DNA of 64,000 nucleotides, taken from Xylographa opegraphella. Its lineage: Eukaryota. The first letter of the stretch is position 1. Each line of letters starts with the position of its first letter. Shown piece by piece: positions 1 to 64,000 of the stretch. The DNA is taken from the NCBI GenBank assembly GCA_022813865.1, contig JALDZX010000004.1, forward strand, positions 496,001-560,000, given 5' to 3'. The translations under genes were made by a program, and so were the position numbers. The notes beneath the pieces are model-generated. The model was not told where the DNA came from, searched no databases, and worked only from the letters and a program-made list of their open reading frames with translations.

Positions 1-2172
1 AAAGCGAAATATCGCTCGGTGTTTCCTCCTGATTTTGCACATATGGACATGCAAATATCTTCTTTGATGGACCCGGAGCACTTGTTTCATGTCACTACCG
101 GTACATTCTCGACTTCTTTTGCGGGAATACTAGAAATGGTTGAAGTACCTGATATGCCTGAATCCCCTTTCACGGGAGGGTTTAACTATCCCATTGGAAA
201 CACTGAAGTGGAACTGCCGCATAGTTTACAAGATGTTCTTTCAGCGCCTTATGATTTCAAGCTCGTGGCTTATATGGAGCGTACGGTGCGTGTGGGTTTC
301 AATCCCGACCACGATCCGTTTCTAGAAACAGTCGATAAAGTAAGGAAGTGGGAACTTGGCACTCCAAGCCTCGCAAATACAACATCCAAAGACTGGCGAT
401 TCATCAATTTTCAACTTCTAGAACCCCAAGAAACTGTCGACACAAGATTCAAAGAGAGTTATTTTATAGACCCAGGAGTCGGAGGTGGTATGAAGCGGCT
501 CCGCCAAAGAAACTCCACAATTACGTCTTCACAACGTGTTATCCCTACAAAACGACCTGCACCAGTATCAAGACAGCCAGCTCGCCGTGTAAATGTGGCG
601 CGACTATCTACGACTCCGTTACCGGTCATTGATGTACCAGTAGATGCCGACGGTAGAGCTTTCAAGAAGCCTATATTGCGTGGGCCTAGGCTCCAGGCTG
701 TCAGTCCTGAGGACGATGATCGAATTCTTGTCGCCGTTCTAGTTGTGCGGACTCTTGTGGGAGGTTCAGAACAGCACATCGACTGGGTTCTATTAGCACG
801 CATGTTTGGATCAAGATTTTCGGAGAGACTCTTACATCGTCGTTGGGTTTCGGTTCGAGTCCGGTACAAACGCAACCTCGAAAAGCTTCAGTCAGACATT
901 CAAGATATGTTCTTACAAGCATACGAAAATGATACGATTCCGCTGTTGGATTTTGATAACTATGATAATTATGATTGGGACTCGCTTGTAGACTGGACGA
1001 TGAAGAACCTGGAAACTCCAGTAAACAATTTGAACAAAGATCTTCCGGATTCTCGAACTAAGCTTGACAATACTTTCGAGCTTCGCAAATCCTCAGTAAC
1101 AACAAGCGAGTTGGCATTATTTTACGAGCTCGAGTCAATCTGTTCAGTACCCAGGCGCCATGTGGTCATTCAACGAAAGCCTCATGTCGTTCCACTTCAC
1201 ATGCTTTCCATAACTCCCAAAACTTCTAGTGTCCATGACATCGCGAAAACGTGGGTGCGGGCAAATGTCATGACACCTGACAAAGGCTACGATGCGAATA
1301 TGGCACGGGACAAACTTATTTCGCTAGGTGAACCCAATGTCGAGGCTGCAGTCAAAGATCTTCTGTCCGCGAGAGTGATCCTTCATACCAACAAGGGACG
1401 GCTGATTCCAGGGAGGAATTATGACATGACAGACTATTGCCTGACTCGTCTACGCAAGAAAATAAGCACCCACACATTCCGACAAGCGGCAGCCTACAAA
1501 GTGCGTCTGGATGCCAAGTTCGAAGAAGAGGGCTCTGTCGCGTTCAGTTACCATACTAGAGATGCAGAGGTCATTGCTATTCTGAACCTTGCAGCACATG
1601 GTAGAATCAGCATTCTGCCGAAGAATCCGCCAATGAAAACGTTCGGACTGGTGGATAATGGCTACCGGACTCGACACATGGACAAGGCTCGACTGAATTT
1701 CGACATCGAGCTCAAGCCGACTGCATCCTACGTTCGTGGCAATCCACTGCTACCGCTGCCTCCACCTCCAGGAGTTGTTTCCTGCACGTTTTCGTCCTTA
1801 CCACACGACACGGCACAGTCCCACGGAGTCTCCGTGGAATCCGAGCCTACCATGGAAAGATTGCCTTTTTGGGTTGGCATTAATAACTCCTTTATACCTA
1901 CAGCATGGGATCTTGCCTTAGCGGCCGTACTGAGTCTTGCCGTCATTCAGCCCGGAGTCGACCCCTCAGAGTTGGCCAAGACCCTGAGGCCAGCTGTGGA
2001 AGACTGGGAAGTCGCGCTCATCTTCCAGTGGTGTGTCGAATCAGGCGTGGCGACTTGGTCGGATGAACGAGCTGGCAAGAGCGGGAATGGTGGCGTGAAG
2101 GTTGCGGAGTGGTGGTGGATGGTGTATGGGAAGGAAGGGACGGGGGAGGAGATGGATACGCGTGAGGACTGA
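1..2172 (+). CDS. TFC3: RNA polymerase III transcription factor TFIIIC large (B-box binding, Tfc3/Sfc3-like) subunit, C-terminal part; 5' end lies outside the window
   Basis: Frame open from the window edge to TGA at 2170-2172. Segments such as AKTWVRANVMTP, GRLIPGRNY, YRTRHMDKARLNF and terminal EWWWMV resemble the Pezizomycotina Sfc3/Tfc3 C-terminus as I recall it. Confidence 0.7.
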   Translation, partial: KAKYRSVFPPDFAHMDMQISSLMDPEHLFHVTTGTFSTSFAGILEMVEVPDMPESPFTGGFNYPIGNTEVELPHSLQDVLSAPYDFKLVAYMERTVRVGFNPDHDPFLETVDKVRKWELGTPSLANTTSKDWRFINFQLLEPQETVDTRFKESYFIDPGVGGGMKRLRQRNSTITSSQRVIPTKRPAPVSRQPARRVNVARLSTTPLPVIDVPVDADGRAFKKPILRGPRLQAVSPEDDDRILVAVLVVRTLVGGSEQHIDWVLLARMFGSRFSERLLHRRWVSVRVRYKRNLEKLQSDIQDMFLQAYENDTIPLLDFDNYDNYDWDSLVDWTMKNLETPVNNLNKDLPDSRTKLDNTFELRKSSVTTSELALFYELESICSVPRRHVVIQRKPHVVPLHMLSITPKTSSVHDIAKTWVRANVMTPDKGYDANMARDKLISLGEPNVEAAVKDLLSARVILHTNKGRLIPGRNYDMTDYCLTRLRKKISTHTFRQAAAYKVRLDAKFEEEGSVAFSYHTRDAEVIAILNLAAHGRISILPKNPPMKTFGLVDNGYRTRHMDKARLNFDIELKPTASYVRGNPLLPLPPPPGVVSCTFSSLPHDTAQSHGVSVESEPTMERLPFWVGINNSFIPTAWDLALAAVLSLAVIQPGVDPSELAKTLRPAVEDWEVALIFQWCVESGVATWSDERAGKSGNGGVKVAEWWWMVYGKEGTGEEMDTRED

Positions 2173-2205
2173 ATGTCATGGGAAGCATGAGAGACAGGAC
2201 TTTCT

Positions 2206-2269
2206 GCTTCACGGTTTCACGGCTTCGAGGCTTTACGATTTCACGGCTTCATGGCTTCAAGGCTTCACG
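2206..2269. repeat. Degenerate 8-bp tandem repeat (GCTTCACG)x8
   Basis: gcttcacg gtttcacg gcttcgag gctttacg atttcacg gcttcatg gcttcaag gcttcacg read directly. Confidence 0.8.
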
Positions 2270-3042
2270 ACAAGGACATGATGACACCGAAGACATCACT
2301 CTCCTCCCCCGATGACATGAAAAGACGTTCTTGCAACGGCAATTCGAACGCGCGAGCTTCAACCGGCTACTTTTCTGTGCGGGATCGAAGGACCGGAGGC
2401 GTTCCGCGTTCCGATATCTCACCACGTCTCACACAGCGGTGTACAAAACGAGAAGACCAAGATATAGGCAAGCCATTTTTTGCAGCATTTAGGCGAATCT
2501 TAGCTTAGAAGCGGAGTATCACGCTTAGCTCTCGAGCGATCGTGGCCGTGTGCCCATTTTTGTATATTACTTAGAAACTCCGAGGACGTCTGTATCTATC
2601 ATTTATGAAGTCAGACTCGTGCATTGCTTGCTGCGTCGGATGGACTGCCGTGGCGCTGTGGATGTAGTGACTGATTACCTCCCGATGTCCTTGATATAGT
2701 GCTTCTCTGTGTCACGTAAGGGAATGGAGGAAACACCATCTGCAGTCGTAGTTGCCACCCGCGGCGTCGTAACACCTTTCCGCTCCTTTCAGTATCCATA
2801 TCGTGGTTGGCATCTCGTATACCGGCCGCTAGCCCCGCCCGAATAGATTTGGTTCATACCTTGTGCGCCTTTGACGGTACTGCGTAGTGGAATGGCAATA
2901 ATAGATGTGAGACGACGTGCGCGACTGGGGGTTCGGGAAGCGTGCTGGGGAGGGAGAGCTTGAGGTTAGATGGAGGGGATTACAGTGGTTTGCAAGTCGG
3001 GGATGTGGACTTATGGTGCGGCTTAGGCGGGATGGAAGAGAT

Positions 3043-3100
3043 TGGAAGTAGGGAAAGGGCTGGGAAGGTAGAAAGGGCTGGGAAGGTAGAAAGGGCTGAG
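3043..3100. repeat. 18-bp purine-rich tandem repeat (TGGGAAGGTAGAAAGGGC), about 3 copies
   Basis: Two exact copies at 3061-3096 plus a degenerate upstream copy. Confidence 0.7.
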
Positions 3101-3391
3101 AGGTGGGGATGTGTCCGCAGTTCGGGCGTGGTGATTCCCATATCAATGGAGTGGATGGCTCGCGCGATGCGGTGCAGTGCGGGATAGAGGATCGAGACGC
3201 TTCCATGGGCACGGTATCAAGCACAGGAAAGCAAGACTGAAGAACAGGAAAATCTATTTTTCTTTGTGCCTCCATACCCGCAGGCCTTGATGGCTGTCTG
3301 CCTATATGCCAAACACCATTTCCTTCCAGGAGATCTAATCACAAGCCCACATGACCGTTACATCCGTTGATATCGAGGAGATGGCTAGGCT

Positions 3392-4507
3392 TCAGAGGAT
3401 CATCTTCTTGAACACCATCACAGCCAAGGTGACAATCAGCCCGAAGATGGCTTTGTCCAGCCAAGGAGGGACGCCGGCATCTTGGTCCGTGGAAGCGCGA
3501 TGCGCTCGAGCCGCGACCAAGGTTGCAGTGGTAGGAGCAGGGGTGGGAGGGATGATGTTTGGGGTGCTGGGCACGGGCGTTTCAGCAGTTGTTGTGGTAG
3601 GACCAAGGCTCGATGCTGGCGCGGGAGGAAGACTAGCCGCGGATGAAGACGCCGGCGGCGAAGAGAGAGCAGAGGATGAAGATGAAGTGGCGCGCAGTGG
3701 TGATGGCGGCGGTTTCGACCGCGCAAGCAGATTCGCCACCAGTCCTGCCACCAACGGCGACTTTGGAGCTGGCGGTATCCCTGTGCTCCCTCTCTGGCTC
3801 GCCCCATCACTCGACCCCGACGGCCCAGGTGCAGCCTTCGGTGTCGGTGGACCCCTCTCCAAGTCATCCCGATACTCTAATCTCAGTTCTTCCGGAATGG
3901 TCTCCTCCTTCCGCGCCCGCCCACTCTCCTCCATCAGCTTCCACTCCTCCTCCGACTCTTTGAGAACCTCCTCGTTCGTCCGGCCTCCACATCCCCCAGC
4001 ACACTTCCACCTCCTCGACTCCTTCGCCAACCGTAACCGTCCACCCTCGCTCATATCCAGCCCGCCCACCTGACCCTTCGCCTCACCCGCCATGAACGCC
4101 CGGATCGCACACAGCGCGGTGCGGATGCCCCATGCCGGCTGCCACGACTCCTCATGATGCCCCGATATGCTCAAGCAGATCTCGCGGTTGACTTCGAAGC
4201 GGCCACTCGCTGTCAAGAACCGGAAGCTTGGGGGACGGTGCGGGTAGGCGGGCGGCAGGATTATTCGGCCGTGGTAGATGCCCTCCGCGTAGGGGGTGGA
4301 CGGCGGGCCGGCGATGGTGAAGTGCCATTCGAAGAGGTTGGTGTCGAGGGGAGCGGCATGGAGGCTAGGATCTGGGTTGGAGGCGAGCTCGCGGGACTCT
4401 TGGAGGATGCGTTTGATGGTAGGCGTTTTGTTGAAGCTGGGGGTGCCGGGGGTGCGGGGAGTGGAGGGCGTGCGAGGTGAAGCAGGGGTGGGAGGGAGGG
4501 AGGCCAT
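3392..4507 (-). CDS. UBE2J1: Tail-anchored ubiquitin-conjugating enzyme E2, UBE2J1/Ubc6 class (ERAD)
   Basis: UBC fold: NLFEWHFTIAGP, YHGRIILPPAYP, catalytic ICLSISGHHEESWQPAW; low-complexity linker; C-terminal hydrophobic anchor LDKAIFGLIVTLAVMVFKK; intronless. Confidence 0.9.
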   Translation of the reverse strand: MASLPPTPASPRTPSTPRTPGTPSFNKTPTIKRILQESRELASNPDPSLHAAPLDTNLFEWHFTIAGPPSTPYAEGIYHGRIILPPAYPHRPPSFRFLTASGRFEVNREICLSISGHHEESWQPAWGIRTALCAIRAFMAGEAKGQVGGLDMSEGGRLRLAKESRRWKCAGGCGGRTNEEVLKESEEEWKLMEESGRARKEETIPEELRLEYRDDLERGPPTPKAAPGPSGSSDGASQRGSTGIPPAPKSPLVAGLVANLLARSKPPPSPLRATSSSSSALSSPPASSSAASLPPAPASSLGPTTTTAETPVPSTPNIIPPTPAPTTATLVAARAHRASTDQDAGVPPWLDKAIFGLIVTLAVMVFKKMIL

Positions 4508-5482
4508 GGTGAGATGGAGGATTTAGGGGCACGGACAGAGGCAATGCCTAGACGATGCTTGTCATGGTCGGTTAAGTATTGGCAATGCTGCTTGTGCGTG
4601 GTGGTGGTGGAGTATCTACTCAGGAAAGAGCTGAGGTGTCATCGTTGACCTGGACCGTGCACAGGCTTGGCGCTTCCCATGGTGACATGTGACATATGCT
4701 TTCGAGCCTCGCGATAACTTGGAATAAATACCAATGGAGTATGCTCGTGCAATTGGATCGAGCTATCGAGTACAGGATTTCTCACGATATACAGACAGGA
4801 ATCATATGACAACAACACAACCAACCAGTATCAGCGTGGGCTTGTTTGAGGACGCTAAGCTGCCAGCGCTGCTGTTGAGTGGCCATACAGAATGGCGGCT
4901 CATCTGTATCAGATGGCCGGCAATCCTACCGAACATTCTATGATACGAAATTGAAACGCTTACTACTGCTGCCGGCCTATTCGTCGTTGCGTCGCCTGTG
5001 GCAGCGTGGCCTCGAGCCAAGCTTCCCTTCCCATCTGCCTTTTCTGGTCAAGCGGATCTTCATGTTTATCTTCCACGAGCTATCATCTATCTTGGAATGG
5101 CACAAGCTCCTTTTCCAACACCAATCAATCATTAACCTACTGGCCGCCACTCTTTTCTCGAGATGCAAATCGGACTTATCCTGCGTGACTCTATCTGGCA
5201 GATATGAGTGGTGTCCACCCGGCACGAACCCAGACACCGTCTTGCTTCCCACTGACGTAACTCGTGGCTTCAATGCCTATCGACAGATATGGCCATGCCT
5301 TATCGAGATTTACAGACTTCCGGCAATCCTTGACAAGGTATGATGCCATCGTCGGGTTGGTATAGATAGGCCGTGAGTTCGCAGCGACGCGATTATCTTT
5401 ATATTTTGTCTCCTTCACCCTACAGCAATATCTATGATCGTGTGCCACTCTGGACACGTTGAATATCTCAAGTACCTGTTAA

Positions 5483-7362
5483 ATGCATCCGATAGACGAA
5501 CACGACGAGAAAGAATGGCCGCCTGGGACAGTCAGATTGGAAGATCTGCAACAGGCCGGTAAAAATGGCGAGGTCATTCTACAGCCACGTCCAAGCAGGG
5601 ATCCCAATGACCCCCTGAATTGGCCGAGATGGGAGAAGTATCTGAACTTCGGGCTGGTGTCGTTTTACGCAATGATGGTTTTTGCCCTGTACATGGTCTT
5701 CGCAACATCTGAAGCGGGTTGACACTGATATTCATACTCAGTATAGACGCAGCTACCCCGACGTGGGCGCCCATGAACGAACAGCTTGGTTTCAGCTACG
5801 CAATCTTGAATGACAGTTATGCGGTTGGCAACGGTACACTATGTATTGGCGCCTTCCTCCTGATCCCTTTCGCTCTCAAATATGGCCGACGTCCTATGTA
5901 CATCGTCAGCACTGCCGCTCAGCTGGGAGTCTCGATCTGGTCTGCCAAACTGGAGACTGTGGCAGACATCATGCTTATCAACGCATTCAGTTGCGGTGTT
6001 GGAGCATTAGCTGAAGTCATTGTTCAGATGACAGTCGCCGACATGTTCTTCGTTCATGAGCGCGGGACCATGAACAGCTTCTACGTTTGGGCGCAAAACA
6101 TTGGTGGTTCTTTGGCACCAGTCGCAGCAGGCTACATCACTGTCAGCCAAGGCTGGCGTTGGGTGTGGTGGTGGTGTACAATCTTCTTCGGCGTTGCCCT
6201 GGTCGCCTATATCTTCCTCTACGAAGAGACCAAATACGACCACAGCGCAATTCAAGGGGTGGACCTCCGTGCTTCACAGGATCCGGTAGCGGAGTTCGGC
6301 CAAACCGCCAGTGACGAGGAGGCCAGCATAGAGAAGAAAACCGACCTCTCGGAAGCCAAACTTGAACCAAGGACGTCCAGAGGAAGCGCTGGCCCTGAGG
6401 CATATCGGTCGCGACATCTCAGCGTGATTGACATTGACAGCTCGATTCCGAGAAAATCATACGTCCAGCGCCTTGCCTTCTGGACTTCCTCGCCGGGTCC
6501 ATTAAGCCACTTCTTTCGCCACAGCTACCAGCCATTTCTCGTTCTTTTCACCATCCCAGGCGTCTTCTTCGTCTCACTAACATACGGCGCCTTGATTGCT
6601 ATGAGCACGGTTCAGGTCACCACGCTTTCCTCTTGGATGGCCGAGCCACCATATAACTTTAACGCTGCTCAGATTGGATTGTAAGTTATGAATGCCTGAA
6701 TCTGGATACCCACAGGAATTTACTAATTGTGCCAACGCAGAATGTCGTTACCTTCCTGGATCGGATCTACCCTCGGAGCACTCGTAGTGGGACCGCTGAG
6801 CGACTGGCTGATCGTCTATCTGGCTCGACGGAACCATGGCATCTACGAGCCCGAAATGAGACTCTGGGTCATCGTGGCTTTCATCCCTTTTGTTCCTGCC
6901 GGTCTTTTCATGTTCGGCATCGGATTGAATAATGGATCGTCATGGCCGGTCGTTGCCATCGGCTACGGTCTGGCGTCCTTCGGCACATTACCCGCGAGCA
7001 GTCTTTCGTTGACATATCTCACCGACGCATACACTGAGGTAACGTCAATCCCAAGCCCCGCAGTTTCCCATCCGTATCCATGTTGTTTGCATGCTAACGA
7101 TCAATTTTCCCAGATCGTCGGCGACGCGCTGGTCGGAGTCACCTTCACCCGCAATCTTCTGGCCACGATCTTCGTCTTCGTCCTCACCCCCTGGATCGCG
7201 AATATGGGGATCAAAAACGTGTTTATCATCATCGGCGTGCTTGTGACGGCCGTCTTGCTGGGCACATTCATCTTCATCTATTACGGAAAGAAGTTCCGGG
7301 TGAAGTTTGCGGGCAGGTATCGCTATTATGCCGCTCGGCAGTATCAATCAAGGCCGGTATAG
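5483..7362 (+). CDS. Major facilitator superfamily transporter (DHA1/Hol1-like), 4 exons; introns 5689-5741, 6681-6740, 7039-7113
   Basis: QPRPSRDPNDPLNW, KYGRRP, DMFFVHERG, GWRWVWW, EPEMRLW motifs; the three GT-AG introns join the ORF pieces in frame. Confidence 0.9.
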
Positions 7363-7491
7363 AGACTCGGTTTTACATTTCGAAAGATATACAGGCTTTG
7401 TTGAGCACATGGAATCGCCGATATGGCCATGGTCAGGGAATCAGCAGTGTACATAATAGATGTAGATATTTACTATCAAAGGCGGTGGTAT

Positions 7492-7527
7492 GAAGTTCAA
7501 TCCGAAGTTCAATCCGAAGTTTAAATC
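7492..7527. repeat. 12-bp tandem repeat (GAAGTTCAATCC), about 3 copies
   Basis: gaagttcaatcc gaagttcaatcc gaagtttaaatc. Confidence 0.65.
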
Positions 7528-7767
7528 GATGTAGAGGGGCGAGAAATGTGTTAGGTTGCCTCACTCCTGTTGACTTAGTTCTACGGGATTAATCTAGCGA
7601 GGACTGTAGCTTCAAGGTGCTGGGTGACTCCGGTATCGACTACGATGGTGGATTAGATCTTCGCGGTGTTGGGTGTCCAGGATCGGAGCTTTGGATTGTC
7701 TCCCGGTAATTTGTATTATTCTACATCGACATGACATGAGGGGTATCAATGCTGCCGTGGTGGAAAT

Positions 7768-7803
7768 GGTCTTGGCATAGGTCTTGGCATGGGTCTTGGC
7801 GCA
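7768..7803. repeat. 12-bp tandem repeat (GGTCTTGGCATR), about 3 copies
   Basis: ggtcttggcata ggtcttggcatg ggtcttggcgca. Confidence 0.65.
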
Positions 7804-8056
7804 GGGTTAGGGCTCGTTCTTAGGTCTACATTGTACAATCTTATCGGAATACAATTCATGGCACGAACATGTTTACGTCTTGGAGTGGTGAAACGGTGGC
7901 TTCTTTGCACTGTTAACGGTATCGTATTCTACACTGAGCCTCCAATTCTCATTTCAAATCCGCAATCACATTTTACCGAACCAATGTATCTTTTCGCGTC
8001 ACGGCCTCGGTGACTAGAGAAAGTCTCATCATTGTGGAACCGGTGGCTGAATACCT

Positions 8057-8126
8057 TAGGTAATCTCTTAACATTGTCCTAGGTATGTATCTAGGTAGTC
8101 TCTTAACATTGTCCTAGGTATGTATC
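8057..8126. repeat. 35-bp direct tandem duplication with 1 mismatch
   Basis: TAGGTA(A/G)TCTCTTAACATTGTCCTAGGTATGTATC at 8057-8091 and 8092-8126. Confidence 0.85.
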
Positions 8127-8157
8127 TCGCGGCTATCTCCTGCGGCCCATTGCGCTC

Positions 8158-9525
8158 CTACGCTCGCCTGCGTTTGCTGGCTCTGCCGTCTTCGGTGTCA
8201 GTTGCCTTGACGCTCGAGCTCCGCTTACGTTTCTCTGCAATTTTGGCCCTGGTCCGAGATGCTGCGGTTTTGGACCTGGTCCGGGATGCTGCGGGGCCTG
8301 GCGAGTCGCGCACCGGCTCGTTCATCTCCGACACTTCGCTGACCCACCCTCTCCTCACAATACGGTTATCATCTGCTGGGTAAGCACCTTCGCTGGACTG
8401 GGACAGCCGCCACCAAGGAGAATCTTGGCTGCTACCGAGCAGGCGGACGCCAAGTCTCTTCGGTATCCACAGCAGCGACCGGCTATTGTCCAAGAAATAC
8501 TGGAACCAGAAACGCTGAGACGTTACCTCGACCATCCATCGGAGCGGCACGACGTAGAACGTCGATGACCCTTTACTCACTGCTCGTGTGTTCTTCTCAT
8601 CTTCCGTGGCCCATTCCAAAGCGTAGATATCCGGCCATTTCACGAAAAAGCTGGGCTCGTCTAGCGCAAAGGGTGTCTGTTGTCTAAGAGTTCCACCGAA
8701 TACTTCCTGTTCCCAGACTCGGCCGTATTCCGCCACAGCATCATTCTCCCAGTAACACTCGGTCCCTTGGTGGGAGCCGATATGAACCACGTGAGCAAGC
8801 TCGTGGCAAAATGTCGTCGCCATTAGGATGTGTATACGCATAAATCTGGACGCTAATTGGGCATTTGATATGCTATTCCGTGTGCGTTTATGAGATTCGA
8901 GGAGTTCCAACGCGCGCCAGTAACCCTTGTGCATAGAGACGACTGATCCATTTCCGACGATATTCTTTCGTACACTGTTTGAATATCGGATGACTTCTGC
9001 ATTGCATCTCTGCGTTCTTGCATAGCAGTCTATGTCCTCACAACTGTTGACTGCTCGTTTCAGATTGGTGATTCTCCAGCATATATTGTCACCAAACATG
9101 GCCATATTATCCTTGAGTTCTGTGCGAGTCCTGCGGTAATGCGTTAATGGGTCCAACCTGCGGATCATGTGTTTGTCGGCTTCGGCGGAAAACGGACCCG
9201 GAAGACGGATCTTGCGAGCATTGATGATGGAGTAGAGAACTACAAAGCTAGCTTCAGTTTCGAGAAAGGCCGATGCCAATCGAAGAACTGGTTCTACTAA
9301 CATCCATTGCCAATCCGTCATTCCTATCCACCGCAAACGACGGAATATGGGGTTGATTGGACCTCGTATGTCCGGGAAATGTGCTTCTTCACCTTCTTTG
9401 TATTCAGCAATTTGCTTGAGCTCGTCCTTGGGTATATAGTATGCGAGTGTATCCTCATCATCCTGGACGAAAATCTCATCGTCACTCATGGCGATATCCT
9501 CGTTACCTTGTTCGTCGCCTTCCAT
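8158..9525 (-). CDS. Uncharacterised protein with a zincin-like HEXXH motif and a basic C-terminus
   Basis: Long intronless ORF. First in-frame ATGs at 9684 and 9525; 9525 (MEGDEQ) preferred but uncertain. CHELAHVVH followed by AEYGRVWEQEVFGG; tail contains KRKR and KRRRA. Confidence 0.75.
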   Translation of the reverse strand: MEGDEQGNEDIAMSDDEIFVQDDEDTLAYYIPKDELKQIAEYKEGEEAHFPDIRGPINPIFRRLRWIGMTDWQWMLVEPVLRLASAFLETEASFVVLYSIINARKIRLPGPFSAEADKHMIRRLDPLTHYRRTRTELKDNMAMFGDNICWRITNLKRAVNSCEDIDCYARTQRCNAEVIRYSNSVRKNIVGNGSVVSMHKGYWRALELLESHKRTRNSISNAQLASRFMRIHILMATTFCHELAHVVHIGSHQGTECYWENDAVAEYGRVWEQEVFGGTLRQQTPFALDEPSFFVKWPDIYALEWATEDEKNTRAVSKGSSTFYVVPLRWMVEVTSQRFWFQYFLDNSRSLLWIPKRLGVRLLGSSQDSPWWRLSQSSEGAYPADDNRIVRRGWVSEVSEMNEPVRDSPGPAASRTRSKTAASRTRAKIAEKRKRSSSVKATDTEDGRASKRRRA

Positions 9526-10473
9526 GGTAACAATACTCGACTGTGTGGGCCCAAATATGTTTCCAGAGTTTTGCCAATTGCTGAGACCCCTTTTGATGCA
9601 CGACTTCAATTTTAAAGAATTGTCAAGGTGTGGATGACGAATGGTCGCAGAGTGTAGACTTCGGACAACTCTCAAAATTTCCATAGTCAACTATTTAAAG
9701 AACATAGTTCTCACAATGAGTATTGTCCGGAACGAACGCAAAGACAAGCTTGTTCTTTTCTTTGTATGTCACACAAAGAGCCATTGTGGACTCTTATGAA
9801 TGAGTCAAATCTTTCGAGTGCAGTCGCGATTCTCAAAGAAGCTAGGTACTCTCAACAGTACACCATTGTGTGTATCAACAAATTGTACACGCATTGCATA
9901 TCGCGCCTCATTTATTACAGTTTGCGGATGCATGCTCGCGAGAGCTAAGAGAACCAATGCCACACACAGCTCATTGTCATTGAGGAGACTACTCTGGCAA
10001 GTGTTCCGATCAGACAACAGCGAAAGTCCGGTCCGGTTCGTTTCAATCAGAGCATTAACGTTTTCAACAAGACTATTGTAGCTTCAAAATGAACTTCTGC
10101 CACCCACAATCCCCAGCCACCTAACTCCACCTCATTAGCGATTCCTTTACTTTTGTCCCTGCCAACTGGACTGGTGGAGGTCGTGGTAGCGCGGTGAAGG
10201 CCCGTGCTGGACATCAGGCCCCACATTTGGGATACTCTCGCCGTAGTGATGTTCGGCAAGAAGAGACATGGCGAGAGGGTTGAACAACAGTGATACAACG
10301 AACAGCAGCTAGAGATTAGAACTGTAAGTTCGGTTTTTGACCGAGAACTGTGGAAACTTGTGCGCGGACAATTCACAAGCTCGAGCTAAGTGAGGGAATT
10401 GAAGTCGGGTGGTTGAATTGTAGAGCTGCTTTGCGTTATCCAGTGCTCACGACACCCAATTGGGATGAAGCGC

Positions 10474-10644
10474 TTTATATATGTTGGAATAGTTTATATA
10501 TGTTGGAATAGTTTATATATGTTGGAATAGTTTATATATGTTGGAATAGTTTATATATGTTGGAATAGTTTATATATGTTGGAATAGTTTATATATGTTG
10601 GAATAGTTTATATATGTTGGAATAGTTTATATATGTTGGAATAG
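10474..10644. repeat. Perfect 19-bp minisatellite (TTTATATATGTTGGAATAG)x9
   Basis: Nine identical head-to-tail units, 171 bp, no spacers. Confidence 0.97.
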
Positions 10645-11668
10645 TTCTTGGAGATGGCCCGTCTCATTGATCGACATCAGTACTTTATGACTAAGAAGAC
10701 ATGCCCGATATCACAGACGGCGACCTTATACACACCACAAACGTATATTTTCATTGCTAGGCCGGTGTTCCAACCAATAAGAGAAGTCGGGTTGAGCAAC
10801 ATGCCTTGGAAATAAATGAGAACAAAGTATTGTTCTTCGGTCTGTCTCATTAGCCACTGGTAAAAACGATTGTTTGGTGTATATGATCTGCAGAATTGTG
10901 GATGAAATGACAACATAGGATTTGCTAGTATTGATGGCTAAATGCAGCGCATACCCTTCAGTATGCAAAAACAGTATGACAGAACAAAAGGGACAACATG
11001 GTTAGATTTCAACGAAGGTATCTTTCCTCCTATATGAGGTTTCTATCTATGATAACTTTCGCAATCTTGAAGCTTTTCCACAGAATATGCCGATTTTCGA
11101 TCATCGTCTGAATGTCCTGGTATGATCCATAAGATACCTAGAAAGTTAGGTATATAAACAGCAACGAACGACAACAAAGACTCGACGCGGTGGTGAGGTC
11201 ATGAGGTGACTAATCTCCTTAATAATGCTAAATCGGAGCCTGGACACGATTTAGCGGGCGTTAGCGATGCTACACATCGTTCCAGGCCGTTATTACGTGC
11301 CTTAGCAGCCGCCACCCTGTTAAAACGCCCCCACATCTACGCGGTAGGCACTTGGAGCTGCAACCGTAATAATCCCGGCAGCCCGGTTATCCTAGGATAT
11401 CCGACCTGCAGTCGTCGTCCTCAACCAGGCAGGTCGAGGACAAGAAAGTGACCACCCGCAGCTAAATAACTATCTATCACAAACATTTTTCCCTCTATCG
11501 CTCTGTCCTTGAGTTGGTGACCGAGCGCCACGTCAACAACAGCCATATACTTGCTTTCGCGACAGCTTCACTGTTCACTTCATGTCACGCATTTCGGAAT
11601 CGACAACTCCGCAAGCATCCACTCTTATGGATGAGCCCGACCGCCTCGATGGGCCATAATCTCACGCT

Positions 11669-14600
11669 ATGCCGGGTCTCAGTCTCTCCTTCATCCTCGG
11701 GCTGGTCGTGCTTTTTTATCTATTTTCCTTCGTATTCTTCGCCATCGTACGAATTGCAACAGGCATCTCTATCCAACGAATTGGCTACCTTTCCTTGCGC
11801 CATATTGCCTATACACCTTGCGACGGCATTCGGATAGGCCTTCGAGGCCTTGGCCTTCATCTCCACCGCCCCACGTTTGCACGCCCGACATGGGTCAGTC
11901 TAAGGCTCTCCGAGCTCAAAGTTACTGTTGACGTGCAGACTGTGTCAGGTGGCGGAAGCAACACTGATCAGCTTAAGCACGCCGATCATGATGGACCCAG
12001 CTGCCTGTTGGAGTCTGAGCTGCACACAGCGCGGCCACCACTTTTGCGCAGAGCCAGTTCGGGCCCAGCCAGGAGCCAGACATGGAAGAGGCTTACAGTC
12101 TTGAAAGAGAGAATCAAAAGACTTCACGAGAAGATACATTGGATTCGAATGGTTGATGTTGAGGTCCTGAATGCGACTTGTATCATCAAGGATATTGCTT
12201 CGGTCCAATTGGGATCCCTCTCGATGACTGTTGACACTAGGCGCAAGACGGTGGACAGAGGGAGGCTCTTTCGTCATAAAAAGGTGCCTGCGGGAGAGCA
12301 GCGGCCTGCCGAATGGATGTTCATCATCAAAGGAATGCTATTCACGCCAGAAGGCAAGGAGTCAATAGAGATCATCGATATTTGCAGTCTCAACGTACAT
12401 GGACTATTATACAAGGACCTTGCCGGCTTGAGAGACGCTTCCATTTCCTTGAAACTTGGTCGGATACACATACCGTATGATGATCTTGTTTCATGTAGAA
12501 GTCGGATAGAGCGTTGCCAGTTTGCTTATGGGACTCCTGGCTCCCAGTCTAGCAATGGACAGGATATTTCGCTAACTGATATGATGGAAGAGCTTGACAT
12601 GCCTGGCAGTCGAGAAGAACAAATTGTCCAGACGGTCTCGGACTCCAAGGACTTTGTCTCCTCAATTCTCCGAGGCATTCAAGAAATTCAACTTGCCGTC
12701 AGTTTTATTGGCATGTCCAAGGAAATCCATACGGATCATGACTTTGGTCGTACACTTTACTTGAATCTTGCAATGAATGAGTTCGGTATTGATCTCTACC
12801 GTCTGGACCCGAAAAGCCCAGCACACCGCATGTACTTTTCCCCCAAGGATATAGCTCACCAAGTCCTGCTTGCTGCGATCTCGATTGCAGTAAGTGTTGA
12901 CGATGGAGGGGGAAAGCCAGAGAGACTTGTCTATATTCCTATGGCCACCACCACAATTAAGACTACTTTACCTTCTAAGACCGTTACATTTTCCGAGGAT
13001 ACGGATGCTGCGACAAGAAATGCTAACATGCTTTTTGCGAACCTAGTCATAACATCGCCATCCATAGATCTCGACCTTAAACATATGCCCATTGTTCTAG
13101 CTCTTTTCAAACATTATTCTGCTCAGACAAAGTCTCAAGGCTACACTGGTCAGCGTCATCATCTTATCTCACGACTTCTCCCCAAAGCCAGCGTGAAGTT
13201 CTCAGTCCAGGAACCCGTAGCACGAGTCGTTCTTCCACCAATGGATGACTCTATGCAAGGTGCTGACGATTATGATTTACTTATCTCATCAATCTCTTCC
13301 ATCTCTTTGGACATGGAGTCTTCTCATTCTTCGGCTGGAGAGTTGCATTATGCCCTAATTTCCGATCTACGTATCACCACTCATCAGTTCTATTACCAAA
13401 CTGCTTCGGGTGTTCGCCATAATATCCTGCTTGCAGATGCTCTGGAACTCAAGGTTCAGATCTCAGCCACACCGCAGGTGTACGTAGCCATGTCGGGCAA
13501 TCTGCAGACATTTTCCATTCACATGGTGAGGCCCGAGATCAGCACAGGAGTGCACAGGATCGTCCAGCAGCTTGGAAGCACCTATAAGTTCGAGGAAGCC
13601 GACGTGCCCTCGAATCAGTCCACTGAACGCAGTCTTCTCCGGCGTATTCCCAATTGGTTGATACATGTTAACTGCCAAGGCTCCAATTTCAGTCTTGAAC
13701 TCAGTGGCGTTGATCCAGGAGTTTCCAAAGATACTCGTGGAATTGCTCTTCAGCTGCAGTCATGGACTGCTGAATACCAAAGTCAGGAACACGTTACAAA
13801 CGATTATGGGCCAGCCGTCAAGCGTGGTATCAGCGGGTCCACAAGTGGTGACGAAAACTTTCTTAAAGCAACAGCTCCTGTAACATCGCGTCGGAAAGCT
13901 AGTCATACGGCTGACGGTAGACGGCTGACCATTCATGCTCAAGGCTTTCAAGGCTTCGTTGCTGAGGGAGTGGATGCATGGGAGCCTGAAAGTTTTATAT
14001 CAATACCGAAGTTCGAGATCGCGTGCTCCACCGCGAGTGACAGTAGAGGATGTGTTTTTCACATCAACTCGCACATAAAGGCACTCTTCATCAATTATTC
14101 ACTTTATCGGTACTATGCTCTTGGCGTCGCGAACATGGTCATGAGACAAGCATTCCTTCGAACAGATCCGTCTACGCAGACTTCCAAACTATCTCCTCAC
14201 GCAAAACAGCAGCCAGCAAAGCCTCTGCCAGAGGTGGCAGTGGCTGTGGAGCATGTTACTATTGACATTAAGGCTGCATTTGTCCAAGTCAAGGCCAGCA
14301 TGCCCGCTGACCCGCCCATGATGCTTCAAGTATATGACCTCGAGGCTGGTCGGCATAGATGGGCGGCTCCATTTTGCAGATCTCAATCTCTCAGATTATT
14401 TTGTGAAGCGCCCAGGATTAAACATGTGTGGGCAAGGCTGGTGAGCATCAAACAATGCCGCATTGACCTTCGGGAGAGTCGTCGTCAGTTTGGCAAAACC
14501 TACATTATGGAGAAATCGATCGATTTTTCAACAGAATTTGTTAGGCTTGCTGTGCCTCATCAACTTGTCCTACACAAAGTATTCGATAACTTTGTAAATG

Positions 14601-17600
14601 TCGCAAAAGCTACGGAACAACTCCATCATCGATTTAAGACTGGAACAGATGATTATGTACTCAACAAGATGCCAGAAGCACCAAAACTAGTTCCAAAGAT
14701 CTCGTTTCGCTCCAAGGCCTTGCTTTTCGAGCTAGAGGACGGTTCTTTCGACTGGAAACTAGGACTTATTTATAGAGTTGGCTTGATTGAACAAAAGCAA
14801 CGTCTGGCGCGCGAGGAAGCTTATCGGATCAAGCTCAAAAGACTTGAAGAACAGTCTCAACGCCGTGAAACGTCACGCTATAGGACGCAATCTTCAATGC
14901 CCAAAGCCAGGGGTAGAAGCAAACGCTCGGATTTAAGCATAACCAGGGAGCGTAGTCAAAGCAAAGATCAGCCGGTTCGCCGCCGTTCATCATCGGGTGT
15001 TGGCCTTAGAGGACGTACTATGCGATATGACCCGGAAGGCGTCAATGGACTGACCGGAGTTGCGAATATATCTGCGCAAGAAGCCTGGCGTAAACTACAG
15101 GAGCACAATGCCCAAAGTTGGCGAAAGCGGATAAGATTAGCAATCAGATATCAGAGCGGTGGAATGCATGAGGTTCGCAGTATCTTTAAGGGAAACGATG
15201 AGTTTCCAGAAAACGTCGAGAGCTCTGAGACAATACTCTCTATGCCGGCCCGGCCAGGTCTAATGGCGACTTTGATCAGCGACCTCCATGTGATTATCGA
15301 CAAACCGTCGTTTCCAATTGAGGAATACTCAAGATTCCTGCACAAAGTCGGAAAGGGTATACCATATAACATGGATTACTCACTCCTTATACCTATGAGC
15401 CTTCAAATCAACATGGGTGAGGCAAGGATGACTCTTCGCGATTATCCTCTGCCGCTCCTACATGTACCAGCTATCAAGTCGGGACAATCACCTCGGTTGC
15501 CAAGCTGGTCATTGAAGACAGACTTTGTCATTGCCGAAGAGTACCGAGACTCCGGCTCTATTAAGCATGTCAAAGTCGAAGTCGTTCCTCCCAACAAAAT
15601 CACGTCTCCAGCCGAGGTCAGGAAAGGGTTTTGTATCGATGTTCGCCGCACCATTTCGCCAGTGAAAACGTACTCAGATGTGGAGATCGCAATCAACACT
15701 AGTAACCCTACCAGCATTACATGGGGTACTTCCTACCAGCCTGCTATCCAAGATATGATGCAAATTATTGAAGGTTTCACCAAGCCTCAGATTGACCCCT
15801 CCGACAGGACTGGATTTTGGGACAAGATCCGACTGAGCGTGCATTCTCGAGTACAAGTTGCTTGGAAAGGCGATGGTGATGTCCTACTTAAGCTCAAAGG
15901 TAAGTGCCGATATTGGCGCTTGGTTGGTATCAGCTTCCTGACAATGTTTGGCAGGATCTCGTGACCCTTATATTGTTACCGGCCATGGCGCAGGATTTGT
16001 AATGTGCTTCCGTGAAAATGTCTGCTGGGAGATTCATCAGGACGACGATCCCAAAAAGTTCATGACTGTGAGCAGCGGAGAGTATGTTTTGGCAATTCCT
16101 GACTATAGCTTCGAAGCTCGAAGTGCTCTACGCGACATTGACTCTGAACATGCGAGGGGCTCAAGCAAGGCGAGCACGTTCAGTACCTCAAGTTACAAAT
16201 CGAACGCTATGTTCAAGAAAGTTGTCATGAAGTTGTCAGGTAACGTTCGCTGGTTGGCTGGTCTGGTGTTTGAAAGAGATTTGGATGGTGGTGGGCGCTC
16301 CTTTGACTTCGTCCCACATTATGCGGTCACTTTGAAAACACCTGGTCATGCGAAACCACCACCTGGACAGGTGTACGACGCTTTTCGTGGATTTCGCAGC
16401 CAGTACATACACCTTTCTATCGCTGTCATTGCACCCGTCGATCGCGACTGGTCGGTGACCAACCTCAAACCCTCTTCGAGCTATAACAGCATTCACATGA
16501 CTCCTCGATTCTTCACCCACTTTTTTGATTGGTGGTCTCTGTTCTCTGGAATAATGTCATTACCTATCCGGCAAGGCAAATTATTTCCTGGTATCGAAAA
16601 ATCCACTAAGAAGTTTGGCCGCCATCTTGCGACCATTAAATATAGCCTCCTTCTTTCCCCTCTATTTATTTCTCACATTTACAAGCACAAAGATGCGGAA
16701 GATTATAGTGCTGAAACCGTCGGTGCTACGGGCCTTAAGCTCAGGATTGATAGCTTCATGCTAGACTTACACCAACGTCGTGAGGATTTTTCGAGTCAGG
16801 GTAGTGGGCGACTTAAACAGACGAAGACATCTGCGATGCGCATCAACCAGGCGCAGCTTGACTTCATCTCTGCAGATATTCGCGCTGTATCTGCTAGCAT
16901 TGCTGGAACATCGCCTGATGAACTCAGGCGCGCGACAGATGCAGACCTTGCTGCGTTACAGGACCAGACATCCGCATCACCTGATGTATCCCGCTTCACC
17001 ATCCCTGATAATGATTATTTATGGATTGACATGGATGACTTTGTGGAGCTCGACTGGATATTACCTGCAGAAACACACCCAGAGACAAAGATAATGCCGT
17101 TGGCGTTTGCGCCACGCTTTTCTTACTTTAGGCAAACCGACCACAACGGAACAGTGTCTGGAGACCCTGCGAGGTCCAGTGCATTCGGCGATGAGCCTAC
17201 GCATTACTGCATAATGTCACAAGATAATGATCCTCAGAGGGTCCAATGTGATCTTGTCCGCGATCGGATCAACGTTATCGATGAGCAACTGAAGGTACAT
17301 CAACGAACCCTTGGCGAACAGGAACTTCGAGTTGTCCGAGATGGAGCCAGAGACCCGACCCTCAAAGAGCATTACGAACTCCTTAGGCATCAGGGTAAGC
17401 TCCTCGAAGAAAAGAGACTGTTCTTGGAATCTATGTTTGAGCGACTATCCCGCTCGGCGTTGAGTAGCAGTCTGCGGAATACTCCTGGTGGTCCTCATCC
17501 GGATCATACACCCGAATGGAAGGACGAATACAATCACAAAAGTGGCATCGGAGATAGTAAGCAAGAGACTGCACAATTGGCAGATTTCATCAGCGACTTC

Positions 17601-20600
17601 AATAATCGTTTCATCGTTCATAATGTTCAATTGAAGTGGAACAACTCTCTACGAAACATCATTCTGCGGTATGTGCATCAGGTTAGCCAACGACGAGGAT
17701 TTGTTTATTATATGTCAAGACGCGCAGTTAAGTTTATTCTGGACATTGTGGACGAGCAGACACGTAACAAGGAGAAATTATACCAGCAGTCACAGCAGCA
17801 AACACCTACTAGTAAACCCTCGCCTTCTATGTCGTTCAGATTCAAAGACGAGGACCCCGAGTTCGATATAGATGATCGGATAGAGGAACTCCTCAATGAT
17901 GGCAAGAACTTTGTAAACGCAAATGACCCGGAGCCGCCCGACAACTCACCCAGGCATGCATCGACCAGTATTGGAAATAACATCTCCGAAGAGTTCACGC
18001 CGCAGAACAGTTATCACGTTCGGCTCATCGCGCCGCAGATTCAGCTTCAGAGCGAGAAGAATGCCAAGGCCGTGTTATCGGTCACAGCAAAAGGGATGCA
18101 ACTGAAAGTTATTCAGATCATGGATAAAACCCGCTTAGCTGATGATGTCAGTGGGCTCGTACAGCGTCGATTCTCTGTTGACATGGATGGCGTCCAATTC
18201 TTTGTGACGACTCAGAAGGCCCTGACGAAGTTCATTCATCTGTACTCGGCGAATAGATATGGAGCGCCGAAGGGTTCTGCTTGGCCACCATGGGTCCCTA
18301 TCGAGGTAAATTTCGACTTCAATATCAATCCATTTGGTTGGTCGAGGGTAGTCCAGAAGACATCGGCAAGTCTCAGATATGATAAATATAATACTTTGCG
18401 GCTGAAGTACAACGATGAGGTCACTAAAGGCGAAGCCGGTCAAAGTCACAAGCTCGAGGACCCAGAAAGTCGCATAGATCACCTCTGGGTCGAGTTTCCA
18501 CATATTCGAGCTATTTGTGATTCCACACAATATTACGCTATGTATCTGATTGTACTTGATCTGTTATTGTATAGTGAACCTCTGGAGAAGATCCGCAGTG
18601 AGCGACTCGAGAAGATCATGCTTGCGGCAGATTTCAGTGACTTAACGGGTGCGCCGGAAATGGTAATTAGTCTTCAAGAGAGAATTCAACAGCTGGAGGA
18701 AATCAAGGGCCACTTTCAGCTTCACGCAAAAGATCTTGACAGACAAGGATGGCAAGATCGCCTGACGATAGAACGGGATCTGACCAGCTGCGAGGATGAG
18801 CTTTTCTTCATGATGAAGGCAATCACAACTTCCCAGCGTAAGTTTGATGATCGTTCACAAGCTTCGCAGAGTAATGGACTATTACGGTGGTACTTGTCAG
18901 CATCCGAGATTGTTTGGCATCTGATGCGAGAGAAAAATGATCCTCTCATGGAGATCCAATTGAAGCATGCCGCGTATGACCGTACTGACAACAGTGATGG
19001 ATCAAACTACAACACAATGGAGATCGAGAGAATACACGGCTTAAACTTGTTGCCGGATGCTTTGTATCCTGAAATGCTTGCTCCTTATTTCGAAAATGGT
19101 CAATCGTCTTTAGACGGTCCAAGCCAAAACATCAAGATGTTCAAAGTCCAGTGGTACATGCTGGAAGCCATTGCTGGTATTCCCGTCTTGGACCAGTTTG
19201 AAGTCAATTTGTTTCCTCTGAAGGTGCAATTAGAGCGAGAAATTGGCAAGAAGCTGTTCGAATACATATTTCCAAGCAATGCTGAGCATGGGGGGCCATC
19301 GCCGTTTATAGTAAAGCAGCTACCACCAGTGCAGGATGAAGATGAAGAGTCTGATCCTGAGATAAGTAACCCTACAACACCAACGTCACTGACACCTGAT
19401 CCCGTTGACACCCAACCATCCACAAGAGCTGGATCTCTCGAGCTCCGTCTTCGGCCCACCATGAATCTGCCAGAACCGAATGGTAGGCTGAACACTAGCA
19501 GCAAGAAGCCTAGCACGCCTGATCTCACCAATGGAGGTGCCGAATCTCATCGGTTCAAACTATTCCATAGCTCCAATAGGTCTAAGTCCGCAAATCGCTC
19601 TCAGGCATCATTGAGACCGCAGTCGACCCGCACTATATCCCGAAGACGCTCTGGAGAAAGCCTGCGTTCGCTAACGAGATCAGCCACAAGTGTTTCGTCA
19701 ACGAACTTGTCGAGTATGACCGGCACTACTGATCGAAACAGAAGATTCGCTCTGCATCGGACCAGCAGTAAAGACAACACTACCGAAAAGGACAAGAACT
19801 CTGATGACCTTACGCAAATGATGTCGAGAGCTTCAAACTACATGACTCTTGCTTATGTAAAGATCCCCAGCGTTGTTCTCTGCCTGAGTTACAAGGGTCG
19901 TGGAGAACGTAATATTGAGGATGTCCATGACTTCGTGTTCCGCATGCCAGCACTGGAGTATAGGAATAAGACCTGGTCAAATCTGGATCTCGCACTGAGA
20001 CTGAAGAAGGACATCATCAAAGCTCTAATCTCACACACTGGAGCCATCATCGGCAATAAATTCTCTCATCATCGGCCAGGCAAGCACCAGCAAAGTCGAC
20101 TGCGAGAGATTGCCAATTCATCCTCTCTTCTGCCAAACACTGATAGTCTCGCAAACCCAACAACAAATTCATCGTTCAGCCAACCGCAGTCCAGGGATCG
20201 TTCATCCACCGCTCACTCGAGCTTCATCGCTGGGTGGAATAGTACTCCGCCCACTCGCTCTCCATCTGATCTCTCCAGTCAAGGTAGCTTGATCTCACCC
20301 AGCAACAAGGGGCTCGGGCTATCGCTTAGCACGCTGCCTGATTCCAAGTTTAGCGACCATCCGGATCAAACCGCCTCGCAGTCCTCGACTCTAGCTGACG
20401 GCGACCCGGGTAGTACCGAACCAAATCACAGTCGCTTTCTCAACAACGCCTTCGCTAGGCGCATCACAAACGAAGGGCAAAAGATCTGGCACCGAGATAG
20501 CAACGGGCTGCCGAAAGCATCCACAAGCGGTGATTCACACAGCCTCATGCCTGAAGGCGACGAAAAGTAAGCTTGACCCTAATTCCCTGTAAAGTACGCT

Positions 20601-20688
20601 GTGATCGGTGTAGCTGACCGCAATGTCCAGGTCTCGAAAAACAAGCGTGATTCAACTTGGCAAGAAGATACTCGGTTCCCTGAACTAA
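11669..20688 (+). CDS. FMP27: Bridge-like lipid transfer protein FMP27/BLTP2 (Hobbit), about 2966 aa; introns 15900-15954 and 20567-20630
   Basis: N-terminal TM anchor, GFWDK motif (TGFWDKIRL), WPPW motif (SAWPPWVP), C-terminal YRNKTWSNLDLA. Two canonical introns join ORFs 11669 and 15948 and add a last exon ending QLGKKILGSLN*. Spliced length 8901 nt is divisible by 3. Confidence 0.92.
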
Positions 20689-21826
20689 CATATGCATATA
20701 CGGGTCTTTCACCAAATCTTTTCGTACGACTGTATGTTTGACTAGCATCTTGATGTCGGAGGTCTCGGCGTTCTGGGCGGATCGTGTGTCATTGCATAGG
20801 ACCGGCGTCAATAAAACCCCCATATGCACCTGCAGCTGCATCCCAGGTGGGAGGCTTTCTGCGCGGCTCGTAAAGCCGCTTCGGTGGGCGGCGGAGGCAT
20901 GTTGCATGTTTGGAGTCCTTCCATACTCTAATACTAAAATATAATACATATGTCGTAGGGGCATTGTTGATCGGGGTTTTCTTGTATTTATTTTGATCGA
21001 CGAGGTCGGGTCCTTGTCATTGTTATTACTATTATTATGTATTAATATGGACTCCGCCTATCGCTGTTCGTGCATATGCTTAATGGTCAAAACATGGATG
21101 TGGGTGATGTGTAGTAAGATGGGAGTCATGCTCGGATCGAGGGTTGTATCTTTTAAGATATATATCTGGCTTGCCTTCCATCCTAGCGGAAGTATGATGT
21201 GCTTCGGAAGCGATCATTGCTGCTATATGAAATATTACCGCAGTAGTAGAGCAAGATCAGCGATGGTAAATAAGAACATGAGGAATGCTCAGAACGATAA
21301 CGGCCATATCATACGGGCGGAGCAAACTAGCGAAAGGTGATTGTCAAGCACGTCACAGGTATATATGTGAATCAATGATGATGGAATAAATCTTTGTACA
21401 GTGGAGAAACTGTTTGCAGTCTATTAGTACATACAACACCGCGATCTGACCTCCTCAGCCTTCCATAGTATGCGAGCCCTATCTACGGAATATTGCTCGA
21501 CGACGTCGGACTCATATCTATAACGGAAGAGCCAGTCCAACTATCGATGCTCTCGCTCTACCTTACCGATGGCACAACTTTTTGCTGGTCGGTGGGCCAG
21601 AGGAAGAGGAGCGTGAAATGAAAGCTAATGCCGCAATATATTCAAGAACTTCCTCCCGACTAGGCGCTGAAAGATGTTGCTTGAATGTAGGTCTGCGAGA
21701 CGCCAGAGAAATAGTGATATACCAGCGGAGCCTGCCCGAAAGAACGGAATGATGGTCACTCGATTTTGAACGTTGCCATACTTCTTGAAATTGATCAAAG
21801 ATTTGTATGTTTGTGAGAGAGAACGA

Positions 21827-23904
21827 TCAGGAGGCAATAGCTCGTACGCCTTGGTTGCCATTTTTCCGATTGCTTCGTGGTTTTGAGACGGTACTCCATC
21901 CATCTTCCTCCAAGGCTTCAGCACTTGGACTTGCAGAGCCTTCGTTTGGTGTTGCGTCGACTCCGTTAACTTTTTTACTTGATATATCTCTAACGACCTC
22001 TTGCGGTTTGACCGCTTTATCGTCAACAATGTTACCGTTAGCATCTTCATTATCTAAGTCATCTGCTGGAGTTGAATCGTCATTCGTTCCTCGTCGTAAA
22101 ATTTGATAGTTCTTGCCTTGTATATCAGCGCCATTCTCTTTCTCTTTCTCTTTTACCATGCCATTTGATTTGTCATTGGGTGAAGTCGCGCTTTCTGCCT
22201 TCTCTGATTCTTTGGCCAGTCTACGTTCTTCCTTAGCCTTATCATCCGCTAGCCTTTTGGCCTCACGTGCTTTGTCGTCCTGTTCTTTCTTCTCACGAGC
22301 TTCTTTCTCTCTCCGCTCAACAATTTCTCGCTCCCTAGCGGTGGTATCGATTGGTTTAGCTGCTCCAAAAGGACTGACGCGAGGGTCAGAAGCTCCGGTT
22401 GATAGAGCTGGGGAAGGCTCAGCTTGTGATACAGTGCGTTTTTGTAGGTTCAATTTCGGACGCGAAGTCAGTGGGGCAGGCGTTGCGGCAGGAGCCGGAG
22501 ATGATGGTGCGCTTGGCTCTTTGACGGATGGTGTTGGCGAATCAGTAGGGGGCACGACTGGTGCATCTGGGCGCATTTTCGATCTCCATTGGTTGTCAAC
22601 TTCTGCCGCTGTCGGTGCTCTATCGACAACCGGCCTTTCGACAAATTCCTTTCGTGGGGGTCTTGAGCCTTCCTGCGATCTACCCTCTCCCCAAGCGGGC
22701 GAATTTCTGCGCTCCCTTGGTCCGTCATGACTTTCGGGGCGTTCCACGTTCCTAGTTGCAGGCGTACCCGCCGGTATTGTTGGAGTAAGGGGACCTTTTC
22801 GCTCCCAATTGCCAAAATCTCGAACCTTACCATCGCCTTGCTCGTAAGCAGGACGTCGGGCAGGACGATCACCACCAGCATCTGAGGCATTGTCTAAATT
22901 TCGTCCACCGCCAAAGCCCCCTCGTTCACCGCCTCGATCATTACCAAAGGTAGGTCTGTCAGAAGGACGTCGTTGGCCGGGTATTTCGGCAAGGGGCCCT
23001 TTGCGGGCCCAGTCTCCAAAGTCTCGTGCATCAGGACGATCCTTCTCTATCAATGTGATCTGCTTAGTAGATTCTTTGGAACCGAAGAAAAATTGATTGG
23101 GCAACACTTACGAGGTTCTGCAACACTGACCCGAATATTCCGACCTTGGAATTGAGTCCCGTTAAACTCCAGAGCTTTCTTCAGACCTTCCAGAGAAGCG
23201 AATTCAGCGTATCCAAATCCCTTGGGCTTGCGGTCGAGTTTATCTTCCACAATGCGAACACTGGTCACAGAACAAGCAGTGAAGAAATCAGTTATGTCGC
23301 CCTCGGTGGCATCGAAGGACATATTGCCGAGATGGACGGTATATGGAGGCTTGCTGGGCAGAGGCAATTGTTCGCGTATGGAATAGCCTCCTCGATCTAA
23401 GCCGATATCATATAAGTCAAGTGTATCTTGCATGTAAATATTTCATCAATACTGCTTACCAGAAAATCCTCCACTACCATAGCCTCCTCCTGATCTATCA
23501 CCTCCTCCGTACCCGGAACGGCCACCTGAGTAAAGTCACACATTATTTCCAATTTGTGAAATATCACTAGTGATCGAGTGGAGGGAGTTATACCAGCTGA
23601 AACGTGTCAGTAAATGCACAAATAGTCCGGGAAACAGGAACTTACATGGCATTGGTGCATCTTCCATCTCATCGGCCCACGAGCCCAGAGCTATGACACA
23701 ATTAGGAAAAATGTTGAATTTGACTGTCCAATGTCACGTACAAGCGTCGGTCAAAAATTCTCCTAGAGCCATCTTCTGGCCCTTGGCTTTTGGAGGAGCT
23801 GCATAATAAATATCAGCAGAGACACTTAAGACGGCTGAAGACACAAGTCTTCCAGCTCATGACCGCGCGATGCAAAAAATGTAACGTTGAGTAACCATAC
23901 CCAT
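21827..23904 (-). CDS. TIF3: Translation initiation factor eIF4B, multi-exon, including a probable 3-nt microexon
   Basis: Spliced N-terminus MAPPKAKGQKMALGEFLTDASLGSWADEMED; RRM (PPYTVHLGNMSF, KGFGYAEF); repeated DFGxWxRKGPL; RPKLNLQKRT and SPFGAAKPIDT. Confidence 0.92.
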
Positions 23905-24410
23905 GATTGCGGTATTAAGAAAGCGCGCTGTCCGTTACTGCGCGCGAGCTCGTAAGTGTAGCTATTGATTTTGATCTATATCACTAGAGATCCTTTTAAG
24001 TATTGATCAGGCAGGACGCGTGCTGCATGTAATTGCAATAGTTTTTCGTTAACAGAAAGTCTGGTGAAGTGAGAGGCTTGTGGAGATTTAATTTCTGACG
24101 CTAATGACCCAATCGGGATTAGGGTACCGAAGAGCCGCAGTTCGCACATCCAATGCCATCCCACAGCTTGTTCTTGTACACTTTAGACAGTGCATTCTGT
24201 CGCGAAGAGCACAAATAATGTTGGGCCGGTCTTGAGGAGTGCCAGTGAAAGTGAGAAATCAAAAATATACTGCAGAGTCCAACATTTCTTGAAAAGTATC
24301 TTGGAGTGACCTGAAGCCGAGACCTGTATAGGCTGCAAAAATTTCAATTCTTCTGGAGAAGTTCTCTTGGTGCATAGTGCCCGTAACTCATATCTATACG
24401 GCCTTGGATC

Positions 24411-25477
24411 ATGACGTCCGAAGGATCTATAATTCATGAAAAGGACACCTCAGGTGCCCTTGTCAAGTCAGCATTGGTTGTGGGAGCATTCAGTGGTAAG
24501 TTTGCAAAAGTCTGCCTGTGATTTGTGGACCTCTAATTCTTCCGATTTTGTTCATTTTCCTTGGTTAATCAAGAGTAACGACTTGGGTAGTCTCAGGTGA
24601 CATATCGTCGAGGGTTATCTGTTTTTTTGATATAAGATGGAATGTCGTATAGTCTCTAGTACAGATAGTGTCTGCGTCAGTTGCCATAAAATATTGATGC
24701 AGAGTTTTTAGTTATGTGGGTTGCGACTTACAAAGTGTTGGATAGGTAGTACTGGTCTGCTCCTTGGTTCTGCCATTGGAATAATCCGTTCATCGCATCC
24801 TGTGATATTTGCTCTAGCCACCGCTGGGCAGTGGTTTGCACTCGGCACGACTTTCTGGGGTATGACGATCCCTCTTTTATCACGATGCCCTGCTACGTCG
24901 CTCTCCGTGCCTTGTCATACAAGACTTCAGTCTCTATTTGCTCTGTTGTGGACATGACTGACGAGAACTTCATAGGGTCTCGGTCCGTAATTCTTAACTC
25001 TTGGGAAGCTGACCGCTTGTCACCCCGTCAAAATGTATACGCTAGCATTCTCGCTGGCGGCCTTAGTGGAGGAAGCGTGGCGGCGTTGATTCGTACGTCA
25101 ACTACCATACTTCCCGCTCTTGTCTGATCACATGGCTTATGAATCCACAAGGGGGCCGCTCCAACATCATTCCTGGTATGATAGTTTTCAGTCTCTTTGG
25201 CGGTCTCGGCCAAATGTCATACAACACTATAAGCAGCTCACGCAGAGCCGCTTTGTCAAACGCCGACCATCTCCCTCCACCATCATTTCTTCAGCGTCTG
25301 GCGTCCAAGAAATGGATTCCGATGAAGTCTCTCAGTGACGAAGAATACGAAGGCATGTTGCAAGAAAAGCTAGTCAAAGTTGAAGCGGAAATAGCACTAC
25401 TAGACGAGGGCATTACAGCGCTGAAAGCCACGGAGGAGATTAACAAATTGGGAACCCCACGGAAAGAAACTAGCTGA
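24411..25477 (+). CDS. Small glycine-rich membrane protein, Tim17/Tim22/Tim23-like conserved fungal hypothetical, 4 exons
   Basis: Exons read MTSEG..VVGAFSG / STGLLLGSAIGIIR..QWFALGTTFW / ..ASILAGGLSGGSVAALIR / GRSNIIPGMIVFSLFGGLGQ..; GxxxG-type TM helices and a C-terminal coiled coil; canonical splice sites. Confidence 0.7.
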
Positions 25478-26163
25478 GGCTCATCAATAATATTCAATTC
25501 ACGATTTCCGCCGGGGACTTGCTGCGACACAATTATACAAGAAGACACAGCAAGCTCAATTATGCTCGACATGGAAAGGCACCACACACAGTAATTCCTC
25601 AAATTGCCGTCCCGATTGCTGTCCGCATTGCTAGCGACAGACAAACAGAACATAGATATGTTTTGGTGATCCCAGCCACATCCCGATATCTGCAGCCCTC
25701 CGCAATCCTGCTGATAATCAATCCTCGGAGAGCAGTGATATTTATGACGTCAAGTGCAGCAATGTCTGGGTCAAGGTCAGATTGGAAACAGCTGGAAACA
25801 GTGACCGAGGATGAGTCCTGCATTACGAATATTGAGAGTGCGAACAATCCGGAGGGTCATCTGCCTATCTTTGAGAAGAGACATTGTTGAAAGGCAGCGC
25901 AATGTACATAAGCAATACTTATCAATCAAAGCGATCTGTGTCAAATCGATCTGTGTCAAACCTGAGAACGGAAGGTGAATATTCTTCTGTTCGTTCCGAA
26001 ATACTATTCTATGCCATATGCTCCTCAACAAGGCGCTCAAAAAATGCCACCAACACCTTGCTTTTTAGTCCCAACGAATTCGAATCGCAATACAGATTTG
26101 GTATTCGCTGCAGCATCCGCAGCACATCGAGTCAGTCCTTACCGAAACTTGGCTAGTGTTCCA

Positions 26164-28505
26164 TTATTCCTGGTCATCGTCCCATGCACTATCGACTTCC
26201 GCCCAACCTCGGGCCCACCTCCTGCCACCCTTTTCTCCGTTCAGCCTTAACGACCTCGCCTCCTCAGCATCTTCTCTCCACACCCTAGCGCGGAAATCGT
26301 CCCCAACGGTGACCAACTCTCCTTCACTGCTCCAACAGGAACCTGTGATTTCATTGTTATGACCTCGGACCAGAGGCGCCCCGTGTTGATATATCGGGAT
26401 ATCATCTGTAAAATTACTTGAAGGAAACGAAGGAGTAGATGCGGGTGTCAGGAGCTGTTCACTTGGTGAAATACACGACATCTTTGAATTTCGGGGTATA
26501 AATGCACTTCGAGCGAAGTCCGCCGAAGCTTTGGCGGTCATGTAACGCTCGTCTGTAGGGAAGACCAGAGCGCAGCTGTTGCTACTGCCAACAGCCAAAA
26601 GTTCAGATTTATCATCTTTGCCTGGTCTGAGGGCGAGTTTCACATAAAAGGTAGACACGTGCAGCCTGGGATGGCGAAAGCCATAGATCGGGCCTAGACC
26701 CTCTCTATCTATGACACCCGACCGCTTCGATCTTTTGAAGGTAGACCTGGAGTCAAGTTCTGGCGCCGATCCTAGGATCAAGTGGGTAGTGGAGTGAACA
26801 TAAATGGTGTTATCTCTGCTTAAGGTGTAAATCCTGCCACTGGCTTCGCTTAGCACCATCGACGTGAGACCGTACTGGCGATGTCGAGAATGGCTTTCGG
26901 GTTGGCGAGTAGTAGAGACCGGAACTGCATGTCCACGACGGAGATTGTACGTTGTACGTAGATCCCACAGCTTGACACAAGAAGTACCTTCTGAACCGGT
27001 GAGTAGTAAATGTGGGTGTGACTCCCCGAGAAAGGCAAGACTGGTGATTGATACATCACCTCGACGAGAACACACTGCCATCGATTCGGGTCTGTTTGGA
27101 GATTCCAAAATACGGCTAGGGTTGAGGTTAGGCGGGACTATTGCACCTGAATTATTGCGAAAGGCGTGAGCATCATAGATACTATTGATTGGGCGTGCCC
27201 ATATCTTACTAGGCACCTGTGAAGCTTTGGATGTTTTATTCTCAATGTTTCCTTCGAACGTAACTTCTCGACGGCCTGAAGGACCATCAGTGCCTTTGCA
27301 TCGAAGGTCCCAAATCTGCACGCTTCCGTCGCGGCTGCTCGTTGCAACAATATTATTTTTACTTCCAGGCTGGAAGCAAACTTGTTTCACGGATGATGAG
27401 TGACCAGCAAGACTGTAGATTGAACGTTGTGTCGGCATATCAATGATCTCGCATGTTTGGTCGCCTGATGCGGTTGCAAGAAGTAGATCATCCGATGAGA
27501 ATGCAAGATCGAGTACCGCATTGGTATGAGGATGAAAAGACAGGTATGTTTTTGAAAAGCCTGGTTCTTTGTCTTTGCCAGACTCAAGCAAGCGGACCCC
27601 CCCTTCTTCATCACCAATAGCGACCAACGAATTGGCTAGTCAATTTTATCAGCAATCACATCGGCAACTATGATCACTGGAGAGAACTGACTGTTGCAAC
27701 TCGCTGTACAGAACGGAAGTGCTCGGCCTAATGTGGAAGCCATATCCATGCACGTATGGACATCGCTCGGTCCACTATAAAAGTTTGCTGTCTCACATCG
27801 CCAGTCTGACTTGTTAGCAGGTTCGTGGGTATACTGAGCTTATCAAACCATACCTGCGCCATAGGCTGTATTCGCAAGCCTTGATGCATTTTGTGGGAGG
27901 TTAAGCTCTCTCCGCGAAACCGTTCCGAGAGCTCCACGAAACCTTGATCTAATGATTGGTATTGGTGAGTCTTGTACGCTGTCGCTTGAGTTCAATTCAT
28001 CTTCGTCAGAGTCTCGACACACGCCATCAACATCATTGTAATCCGTATTCTCAAGTTCCGTTGATATGCTCATACTCCTGTGTCTTATTCTTTTCGATGC
28101 AATCGGCTTCTCGGGTGTTACATCAGGACTATGCAACATCTTTCTCTTTCGCAAATTGGGCACATCTTTGCAACCCAGCAACCCATTTTCGTCAGGATTG
28201 CCTGCCAGGGCATATTCCCCTTTGATCTGTACATGTCTCCTTCCTTGTTTGATATTTCCCGCCGAAGCTGTGATGTCCCCGAGAGCAAGTCGACTTACCC
28301 GGAACCTTGTTCCTCTCTGCAGTAATGTTCTTGGGGTAAAAAAGCGGCCAAAACGCTTCGGGGTAACAGTTGGACTCCTTCGAAGCTTGACATTGGGTTT
28401 GCGTGGAGAGCGACGCACAGGTGGTGACATGGATGTGGGAGCTACCACTGACTCTTGTGAACTTGCAAACTCTCGTGGAGCCCCATGATTTGTAGGAGCT
28501 GCCAT
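26164..28505 (-). CDS. CDT2: WD40 substrate receptor Cdt2/DTL of the CRL4 ubiquitin ligase, 3 exons
   Basis: AIGDEEGGVRL, HTNAVLDLAFS, ATASGDQT, SRDGSVQIWDLR, STFYVK and GHNNEITG WD repeats; two GT-AG introns at about 27636-27689 and 27806-27853. Confidence 0.85.
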
Positions 28506-28859
28506 TGGTGAATATCTGCAGCTTATGTGCCAATATATATGAGCTCCAAAGGCATATGGTGAAAGATATTACGGTGCTTCAAATATGTGGCTAGAGCTGC
28601 CCGTAAGAGGTGAAGTCGCGCTTCGCGCCCTACAAGAATTGGCGCGTCGTAGGATAGGGCTATCAAATAGTTCTAGTCCCAAAAGGGTTATAGCTGAAAA
28701 TGCGGCACGAAGGTAAGGTATCGATAACACTAGGATAGCACACTAGCTGAAAATCACCGCAATATGAATGAAAATTGGCTTTTTGATGATGACTTAACTT
28801 CGACCTTTGTCTGATGAACAATCAAGCTGGGCTCACTGTGACTTGCCGAGTCAGTCATC

Positions 28860-31800
28860 ATGCCGTCTTTCAAGCGAAAAACGGAAACAGAGTCCGGGGC
28901 TCCATCCAAAAAGCAACGGCCCTCCAAACCAGCTAGCTCGGCTGTTTCAATCCTCAAGGACGAGGAACCTGCATTTCCTAGGGGTGGGGCATCTATACTA
29001 ACTCCGTTGGAGCGCAAGCAAATACAGATCAGAGCGAAGCAGGATGTATTATTTGAGCAGAGCACAGGCAAGAAGGTTGGAACCTACGAATCCGAAGATG
29101 AAGAGAATGAAGATGGAGAACCTTTCAAAGAGACGCCCGGCCAAGCTGAGCCCAGGAGGCCATTAACAACCAGTAGGAAAAGACGACAAGTGAACGAAAT
29201 AGCTCGGGGAAATGGTGTCAAAATTGAGGGCCTTAGCTACAAGGTAAGCGCTTGCAGCTTCTGTTAATGAGACTTGATGCTTACACTTTTCCAGCGCTTG
29301 GTCCCCGGTTCTATGGTTTTGGGTCAAGTTTCGCAAATTAATCGATATGATATCGCCTTGACACTACCGAACAATCTCACTGGGTATATACCAATAACCT
29401 CAATCTCAGACAACGTCACCGAGGTTATCGAGGCACTAGCAGCGGCAGATGATGTTTCCAGCGATGGCGGTGGTGATGCTCACAGCACACATGAGGTCGA
29501 TCTCAACTCAATAGTTGCAGTCGGTCAGTATCTTCGTGCGTATGTGTCATCAACCAATGACTCAACTGGTTCTGGGGCCAGAGGCAGGAAACATGTTGAG
29601 CTTTCCATCAATCCGAAACAGGCCAATCACGGGCTGAAACGGAATGATTTGGTTGTGAACAGTATGGTGCAAGCGGTAGTTTCTAGTGTCGAGGATCACG
29701 GGGTGGTAATGAACCTGGGTTTAGAAGACACCACCATTCGAGGATTCATGAGCTCAAAAGAGGTTGGCAATATTCGCAAATATGCTGACCTCAAAGAAGG
29801 CGCAGTGTATCTATGTCTCATTACCGGGCTTAGTTCAAATGGGAATATAATCAAGCTCTCTGCCAGTCCCGAGAAGATTGGTAACGTCAAGAAGAGCAAT
29901 TTTCTCGTTGACGCTCCTAATGTAGATTGTTTTTTACCGGGTACTGCAGTTGAAGTTCTGGTTTCGGAGGTTTTGACATTTGGCCTTGCTGGGAAGGTGA
30001 TGGGACTCCTGGATGTGACAGCAGATGTGATACACTCTGGAGTTGCTTCAAGCGGCAAAGCTTTGGAAAAGAAATATTCTGTTGGTACTAAGATCAAGGG
30101 TCGCGTCCTATGTACATTCCCGGCCTACGAGGAGAAGAAATTAGGAATCTCCCTTCTCGACCATATCATGAGCTTCACTTCGCTGTCGTCACAAAGCGAT
30201 GATAAACCGATCTCGCCTACTACGGCGCTGCGAATGTCGTCAATCGTTGACCATGCACGGGTAGCTAGGGTAGTGCCGGGACTTGGTGTCTTCGTCGACC
30301 TGGGTGTCAAGGGTATTCGGGGATTTGTACACATTTCTCATTTGTCTGACAAAAAAGTCGAGACAATATCTGACACTACAGGATCTTACATGGTTGGCAC
30401 TGTTCATAGAGCACGGATCTTAAACTATAACCCTATGGATGGGCTTTTTCTCGCATCGTTCGAGCAGAGTGTACTTGAACTTCCCTTCCTGAAGCTCGAG
30501 GACGTTGAGGTGGGCCAAATAGTGAAGGGCAAAGTCAGCAAGCTTGTCGTCAACGCTGCCGGTATTGGCGGTGTACTGGTGAGCCTGACGGAGAATATAT
30601 CTGGTCTGGTATCTGAGATGCATCTTGCCGATGTGCACCTCCAACACCCAGAGAAAAAGTTCAGAGAAGGTCTTTCTGTCACAGCTCGTGTATTGTCAAT
30701 CAACTTGGATAGGCGACTCATGCGATTGACTTTGAAAAAGTCGCTTGTCAATAGCGACGCTGCCGTCTGGAGTTCGTACCAGAAGCTTGCCGTGGGTATG
30801 CAAGCTCCTGGGACTCTTATCAACATACTACCAGCTGGTGCTGTCGTACAGTTCTACGGAAATGTTCGAGGCTTTCTACCGGTATCACAGATGAGCGAAT
30901 CCTACATCAAAGATCCCACACAACATTTTAGGGTTGGACAAGTCGTTAATGTGAACATCATATCTATCGATAATGCTGAAAATCGTATGATTGTTTCTTG
31001 TAGAGATCCGATATCTTTTGGAGTCTTACAGCAGAAGGAATTGGCAGAGCTGCAGCCGGGTGCGAAAGTTGATGGAATTGTCTCAGAAAAAACTGCAGAC
31101 GAGATCATTGTCGAGCTTGGTGGCTCTGGATTGAAAGCTTATCTGCCATTCGAGCATCTTGTTGATGGGTCAGCGACAAAGTGCCTCGCAGCTGCTAAGA
31201 AAGTTCGAGTCGGACAAGGTTTGCAAAACCTCATGGTAATCAGCAAGAATGAGATGAAGCGGATCATTAGACTGACAAACAAGCCGAGCTTGATCAGAGC
31301 TCATCAGTCTGGAAGACTACCCGTTTCACTTGAAGAACTCAAAGTTGGTGATGAAGTATTTGGATTTGTCAAGAATATAATAGCAACAGGTGTATTTATA
31401 CAATTTGCTGGTGATCTTACAGGGTTTTTGCCCGCAAAATATCTTGGAGACGAAGCCAGCGGACCACCAGATTTTGGTATGCGTCATCAGCAATCCATCT
31501 CTGCCAAGGTTCAATCGATAGATCACAGGCAGAACCGCTTCAGCCTGACTCAGAAACCAGTTTCGGCCAACGATACAGCCACAAACAATAGCTCTGCCGT
31601 TGACCTCCATCTTCCAGACCGAGCTTTGTCAAACCCTATCGACAAATTATCGGCGTCTATTGATGACTTCACTCTTGGCAAATTGACCAAAGTCAAGATC
31701 GTTTCTATCAAGGAGACACAGATGAACGTGCAACTGGCAGATAGTGTTCAGGGGCGTATCGATGTATCTCAGATTTTCGATACTTGGGAAGATATCAAAG

Positions 31801-34313
31801 ACCGGAAGCATCCACTGAAGTCCTTCAATACAAAGCAAATACTCTCGGCACGTATCCTCGGCGTTCATGATTCAAGGAATCATCGTTTCTTACCCATAAC
31901 GCATAGCAATAAAGCTCCAGTTTTTGAATTATCCGCAAAGCCGACAGATCAGACCGAAACCGAATTGGACATACTGACGCTTGACAAGGTTCGACAGGAC
32001 TCGTCGTGGCTGGTTTTTGTCAACAACATTGCAGACGATTGTCTTTGGGTCAACCTCTCCCCAAATGTCCGCGGCCGCATCCGTATAATGGATGTATCTG
32101 ACGATGTGTCACTTTTGGCTGATCTTGCCAGTAATTTCCCTGTCGGCTCTGCATTACGAGCCCGTGTCGTGCACGTCAATCCAGTGAAGGACCGGCTCGA
32201 TCTGTCTGCCAGATCGGGAGCGCCCTCCGCGATGATGACAATGAAAGATCTATCCATGGGCATGGTAGTACCTGGTAGAGTGACAAAGGTCACAGAGAGA
32301 TATATCATGGTACAATTAAGTGAGCAGCTTTCAGCGCCTGTGCATCTTGTTGATATGGTGGACGATTACGACACAGCCAACCCTACGGTTTACCAGAAAA
32401 ACCAGACCGTGCGTGTTTGCGTGTCTAACATAGATCTCTCGAATAAGAGGATCACTCTGTCGGCAAGGCCCTCCAAGGTTCTTAGCTCTTCATTACCCGT
32501 CAAAGATCCGGAGATCACTTCGGTGACTCAATTGAAGGTCAATGATGTTGTCCGGGGCTTTGTCAAGAATGTTGCAGACAGCGGAGTTTTTGTGACCTTG
32601 TCAAGCAGTGTGACGGCCTACGTCCGTGTCACTGATCTTTCAGACTCTTTTATCAAGGACTGGAAATCCGACTTTCAAGTGGACCAGTTGGTTACCGGAA
32701 AGATCATCGCCGTTGATCCTTTGTTGCACCATATTCAGATGAGCCTTAAACGATCGGTCCTTTCAAAGGACTATAAACCTCCGTTTACATATGCCGATGT
32801 TCTAGTAGGACAGATTGTTACTGGGAAAATCCGTAAGGTCGAAGACTTCGGCGTCTTTATTGTGATAGACAACTCTGCCAATGTCAGCGGTCTTTGTCAT
32901 CGTAGTGAAATCGCGGAAGAACGTGTGGACAATGTCCAGGGACTTTATGAGGACGGTGATTCAGTGAAGGCAAAAGTATTAAAAGTGGATTTAGAGATGC
33001 GGCGCATATCGTTTGGCCTGAAGGCGTCTTACTTTGCTGAGCAGGATACAGATAGCGACAGCGACGATGGGGACAGCGACAATATTGGGGGCGTACAATT
33101 CGTTGATTCCGACGAGAGATTGGTGGAGTCACAGACGAGGACTGGGCAACCTAATCTAAGACATCCAGAGGACGTGCACAGCAACAATATGATGACGCAG
33201 GGTAGAGACTCGGGGATAGAAGTCGAACCTGACATTCCGAATGGCGCAACTGCACAGAAAGTGCAACCGACACAAGGGCTCAGTACCAGCGGATTCGATT
33301 GGAGTGGTGGCATGATGGATAGGAATGAGAAAGAAATGCAGTTCGACACAGACGGAGAATTGCAGCCACGGAAGAAGAAGCGTAGAAAGGCTGAACTCAA
33401 GATAGACAAAACTGGCGACCTTGATACGAATGGTCCTCAATCGGTTGCCGATTTTGAGCGTTTACTACTGGGTCAACCGAACTCCTCCTTCCTCTGGTTA
33501 AGCTACATGGCGTTCGAATTACAGCTTAGTGAAGTCTCGAAGGCCAGAGGAATCGCCGAGCGCGCTATCAGAACCATCAATCAGGGCCAAGATACTGATA
33601 GTGAATTGCTCAACGTTTGGGTAGCTTATCTCAACCTGGAGAACACGTATGGGACTGATGAAACGGTCGAAGAGATCTTTAAACGTGCCTGTGAGTACAA
33701 CGACCCCGAGGAGATACATAGTCGCCTGGCCAGTATTTATATTCAGTCTGGTAAAAATGAGGTAAGGAGATGAAGGGCTCAACCTCGTGTGATGCAGAAG
33801 CTGACATGGAGACAGAAAGCAGAGGCGGTGCTGCAAGTTATGGTGAAGAAATTTTCTCAAGACCCAAAGGTTTGGCTCAATCATGCAACCTTCCTCTTCG
33901 ACACTGTGGCCGCTCCCCAGCGGGCGCGGGATCTGCTACCTCGGGCATTGCAATCGCTGTCAAAACACCACCACGTCGACCTGACATCGAAGTTCGCACA
34001 AATGGAGTTTCGATCGGCGAATGGGGATGCGGAGCGAGGGCGCACGATCTTCGAAGGGCTTCTCATTACCTTTCCCAAGCGCCTCGATCTATGGAACGTC
34101 ATGCTCGATCTGGAGGTTAAAGCAGGGGACAAGGACCAAGTTCGACGGCTATTTGGAAGGGTAACCTCGAGCAAGCTGAAGCCAAAGAAGGCAAAGTATT
34201 TCTTCAAACGGTGGCTCGAATTCGAGGAGAAGGAGGGGGATGCTCAGAGTTGCGAGAAGGTCAAGGCGAGAGCAGCGGAGTATGTGCGCCATCAGGACGT
34301 AGAGAAGTCATGA
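28860..34313 (+). CDS. RRP5: rRNA biogenesis protein Rrp5 (S1 repeats plus C-terminal HAT/TPR); introns 29244-29294 and about 33762-33815
   Basis: FPRGGASILTPLE at the N-terminus, many S1 domains, PQSVADFERLLLGQPNSSFLW, ERGRTIFEGLL, YFFKRWLEFE. Confidence 0.97.
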
Positions 34314-35197
34314 TTGGTTTGCTTGGTTGTAAATACGAAATCTTTTATCCCTTGATATTGATCAATATAAGAACTTTATTGCAGAGGAGTCTCGAGGAAC
34401 ACTACTACACTGGCATTATGTGAGTGTACACGCAGTCACCCTACCTAGGTACGAAGATGGCCCCGTCAGCCCCATTGAAGCTTTCGTGCTGCATCCCTGC
34501 AAGCGGCTGTTTCTCTAGCAATCTATTTCCTTATGCAGACACTACATCTTGGCCATGGCTCCACGCTCCGCAATATCTGGCCCGGAGTGTCTTACAACAA
34601 TGTACGGTTCCGGTTTCTTCCGTAATTAGAGTCCATGGAGAGCTCATACCTATTTGTATGACGAATACGCTGCCTTGCAATTATCATTTGCGAAACAGTT
34701 GGCAGCTAGAATAGAAACCTCGGCATTCTACATACTCGTAGCTGTTCCATAAATCGGCGACCCTCGACCCATAAGGTATGAATAGCCAAGTCGACGGTGA
34801 TGAAGTACCTTGGTCTTTTGTATCGCAGAGCGATCCTGCTCAGTCACAAGCCTTCCTTCCCATGAATGCCGTTCGTGGTTATGCCTGCTATTGTGACACG
34901 AGTATGATAACGTATCATAGCATGTTGCACGACGTCGGCGCCTCAAAAGCAATAGCAGTATGAAAATGCACGTTTTAACTACCAGCTGTCATAGTGACTA
35001 TAATTCTATCAAGTGGAACGCACGTCCCTTCCCCTGCCCCCGGTTCTTCGCCCGTTACAAGTCGTATGCTCCAACAGGTGGACAAATCCCCTCCCCATTT
35101 CGCCACCAGCTTTTCAAACACAAAACCGCATAACAATATCCCATTGACAGGTTTGCCTCCACAGATGCAGCCACCTTCCAGCCTCCCGAAAGCCTTT

Positions 35198-36730
35198 TCA
35201 GTCAAACTGCGAAAAGTCCAAGGGCACACTACTTCCACGTCCAGCACGGTACTTTTTCGGGAAACCGATGAACTCTCGAGGTTTCGGCAGCTGGCTTTCA
35301 TCCTGGAATTTGAATCTTGTATCCTCGATTCTGATGGGGCCATTTTGACCTAACGGACTTCTCAGTCCTAACGTTCCATTACTGTGGTTCGGGGGACCAC
35401 TTGAGAGCGTGTAAGCACTAGGATCTAACGGGGAGCGCATTGGCTGCTGCGAAGAAGGTCGACTGATCGGTGTCGGCAACTGCGAGGGTGATCGACTGGG
35501 AGGGGCTGATGTTGGGGGCGGCGGAGGAGCTGATGGCCTTGACAAAAGTTGAGGCGGAGATGGCGCCCGAGCTGGTGGTGCTGACGGAGGCGGTGTTGGA
35601 GGTAATGCTGGTGGTGGCGGAGCAGGGGAGGAAGGAGGTGCGGGAGAGATACGTTCATTTCCAAACGCGTTCCTGGCTGCCTGCATTGCTAGAGACGGTT
35701 CGTGATGTCCATTCGTGATTGGCGTAGGGGGCGGAGGGGGGGTGGATCTGGTCGGAGGTGGTCGTGGAGCGGACGTTGGAGGAGGCGGAGGAGCTACTGA
35801 CGGGGATGATATAGATGGTGGCACAGGTGGAGCAGTGCTGGAAGGTTTTCTCGAAGTTATAGGAGGTGGTGGCGGTCGTCCGCCGGGTAATGGCGGGGGA
35901 GCTCTAGATAGAATAACATCTTGAGAAGATTGAGTCGAGCGTAAGGGAACATCAGAGAACGGCCGAGGCACCAGTTTTGCTGGAGCTTTGCGCAAATTGG
36001 CGACTAAAGGATTGGTTGATTGTGGAGGTGAGGACTCGGTGGTTTGTGGTGGAGGTCGTAAAGCACTTATTCTCGGTGCAGGCGGTGGCTTTGGGGCAGA
36101 AGAGGTGGGTGGCTTAGGCGCAGAAGATCCAGGCGGTCTCGGTGCGGTAACCCGCGAGCTTTCAGGATCTGAAGCATAAGATGACCCAGGCTCTGCTCCC
36201 GTGTCTACTCCTCCGCCTCGCTTTTTCAGTTTAGGAATTCCTCCAGCAAAAAGTGCTCCAAGCTGCGGAGTCTCGGCTATACCGGCTGCAGTTGATCCTC
36301 CACCTTGATCACTATTGCTCCGAGCACGATTGGGACTGCTTTGACTAGTCGGAGTAAGGCCACCGGGCGGCTTCGGTATTGGAGGAGCGCCTGCGATTGG
36401 GGCTTTCGATACATTCCCAGCTTCCTTCCCTATTATTGGAGCTGAGCGATCATTCGTGACTGCTTTCTTGAGCTTGGCGCCTTTGGTTATGTCCGTGAGA
36501 AGTGCACCCTGTCCATATAATCAGTCGACATTCTAACCGCTACATCTATTGTGTATTCAAGTGCAAGGCAGCATAGCGCTTGAGGGCACACACCGGAGAC
36601 TTACCCGGTCTTTCGCTACAGCGGGCGGAGGTCGTGCTGGTATTCCTCCCGGAGGAGGCGGTGGTGGTGGTGGAGGCCCTGCTCCGAAACCTGGCGGAGG
36701 AGGTGGAGGAGGTGGAGGTGGGCCCGGCAT
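35198..36730 (-). CDS. VRP1: Verprolin/WIP actin regulator; one intron at about 36509-36604
   Basis: N-terminal polyproline, WH2 motif GALLTDITKGAKLKKAVTNDRSAP, PQLGALFAGGIPKL, C-terminal RFKFQDESQLPKPR..YRAGRGSSVPLD. Confidence 0.92.
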
Positions 36731-37086
36731 GATTTCAGAGTCGTGGTTCTCCCAAACTTGTTCTCTTGTTTAGCTGATTTTTCAGTATTCTATATGACAA
36801 GCGTTTCTCAAGGCGCACGGCGGTGGGAATATAGTAGCTATCTATCTAGAAGGGTTTGAGAAACCTGAAGCAGAATCGAAAATCAACCTTGGCTTGGCGT
36901 CTGTCGGAGGAATTCCGTAGCCTCCGCCGTCATCGCTCTGGCTTCAATATCAGCTAGATTTTGGAGCCAAGTCTTCGACATAACAACGACATTGGCACAG
37001 ATTGCACGATGGGTCCAGGATCCAGACTTCTATATAGGGCACGAATTCAATTCATGCGAGCCAATGGTGGTGTTGACACTATTTGT

Positions 37087-38268
37087 ATGTCGAGAACGAC
37101 TTCTGTTTCGCGTTCGCGTCTTGCCTACCAAGCAATATCAAATACTCCATTCCATCGAGAGAAGCACTCTTATGGAATTAAGCCCAGAGTGACCAATCAA
37201 TCCTCGAGTATCAGTCAGTCATCCAAACACAATGCAGAGCTACAGGCCCTTCAGCGGGTGGATGAGCTTCTTTCTGACGCCCTGAAACCGCTTCAGTCCC
37301 CTACAGCTCCCGATGAAGTATCTGTTGTCGAGTCTCTCGAAACCTGCCAGGGACTAGCAAAGTACTTGAAGAGCATTCATGAGTCCCCCAATGGCGCTGA
37401 GGAAGTGAAATCCACTCCAGCCATGAACCTATTGTTTCTTGACGAGCAAGGCGAGGCACATGGAACTTCTCACTCAGCTGTGAATTTGGCAGCTGCTATC
37501 AGAAATCAAGCTGTGGAGAGACTCTCTGATACAGCATATCAGATTGTAGTCGATCCTAAGGTTTTCATTTCGCCTCAGATATTGGAGATCTATGTGAACA
37601 TACAATCCTTACTTGGTCGACCTGAGACACTTTCTCAGGTTATGTCATTATACGCCAATAAACCCATACCCAAACCTGAATCGGCGCCCATACAATATAC
37701 TGCGGCCAATCCAGCAAGTCTTGCGGCAGCCGTTCCAATCAAAATAGCAAATGAAGCTCTAACAGCTGCGATCCAATCCAAGAATTTGCCACTGTGCCTT
37801 GATATCATCAATACTACCGTGTGTGCTACAGCTTTCCGTCGAACTAAGATTTTTAAGCGGGCTCTGATACCGTTATTGGGATTTTCGCTGGCTCCCCTAG
37901 CTGCCTACACACTTGCTTCCCAAATATCAGTCTATCAAGATACAATGACTCCTGAAATGGCAACGAACGTCGCTTTTGCCGGAATCCTAGCCTACGTTAT
38001 GTTGACAGGTACTATCGGCGTTGTTGCAGTCACGACCGCCAATGATCAAATGGACCGTGTGACTTGGGCAACCGGCACACCGCTAAGAGAGCGATGGCTC
38101 AGAGAGGAAGAACGGGCTATGATTGATAGGGTAGCTGGAGCATGGGGATTCAAGGAGACTTGGAGAAGGGGTGAAGAAGAGGGTCCTGACTGGGCGGCAT
38201 TGCGAGAATTTACTGGATTAAGGGGTATGGTACTTGATCGTGTTGCGCTTATGGAAGGCATGGAATGA
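37087..38268 (+). CDS. Conserved hypothetical membrane protein, possibly mitochondrial
   Basis: Long intronless ORF; R/S-rich N-terminus; two hydrophobic helices followed by TANDQMDRVTWATGTPLRERWLREEERA; start codon uncertain. Confidence 0.75.
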   Translation: MSRTTSVSRSRLAYQAISNTPFHREKHSYGIKPRVTNQSSSISQSSKHNAELQALQRVDELLSDALKPLQSPTAPDEVSVVESLETCQGLAKYLKSIHESPNGAEEVKSTPAMNLLFLDEQGEAHGTSHSAVNLAAAIRNQAVERLSDTAYQIVVDPKVFISPQILEIYVNIQSLLGRPETLSQVMSLYANKPIPKPESAPIQYTAANPASLAAAVPIKIANEALTAAIQSKNLPLCLDIINTTVCATAFRRTKIFKRALIPLLGFSLAPLAAYTLASQISVYQDTMTPEMATNVAFAGILAYVMLTGTIGVVAVTTANDQMDRVTWATGTPLRERWLREEERAMIDRVAGAWGFKETWRRGEEEGPDWAALREFTGLRGMVLDRVALMEGME

Positions 38269-39070
38269 GAACTGGCTTTTCAACACGGAATTATCTTGTT
38301 GGACAGTGGATTATATGAGTTGCCTTCACAACATCCAGACAGGATAAAATGTGGTATAATGTGCCCATGGCACAAGCTGGTCACGATAAGATCTAACTGC
38401 AACAAAAGATCTGTCAATCAGGCGCTCATTCTATATGCAGCGACTGGTTCTTACGAACACGGAATCGCAAAACAGTTCGCTTATTTTCCAGATCTGCAAT
38501 GATAGCAGCATCTGCAGCGAATGCTTCCAGCTTAACATAGGGTTTCGACTGTAAAGGATAGACCGCATTCGGATGTCAACCGAAAGTTCTGAGGGGATAA
38601 TCCTGAGGTCTAATCAAGGACAAAGATGTGGAACAGGCTGATGCCAGAACCCTGACAGAGAGATGAGAAGGATCTAGGGTGGGGGAAACGGTGGTAACCC
38701 AGATGTTTTTTGGTTGGGGGTGAAATTGCCGTTCAATGCTGAGGAGCATTGTCTTCGTCCATTCTTCTGGCTGAAAAGCACAAACTTATCACCCTCTCGG
38801 AGATTCCATAGATATCTGACAGGAACCCGAAAGAGGCTATTCACAATACGACTTCTGTTATCTCAATATAATGGAAGAAAGGTGAGCAGGTAGACATACT
38901 CTTGAATATGCCGCAATTCCAATATGTACCCAGTTCCTGCTCGAAACCGCCGTCCATCTGCGAGGCGCACATCATCGAATGCCGCCATGTTTCTCCATAC
39001 CACAGCGCCACTTCCATCTCGCGGGTGCTGCGAATGCTATCTCCCGTCTGTGATTAAACCCGTATCTTGC

Positions 39071-39425
39071 TCACGAGTGTTTCACCCCCCCAATCACGCT
39101 CCCCCTGACCTTCTCCCAATCAATACTCGCATCCAGCTCTTCCTCCACCAACCCACACACAGCCACGTTCTCCCCTCTTATCAAATACAGCCCGTGGCTT
39201 ACCTCCGCGCTGGGCTCCTCATCGTCCGGAGGCCGGATCACGCGTTCAACAGTCGCGCCGAGGACGAGATTTGTAAGCTGATCGCAGGAGAGGAGCATGC
39301 CGATGAGAGTGCGGCCATCGGCGGTAAGGATGAGGACTTTTTCTGCGGGTGGAGATGTCAGAATAAGCTCGGATGAAGACGGGAAATGAATTGGAATTAC
39401 TGTTGATGAAGGGTTGAAGGGACAT
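39071..39425 (-). CDS. LSM8: U6 snRNA-associated Sm-like protein Lsm8; intron 39343-39400
   Basis: Spliced MSLQPFINKKVLILTADGRTLIG..DQLTNLVL..GLYLIRGENVAVCG..DASIDW. Confidence 0.93.
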
Positions 39426-39809
39426 GCTGGCGCGACAGCGGAGGAACTGGCTGCAGAACTGGCTGCAAAATAAAGAACCGCGTGCGGGGATATCGGCTTA
39501 GCACGACATCGACTGCAGCTTTCCAATCGTGCGGTGGATGAGTAGCGTCCAACACGGCTGGGTTTTGAGTCTTCGTTCCTAGGCACACGCACGGAGCTGT
39601 AACCAGTCCTTCACTGTTTGCGCTGTTACCCGGTAATGGATCGGGATTGCCAGTAACTAACCACCTTAGGGCTGATAATTCAAGCCTCAAACCCTTAGCG
39701 TCGTCTCTCCCAGACGACTCGGTATCAATCCATCTACACAGGTTCCCTAGCAGCAACGCTTCATGAAGCACAACTAGCTCCGTTCCCAACTGTCGCACCC
39801 TCACCAGCA

Positions 39810-40373
39810 ATGTCCCTCGTCCCCCGCTCATTGCTCACCATCGGCGCCCTCCTGCTTATCCACGCGTCCGCTCCCTTTTCCGTTCCTGGTTGCTCAACCG
39901 GCCGCTGATTCACCACCAGCTGCTACTCTGCGCATGAGCACGCCTCCCTCTCGACCTCGTTCTCAACAGCTTCCTCCCATCTTCCCGCGTCGATCATGCC
40001 CTCCTCGCAACCGATATCCTCCTCACTCCCGCTCGACATTTCTCTCGAAACACTTGCGTCTGTGCTACTGATATGTGTGGGCTTGGTGCTGGGCGCGGAG
40101 GAACTACGGCCAATTAGCTGGCGGGTGTGGGCCGGTAGGGTGCAAAGAGGGGAGGGACAGCCAGGCGAGGGCTTTCAGTGGCTGGAGGACGGGAAGAGGA
40201 AGGGATTTTTGGACATTAGGGTGAGTGAAGAGTGCTAAGTTGTGATGCTGAGAGAGGTGTTGTTGAGCGGATAATCAGAATAGGGTCTATGCGTATTACT
40301 GTTTACTGATACGTGCGATTAGGCCCAAAGAGAGGAGTTCGCGAATTGGGTGAGAGGGAAGGATGACAGCTAA
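39810..40373 (+). CDS. EMC5: ER membrane complex subunit 5 / MMgT family; introns 39866-39919 and about 40221-40322
   Basis: Spliced LLLIHACYSAHEH..LPLDISLETL..FLDIRAQREEFANWV. Confidence 0.85.
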
Positions 40374-40631
40374 GTCAGAACGTTAGAAGGCAGAATTAAC
40401 GAGCCTATTCGTATCGCCTTGTTTAATGTTAGATTTTACCCTATCAACATAACATCGGGAAAAAGATATGAAGCATCACGACTTTTCCGGGTTTCATCAC
40501 TAACGAACGCACTGTATATGAAACAAGCGCTGTTTGCGAAGGGAATGGACTGCTCTTCCACCAGTTATTTACTTACAGCTTTTGCCAGTTCGTCAATTCA
40601 GAGCAGAGCTAGGACTGGAATGTCCTCAGAG

Positions 40632-43600
40632 CTACACCAGACGCTCCAGGAAATCTCTAGGATCGGATCGTTCTTCTCGATTCGCTCCAAGATCCTGTAC
40701 TAAGAATTGGCGTGCAATCTCTTCCTGCCAAGCTTATTAGTATAATTGTATTTTATGCGGAGGTCGCTTCTACCGCGTCATCTACATCCTCAGTAACGCC
40801 CTTTTTTCCTCTTGCGCATATGGCTACAAGGTCTTCACCACGCGCACTCAGTAGGATGAGGTCCTCTGCTCTGCCGACAACAACCTGACTGATCCCGTTC
40901 AATGCTGCACAACTGTCCTTTTTAAGCGGATGCAGCTGTTCAGAAGTTGCTCATCGTTACACATACATTGAACCATAACTCGCAACACCTCGACCTTGGC
41001 GCAAGCTTCATGTTTCATCAGCTCGAGAAGTAGTTGATCTTACGTACGACTCACTTGTACAGGTACGTAATCTGATTCTCCACATCGTGGGCTTTGTAGT
41101 CAACTCGCACCTCCATATGGCTGAATGCCAATTCCATACGCGGTTTTAGAAACCCATGCTCGAAGATCTCGTGGAAATGCGTCGCTCCAAGTACCTTTGG
41201 TCTTGCATTGCCTAAACCAAGCAAGTGCTCGAAAACGCCGCAAGAAAGACCTGCGCCATCTTGAGAAGAATCAGCACTGTTGCAGCTTACAGAAATCCAG
41301 CAGTTCTGCAAACCATTGGCATCGGTCCCTTTGCCAAATTCATCAATGATCAGTAGGCTTCGGTGTGTCGCGAGACACAATGCCGAGGATATCTGTTGCA
41401 GGTCAATCATAAAGGCACTCTGGATCTTCGAGACTGTCTCTCTCGTTGCAACCCGTGTGAGAATCTTGTCAGTAATACCTATTACAGCTCTGTCTGCAGG
41501 GACGAAGCATCCGACTTGGGCCATATATACTATCAGTGCAACCTGTTTCAGGTATATGCTCTTCCCTGAGTAATTAGGTCCGGTCATAATGAGTACGTTT
41601 GGTCCATATGTGCCACCCACTCTCGGGACCTCTTGCGACGGATGCAGCGATGATTCAGAAATGCTCTCTAGACCTGGATCTTCTGCGCCTGAACCTCCTA
41701 TCAAGTATGTATCATTGGTCACATAACTCGGAACCGTAAGCTCTTGAAGGGGGTGACTGAGAAGCGTTACAATCATGCCATCCATAGCTTGAATTTTATC
41801 TTACCGTCCACCGTCAATTTTTATAATGTTCTCGTTCGTCATTCGAGGCCGAGAGAGTCTGTACATTTTCGCTCCCTGTGCCAGAGCTATCAAGCTAGAC
41901 TTCTCTTCAGCAGCGAAAACCAGACATATCGTGCAAACTCTTACCAGTCAAGTTCACCACATACTCCAGATACTGTACATAACATAGTCTCGAAGCGTAA
42001 AACCTCTGTGGCCAATTCATGTACGATCTCGATCTCTTTGTCTACCATTCGTGAGCGTACAGATGATATAAAACTCCTATTTGCCTACCGCATATAATGG
42101 CATACATGTCACCGATGGTCTCGTCGAGCTGACGCATGCGATAGTCCTTATAATATACTCTAGCAGCGGTAGAAAAGATGCGTTCCCACTGCTCATCTTC
42201 CCCTTCTTCCCCCTCGTACTCTGCTCTTCCTGAAACTGGATCGAATGGCATGGAGATCAGGAAGCCTATTTGTGGGAAGAAGATAACATTAAGATTCAAG
42301 CTGTACTGCGTAGGAATACTCGCAGCAACGGCTTGTGAGGTCTTGTTCAGGAGATCCTCAATCCCATCATATTGTCGCTTCATCTCGTCAAGCTCATCGT
42401 CAACTCCTACATTGACCACTGTACGATGCATTTCAGCAGACTGTTGGAAGTCTATCTACATAATAATGGGTTACCCTCTTCGTGATTTGAATTGGACACA
42501 TACAATTTGCGTCACCAGCTTCCCCAAATTAGCCAGCTCATGGACCTCAAAGGTCTCCAGGACCTAGTTTCGTATGGGCGTCAATTTTTATGCGTCGGCA
42601 GAAACGGTACGTACCTTGGTCCGTATAGAAAGAGCCTCGGCACCTAACACTTCAAGAAATACATTTCTAATTCCTATGGTCCAGAAGGCAAACTTCTCCA
42701 CATCAGTGTAGTTCTGGGCTTTCACGAGTTTTGAAAGCTCTTACGGAACGCAGGCTGTACCAAACTCCACTCTTAATTCCGCCATCTTTGCTGATCGCGT
42801 TGCTCATACCTTTGTGTAAGTGAATCATGATTGTCTTCATGTTCTTGACATGTTTCAGACTCTTGATAATTTCGTCCATATGCTGCACATTATCAGGACG
42901 AAGGAATACAGTGGCGGTGTTTTGTCTTTCAGTTATTATCTCAATATCCAAGCTCGGCCTCAAGAAGTATTGGCGGAGCAGAAGCTTGCCCTGTGGTGTT
43001 CTTGCCAAGTGTTGGAAAAGACCATAAATTGAGAGACCTTCTTTTGACCCGGCTGACGCATTTGTAGGTCCTTGATTATGTGTATTTGGATGTGATTCAG
43101 ATTGGAGTATTTGAAGAGAAGTCAGTGTATCCGCATTGACATACCTGTAATCGTTTTAATAACGAAACTACCACGCAAACAAGGATTCTTCTTACATGAT
43201 GTTTTCAAGAGTAAACATCTCAATGTCGTGGATTCCGAAAGCTCTTGTGGCGTCGTCATCACCCGGGAGGTATTGCACGGCTCTTCGTCGCTGCAGATAA
43301 GACAGGATAGCCCCTGCGCAACCCACCGACAGCTGACTTTCGAGATCAAGTCGACCTGATAGCCGGAGTAGCTTGCCTTGACGATTCGTGTAGCCTGCCG
43401 CGTAGGCTTCTCCATGACCCATAAATGCTCCATCATCTCCAGGGACCAACAATGAAGCATTACTATGGTCTTCCCGGGCAGACTGAAACTCAACAAGTTT
43501 CCGCTTGCCCGCTTCGTACTGAAACTCGGTTGAGGGCCGGAGATCCACGATGTATGGCAGACTAAATTGATGTTCTGTACAGCAGTGTGAGTAGGCTAGT

Positions 43601-44236
43601 TTCAAAGATTATTTGTCTTCCTACCTTCAAGATGATTTGAAGTACCGATCGTATGCTCTGGATCGAGTAGGTCATGTACCCGCTCATCAATCCGAACCGA
43701 TATCAACACAATCGTGGGCTTGGCATAAAGCTTCACTGTAATGTCTTCAGCTATGAGTGGCGTTAAATTTGCCACCACTTACATGACTCGACTATTTCGA
43801 GGCCACAAATCTTCATGTCACTCATAAGGTAGAGCTTCTCCTCCCTCGCGACATAGTAACTACAGCCAACCGTATCCCTGCTTCTGAGCTCCAAAGCCAT
43901 GACTATCTCATTGAGGGCGTCGTCTTCTTCGCGTGCGTTGATAGCACCATCGCCTTCAGCTTCGGGTCCAGTGTCATCCGGGACAATTGCATCAGAGCGG
44001 CTTGATGGGGTAGTACTCGAACGGCTACGCAAAGAAGGCGTCGTGGGCTTGCTAATGGCTTGATCTACGACAGCAGTGTTCCGCAATCGCGAATTTGAAT
44101 GGATGTGCCTCGAAGATCGCGAATGTGACGATAGAGACCGAGAGAGAGAAGGTTGTCTAGAGCTTTGTGGTCGACTTCTTTGTGTATGTATTCCCAAGGA
44201 TGATATGTGACGCTTCTGAGGTATCTTGAATGGCAT
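40632..44236 (-). CDS. MSH5: Meiotic MutS homologue Msh5, about 14 exons
   Basis: RHPLQE, Walker [39 protein letters not shown]; manual splicing of about 13 short GT-AG introns gives a continuous frame. Confidence 0.92.
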
Positions 44237-44646
44237 GATTGAAATGGCCGTGAATAAATGGTCAACAAGAATACCTAGGTCTCAGTGCACAACGGATATG
44301 TAAGAGATGTCAGAGGTGGAAAGGTTAAGCGAGGCTTGGCAGGACGGAGTTGGATTTTACAGGTACCTTACAAAGCTGCCAATCCCGCAGTTACCTTGCG
44401 TTTGCAGACAGACCAAAACATAACGTGAAGATGGATAGGCATCAGGCAAATCAGCTGAAATTTTCCGTCGATAGTCAGAAAATTGAAATTCAATAGCAGC
44501 AACAATCAATTTTTGAAGATTCTATTCGTATTCCTCATTCAAAGATCTATGGCTTCCGCTATAGGAAAGGTCGGCATACAAATCAGGACTCCTCTCGGGC
44601 ATACCGTCATGACTGGGTGACAAGTGAGCAGCATATAGTTCGTCGG

Positions 44647-45755
44647 TTACAACTTTTGCATCGCAGCCTACAAAAGTCAAGTATTAGGCAGTCGTCTATA
44701 AGCCATTGAATTTGGAATGGGATTGGAGTACTTACAACATCAGTGGATTGTACGTGGTCCTCGTCTTCCTCAATCTTCGCCTGGAGGTCGTCTATGGAAA
44801 CCTTTTCATCTTCAACAACTAGAGTGACTTGGAGCTTCTTGATACCAAAGCCAACCGGTACAAGCGTCGAACCACCCCAAGTTAGACCGTCCATCTCAAT
44901 CGTGCGCATATTTGCCTCGAGCTCTTTCATGTCCGTCTCATCGTCTGGGGAAGATTTTTGTCAGCGTAAACGGAAGGATGAATAACAGGAAGACAGCAGT
45001 ATGTAATGCTGCCAAACAGATCTTGACATACCCCAAGGCTTGACATCTAATGTTACAATACTCTTAGCAGCTGGCTTCGACTTTCCTGCCTTCTTCTCTT
45101 TATATGCGGCCAGATTTGCCTCTCGCTGTTTTACGACTTCTGGGTCCTCCTCCTCATCATCGCTCCCAAACAAGTCTTCGTCCTCTTCCTCTTCTTCTGC
45201 TTCTTTTGGCGCATCTTTGGGATTCATGGTAACAGACGTAGCCTCTGGTCCATATGTCGTGTATGCCTTGGACGGGTCTCCTGGTAGAGAGGAGAACTCG
45301 GATTGATGAGAAGACATGTGCTTATACCAACGGTAGGCATGAGGGTATTTCGCAGCAGATGGCGCTTCTTTGAGTTGCTTAAATGAGGCGACGTCCGCTT
45401 GCGAAGGACCATAGCTGAAGAGAGGTCAGTCAACAATGCTTGATTCAATACAGTTCAATCTTGGAGATCTGCTCGTGGCAAGGGTCAGAGGTGCGCAGCG
45501 CGCTGTTGGTAGTAGTCATTCGGCGGGGTCTTAAGCCGCCTCATCAACACGGACCAAATTCTTCTCATCATGTAAAAATAAAAGGAAAGATGAAAGACAT
45601 TTTCTTCAGGAACCCACCCGGTAATATAACTTCTGGTCGTCAGCCAGCTGTTAAGCACTTCACCGCAATACGATTAGCTGGTGATCACTTGGGAAAGGCT
45701 TGATCGGATACTCACTGGTCAAGCCAGCGTCGGAGAGGAGATCGGTGAAGCCCAT
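44647..45755 (-). CDS. EFB1: Translation elongation factor 1-beta (eEF1B alpha), 5 exons
   Basis: [58 protein letters not shown]. Confidence 0.97.
45481..45575 (-). ncRNA. snR18: Box C/D snoRNA snR18/U18 in EF-1beta intron 2 (45415-45617)
   Basis: Box C ATGATGA (45565-45571); guide TTGGTCCGTGTT complementary to LSU rRNA AACACGGACCAA; D'-like ATGA; GGCGG/CCGCC hairpin; C'-like ATGACTA; box D CTGA (45485-45488). Yeast snR18 also sits in the EFB1 intron. Confidence 0.9.
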
Positions 45756-46519
45756 GTTAATTTAGAGGTGAGCTGTAGAATTGGAATGTTGTTCCAGAAC
45801 GTGGAATATAGAACGTAAAAGTTGGACTGGTGAATACAAAGTCCTACCACAACATTATCGAAAAGATGTAGCATAAAATTGTGCGGCGAAGCTAGTGTGT
45901 TCAGCCTTACAATCCGTTATCCTTTGAGGTAGGACCTAGCCATAGCCATAGCCCTGACCATGACTCCCGTTGAACCGCACGAAGCCACAACAGAAATTTC
46001 AAAATGACTTCGCTTGTAGCACATTTTAACACGTGGTCCTAATCAAACCTGGAGAAGCGACCGTCAATAGACCAAAGTACTTCTATAATGTTGGAAATCA
46101 TTACCTGAGACCTGTTCGCTCTCGGTGCGAAGGTTGCCAATGCTTGTGTCAAAAGCGTTACCAGTTTTCTCCTTTATAAACCAGTCTGTGGACTGTGGTG
46201 TTTTCTGTTTTTATCATATGTTAAACGATCCGTTCATAATCCGTCACTCCCACGTTCTTAGTGACACGCTGGATTATCAACGAATATGAGATATTTGGTC
46301 GGGATTAATGTAAAGCATATAAGCATCTCAAACCCGTATTGTTCTTTCCTGCAGCGTCCAAACAACATTCAGTCTCATGATTCTGTACACTTCTACTTTT
46401 CTTCAAGCGTATTGCTTCTTAGAAATATCTCCCGCTCGAATTGAACCGCCCTCGTACGGCCTATCTACTGCAATTACCGATCCTATCTTGTCCTTGTTAC
46501 ACACTCAAACATTCGCGTC

Positions 46520-47520
46520 GAGTATGTCGTTTGCGTGCGCCACCGCTTTGCCTTATTCTGCTCTCGAGGACATATCGGAGGATGCTTATGAGTTTTGCTA
46601 GTGCATGACTGTATCTAGACTTCAGGGACACGCTAAGCCTGGAATATCTGGTCAAGAGTACCTTAAATCTCCGTGCGGATGTCAAAAATCAGCAGGTCAA
46701 ATTTGTCAATGGCTTCGTCTTCGAATATTCCGAGGTTACCTTTTGAAATCAATGTGACTCCGAGCATCCCATCGAAATCCGCGAGCTTTCGCGAGCGATA
46801 GTTGACTCGTTTGAATGTCTCTACGGAAACTTGTCATCATTACTTGTGGTGCTACACTCCTAGGCCCCTTTGACTTCGCAGTACTTGTGATGCAGCTTCT
46901 CGAAAACACACTTCCTGTAAGGTATTAGAAAGTCAAAGTTAGCTGACTATAAGCCCGAGAACAATCGGCTCTCGCTCTCCCATCAGCTGGTTGCCGCTCC
47001 TGACACTAATATTCGTTGGTTGCGCAAAACCACAAAAGAAATTTGTGACAATACTCTCCCAGACTACCAAATTGTGCCTGTTAACCCCAAACTCTACGAC
47101 GAAATGATTTTCCCCCCAGATAAGAAGCGTATGAAGCAAGGGAGAATATCTCACACACTTTGCAAGTGGTATTGGCCCGGTCTCGGGAAAGACTCTTGTC
47201 ATTGGGAAAGTTGCAGAAGTGGACGATGATGAAGAAGACTACGGAAATAATCAAGATCAAGGATGCATATCTATAGATTTGGGAGGACCCCGAGCGCAGC
47301 CCCGGCGTCAATGAAAACACTGATGTTCGTTTCTCTAAGAGAAATAATTAGCAAGCGGGATTGCAAAATCACTTGTAGCAGCACTTATCCTCCACATCTG
47401 GGCTGTGATCGATATTCAAGAAACCGCTTGAGTCCTCCGCTGCGCTATCTAATCAACTTACACACTGGAAGACTTTGGAGCCTATTTCCATCTACTTCGT
47501 TGATTAGCAACAAGAAGTCA
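46520..47520 (+). pseudogene. Possible decayed gene relic, product unknown
   Basis: Protein-like stretches broken by single stops (LYLDFRDTLSLEYLVK..EVTF*NQCDSEHPIEIRELSRAIVDSF..; KIKDAYL*IWEDPERSP); no family recognised. Confidence 0.25.
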
Positions 47521-48145
47521 GACTCCTAGCATGCTTCTGGTTTCGCAAGCAACGGGTAGTATATTTCAAAGTGGCGTCTTGATCACTGACGCGGGCAGAG
47601 TGGATTGTGAGACAGGACTTGTAACTAGTATGATTGTGGCTAGAGCTACATAAGACCTAAGTATACGCCTTTCAGGCAACTTAGACAAATCTCAATTGTC
47701 GTGCAAGAAGACGGTTCTCTAGTCTTACATGAGCTTGCTTGGTGGGTAATCTTCCAGCATCAGTGTACGAGGAATTTATTTTATCACCCGAATTTTCTAG
47801 CTTTATGAGATTTTCAAGGTCCAATAAGAGCCTCGAGACAACTAGTAAGATGAATGAATATTGAGGAGTTCTGAAAACATCTCCCTCATCCAACCACACT
47901 AAGATATCTTACCCTAGAAGTTGTCGCTTAGACACGGCCCGAGGACTTCGTAGCGATAAGAAGCTTAAATATTCAGCCTTACAGATGTCGTAGCCGGAAG
48001 AGCTTGGAAAGCTCCAGTCACTTCCAACCATTTACTGATTAAGACTTTCGGTGTCGAGGTCAAATATGGAGGTTCGATTCTGCCTCGATCATCGATAACA
48101 CTTAGCTTCTTCTTCATACAGAAAGACTTAACGCTAGCCTCCAGT

Positions 48146-50488
48146 ATGAAGTCTGCTTCCAGACGTGTCCTTCTCAGTGTTTGCAATACTGCCCTACGCT
48201 CCCAACGCCTATCAAAGCCTGCAGTATTATCAAGAATACATGGCTCACCGATTTTGCCGCATACGGCCTACCGTAGCTATGCGAATGGGCAGCCACATCC
48301 ACCGGGCGGTACACATCGCATGAACTTGGGTGGCGAGCCGGAGAAGGCGGCTCTGGAGCAATACGGAGTAGACTTGACGGCAAGAGCCAAAGATGGAAAG
48401 CTAGATCCTGTCATCGGAAGAGATGCAGAGATACATCGGACGATACAGATTCTTTCTCGGCGCACGAAGAACAACCCAGTGCTCATAGGTGCTGCTGGAA
48501 CGGGAAAGACTGCGATTCTGGAAGGTCTTGCACAAAGAATTGTGCGTGGGGATGTACCGGAGAGCATCAAAAACAAACGAGTTATTTCATTGGATCTTGG
48601 ACAGCTGATCGCTGGAGCTAAATTCAGGGGAGACTTTGAAGAACGCCTGAAGGCGGTACTGAAAGAAGTTGAAGATGCTCATGGCGGAGTCATTTTGTTT
48701 GTGGATGAATTGCACACATTACTGGGACTTGGAAAGGCTGAAGGCAGTATTGACGCAAGCAATCTACTCAAACCTGCACTCTCAAGGGGTGAACTACAAT
48801 GCTGTGGTGCAACCACTCTGAATGAGTACCGCCTCATTGAAAAAGATGTTGCTCTTGCGCGAAGGTTTCAACCTATTCAAGTCGGAGAGCCATCCGTTCC
48901 AGACACTATATCGATACTTCGAGGTATCAAGGAAAAGTATGAGGTGCACCACGGAGTACGAATTACCGATGGAGCACTCGTGGCCGCTGCTACTTACAGC
49001 AATCGATATATCACCGATCGCTTTCTACCAGACAAAGCCATCGACTTAGTTGACGAAGCGGCTTCTGCTTTACGACTACAGCAAGAAAGCAAGCCTGATG
49101 CAATACAAGAACTTGATCGACAAATCATGACGCTCCAGATAGAGCTTGAGTCGTTGAGAAAGGAAACAGACGTGGCAAGTAAGGAGAGAAGGGAAAAGCT
49201 GGAGAGCACGCTCAAGTTGAAACAAGAGGACGCTGCTAGACTCACAGAAATATGGGACAAGGAGAGGGCCGAGATAGAAGCTGTCAAAAAGACAAAAGAA
49301 GAACTCGAGAAGGCCCGCATCGAGCTTGATCAAGCCCAACGCGAAGGAAACTTCGGGCGAGCCGGTGAATTGCGGTATGCCGTGATTCCTAAGCTGCAGG
49401 CCAAATTACCTCAAGAAGGAGCCGAAGTCTCCACAACTGGCGCAGATGGTCAGTCCCTTATCCACGATTCAGTCACCGCGGACGACATCGCCAACGTCGT
49501 CTCGAGAAGCACCGGCATCCCCGTTACGAAGCTCATGTCTGGTGAGGTCGAGAAGCTCATCCACATGGAGGACACGCTGCGCCAGTCCATCAAAGGCCAA
49601 GACGAGGCCCTTACCGCTGTGGCCAACGCCGTCCGCATGCAGCGGGCGGGCCTCAGTGGGGAGAACCGTCCCCTCGCCTCCTTCATGTTCCTCGGCCCCA
49701 CTGGCGTCGGCAAGACTGAACTTTGCAAGAGGATGGCCGCTTTTCTGTTCTCTACCGAGGCCGCTGTTGTCCGCTTCGACATGTCCGAGTTCCAGGAGAA
49801 GCACACCATATCGCGACTTATCGGGAGCCCTCCTGGATACGTGGGTCATGAAGATGCAGGACAGCTCACTGAGGCGGTACGCCGGAAACCCTACGCCGTC
49901 CTCTTGTTCGACGAGTTCGAGAAAGCCCACCGCGACATCTCCGCTCTGCTCCTTCAAGTTCTCGACGAGGGCTTCCTGACCGACGCCCAAGGCCACCGAG
50001 TCGACTTCCGCAACACCCTCATTGTACTGACCAGTAACCTCGGGTCCGCAGACATCCTCGCCGGTGCGGAGGCCAACACGGCTCAGACCGAAGCCGCCAT
50101 ATCTCCCGCCACCAAGCAGCGAGTCATGGACGTCGTCACGTCATCTTACCCACCCGAATTCCTCAACCGCCTCGACGAATTCATTATGTTCCAGCGGCTC
50201 TCCCGTGCTGCGCTCCGCGACATTGTGGATATCCGCCTGCAGGAGCTGCAGAAGCGGCTGGACGACCGGCGCATCACTCTGCATGTGGAGGATGACGTCA
50301 AGGACTGGTTATGTGAGCGTGGCTACGATCCGCGGTACGGCGCGCGGCCATTGAATCGGCTGATCGCCAAAGAGGTGGGGAATGGGCTGGCGGACAAAAT
50401 CATTCGTGGGGACATCAAAGGGGGCGAGACGGCAAGGGTGGTGGTCAAGGAGGGGAGGGATGGGCTGGAGGTTAGTGCTGGTACTTGA
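48146..50488 (+). CDS. HSP78: Mitochondrial ClpB-family disaggregase Hsp78
   Basis: Presequence-like N-terminus without a Clp N-domain; [47 protein letters not shown]. Confidence 0.96.
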
Positions 50489-51535
50489 TCAATGTTGAAA
50501 AGCCGGCGTGTATAATGGCGATGATAACGACGACATGGACGGCGATGGGTTGCATGGGCAGGTGCCTTCCACCAGGATTTGTATCAATTATGGGTCTGCA
50601 TATCGGGGAATGGGGGAGTCTTGTGATAGTTGCTACTCATCTTGTATATATGTACTATAGGCAGATACCTCACTCCCAAAAGATTTGTGGATATGTTAAC
50701 TCGGCCTAGAACTGGAAATGTGTTTGTAGACGATCTCACCTCCCGCCATTCGATTCCTCTGACTCACTGATCCGAACATCCTTTCTGAGCGCCTCAGTCT
50801 TCGATTCTCCCTCCGGATCATTCATTCGTCAGTGCAAGCATTTCCAACCGACTTCGTCCGGGTTCAAGCAGCTACTACCGAAAGGTACCAATTTCCCAGT
50901 CTTGTTGGGGCCGCCGCTGTTCCTGGGCAGCAAGGAGAGATCTATGCACCGCTCCCGGATCCTGAAGCATCCTTCAGTCGGTCCAGTAAGCTGCATGATT
51001 GGGATAGCCCGAAGAGCACAACTGCAGCTTTGTCTCTAATTGCAAAGATCGCACAACACGCAGGTCGGTGCTGGGAGCAATGGCTCTCATCACCCATTAA
51101 TGTCTTCTGTCGTTCTACCGAATTGTCGCAAATGTGCATGATTAGGGATGATGTCGGGCCTTCATATCGGGCCCAAGGCATTTCGCCCCACCTTCGGTAT
51201 TAAAGCTACATCGGTTCCGTGGACATGATAGAAGCTAAGAGAGCGATCATTCTTTGCTTCATTTCGGTGCAGCATAGTTCAGAGTATCGGTTGATGACTG
51301 GCTGTGTTAATCATATGTCTCTTCTCGGTACTGTGCAAAAGGGTAGTTAAAGGCGCGTTTTGGTTTTATCGGGACTAAGCGAGGGGTTTTAGCCCTGCAG
51401 GGCACTCTGGTTTTCTTGAGATTGAAATTTGTTCAAAAAACGCTGCGACCAAAACAGCACATCAACTAGTCTTTCAGCAAGCAATGACATCTAAAATGAA
51501 ACTTCTGATAACTATTCATTAAAAGACCAAAACTA

Positions 51536-51620
51536 TGGACATTCAGGGAATTGAACCCTGGACCTTTCCCAGTTGCGAAGTTAATGCGAAGGGAAAATCA
51601 TACCCCTAGACCAAATGCCC
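51536..51620 (-). tRNA. tRNA-Ala(CGC) with a 13-nt intron (51572-51584)
   Basis: Acceptor stem GGGCATT/AATGTCC with G3:U70; anticodon stem TTCCC/GGGAA; anticodon CGC at 51586-51588; T-arm CAGGG-TTCAATT-CCCTG; downstream T4 runs. Confidence 0.96.
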
Positions 51621-52778
51621 GTATTTATGAAGGTCAGTTTGTTATTACACATTATTTTCTAATGAGACAAAATATGTTATTTCGTCCATGAAATTTGCAT
51701 CTACACTGGCGAAATATGCGCTACTTGAGGGGAACTAGAGTCATGTCACAAGCTGGGTCCAACGTCTTGAGTCCAGAGGTGAATACGAGGCGACGCTGTG
51801 TAGAAAATGACATGAGAAGAGCCAGGTCTGCTCTAACCTCTTGCTCACCCAATTCCGTTGATGCATGTCTCTTCAAGCATGGTGACGTGGGAAGGCTTGC
51901 TTCCTGAAGTTCGTTGGTACCATTATCGCGCTGACCAGCACAAATAGGTAATAGCTTCCCAATGCGAGTATAGAGTCTCGCGGAACTGATTTGGGCGGTA
52001 TAATATGTCGTTATGGATAACCAACCGAAACACCCCTATACCAGTCCTTCTGCTGGCTTATTACGCCTATCTGTAAGCCCGCGCCTCGTATTCATCGTCT
52101 AAATTCTGACTACCGTCTGCAATTTTCGTCCCTTTTCCTTGCCAGGTAGTATTAGGAAGTTCCAGCAGTGAATCTTGAATCCTACCTAACGACAGCTGAC
52201 ATGATTCACAATAATTAGAATATTTTGATTGTGGAATAGGTCGTGAGAACATTGCTCGGCGAATCGAAATCGCACCGAACGTCTCTCAGCGACTTGCCGG
52301 AGTCAGTAGCATGTACACGAAATAGCAATTCAGAAATCAGGAGATAGAGACACTAGCCGAAACTGAGCAGCAGTAAGCTTAGAACGAAGAGAACATGGAT
52401 TTATCGAAAGCAGAGCCAAGTGCGACTGCGTACGAGTTAGGAGCAAGGACAAGACATCGTTGACTAGAACATTGTCTCGTTCTACAACTAGCGCTTCCCT
52501 GGAGTTTATGCACTGTAAGAACGCACCGAAGTACGTGCATAAATTGCCTGTCTGTACCCAACCAACACTTCATTATGTCTTCGTACCCACATCGTGGAGC
52601 GTGATAAGTTGGTTGTTTACGATCAATACCTTGGCAAGTCCCCATGACGCGCTTGGCACGTAGCGCTAGTGACGTCGCTGTAATCTATCACTGTTGACTT
52701 TCATTTTTCTAATGACACGAGAGCCTTGAAGTCACACGGCCACAGTATGTAATACAAAGTCGTCAAGTTAGCATCAGT

Positions 52779-54148
52779 ATGGATCCTAATGAAAAATCTA
52801 TACCCGAGGAGCACCACGTCCCAAGGTACCGTACCCCTTGAATCCTCAATGGAACACTTCCTGATAGCTGAAGAACCGGTAAATGGCTCCCGCAAGACCA
52901 CCGCATACACAGGGAGTGGCTCGGCGGAATCATCGATCATGTTGACCAGATCCCGAAAGAATTGCATCCGGTTCTCAAAAAGTTCAAGGACATGATCGAA
53001 GGAAATACGCGTATTTATATCTTATTTTCTTCCATGTTTGAGCAGATCCCAAAGAAAAAGCCCTACTCCAAGAGTCCCACCGGTCTCCCTCAAGTTAGGG
53101 ATTATAAGCACATGCTATCAGTACTGAACCATCTCTTGACCACGGCACCTTCGTGAAACGACAAGTCACACCGTGTCGGTCTCGTCGGTCTCCCATCAAT
53201 GCAATGCTGGACTGGCTAATGGGTACCTCTAGTGGTTTCGCAGCTTTCCTTGATCCTGAAGTCAATGCCATGCTGAAGGAAGTACTCAACGCTTGGGTAG
53301 AGTTCCTTTGCTCTCCAGAGTCAGCACAAGTCCTTGGAAATGACTCCGATGGGTGGTTTGGCGAAACCGGCAAGACGGACCTGACGGCTACCGCTAATAT
53401 TGGAGTAACCTCGTACAAGTTTGAGGACATGTATGTCTGTGAACCTTCAGCTAAGTATTATGGCTTCAAGTCTTGGGATGCTTTCTTTACCCGAGCCTTT
53501 AAAGAAGGCATACGCCCTGTCGCGGGGGCAGATGACCCAAATGTTATCACTAATGTGTGCGAGTCCAAACCTTACAATATTGCATATGGCGTGAAAGCTC
53601 GAGATCATTTTTGGCTGAAAGGCCAACCATACTCTCTCATCGACATGCTGGCACACGATGAGTTGGCGGAGAAATTTGTTGGTGGAACAGTTTACCAAGC
53701 TTTCCTGAATGCTTTAAGCTATCACCGTTGGCATAGTCCCGAAAGCGGCAAGATCGTCAAAGCTTATGTGCAAGACGGTACATACTATTCGGAGCCGCTC
53801 TTCGAGGATTTCACTGAGTCCCATGGGGCCGACAAGGCCAATGAAAGTACGGGACAAGGCTATATCACAGCAACCGCTACACGTGCCATTCTCTTTATTG
53901 AAGCTGACAACCCTGCCATCGGCTTGCTGGCGGTCCTGGCAGTCGGTATGGCAGAGGTTTCCACTTGTGACATCACAGTGAAGGATGGTCAAAATGTCAA
54001 GAAAGGTGATCAGATCGGAATGTTCCACTTTGGAGGATCGACACACTGTCTGCTATTTAGGAAGGGGGTCAAGGTCCAGGCCTTCCCCGAGTCTGGCGGG
54101 GAGCATAATGTACCCGTGCGGAGCAAGCTTGCGATGGTAAAGTCTTGA
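52779..54148 (+). pseudogene. Phosphatidylserine decarboxylase family (PsiD-like) gene with an in-frame TGA at 53154-53156 and a frameshift near 53190; either a pseudogene or rescued by an intron at 53153-53232
   Basis: Intron 52826-52873 gives MDPNEK..PRTGKWLPQDHR; downstream FKSWDAFFTR, LKGQPYSL, ALSYHRWHSP, GMAEVST and the self-cleavage motif FHFGGSTH. Confidence 0.75.
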
Positions 54149-54742
54149 TGCAAGTAAGCCTCACACAAAAGCTATGTTGCAGCTCATAACATTCGTTGAA
54201 AGGGAAAAAGAATAGAGAGCTGCAAATGACTTCGGAGATGGTATGTGCAATAAAATTTCAAGGTCCAAAGCGATAATGTGACAGCGTGAATTTTACAACA
54301 ATTAGGTTTTAATCAGCGAACGTGTACGCAAGTCGCGTAGAGCGATGCGGTCGAGAGTGTATTGTGAAGGTTAGCCAAGAATGTTCTCCCAGAGCAGTGC
54401 CGTAAGAACCTATTGAAAAAGGAGGCTGACTGAATGTACACAAAGTTACGCGATAATACTAGATAGAGATACTGCTATAGCTTCCATAGATCACAGGAAT
54501 TGAAGCGTGTGAGCCAATCGAGGCATGAATAAACAAACCTCGCGTATTCGCCGCAATCATTTTAGCGTGAATCGCAAGCAATCCCATCATCACAACAAAG
54601 CGTTCGCTCATAAAGCTTGTTGATGCTCAGAGTTATCGATTTTGCTTTGCACCACTGTCTTGCATACAAACTGAGTCTGCTTATCTCAATCTACTGCTGA
54701 CGCTTCGCACTCGGGTCTTCCCCCAACGTGCACCTTCTCGCA

Positions 54743-56127
54743 ATGGTAAATGATCACGAAAGCTGTTGAGCTCGTTTGCTTGCAGAGATAAGAAGCATGT
54801 TGACTTGTCGTTAGAATTCGTCAAGCCTTCGACGACTGGCTTCCGATCATGCCTCACTTCACAAATCAGAGTTACCACCATATTTTCTCTTCCAAAGCGG
54901 CACTGCCTCAATGCCAGATGACCTCACACAACTCAGTGTCCTCTTGACGGGCCCTCAAGGCACACCTTATGCGGCCGGTGTTTGGAAGTTGCACCTCAAG
55001 ATCCCCCACGACTACCCGAATAGCGCACCCAAAGCTTCATTCCGAACAAAGATGTGGCATCCTAACGTGGAAGAGTCAACTGGGAGTGTCTGTGTGGAGA
55101 CTCTGAAGCGAGACTGGCAGCCAAAGCTAACGCTACGGGACATCTTGATGGCGAGTCTACGCTGAGAAAAAATCTGGAGATAACCAGCTAATTCTCTCCT
55201 CAGACCATATCTTGTCTCCTTATCCAACCGAACCCCGACTCTGCGCTCAATGCCGCAGCAGGCAAGCTTTTGCAAGAGGACTACGAAGCCTTCTCTCGGC
55301 AAGCGAAACTAATGACTTCGATACACGCGCCAATCCCTACCTCACTTCGAGACGCTGTTGCTGCTGCAAGGAGTAGAGGCGAGGAGACCAAACCAGTCAC
55401 AGCCAAGCAAGCGAGCAGAAAACGTCCACACCTTGCCCTCGAAGACCCTATCATCCCTCCTCAAGCAGTCCCCGATCACGATACGGATCCCTCAGATGAC
55501 GAAGCCACCGCCTCCAAAGAAAACGACCCTGCCCTGTCACCATCGCCAGTAAATCCTCCTATACCTTCTCCACGGCGACCTCAGCTACTAAAACGCCCGC
55601 TTTCCGACCTCCCCACCCCCACCGAGACAGATTCGGACGACGAAGATGAAGCCTGCACGGGCATGACGTCCTCAGAGGGTAACATAGCGGCCAACACCCC
55701 CAACCTCTCCTCTAACATCGCCCGGATGGCAGTTTCGGAACAATCCATGACGGGCACCAAACTAGTGGAGCGAAGTCGGAGTTTCAACTTCGCAGCAAGG
55801 GACAGAGACGAAAGCGCCACAGGAGGCCTGATGATCACGCCTTTCGAGGATCAAAGTGCGGGTGCGGACGGCGGGGAAGAGCAAGAGGGATCATATCAGC
55901 CTCCTCCGAAGCGCGTCTGCTCGGGTGAAGAGAAAGAGAACATCACAGAGGCTCAGCAAACAAAACCTATTCTACCAGCTAAGCCAGCTACTGCTATCGC
56001 AGGACCGACAACTAAGGTTGCGACCGCAGGGAGCCTGAGGAAGGTGTCCAGCGCCAGCGGTTCGAGCGGAGGAGCTTCCGGCACAAGAGTCATGGCCAAG
56101 CCGAGGGTCGGGTTACGGAGATTGTGA
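54743..56127 (+). CDS. UBE2S: Ubiquitin-conjugating enzyme E2, UBE2S-like, with a long acidic/Pro-rich tail; introns 54746-54814 and 55151-55203 (GC-AG)
   Basis: [14 protein letters not shown], catalytic [10 protein letters not shown], spliced [18 protein letters not shown], terminal GLRRL. Confidence 0.85.
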
Positions 56128-58062
56128 GCGAATATGCGGACTGTAGCGGCTACATTATTGTTTGCTCGAATTACTCTGGCAAAACACTGCTTTTGTGAGG
56201 ACACACTGCATGCATGTGGGCGGGTTGGCGGTTGACTTGGGTTTACAGCGGACATGGAATACAATGCGCAGCTCACGATGGGACGAAGCGTTGGAACTGC
56301 ATAGCGGCTTGGGAGATAGAGCGAGCGGTAGCTATGCCACTTCTTTTGAAAGTACAGAATTGATATGCATGATTACCATTCGGGAGATGTGTTTGAGACT
56401 GTGACTTCCGTACTCTTATCGCGTGAACGGTTGATGAAATACTCTCTGGATCCAGTAGCGCAGCTGACGGGACACACCAGGAGGGATCATACCATGTAAG
56501 GCTCATATTCCGTCAAGATAATATGTAAGGACAGTGTATAAACCCCTGTAAACCAGGCGTACAACCTTAGGAGACCGGGCACGGCACCCCAGTTATCGCA
56601 TGATGGTTTGCTGTGCAACTGTATAATAACAAGCTTTCTGTTCCAGCGAGGGAATAGCAGCAAGAACAACAGGAATACAAAGTTTGTTTGATCAGTATAT
56701 CGTGATTGGTCCAGAAAGCTATATAAGCAAGAATATTGAAACACATACGGGATATGTAGAGCCACAACAGCATGAAAAGTGTGCAAAAGATATTCCAGAA
56801 ATAACGTGTTGTCGACAGCGTGGTGGGGTCCGGACCTTCGATACGCATTTTGAGAGGGCGGCTCCCGATAAAGGTGTGTTGACCCGCCGAGCGGCAGGTC
56901 GTCAGCTGCGATATGGATGCGTCCCAAGACAGGGTGTCACTATGAACAGGGCCAATAACGCATAGGATGCAATCAATGAGAATCTATATAAAAGGGGCTC
57001 TGTTCGACCTCAATACGTGGAGGCCGCTACCGGTATCGAGCCTCAACTCGTTGTTGCAGAACAGGGCCCGACTCTTCTAAGCACCCTAATCCTTCAGGTC
57101 TTCCACCGCTTCGCGTGTCTCGTGGCAAGGAAGAATACTCAGAGATCATTGAGAGCATTTACAGCTTGAGAAGAGTCCCATCTATTCGTTCAGGAACGAT
57201 CAGCCTTGGACGTCCAGAGTCAGGGCTCAGATCCTCTGGTCTTCTGTTAGGCTAGACACTTTTTTCATGACCCCATTCACCATCTTCTTGTAAGTCCACC
57301 CCGAGTTCATATCCTCTTCTGGTGAATTGACCTGAAAGCCTTGCGATGTGGCGAAACCAATTGTTCGACAGCTTTAGCAAGTGTGGAGATGGGTACCTAG
57401 AACATCTTAAACAGTCCTCGGTTCGTTTCCCGTTTCCTTCCAATCTCAAGGGTCTTAACTATCAAAGCAGAGTTTTCATCTTACATCAGCCGCTGAAGCG
57501 TCTCTTTGGAGCCAACTGAGAGCGTGATGTGTATGGGATCTTGACGATGTGGTACACGTATTTGGTATTCTAAGAAACGCATTTCGAGACCAGAGACAGT
57601 GCCAAAAGCTGTTTGTAGAACAGCTAGAATGAGTCAATCTGCGGCCTTTTCTGCTCATTGGGTTGGTCAGCTAACCAAGACCGTGTTCTGGTTGGGGGCC
57701 TCCCATGGAACCTTATCAAGCAGAGATTCCACAATTGTATTGATATTGATCCCCAGTGCTGAAGATCGAGAGCAGAGCTTGACAGAAAATACTAAGGTAG
57801 AGGCCAAAGAGTGGGATTCTGCAGATGGATAGACTCTACTCCCTCAGAAATCGCCAATGTTCGATGTGAGTGGACAATCGTGCTAGGTGATCAGCAAATT
57901 GTGCCAGTTCAAAACTCCGACATAATGACCAAGTTTTAGGAGCTGGTGGCAGACGCTGTATTCATTCTTCCTACCATTTGGTTGTGAGCATAGAATGCAG
58001 CCGTAAATTATATGCAGCAGTGATATCCAAGATCCTGGGCCGCACGGGTGTGAAATGCAACA

Positions 58063-59537
58063 TTAGAGTTTGGAGCTTCCCCTTGGCCTCTCCAGCAACT
58101 TCGTCTTATTCTTATAGTTCTTGACGAGCTGTCTTACGGAGAGGTCAAGTAGCACGTCCTCCGAGCCGCCTGGAATTCGAGCTCCTGGAACATCACGATA
58201 GATTCCTAGAAAAAGTCAGCAAATGGCCCTGAGTCACTTGCGATTGGCTCTCATACGCTCGACTATCTCCCCTTGCCCTGTCTTCGTGTATCCGTTCCCC
58301 CCGAAAAGCAGTACGGCACACCTTGCACATTCATCTAGGACAATGCCAGCTTGTGCCTTTGCAAGCGCGGTCAAACCACCCAGCTCCACATCGGCTTCTG
58401 CTTTGCTCAATTTCGTCATCTGGTAAACAAACTGTTCGATCCATGCCCATTGGCTTTCGAGCATAGCTCCGCACTTTGCCAGTCTATGTCTTACCACCGG
58501 CTGATCCATTAATGTCATGCCAAATGCTTCCCTCTTGAGGCAGTACTCGAAAGCAGCCGCTAATGCAACGCGAGCTCCCCTTGTTACTCCGACAGCAATA
58601 ATCAAACGCTCATGATTGAAGTTTGTCATGATGTATTTCATTCCCATGCCTTCTTGGCCAATGAGGTTGGAAACAGGAACATGTACATCGTCAAGTTCAA
58701 TATACGTAGTACCTCCTGAAGCTTGACCAGAGCATTTGAGAGGACGCATGGAAACTCCAGCTTGGCCCAGTAGCGGTACCATCAGGAGTGAAAGTCCACC
58801 CGGGCCTGGCCCGGAGGTTCGGACCGCCATCGTCGCATAAGCGGACCAGATGCCATTTGTGATCCTTTGATATGTCAGTCCCTCTCTTCGAGAATCGCTC
58901 ATGGAAGCTACCATTTCTTTGCGCCATTGACAATATAGTGCTTCCCGTCATCTGTCTTGACAGCTGCTGTCTGAATATTCGCAACATCGGATCCGGCATC
59001 TGGCTCAGTTATGGCAATGCAGATCCTCTTCTTTCCCAGAAGAAGATCCGGCAAGAAACGTTCTTGTAGGTCTTGACTACCGAACTTGATGATCGGGGGC
59101 ACGCCATAAGACATGCCGGTTGTCAAGGATGCACCAGGACCAGACAACCCCGACCGCGACATCTTCTTTCCTTAGCAGTTTTCGGCGTACTCTGGTATAG
59201 AACAAACCTCATCAGTATAAATTGCTGTGTGTAGGTAGTCCCAGTCTTCCACCTTGACTGCTCCTAGGATGTCATGAACACCCAACCTCTTCAACCACTC
59301 CACTGGCAAGGGGGCAGGCAGGGTGGGGATGAGCATGTTCGCAGCAGCAAACTTCTGGAAGACTTCGGGAGGAACCTTCTCCTCTCTCTCCCAATCCAAA
59401 GCATACTGATTGAGATTCTCGTCGATGAAGGCACGACAGGCCTTCTGCCACTTCAGATGCGAAGGCGAGTAGTACGGGGATGGCAAGCCTGCGAGATACG
59501 GTGGCTCGGAGAATGGTATGGACGGTCGGTCCGGCAT
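58063..59537 (-). CDS. Acyl-CoA dehydrogenase with C-terminal PTS1 (SKL), 4 exons
   Basis: CIAITEPDAGSDVA, NGAKKWITNG, FNHERL, REAFG, LFGGNGY, IPGGSEDV; ends GSSKL*. Confidence 0.92.
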
Positions 59538-60319
59538 TTCGATGGTGGTCACGGAAGCTCGAGAGTATCAGAAATGATCTTCGATCAAATCTGATCGGCT
59601 TGATCTTGATTGCGAGATTGCTTTGACTGTCAACTCTGAGGATCAGCTACTTTGATACAGGAGTGCCTGCTCTTCTCTGGAGCCTCGGTCCAGAAGCTTG
59701 GTCGGCTCGTCGGCACCGCTAAAACATACGACCGACAAGTAGCCGGCTCGGGCCGGCAGGAAGTTATAGAGTACTCACAAGCACGTATATATTAGAATGC
59801 TGCGCACACACCGGAATGCTTGAACTGATCCGAGCGGGGAGATAAGCGAACTGCCCCACCACGGTTTTTCCGACTTGCTTAGGACTAGGCTGAAGGGTCC
59901 AGCAGTAGTGAGAATTGCACACAGACTTATCCGCCGTATTGGCCTCACCGCTGCTTCTCCGCCAATTGGCACGATTCAATCGAAGCCGGAGCGCTGAAAG
60001 CTAGATGGTCCATGACAGTGACGGAAAGCAAGCAGGTGTCTGTTGAGTCTCAACGGAAATGCAGCGAAGCGCCAGCATCGCTTACTTGGCCTCCCCGAGC
60101 CCTCCACGTCATTCTACGCCAATCACCTGCGGGGGCTTGACACGTTTTATCGCCATCTTAGTTCGAACTGTCCTCCACGCACTTTTTTCATAAATCCCGT
60201 AGATATTCCTGGGCCTTCCTTTTGTTCGACTATATAGCTCTGCAACTTCCTTGTTTCTAGATTCTATACAACAACAGACCTTTCATCGAAACCTCGACAG
60301 AATTTCATACACCTTCACA

Positions 60320-61125
60320 ATGCCCAAGGTACCCCTCGATTCACCCCGCCTATCCCTGGAAGTGCAAGATCCCCAATGGCTAACCCGCCCCGCCTTCAGA
60401 TCGTCGAGCTCCTCTTCGACTGCGACAACACGCTCGTCCTGTCCGAAGAACTCGCCTTCGAAGCCTGCGCCGAGCTTGCCAACGAGATCCTCGCCAAATA
60501 TGGCAAATCGGCCCGCTACACCGGCCCGGAGCTGATGCAAGACTTCGTCGGGCAGAACTTCCGCGGCGTGGTCACCGGCATGGAGACCAAGTACGGCTTC
60601 CAGCTGTCGGATGAGGAGCGGGAGGGCTACGTCAAGCAGGAGGAAGACCGGGTGATCAAGACGCTAAAGGCGAAGGCGCAGCCGTGCGTGGGCGCCAACG
60701 AGGAATTGGCGAAGCTGTACGAGAGCAAGAAGTACGGCATGGCAGTCGTGTCGTCGTCGGCGCTGCGCCGCGTCGTGGCGTCGGTGGAGAAGGTCGACCA
60801 GGCGAAGTTCTTCCCCAAGGACCACATCTTCAGCGCCGCGACCTCGCTGCCGAAGCCCACCACCAAGCCCGACCCGGCCATCTACCTGTACGCCTGCGAG
60901 AAGATCGGCGTCAAGCCGAGCGAGTGCATCGCGGTGGAGGACAGCAAGAGCGGCACGCTGAGCGCCGTCCGCGCGGGCATCCACACCATCGCCTACGTCG
61001 GCAGCTACCATGACCCGTCGAAGGCGAAGGAGGTGGCCGACATGCTCGTCAGCAACGGCGCTAAGGTGGTCATGAACCACTGGAGCGAGTTCGAGAAATG
61101 CTTGGCCGAGATCGAGGCCATGTGA
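60320..61125 (+). CDS. HAD-superfamily hydrolase (beta-phosphoglucomutase/CbbY-like); intron 60329-60399
   Basis: Motif I FDCDNTL, motif II VSSS, motif III KPDP, motif IV EDSKSG. Confidence 0.9.
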
Positions 61126-61621
61126 AAAGCATGGCGTCCGGTTATGCGATGCGGATAGACGATCCTTGTTGTCGGAAGCGCCGTCCAGAAGAGGGAAAGA
61201 TACAGGCTTCGCATCAACGCAAATGTTATAGATTGGGAACAGGAAATTATGGAGATGAATTAGGGGGAAGAAAAAGTGTTTAGAATCCCGGGACCGACGT
61301 TTTTCCTTGCTCGATATCGTAAACCCTATTAGACGATCTACACAATAGAAGTCAAGTCATTTGCCGATGAATCCACAATGACCCCTCAAGAGCACCACAG
61401 TCTACTGTCCACATGCTTGTGAAAGGACGCGCTCTACCGCTACTTTACCTCCACAGCTCACCTTCTCCACCAGCGGAAGTGATCCTTTCGCTGTATGAAA
61501 CATCTCTCACCCCATCATACATAAGCACCTCCGACTGTCCGGTTCATTCCCCCCAAAGCCACCGCACAGCAACCCGTTCACCACCACAGCACTCATCCCC
61601 ACCCTTCACCACACCCCTCCC

Positions 61622-61674
61622 NNNNNNNNNNNNNNNNNNNNNNNNNNNNNNNNNNNNNNNNNNNNNNNNNNNNN
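61622..61674. other. Assembly gap (run of N)
   Basis: Ns flanked by C-rich low-complexity sequence. Confidence 0.99.
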
Positions 61675-63462
61675 CACCCCCTCCGCCGCCCCCCCCTCCA
61701 CCAAATCATCCCCCACGTCCCAAACATCCTTATACGCCTCAGGCGCCTCCTCCCACACGAGCGCACGATCCTCACACACGACCCACGTCCCCCCATTCAC
61801 ATCCCTACCTCTACCCTCCCCGTCCCCACCTGCGCCCCCCCCACCGCGCTTATTACCACGCGCATCCATGCGGACGAAATCCCCGCGCAGCAGATCGTCC
61901 GTGCGGCCGGCATATTTCTGCGCCACGACGGCGAGTGCCTTGGCGCGCGAGAGGGCGCGGCCGGCGCCGTGGGCGAGGCTGAGCGCGTTGGTGGCGCCGA
62001 AGGCGTTGGCGGGCGTGAGGAGCGGGTGCAGGATGAGGGTCGGCGTGCCGCGGGAGCCGGGGAGGGGGAGGAGGGCGAGCCCGGTGGGGATCATGTTGGT
62101 GGAAGCGGAAGCGGAGGAGGACGGGGCCAGAGGCGCCGCGATGGGGGCGGCGCCCTTGCGGTGGATGTAGACCTCGCGCGTGTGGTCCGCGGGCGGAGCG
62201 TTGGGGGCCGAGGGCGGCCAGGAGGTGCGCTCGACGCTGTTGTGGCAGAGGTCGACGACCCTGCGGGCCTGGACGGCACGGCGGGCGGCGCGGACGTCCG
62301 CGGTGGGGCAGGGCTTTGGGGCCGCGAGGGCGTCGGTGCGGCCGAGAGCCCAGGCGTCGTGGCCGGGCTCGAGGCAGGCCAGGAAACGCAGGGCGATGAG
62401 GTCCCGGTTACAGGCCGCCCACGCGCACGCGCGGTCGTGCTCGGCGAGGTAGGCACGCGCGTGGGGTTCGGCCGCACGCATGCTGGTGGCGGCGTCGCCG
62501 GTGCCGCTGTGCCGCTTGAGCACGTCGCTGCCGTAGCCGCGGGAGCCGGAGTGGACGAGGAGGACGACGTCGCCGGCGTGCAGCATGCCGGCCTCGCCGC
62601 GGGTGTTGGTGGCTTGCCACGCGCCCGGGAGGACTTCTTCGACGACCTGGATCTCCGCGAAGTGGTTCCCCGCGCCGATGGTGCCGAGGGTGGCGTCCCA
62701 TGCTTCGCCCGCGCTGGCGGTTGGGGGTGGTGGTGGGTCGATGGACGAGGAGGCAGCGGTGTGACTCGGAGACGAATCTTCTTCGTCGCTCAGCCACGCT
62801 TCTCGGTCGAGCTGAGTCCGCCACGCCCCCTCGAGTCCCCGCAGTTTCTGGGCAACCTTGCGGCCCTTGTCGCCTTCGACGTGGGATGCCGAGAGCGTGG
62901 TCTTGTACCAGGCCATGCCGCAGCCGATATCGCCCCCGATCAGCGGCGGGTGGATCCAGCCTTCGGAGACGAAGACGGCGCCGATGGGGAATTTCGTCCC
63001 GGGGTGCAGATCTGGCTGGGCGACGGCGTGGATGATCCCCGGGAGCGTGCGCGCCGTCGTTTCGAGCTGGGTGATGGAGAGAGGGTCGACGTAGGCTTTG
63101 TTGGCCATGATGTAAACTGGGTTACCGAGCGTGAGGGCGTCGAGGTCGGGGCTGATATTTTCGCCGGGGGAAGACTCTTCTTTCTTCGTGCCCACGAAGT
63201 CTTCGCCCGCTGAGATCAGAAGCACCACATCATCCTCCATACATCTCTTCCAATGCGATTCCTCGAGAAGCTCTTGCCCGGTGCTGGCCACAAAAATACG
63301 TGACCCCTTCTTGAGGCGGAGTTTGGACTGCGCAGCCTTCATCACAAGGGAATGACAGGAGCCGGGGTCACTAGGGCTGTAGGACGCAGAGCTGGGGATC
63401 AGGAGCGGACATTTTTGAGACCGATTGCTGTTCAGAGCCAAGGTGACACGTGTAGAAGGCAT
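61675..63462 (-). CDS. rtcB: RtcB-family 3'-phosphate/5'-OH RNA ligase, release factor H-coupled (RtcB2)-like; C-terminus runs into the gap
   Basis: QPDLHPGTKFPIG, GGDIGCGM, LGTIGAGNHFAEIQ, LLVHSGSRGYG, DLCHN, HRKGAAP, LPGSRG, SLAHGAGRALSR and EEAPEAYKD, all in order. Confidence 0.92.
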
Positions 63463-64000
63463 GTTTTACAAAGAAGACACCAGAGTGCAGCTCTTGACAG
63501 TGGGGAGAAATTAGGTAGCTCTCGTGCAGCGATGGATAAGAAACTTCCTTTTCAGGTATGTGTGAGAAGCAATAATGAGAAAAACTATACCAGTCTGCAG
63601 GTACAGGTTTATGAGAGATGATGATAGAATCGCAACTATAGAAGTTGTGTTGATTGCACTCAATTTTGAGTCATACCTCAAACACTCAGCCACCACACGT
63701 GCGAAGCGGGATAGTAATTATATCATGAGTTTGTGGACGAAGAAATGCTTCAAATACAAGGTAGGAACTCCGGCACAAGATGGTCAAAGCGATGGATGTT
63801 TCACTTCCTTGGTAGAGATTAGTCTGTGCTCGATGACAGAAGTGAGGTACGTGTCGTGACGAACTTTAGCGTCATAATACATCTTGATATATCCAGTGCA
63901 TCTTATACGAAGATTCGACGTCGCTACAGCAAGACTTCGAACTCCTTCCGAACCCAGTCAACCCATAGAACATCCCATATATACAGAATTCGTTAAGTAT

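What the first reader, a model, noticed from the sequence alone, without database searches (positions are those of the whole stretch)
61675..63462. Bacterial RtcB2-type RNA ligase in a fungus: candidate stand-alone RNA repair system
Seen: an intronless ORF with all RtcB metal-binding and catalytic motifs intact (DIGC, GNH, HSGSRG, HN, HRKGA, HGAGR). Known: fungi splice tRNA and HAC1 mRNA with Trl1 and are generally regarded as lacking the canonical RtcB. The PDLHPG..PIG, GTIG.GNHFAE and PGSRG signature matches the release factor H-coupled RtcB2 subfamily, which in bacteria works with PrfH to repair ribotoxin-nicked rRNA. No PrfH-like ORF is in this window. Inference: a horizontally acquired enzyme that might reseal 2',3'-cyclic-phosphate/5'-OH breaks from fungal ribotoxins or anticodon nucleases. 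I recall similar ORFs being auto-annotated in other ascomycetes, so the novelty would be in function, not mere presence.
Basis: partly seen in the sequence, partly recalled or inferred. Interest (0 to 1): 0.75.

Follow-up and report, generated by a model that had tools for sequence, protein, structure and literature searches.

The report
Old fungal RtcB2-type RNA repair ligase
This fungal gene encodes a bacterial-type RNA-joining enzyme with a small ubiquitin-shaped domain in front; it is an old, inherited gene shared by many fungi, some plants and protists, and it probably mends broken ribosomal RNA, but nobody appears to have tested it.

Summary
The ORF (63462 to 61675, minus strand) is real. 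It is an RtcB ligase with every metal and guanylylation residue intact; about 14 C-terminal residues fall in a 53-N gap. It belongs to the RtcB2 clade. The genome has Trl1, Tpt1 and an RtcA-like cyclase, but no PrfH or archease was found.

It is not a recent transfer or a contaminant. It nests with lichen-fungal orthologues, then other filamentous ascomycetes; chytrid, plant, protist and giant-virus relatives lie deeper. A separate bacterial origin for the ascomycete copies is rejected (AU p=0.003), and several orthologues carry introns.

Its best viral fold match is a giant-virus tRNA ligase.

Tian et al. 2022 already reported RtcB2 in fungi and plants and predicted 40S repair. I found no test of function and no mention of the extra domain in the papers searched. 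This scan noted the same family earlier in a chytrid.

Most likely a PrfH-free rRNA-repair ligase that uses its N-terminal domain for targeting (about 50%).

The parts
61675..63462 (-). Coding sequence of the ligase, 596 codons up to the assembly gap; single copy in the genome
63190..63462 (-). N-terminal beta-grasp (ubiquitin-fold, DCX/KHA/CIDE-N-like) domain, residues 1-91, with conserved basic residues R5, K17, K47, R49, K51, K52, R55
   Evidence: model pLDDT 85.8; fold matches; conservation
63127..63189 (-). Variable, low-confidence linker (residues 92-112); several fungal orthologues have a spliceosomal intron here
   Evidence: pLDDT under 50 at 101-112
61675..63126 (-). RtcB catalytic domain (residue 113 onward) with eight insertions of 6-32 residues relative to E. 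coli RtcB2
62998..63015 (-). PDLHPG motif; L152 and P154 are RtcB2-type positions
62920..62931 (-). D178 and C181, manganese ligands (Asp95 and Cys98 of Pyrococcus RtcB)
   Evidence: 120 of 120 orthologues; roles from PMC8051266; alignment to human RTCB
62662..62667 (-). N266 and H267 (Asn202, His203): 5'-OH contact and metal ligand
62539..62553 (-). H304 to R308 (His234 metal ligand, Arg238 RNA contact)
62242..62244 (-). H407 (His329 metal ligand)
   Evidence: 119 of 120 orthologues
62050..62061 (-). PGSR motif; R471 is in 27 of 27 RtcB2 rows without N-domain and 0 of 58 other RtcB rows
61969..61971 (-). H498, the guanylylated histidine (His404 of Pyrococcus RtcB)
   Evidence: 120 of 120 orthologues
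61622..61674 (.). 53-N assembly gap in a G/C-run region, expected to hold the last ~14 codons and the stop

Best explanation
An old, vertically inherited eukaryotic branch of RtcB2. The enzyme binds two Mn2+ ions (D178, C181, H267, H304, H407), takes GMP from GTP onto H498, moves it to an RNA 3'-phosphate (after opening a 2',3'-cyclic phosphate) and joins that end to a 5'-OH. This chemistry is inferred from intact residues and established RtcB mechanism. It is not needed for tRNA or HAC1 splicing, which Trl1 and Tpt1 cover. Its likeliest job is resealing nuclease-cut rRNA on cytosolic ribosomes, most plausibly the small-subunit decoding region as in bacteria (inferred from clade membership). 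It works without PrfH; eukaryotic rescue factors would clear the stalled ribosome, and the basic N-terminal ubiquitin-fold domain would dock the ligase on its RNA or ribosome target (inferred, untested). Shown here: intact active site, clade, age, the extra domain and its fold, and the genome's other RNA-repair genes.
For: Active-site residues invariant in 119-120 of 120 orthologues. 17 of 23 RtcB2-specific positions kept in this protein and 19 of 23 in most N-domain rows. Placement with prfH-adjacent bacterial RtcB2 at 99/99. Core dN well below dS, e.g. 0.28 vs 1.69 and 0.04 vs 0.24. Trl1 with all three domains and Tpt1 present. E. coli RtcB2 repairs cut 30S subunits but not tRNA (PMC9304027) and can do so without PrfH (PMC13166195). 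N-domain present in 110 of the 120 closest homologues and in none of the 74 prokaryotic locus rows at E<1; K47 basic in 111 of 111 rows; domain net positive in 111 of 112. The domain folds from residue 3, leaving no room for a cleavable presequence.
Against: No activity, expression or localisation data. No eukaryotic decoding-centre ribotoxin is reported (PMC9304027). Core identity to E. coli RtcB2 is only 134 of 335 aligned residues with eight insertions, so specificity may have moved. Trl1 can already repair ribosomal breaks in vitro. The terminal Lys is unseen in this copy. One close pair of orthologues shows N-domain dN about equal to dS (0.046 vs 0.044 over 91 codons). RtcB's active-site Cys is oxidation-sensitive, and no archease was found.
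Confidence: 0.5

Rival explanations
1. A general back-up RNA-break repair ligase (tRNA halves, stress-broken rRNA and other RNAs), working with the RtcA-like cyclase much as E. coli RtcA-RtcB does, with no special link to the decoding centre.
For: The genome has an RtcA-like cyclase with its catalytic His motif besides Rcl1. PrfH, which gives the bacterial system its focus, was not found. A giant-virus contig carries the same architecture.
Against: RtcB2-specific residues are kept and bacterial RtcB2 ignores tRNA. Trl1 already does general repair. RtcA is on another contig, and co-occurrence across fungi was not tested.
Confidence: 0.27
2. A mitochondrial enzyme that repairs the bacterial-type mitochondrial small-subunit rRNA, with the short RF-1-domain rescue factor standing in for PrfH.
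For: The substrate would resemble the bacterial one. A short RF-1-domain protein is in the genome. A repair-coupled role for C12orf65-type factors has been proposed (PMC6514570).
Against: The protein starts directly in a folded domain, with a stop two codons upstream of the ATG and the same start in orthologues, so there is no evident presequence.
Confidence: 0.07
3. A redundant tRNA-intron or HAC1 splicing ligase alongside Trl1.
For: E. coli RtcB1 can replace yeast TRL1 (PMC10946435).
Against: It is not in the RtcB1 or archaeal/animal clades. Trl1's healing activities remove the ends RtcB needs (10.64898/2026.08.16.745097). Trl1 is intact here.
Confidence: 0.05
4. The family is functional but this copy is truncated or decaying at the gap.
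For: The last ~14 residues are unseen and the gap was not bridged. The copy does not lie beside ARF1 as many lichen orthologues do.
Against: 596 open codons, 48 of 48 universal positions kept, a short terminal branch like its sister's (0.07 vs 0.065), and a gap long enough for the missing 45 nt.
Confidence: 0.05
5. An active guanylyltransferase used for end capping of RNA or DNA rather than ligation.
For: A capping activity is described for one Myxococcus RtcB paralogue (title seen in reference lists). The Pyrococcus 5'-strand contacts Arg190, Gln194 and His242 are not matched by my reading of the offsets.
Against: Asn202 and Arg238 equivalents are invariant, and the nearest tested relative is a ligase.
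Confidence: 0.04
6. A recent bacterial transfer into this lineage, or contaminant DNA joined at the gap.
For: No intron; 72% GC at 62001-63000 against about 50% for most of the window; next to a gap.
Against: 72-75% identity to Xylographa proteins against about 30% to bacterial ones. Nested fungal placement, AU p=0.0027. The neighbouring HAD gene has higher GC3 (0.93 vs 0.82). Contigs on both sides of the gap have equal depth, 164.8 and 164.6 (that run may be the source of the assembly). The contig continues upstream into long ORFs of fungal type.
Confidence: 0.02

Closest known systems
Bacterial RtcB2 of the rtcB2-prfH operon (E. coli; PMC9304027, PMC13166195; TIGR03073, NF007153)
   Same: Same clade and catalytic residues; 17 of 23 subfamily-specific positions.
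   Different: No prfH found in the genome; extra N-terminal ubiquitin-fold domain; eight insertions; below the TIGR03073 cut-off (195.7 vs 271.8); substrate untested.
The '98 eukaryotic RtcB2s, mostly fungi and plants' of Tian et al. 2022 (PMC9304027 Discussion)
   Same: Almost certainly this family: fungi and plants that also use Trl1, with a predicted 40S repair role.
   Different: The passages I read give no domain architecture, tree or experiment. Their supplement could not be read.
Archaeal and animal RTCB (tRNA-splicing ligase, archease-activated)
   Same: Fold and active site (Foldseek E 2e-22 to Pyrococcus RtcB).
   Different: Distant clade, 21-24% identity; no archease found; tRNA splicing is covered by Trl1.
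Beta-grasp interaction domains: DCX, KHA, DCDC1 ubiquitin-like, CIDE-N, PB1
   Same: Fold: Z 10.2 to a CIDE-N domain (rmsd 1.8, 75 aligned), 8.5 to PB1, 8.2 to DCX; faint Pfam DCX/KHA/DCDC1 hits in homologues; the K+ channel KAT1 C-terminal region is the best PDB profile hit (E 0.006).
   Different: No family cut-off reached; the sequence evidence favours DCX/KHA while the fold score favours CIDE-N; fused to an RNA ligase.
Bodo saltans virus 'tRNA ligase/uridine kinase' (A0A2H4UTQ7, 891 aa)
   Same: Only BFVD match to the N-domain model with E<=0.001 (5.1e-5, 23% identity over 107 columns; next best 1e-2); listed among that virus's tRNA repair genes (PMC5871332).
   Different: Annotated as a tRNA ligase/kinase rather than RtcB. 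I could not obtain its sequence, so homology of the two domains is unconfirmed.

Membership tests
RtcB family (PF01139) | Profile match above the curated cut-off and RtcB fold | tested here: met
   165.6 bits vs 27; model pLDDT 89, pTM 0.82, Foldseek E 2e-22
RtcB family (PF01139) | Two-Mn ligands Asp, Cys, His, His, His and the guanylylated His | tested here: met
   D178, C181, H267, H304, H407, H498
RtcB family (PF01139) | Conserved C-terminal Lys | tested here: inconclusive
   Falls in the N gap; present in orthologues; gap not bridged
RtcB family (PF01139) | GTP/Mn2+-dependent ligation of 2',3'-cyclic or 3'-phosphate to 5'-OH | not testable with these tools
   needs purified enzyme
RtcB2 (release factor H-coupled subfamily) | Clade membership with prfH-adjacent bacterial RtcB2 | tested here: met
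   99/99; SH 98
RtcB2 (release factor H-coupled subfamily) | Subfamily-specific residues | tested here: met
   17 of 23 positions in this protein
RtcB2 (release factor H-coupled subfamily) | TIGR03073 / NF007153 cut-off | tested here: not met
   195.7 vs 271.8 and 242.9 vs 407; the complete orthologue P0002 also fails (216.9), while chytrid, Selaginella, Naegleria, Tilletia and giant-virus members pass TIGR03073 (5 of 6 eukaryotic or viral proteins scanned)
RtcB2-PrfH system | A prfH gene, normally adjacent | tested here: not met
   2 matches in the genome, both under the cut-off; one fits RF1 better, the other is a short RF-1-domain protein; assembly may be incomplete
RtcB2-PrfH system | Specific repair of the small-subunit decoding centre | not testable with these tools
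   needs ribosome repair assay
Archaeal/animal tRNA-splicing RTCB | Clade membership and archease partner | tested here: not met
   separate clade; no PF01951 match, control rang in 6 of 14 genomes
Ubiquitin-like (beta-grasp) fold, N-domain | Five-strand, one-helix beta-grasp topology | tested here: met
DCX / KHA / CIDE-N families, N-domain | Family profile above cut-off | tested here: inconclusive
   No Pfam hit for this domain; only sub-cut-off hits in homologues, e.g. 5, 4, 4 and 2 of 22 for Ubiquitin_DCDC1, DCX2_DCDC1, KHA, DCX; Atlas KHA cluster 0.76-0.77, a lead only

The most novel reading that the evidence does not exclude
Many eukaryotes and giant viruses share an unrecognised, PrfH-free ribosome-repair pathway. 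The basic ubiquitin-fold domain is a portable RNA-repair targeting module, fused independently to two unrelated ligases (RtcB2 here, a tRNA ligase/kinase in Bodo saltans virus), and it steers RtcB2 to a nuclease-cut 18S decoding centre. That would imply an undiscovered class of small-subunit ribotoxins acting on fungi, plants and protists.
Probability: 0.2. Interest if true: 0.82.

Novelty: new variant of a known kind. Interest (0 to 1): 0.45.

Why it matters
Reviews describe RtcB as absent from most fungi and land plants (PMC13247085, PMC5029449), yet this intact second ligase is kept beside Trl1 from chytrids to lichens. Tian et al. posed the open question of what damages eukaryotic ribosomes that such an enzyme would repair and what replaces PrfH. 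The conserved N-terminal domain gives a concrete candidate for the second part and makes it testable by deletion. It also bears on Trl1 as an antifungal target, since filamentous fungi may hold a second ligase. This particular gene is an ordinary member of a large family, so the interest lies in the family.

Tried and rejected
Closing the gap: the one run that holds the DNA gave two contigs ending at 61621 and starting at 61725, so the gap stayed open. No RNA holder was listed, so expression is untested. A frame after the gap reads with G, R, K and E at spacing like the orthologues' terminus; I treat it as probable chance in G-rich DNA but cannot exclude a shorter true gap.

Homodimer prediction for the N-domain gave no answer (score 0.00; alignment not used).

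Finding the N-domain on other proteins: the word-index search with a 22-sequence profile returned only 8 proteins of 7999 scored, all RtcB fusions. A single-sequence search of proteins over 770 aa scored none of 102 candidates. No hit among ORFs of 14 viral loci found with a Trl1 ligase stretch. No second copy in this genome by single sequence, KHA profile (no control rang) or my profile on the window and 8 own loci. All are weak negatives.

The prokaryote scan with the fungal alignment returned mostly archaeal-type RtcB because of its seed patterns; these served as outgroup. A scan of viral contigs with P0224 found nothing. One alignment run timed out.

Monophyly of all N-domain proteins: found by FastTree apart from one row, not recovered by IQ-TREE, not rejected (AU p=0.50). 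A single origin of the fusion is therefore open, as is the direction of transfer.

Conserved functional neighbours: none; the recurring neighbour is ARF1.

A basic C-terminal tail replaced by the N-domain: a weak trend only (net charge >=+3 in 13 of 27 vs 7 of 74).

Burroughs and Aravind 2016 (NAR) is not held and may already describe this fusion. PMC10316542 was a false hit on primer names.

Full report
**Observation.** The minus strand carries an open frame from ATG 63462 to 61675, 596 codons, running into 53 N at 61622-61674. It matches Pfam RtcB at E 2.9e-48 and is single-copy in a 24.7-Mb genome. The AlphaFold model (pLDDT 89, pTM 0.82) matches solved RtcB structures. D178, C181, N266, H267, H304 and H498 are identical in 120 of 120 listed homologues and H407 in 119. 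They correspond to the Pyrococcus metal ligands Asp95, Cys98, His203, His234, His329, the 5'-OH contact Asn202 and the guanylylated His404. Roles are from PMC8051266 (passages); the mapping is my reading of the alignments and offsets. Most orthologues end 35 residues after the start of the AYKD motif (91 of 111) and this frame shows 21, so about 14 residues and the stop need 45 nt of a 53-N gap. The one run holding the DNA covers both sides at equal depth (164.8 and 164.6) but does not bridge the gap, and it may be the source of the assembly.

**Subfamily.** The two best NCBIfam models are the RtcB2 ones, though below cut-off. A complete Xylographa orthologue also falls below, while chytrid, Selaginella, Naegleria, Tilletia and giant-virus members pass TIGR03073 (5 of 6 scanned). 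I attribute the shortfall to the eight insertions in the ascomycete form (inference). Of 23 positions conserved in 27 RtcB2 rows without N-domain and rare in 58 other RtcB rows, this protein keeps 17, including L152, P154, G180 and R471. Only 3 of those 27 rows come from prokaryotic loci that I examined; the rest are unnamed and taken as bacterial from clade and length. The best plasmid hits lie directly upstream of prfH. In a 66-row IQ-TREE tree the protein groups with prfH-adjacent RtcB2 at 99/99, with a myxobacterial prfH-linked group as sister at 100/100 (the bootstrap had not fully settled).

**Age.** 4816 of 8000 scored candidates matched, and all 40 of the best 120 that name an organism are ascomycetes, led by Xylographa at 71-75% (the genus-to-group assignment is my knowledge). 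The tree nests the protein with Xylographa (100/99), then Lambiella and Trapelia (100/100), then all Pezizomycotina rows including Pezizomycetes (100/100). Forcing the 12 Pezizomycotina rows to group with the 15 bacterial-type rows is rejected (AU p=0.0027). A profile search of 1.84 billion representatives gave many more N-domain proteins. Of 30 looked up, 15 name an organism, all eukaryotes: three Pezizomycetes, seven chytrids or relatives (one record flagged as possible contamination), Tilletia, Selaginella, Riccia, Naegleria and a bdelloid rotifer; two more come from eukaryote transcript collections and 13 have no organism. A giant-virus contig has the same two-domain gene and no prfH. Whether all N-domain proteins form one clade is open: FastTree supports it apart from one row, IQ-TREE does not recover it, and the AU test does not reject it (p=0.50).

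**Signs of long residence.** In 8 of 8 metagenome loci chosen because the frame breaks in the linker, the unspliced frame stops early and a GT-AG intron restores it. Frame restoration alone is easy by chance; the canonical donors at one place carry the argument. Many other loci are intronless. ARF1 lies just upstream in 14 of 24 loci with long upstream flanks, several of them near-duplicates. The window copy has other neighbours, which points to a rearrangement. High GC is local: GC3 is 0.82 here and 0.93 in the adjacent HAD gene. Core dN is well below dS; for the N-domain dS is mostly saturated, and one close pair gives dN about equal to dS.

**The missed domain.** Residues 1-91 are present in 110 of the 120 closest homologues at 60% mean identity, near the core's 64%, and in no prokaryotic locus row (0 of 74 at E<1). 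They fold as a beta-grasp (pLDDT 86). The best structural matches are CIDE-N (Z 10.2), PB1 (8.5) and DCX (8.2) domains. Sequence hints, all under cut-off, point to DCX, KHA and DCDC1 ubiquitin-like models. Basic residues R5, K17, K47, R49, K51, K52 and R55 are conserved, K47 in 111 of 111 rows. The divergent and giant-virus versions align to it at 98% probability. The only viral structure with E<=0.001 is the Bodo saltans virus tRNA ligase/uridine kinase (E 5e-5, 23% identity), one of that virus's tRNA repair genes (PMC5871332, passages). I could not get its sequence, and searches for other fusions were weak and empty, so a shared RNA-repair module remains a lead. An earlier AI note of this scan (e1-624748) also reports a ubiquitin-like domain at the front of that viral ligase; I did not verify it beyond.

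**Genome context.** Trl1 with ligase, kinase and phosphodiesterase domains, Tpt1, Rcl1 and an RtcA-like cyclase with its His motif are present. No archease and no PrfH were found; the assembly may be incomplete.

**Mechanism.** The chemistry follows from the intact active site and established RtcB mechanism (PMC10946435 and PMC8051266, passages). The substrate is inferred. E. coli RtcB2 repairs decoding-centre cuts and under 2% of cut tRNA (PMC9304027, passages), and it can repair 30S and 70S without PrfH, which only speeds repair of translating ribosomes (PMC13166195, passages). A PrfH-free copy is therefore workable. Sarcin-loop or anticodon repair is less compelling as its purpose: Trl1 reseals restrictocin-cut ribosomes in vitro (10.64898/2026.05.26.727988, passages), and Trl1's healing steps remove RtcB substrates (10.64898/2026.08.16.745097, passages). 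I put ribosome repair with N-domain targeting at 0.5 and general repair with RtcA at 0.27.

**Prior knowledge.** Tian et al. 2022 report 98 eukaryotic RtcB2s, mostly in fungi and plants, and predict 40S repair (supplement unreadable). Other papers describe RtcB as absent from most fungi (PMC5029449, PMC13247085, PMC12699882; passages). Nine full-text searches showed no experimental study of a fungal RtcB2 and no mention of the N-terminal domain, judged from listings and the passages read. The library lacks most subscription papers and Burroughs and Aravind 2016, which may describe it. This scan noted the same family in a chytrid (e1-7219724), seen after my own fold and tree results.

**Verdict.** A real, probably intact gene of a widespread and old eukaryotic RtcB2 variant. 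Presence and a predicted role are published; the fused domain and the function appear unstudied. Interest 0.45.

Noticed in passing
G000:C177:57390-58550 (L324): An RtcA-like RNA 3'-terminal phosphate cyclase with its catalytic His motif, distinct from Rcl1 (L325); a possible partner of the RtcB2 ligase. Co-occurrence across fungi was not tested.
   Followed up: partly
L149:3875 onward (giant-virus MAG contig, 21% GC): A giant-virus gene with the same N-domain plus RtcB2 architecture and no prfH nearby; several AT-rich unnamed homologues (P0241, P0230, P0222, P0224) group with it.
   Followed up: partly
L227-L233, L236, L238, L242, L245, L247, L257, L260: The orthologue lies just downstream of ARF1 in the same orientation in 14 of 24 long loci; database entry P0094 (RtcB fused to Arf) is probably a gene-model merge caused by this. 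The window copy has other neighbours.
   Followed up: yes
window 60379-61125 (+): An intronless HAD-family phosphatase with GC3 0.93 converges on the ligase gene; it is not a neighbour in any of the 40 related loci checked, so probably unrelated.
   Followed up: partly
window 53198-54148 (+): A phosphatidylserine decarboxylase-family ORF (PSDC plus PS_Dcarbxylase).
   Followed up: no
window 48146-50488 (+): A ClpB/Hsp78-like ORF whose GC3 rises from about 0.4 to 0.73 along its length; the ligase shows a similar 5'-to-3' rise.
   Followed up: no
P0138, P0156, P0168, P0191: Longer family members with extra regions (arrestin-N, histone deacetylase, unannotated inserts); some may be gene-model merges.
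   Followed up: no
L103-L114: A myxobacterial RtcB group, sister to RtcB2 proper; 7 of these 12 loci have a PrfH-like ORF nearby, more divergent than the E. coli type.
   Followed up: partly
G000:C13:331912-332079 (L326): One match to the microbial ribonuclease family PF00545; not examined.
   Followed up: no
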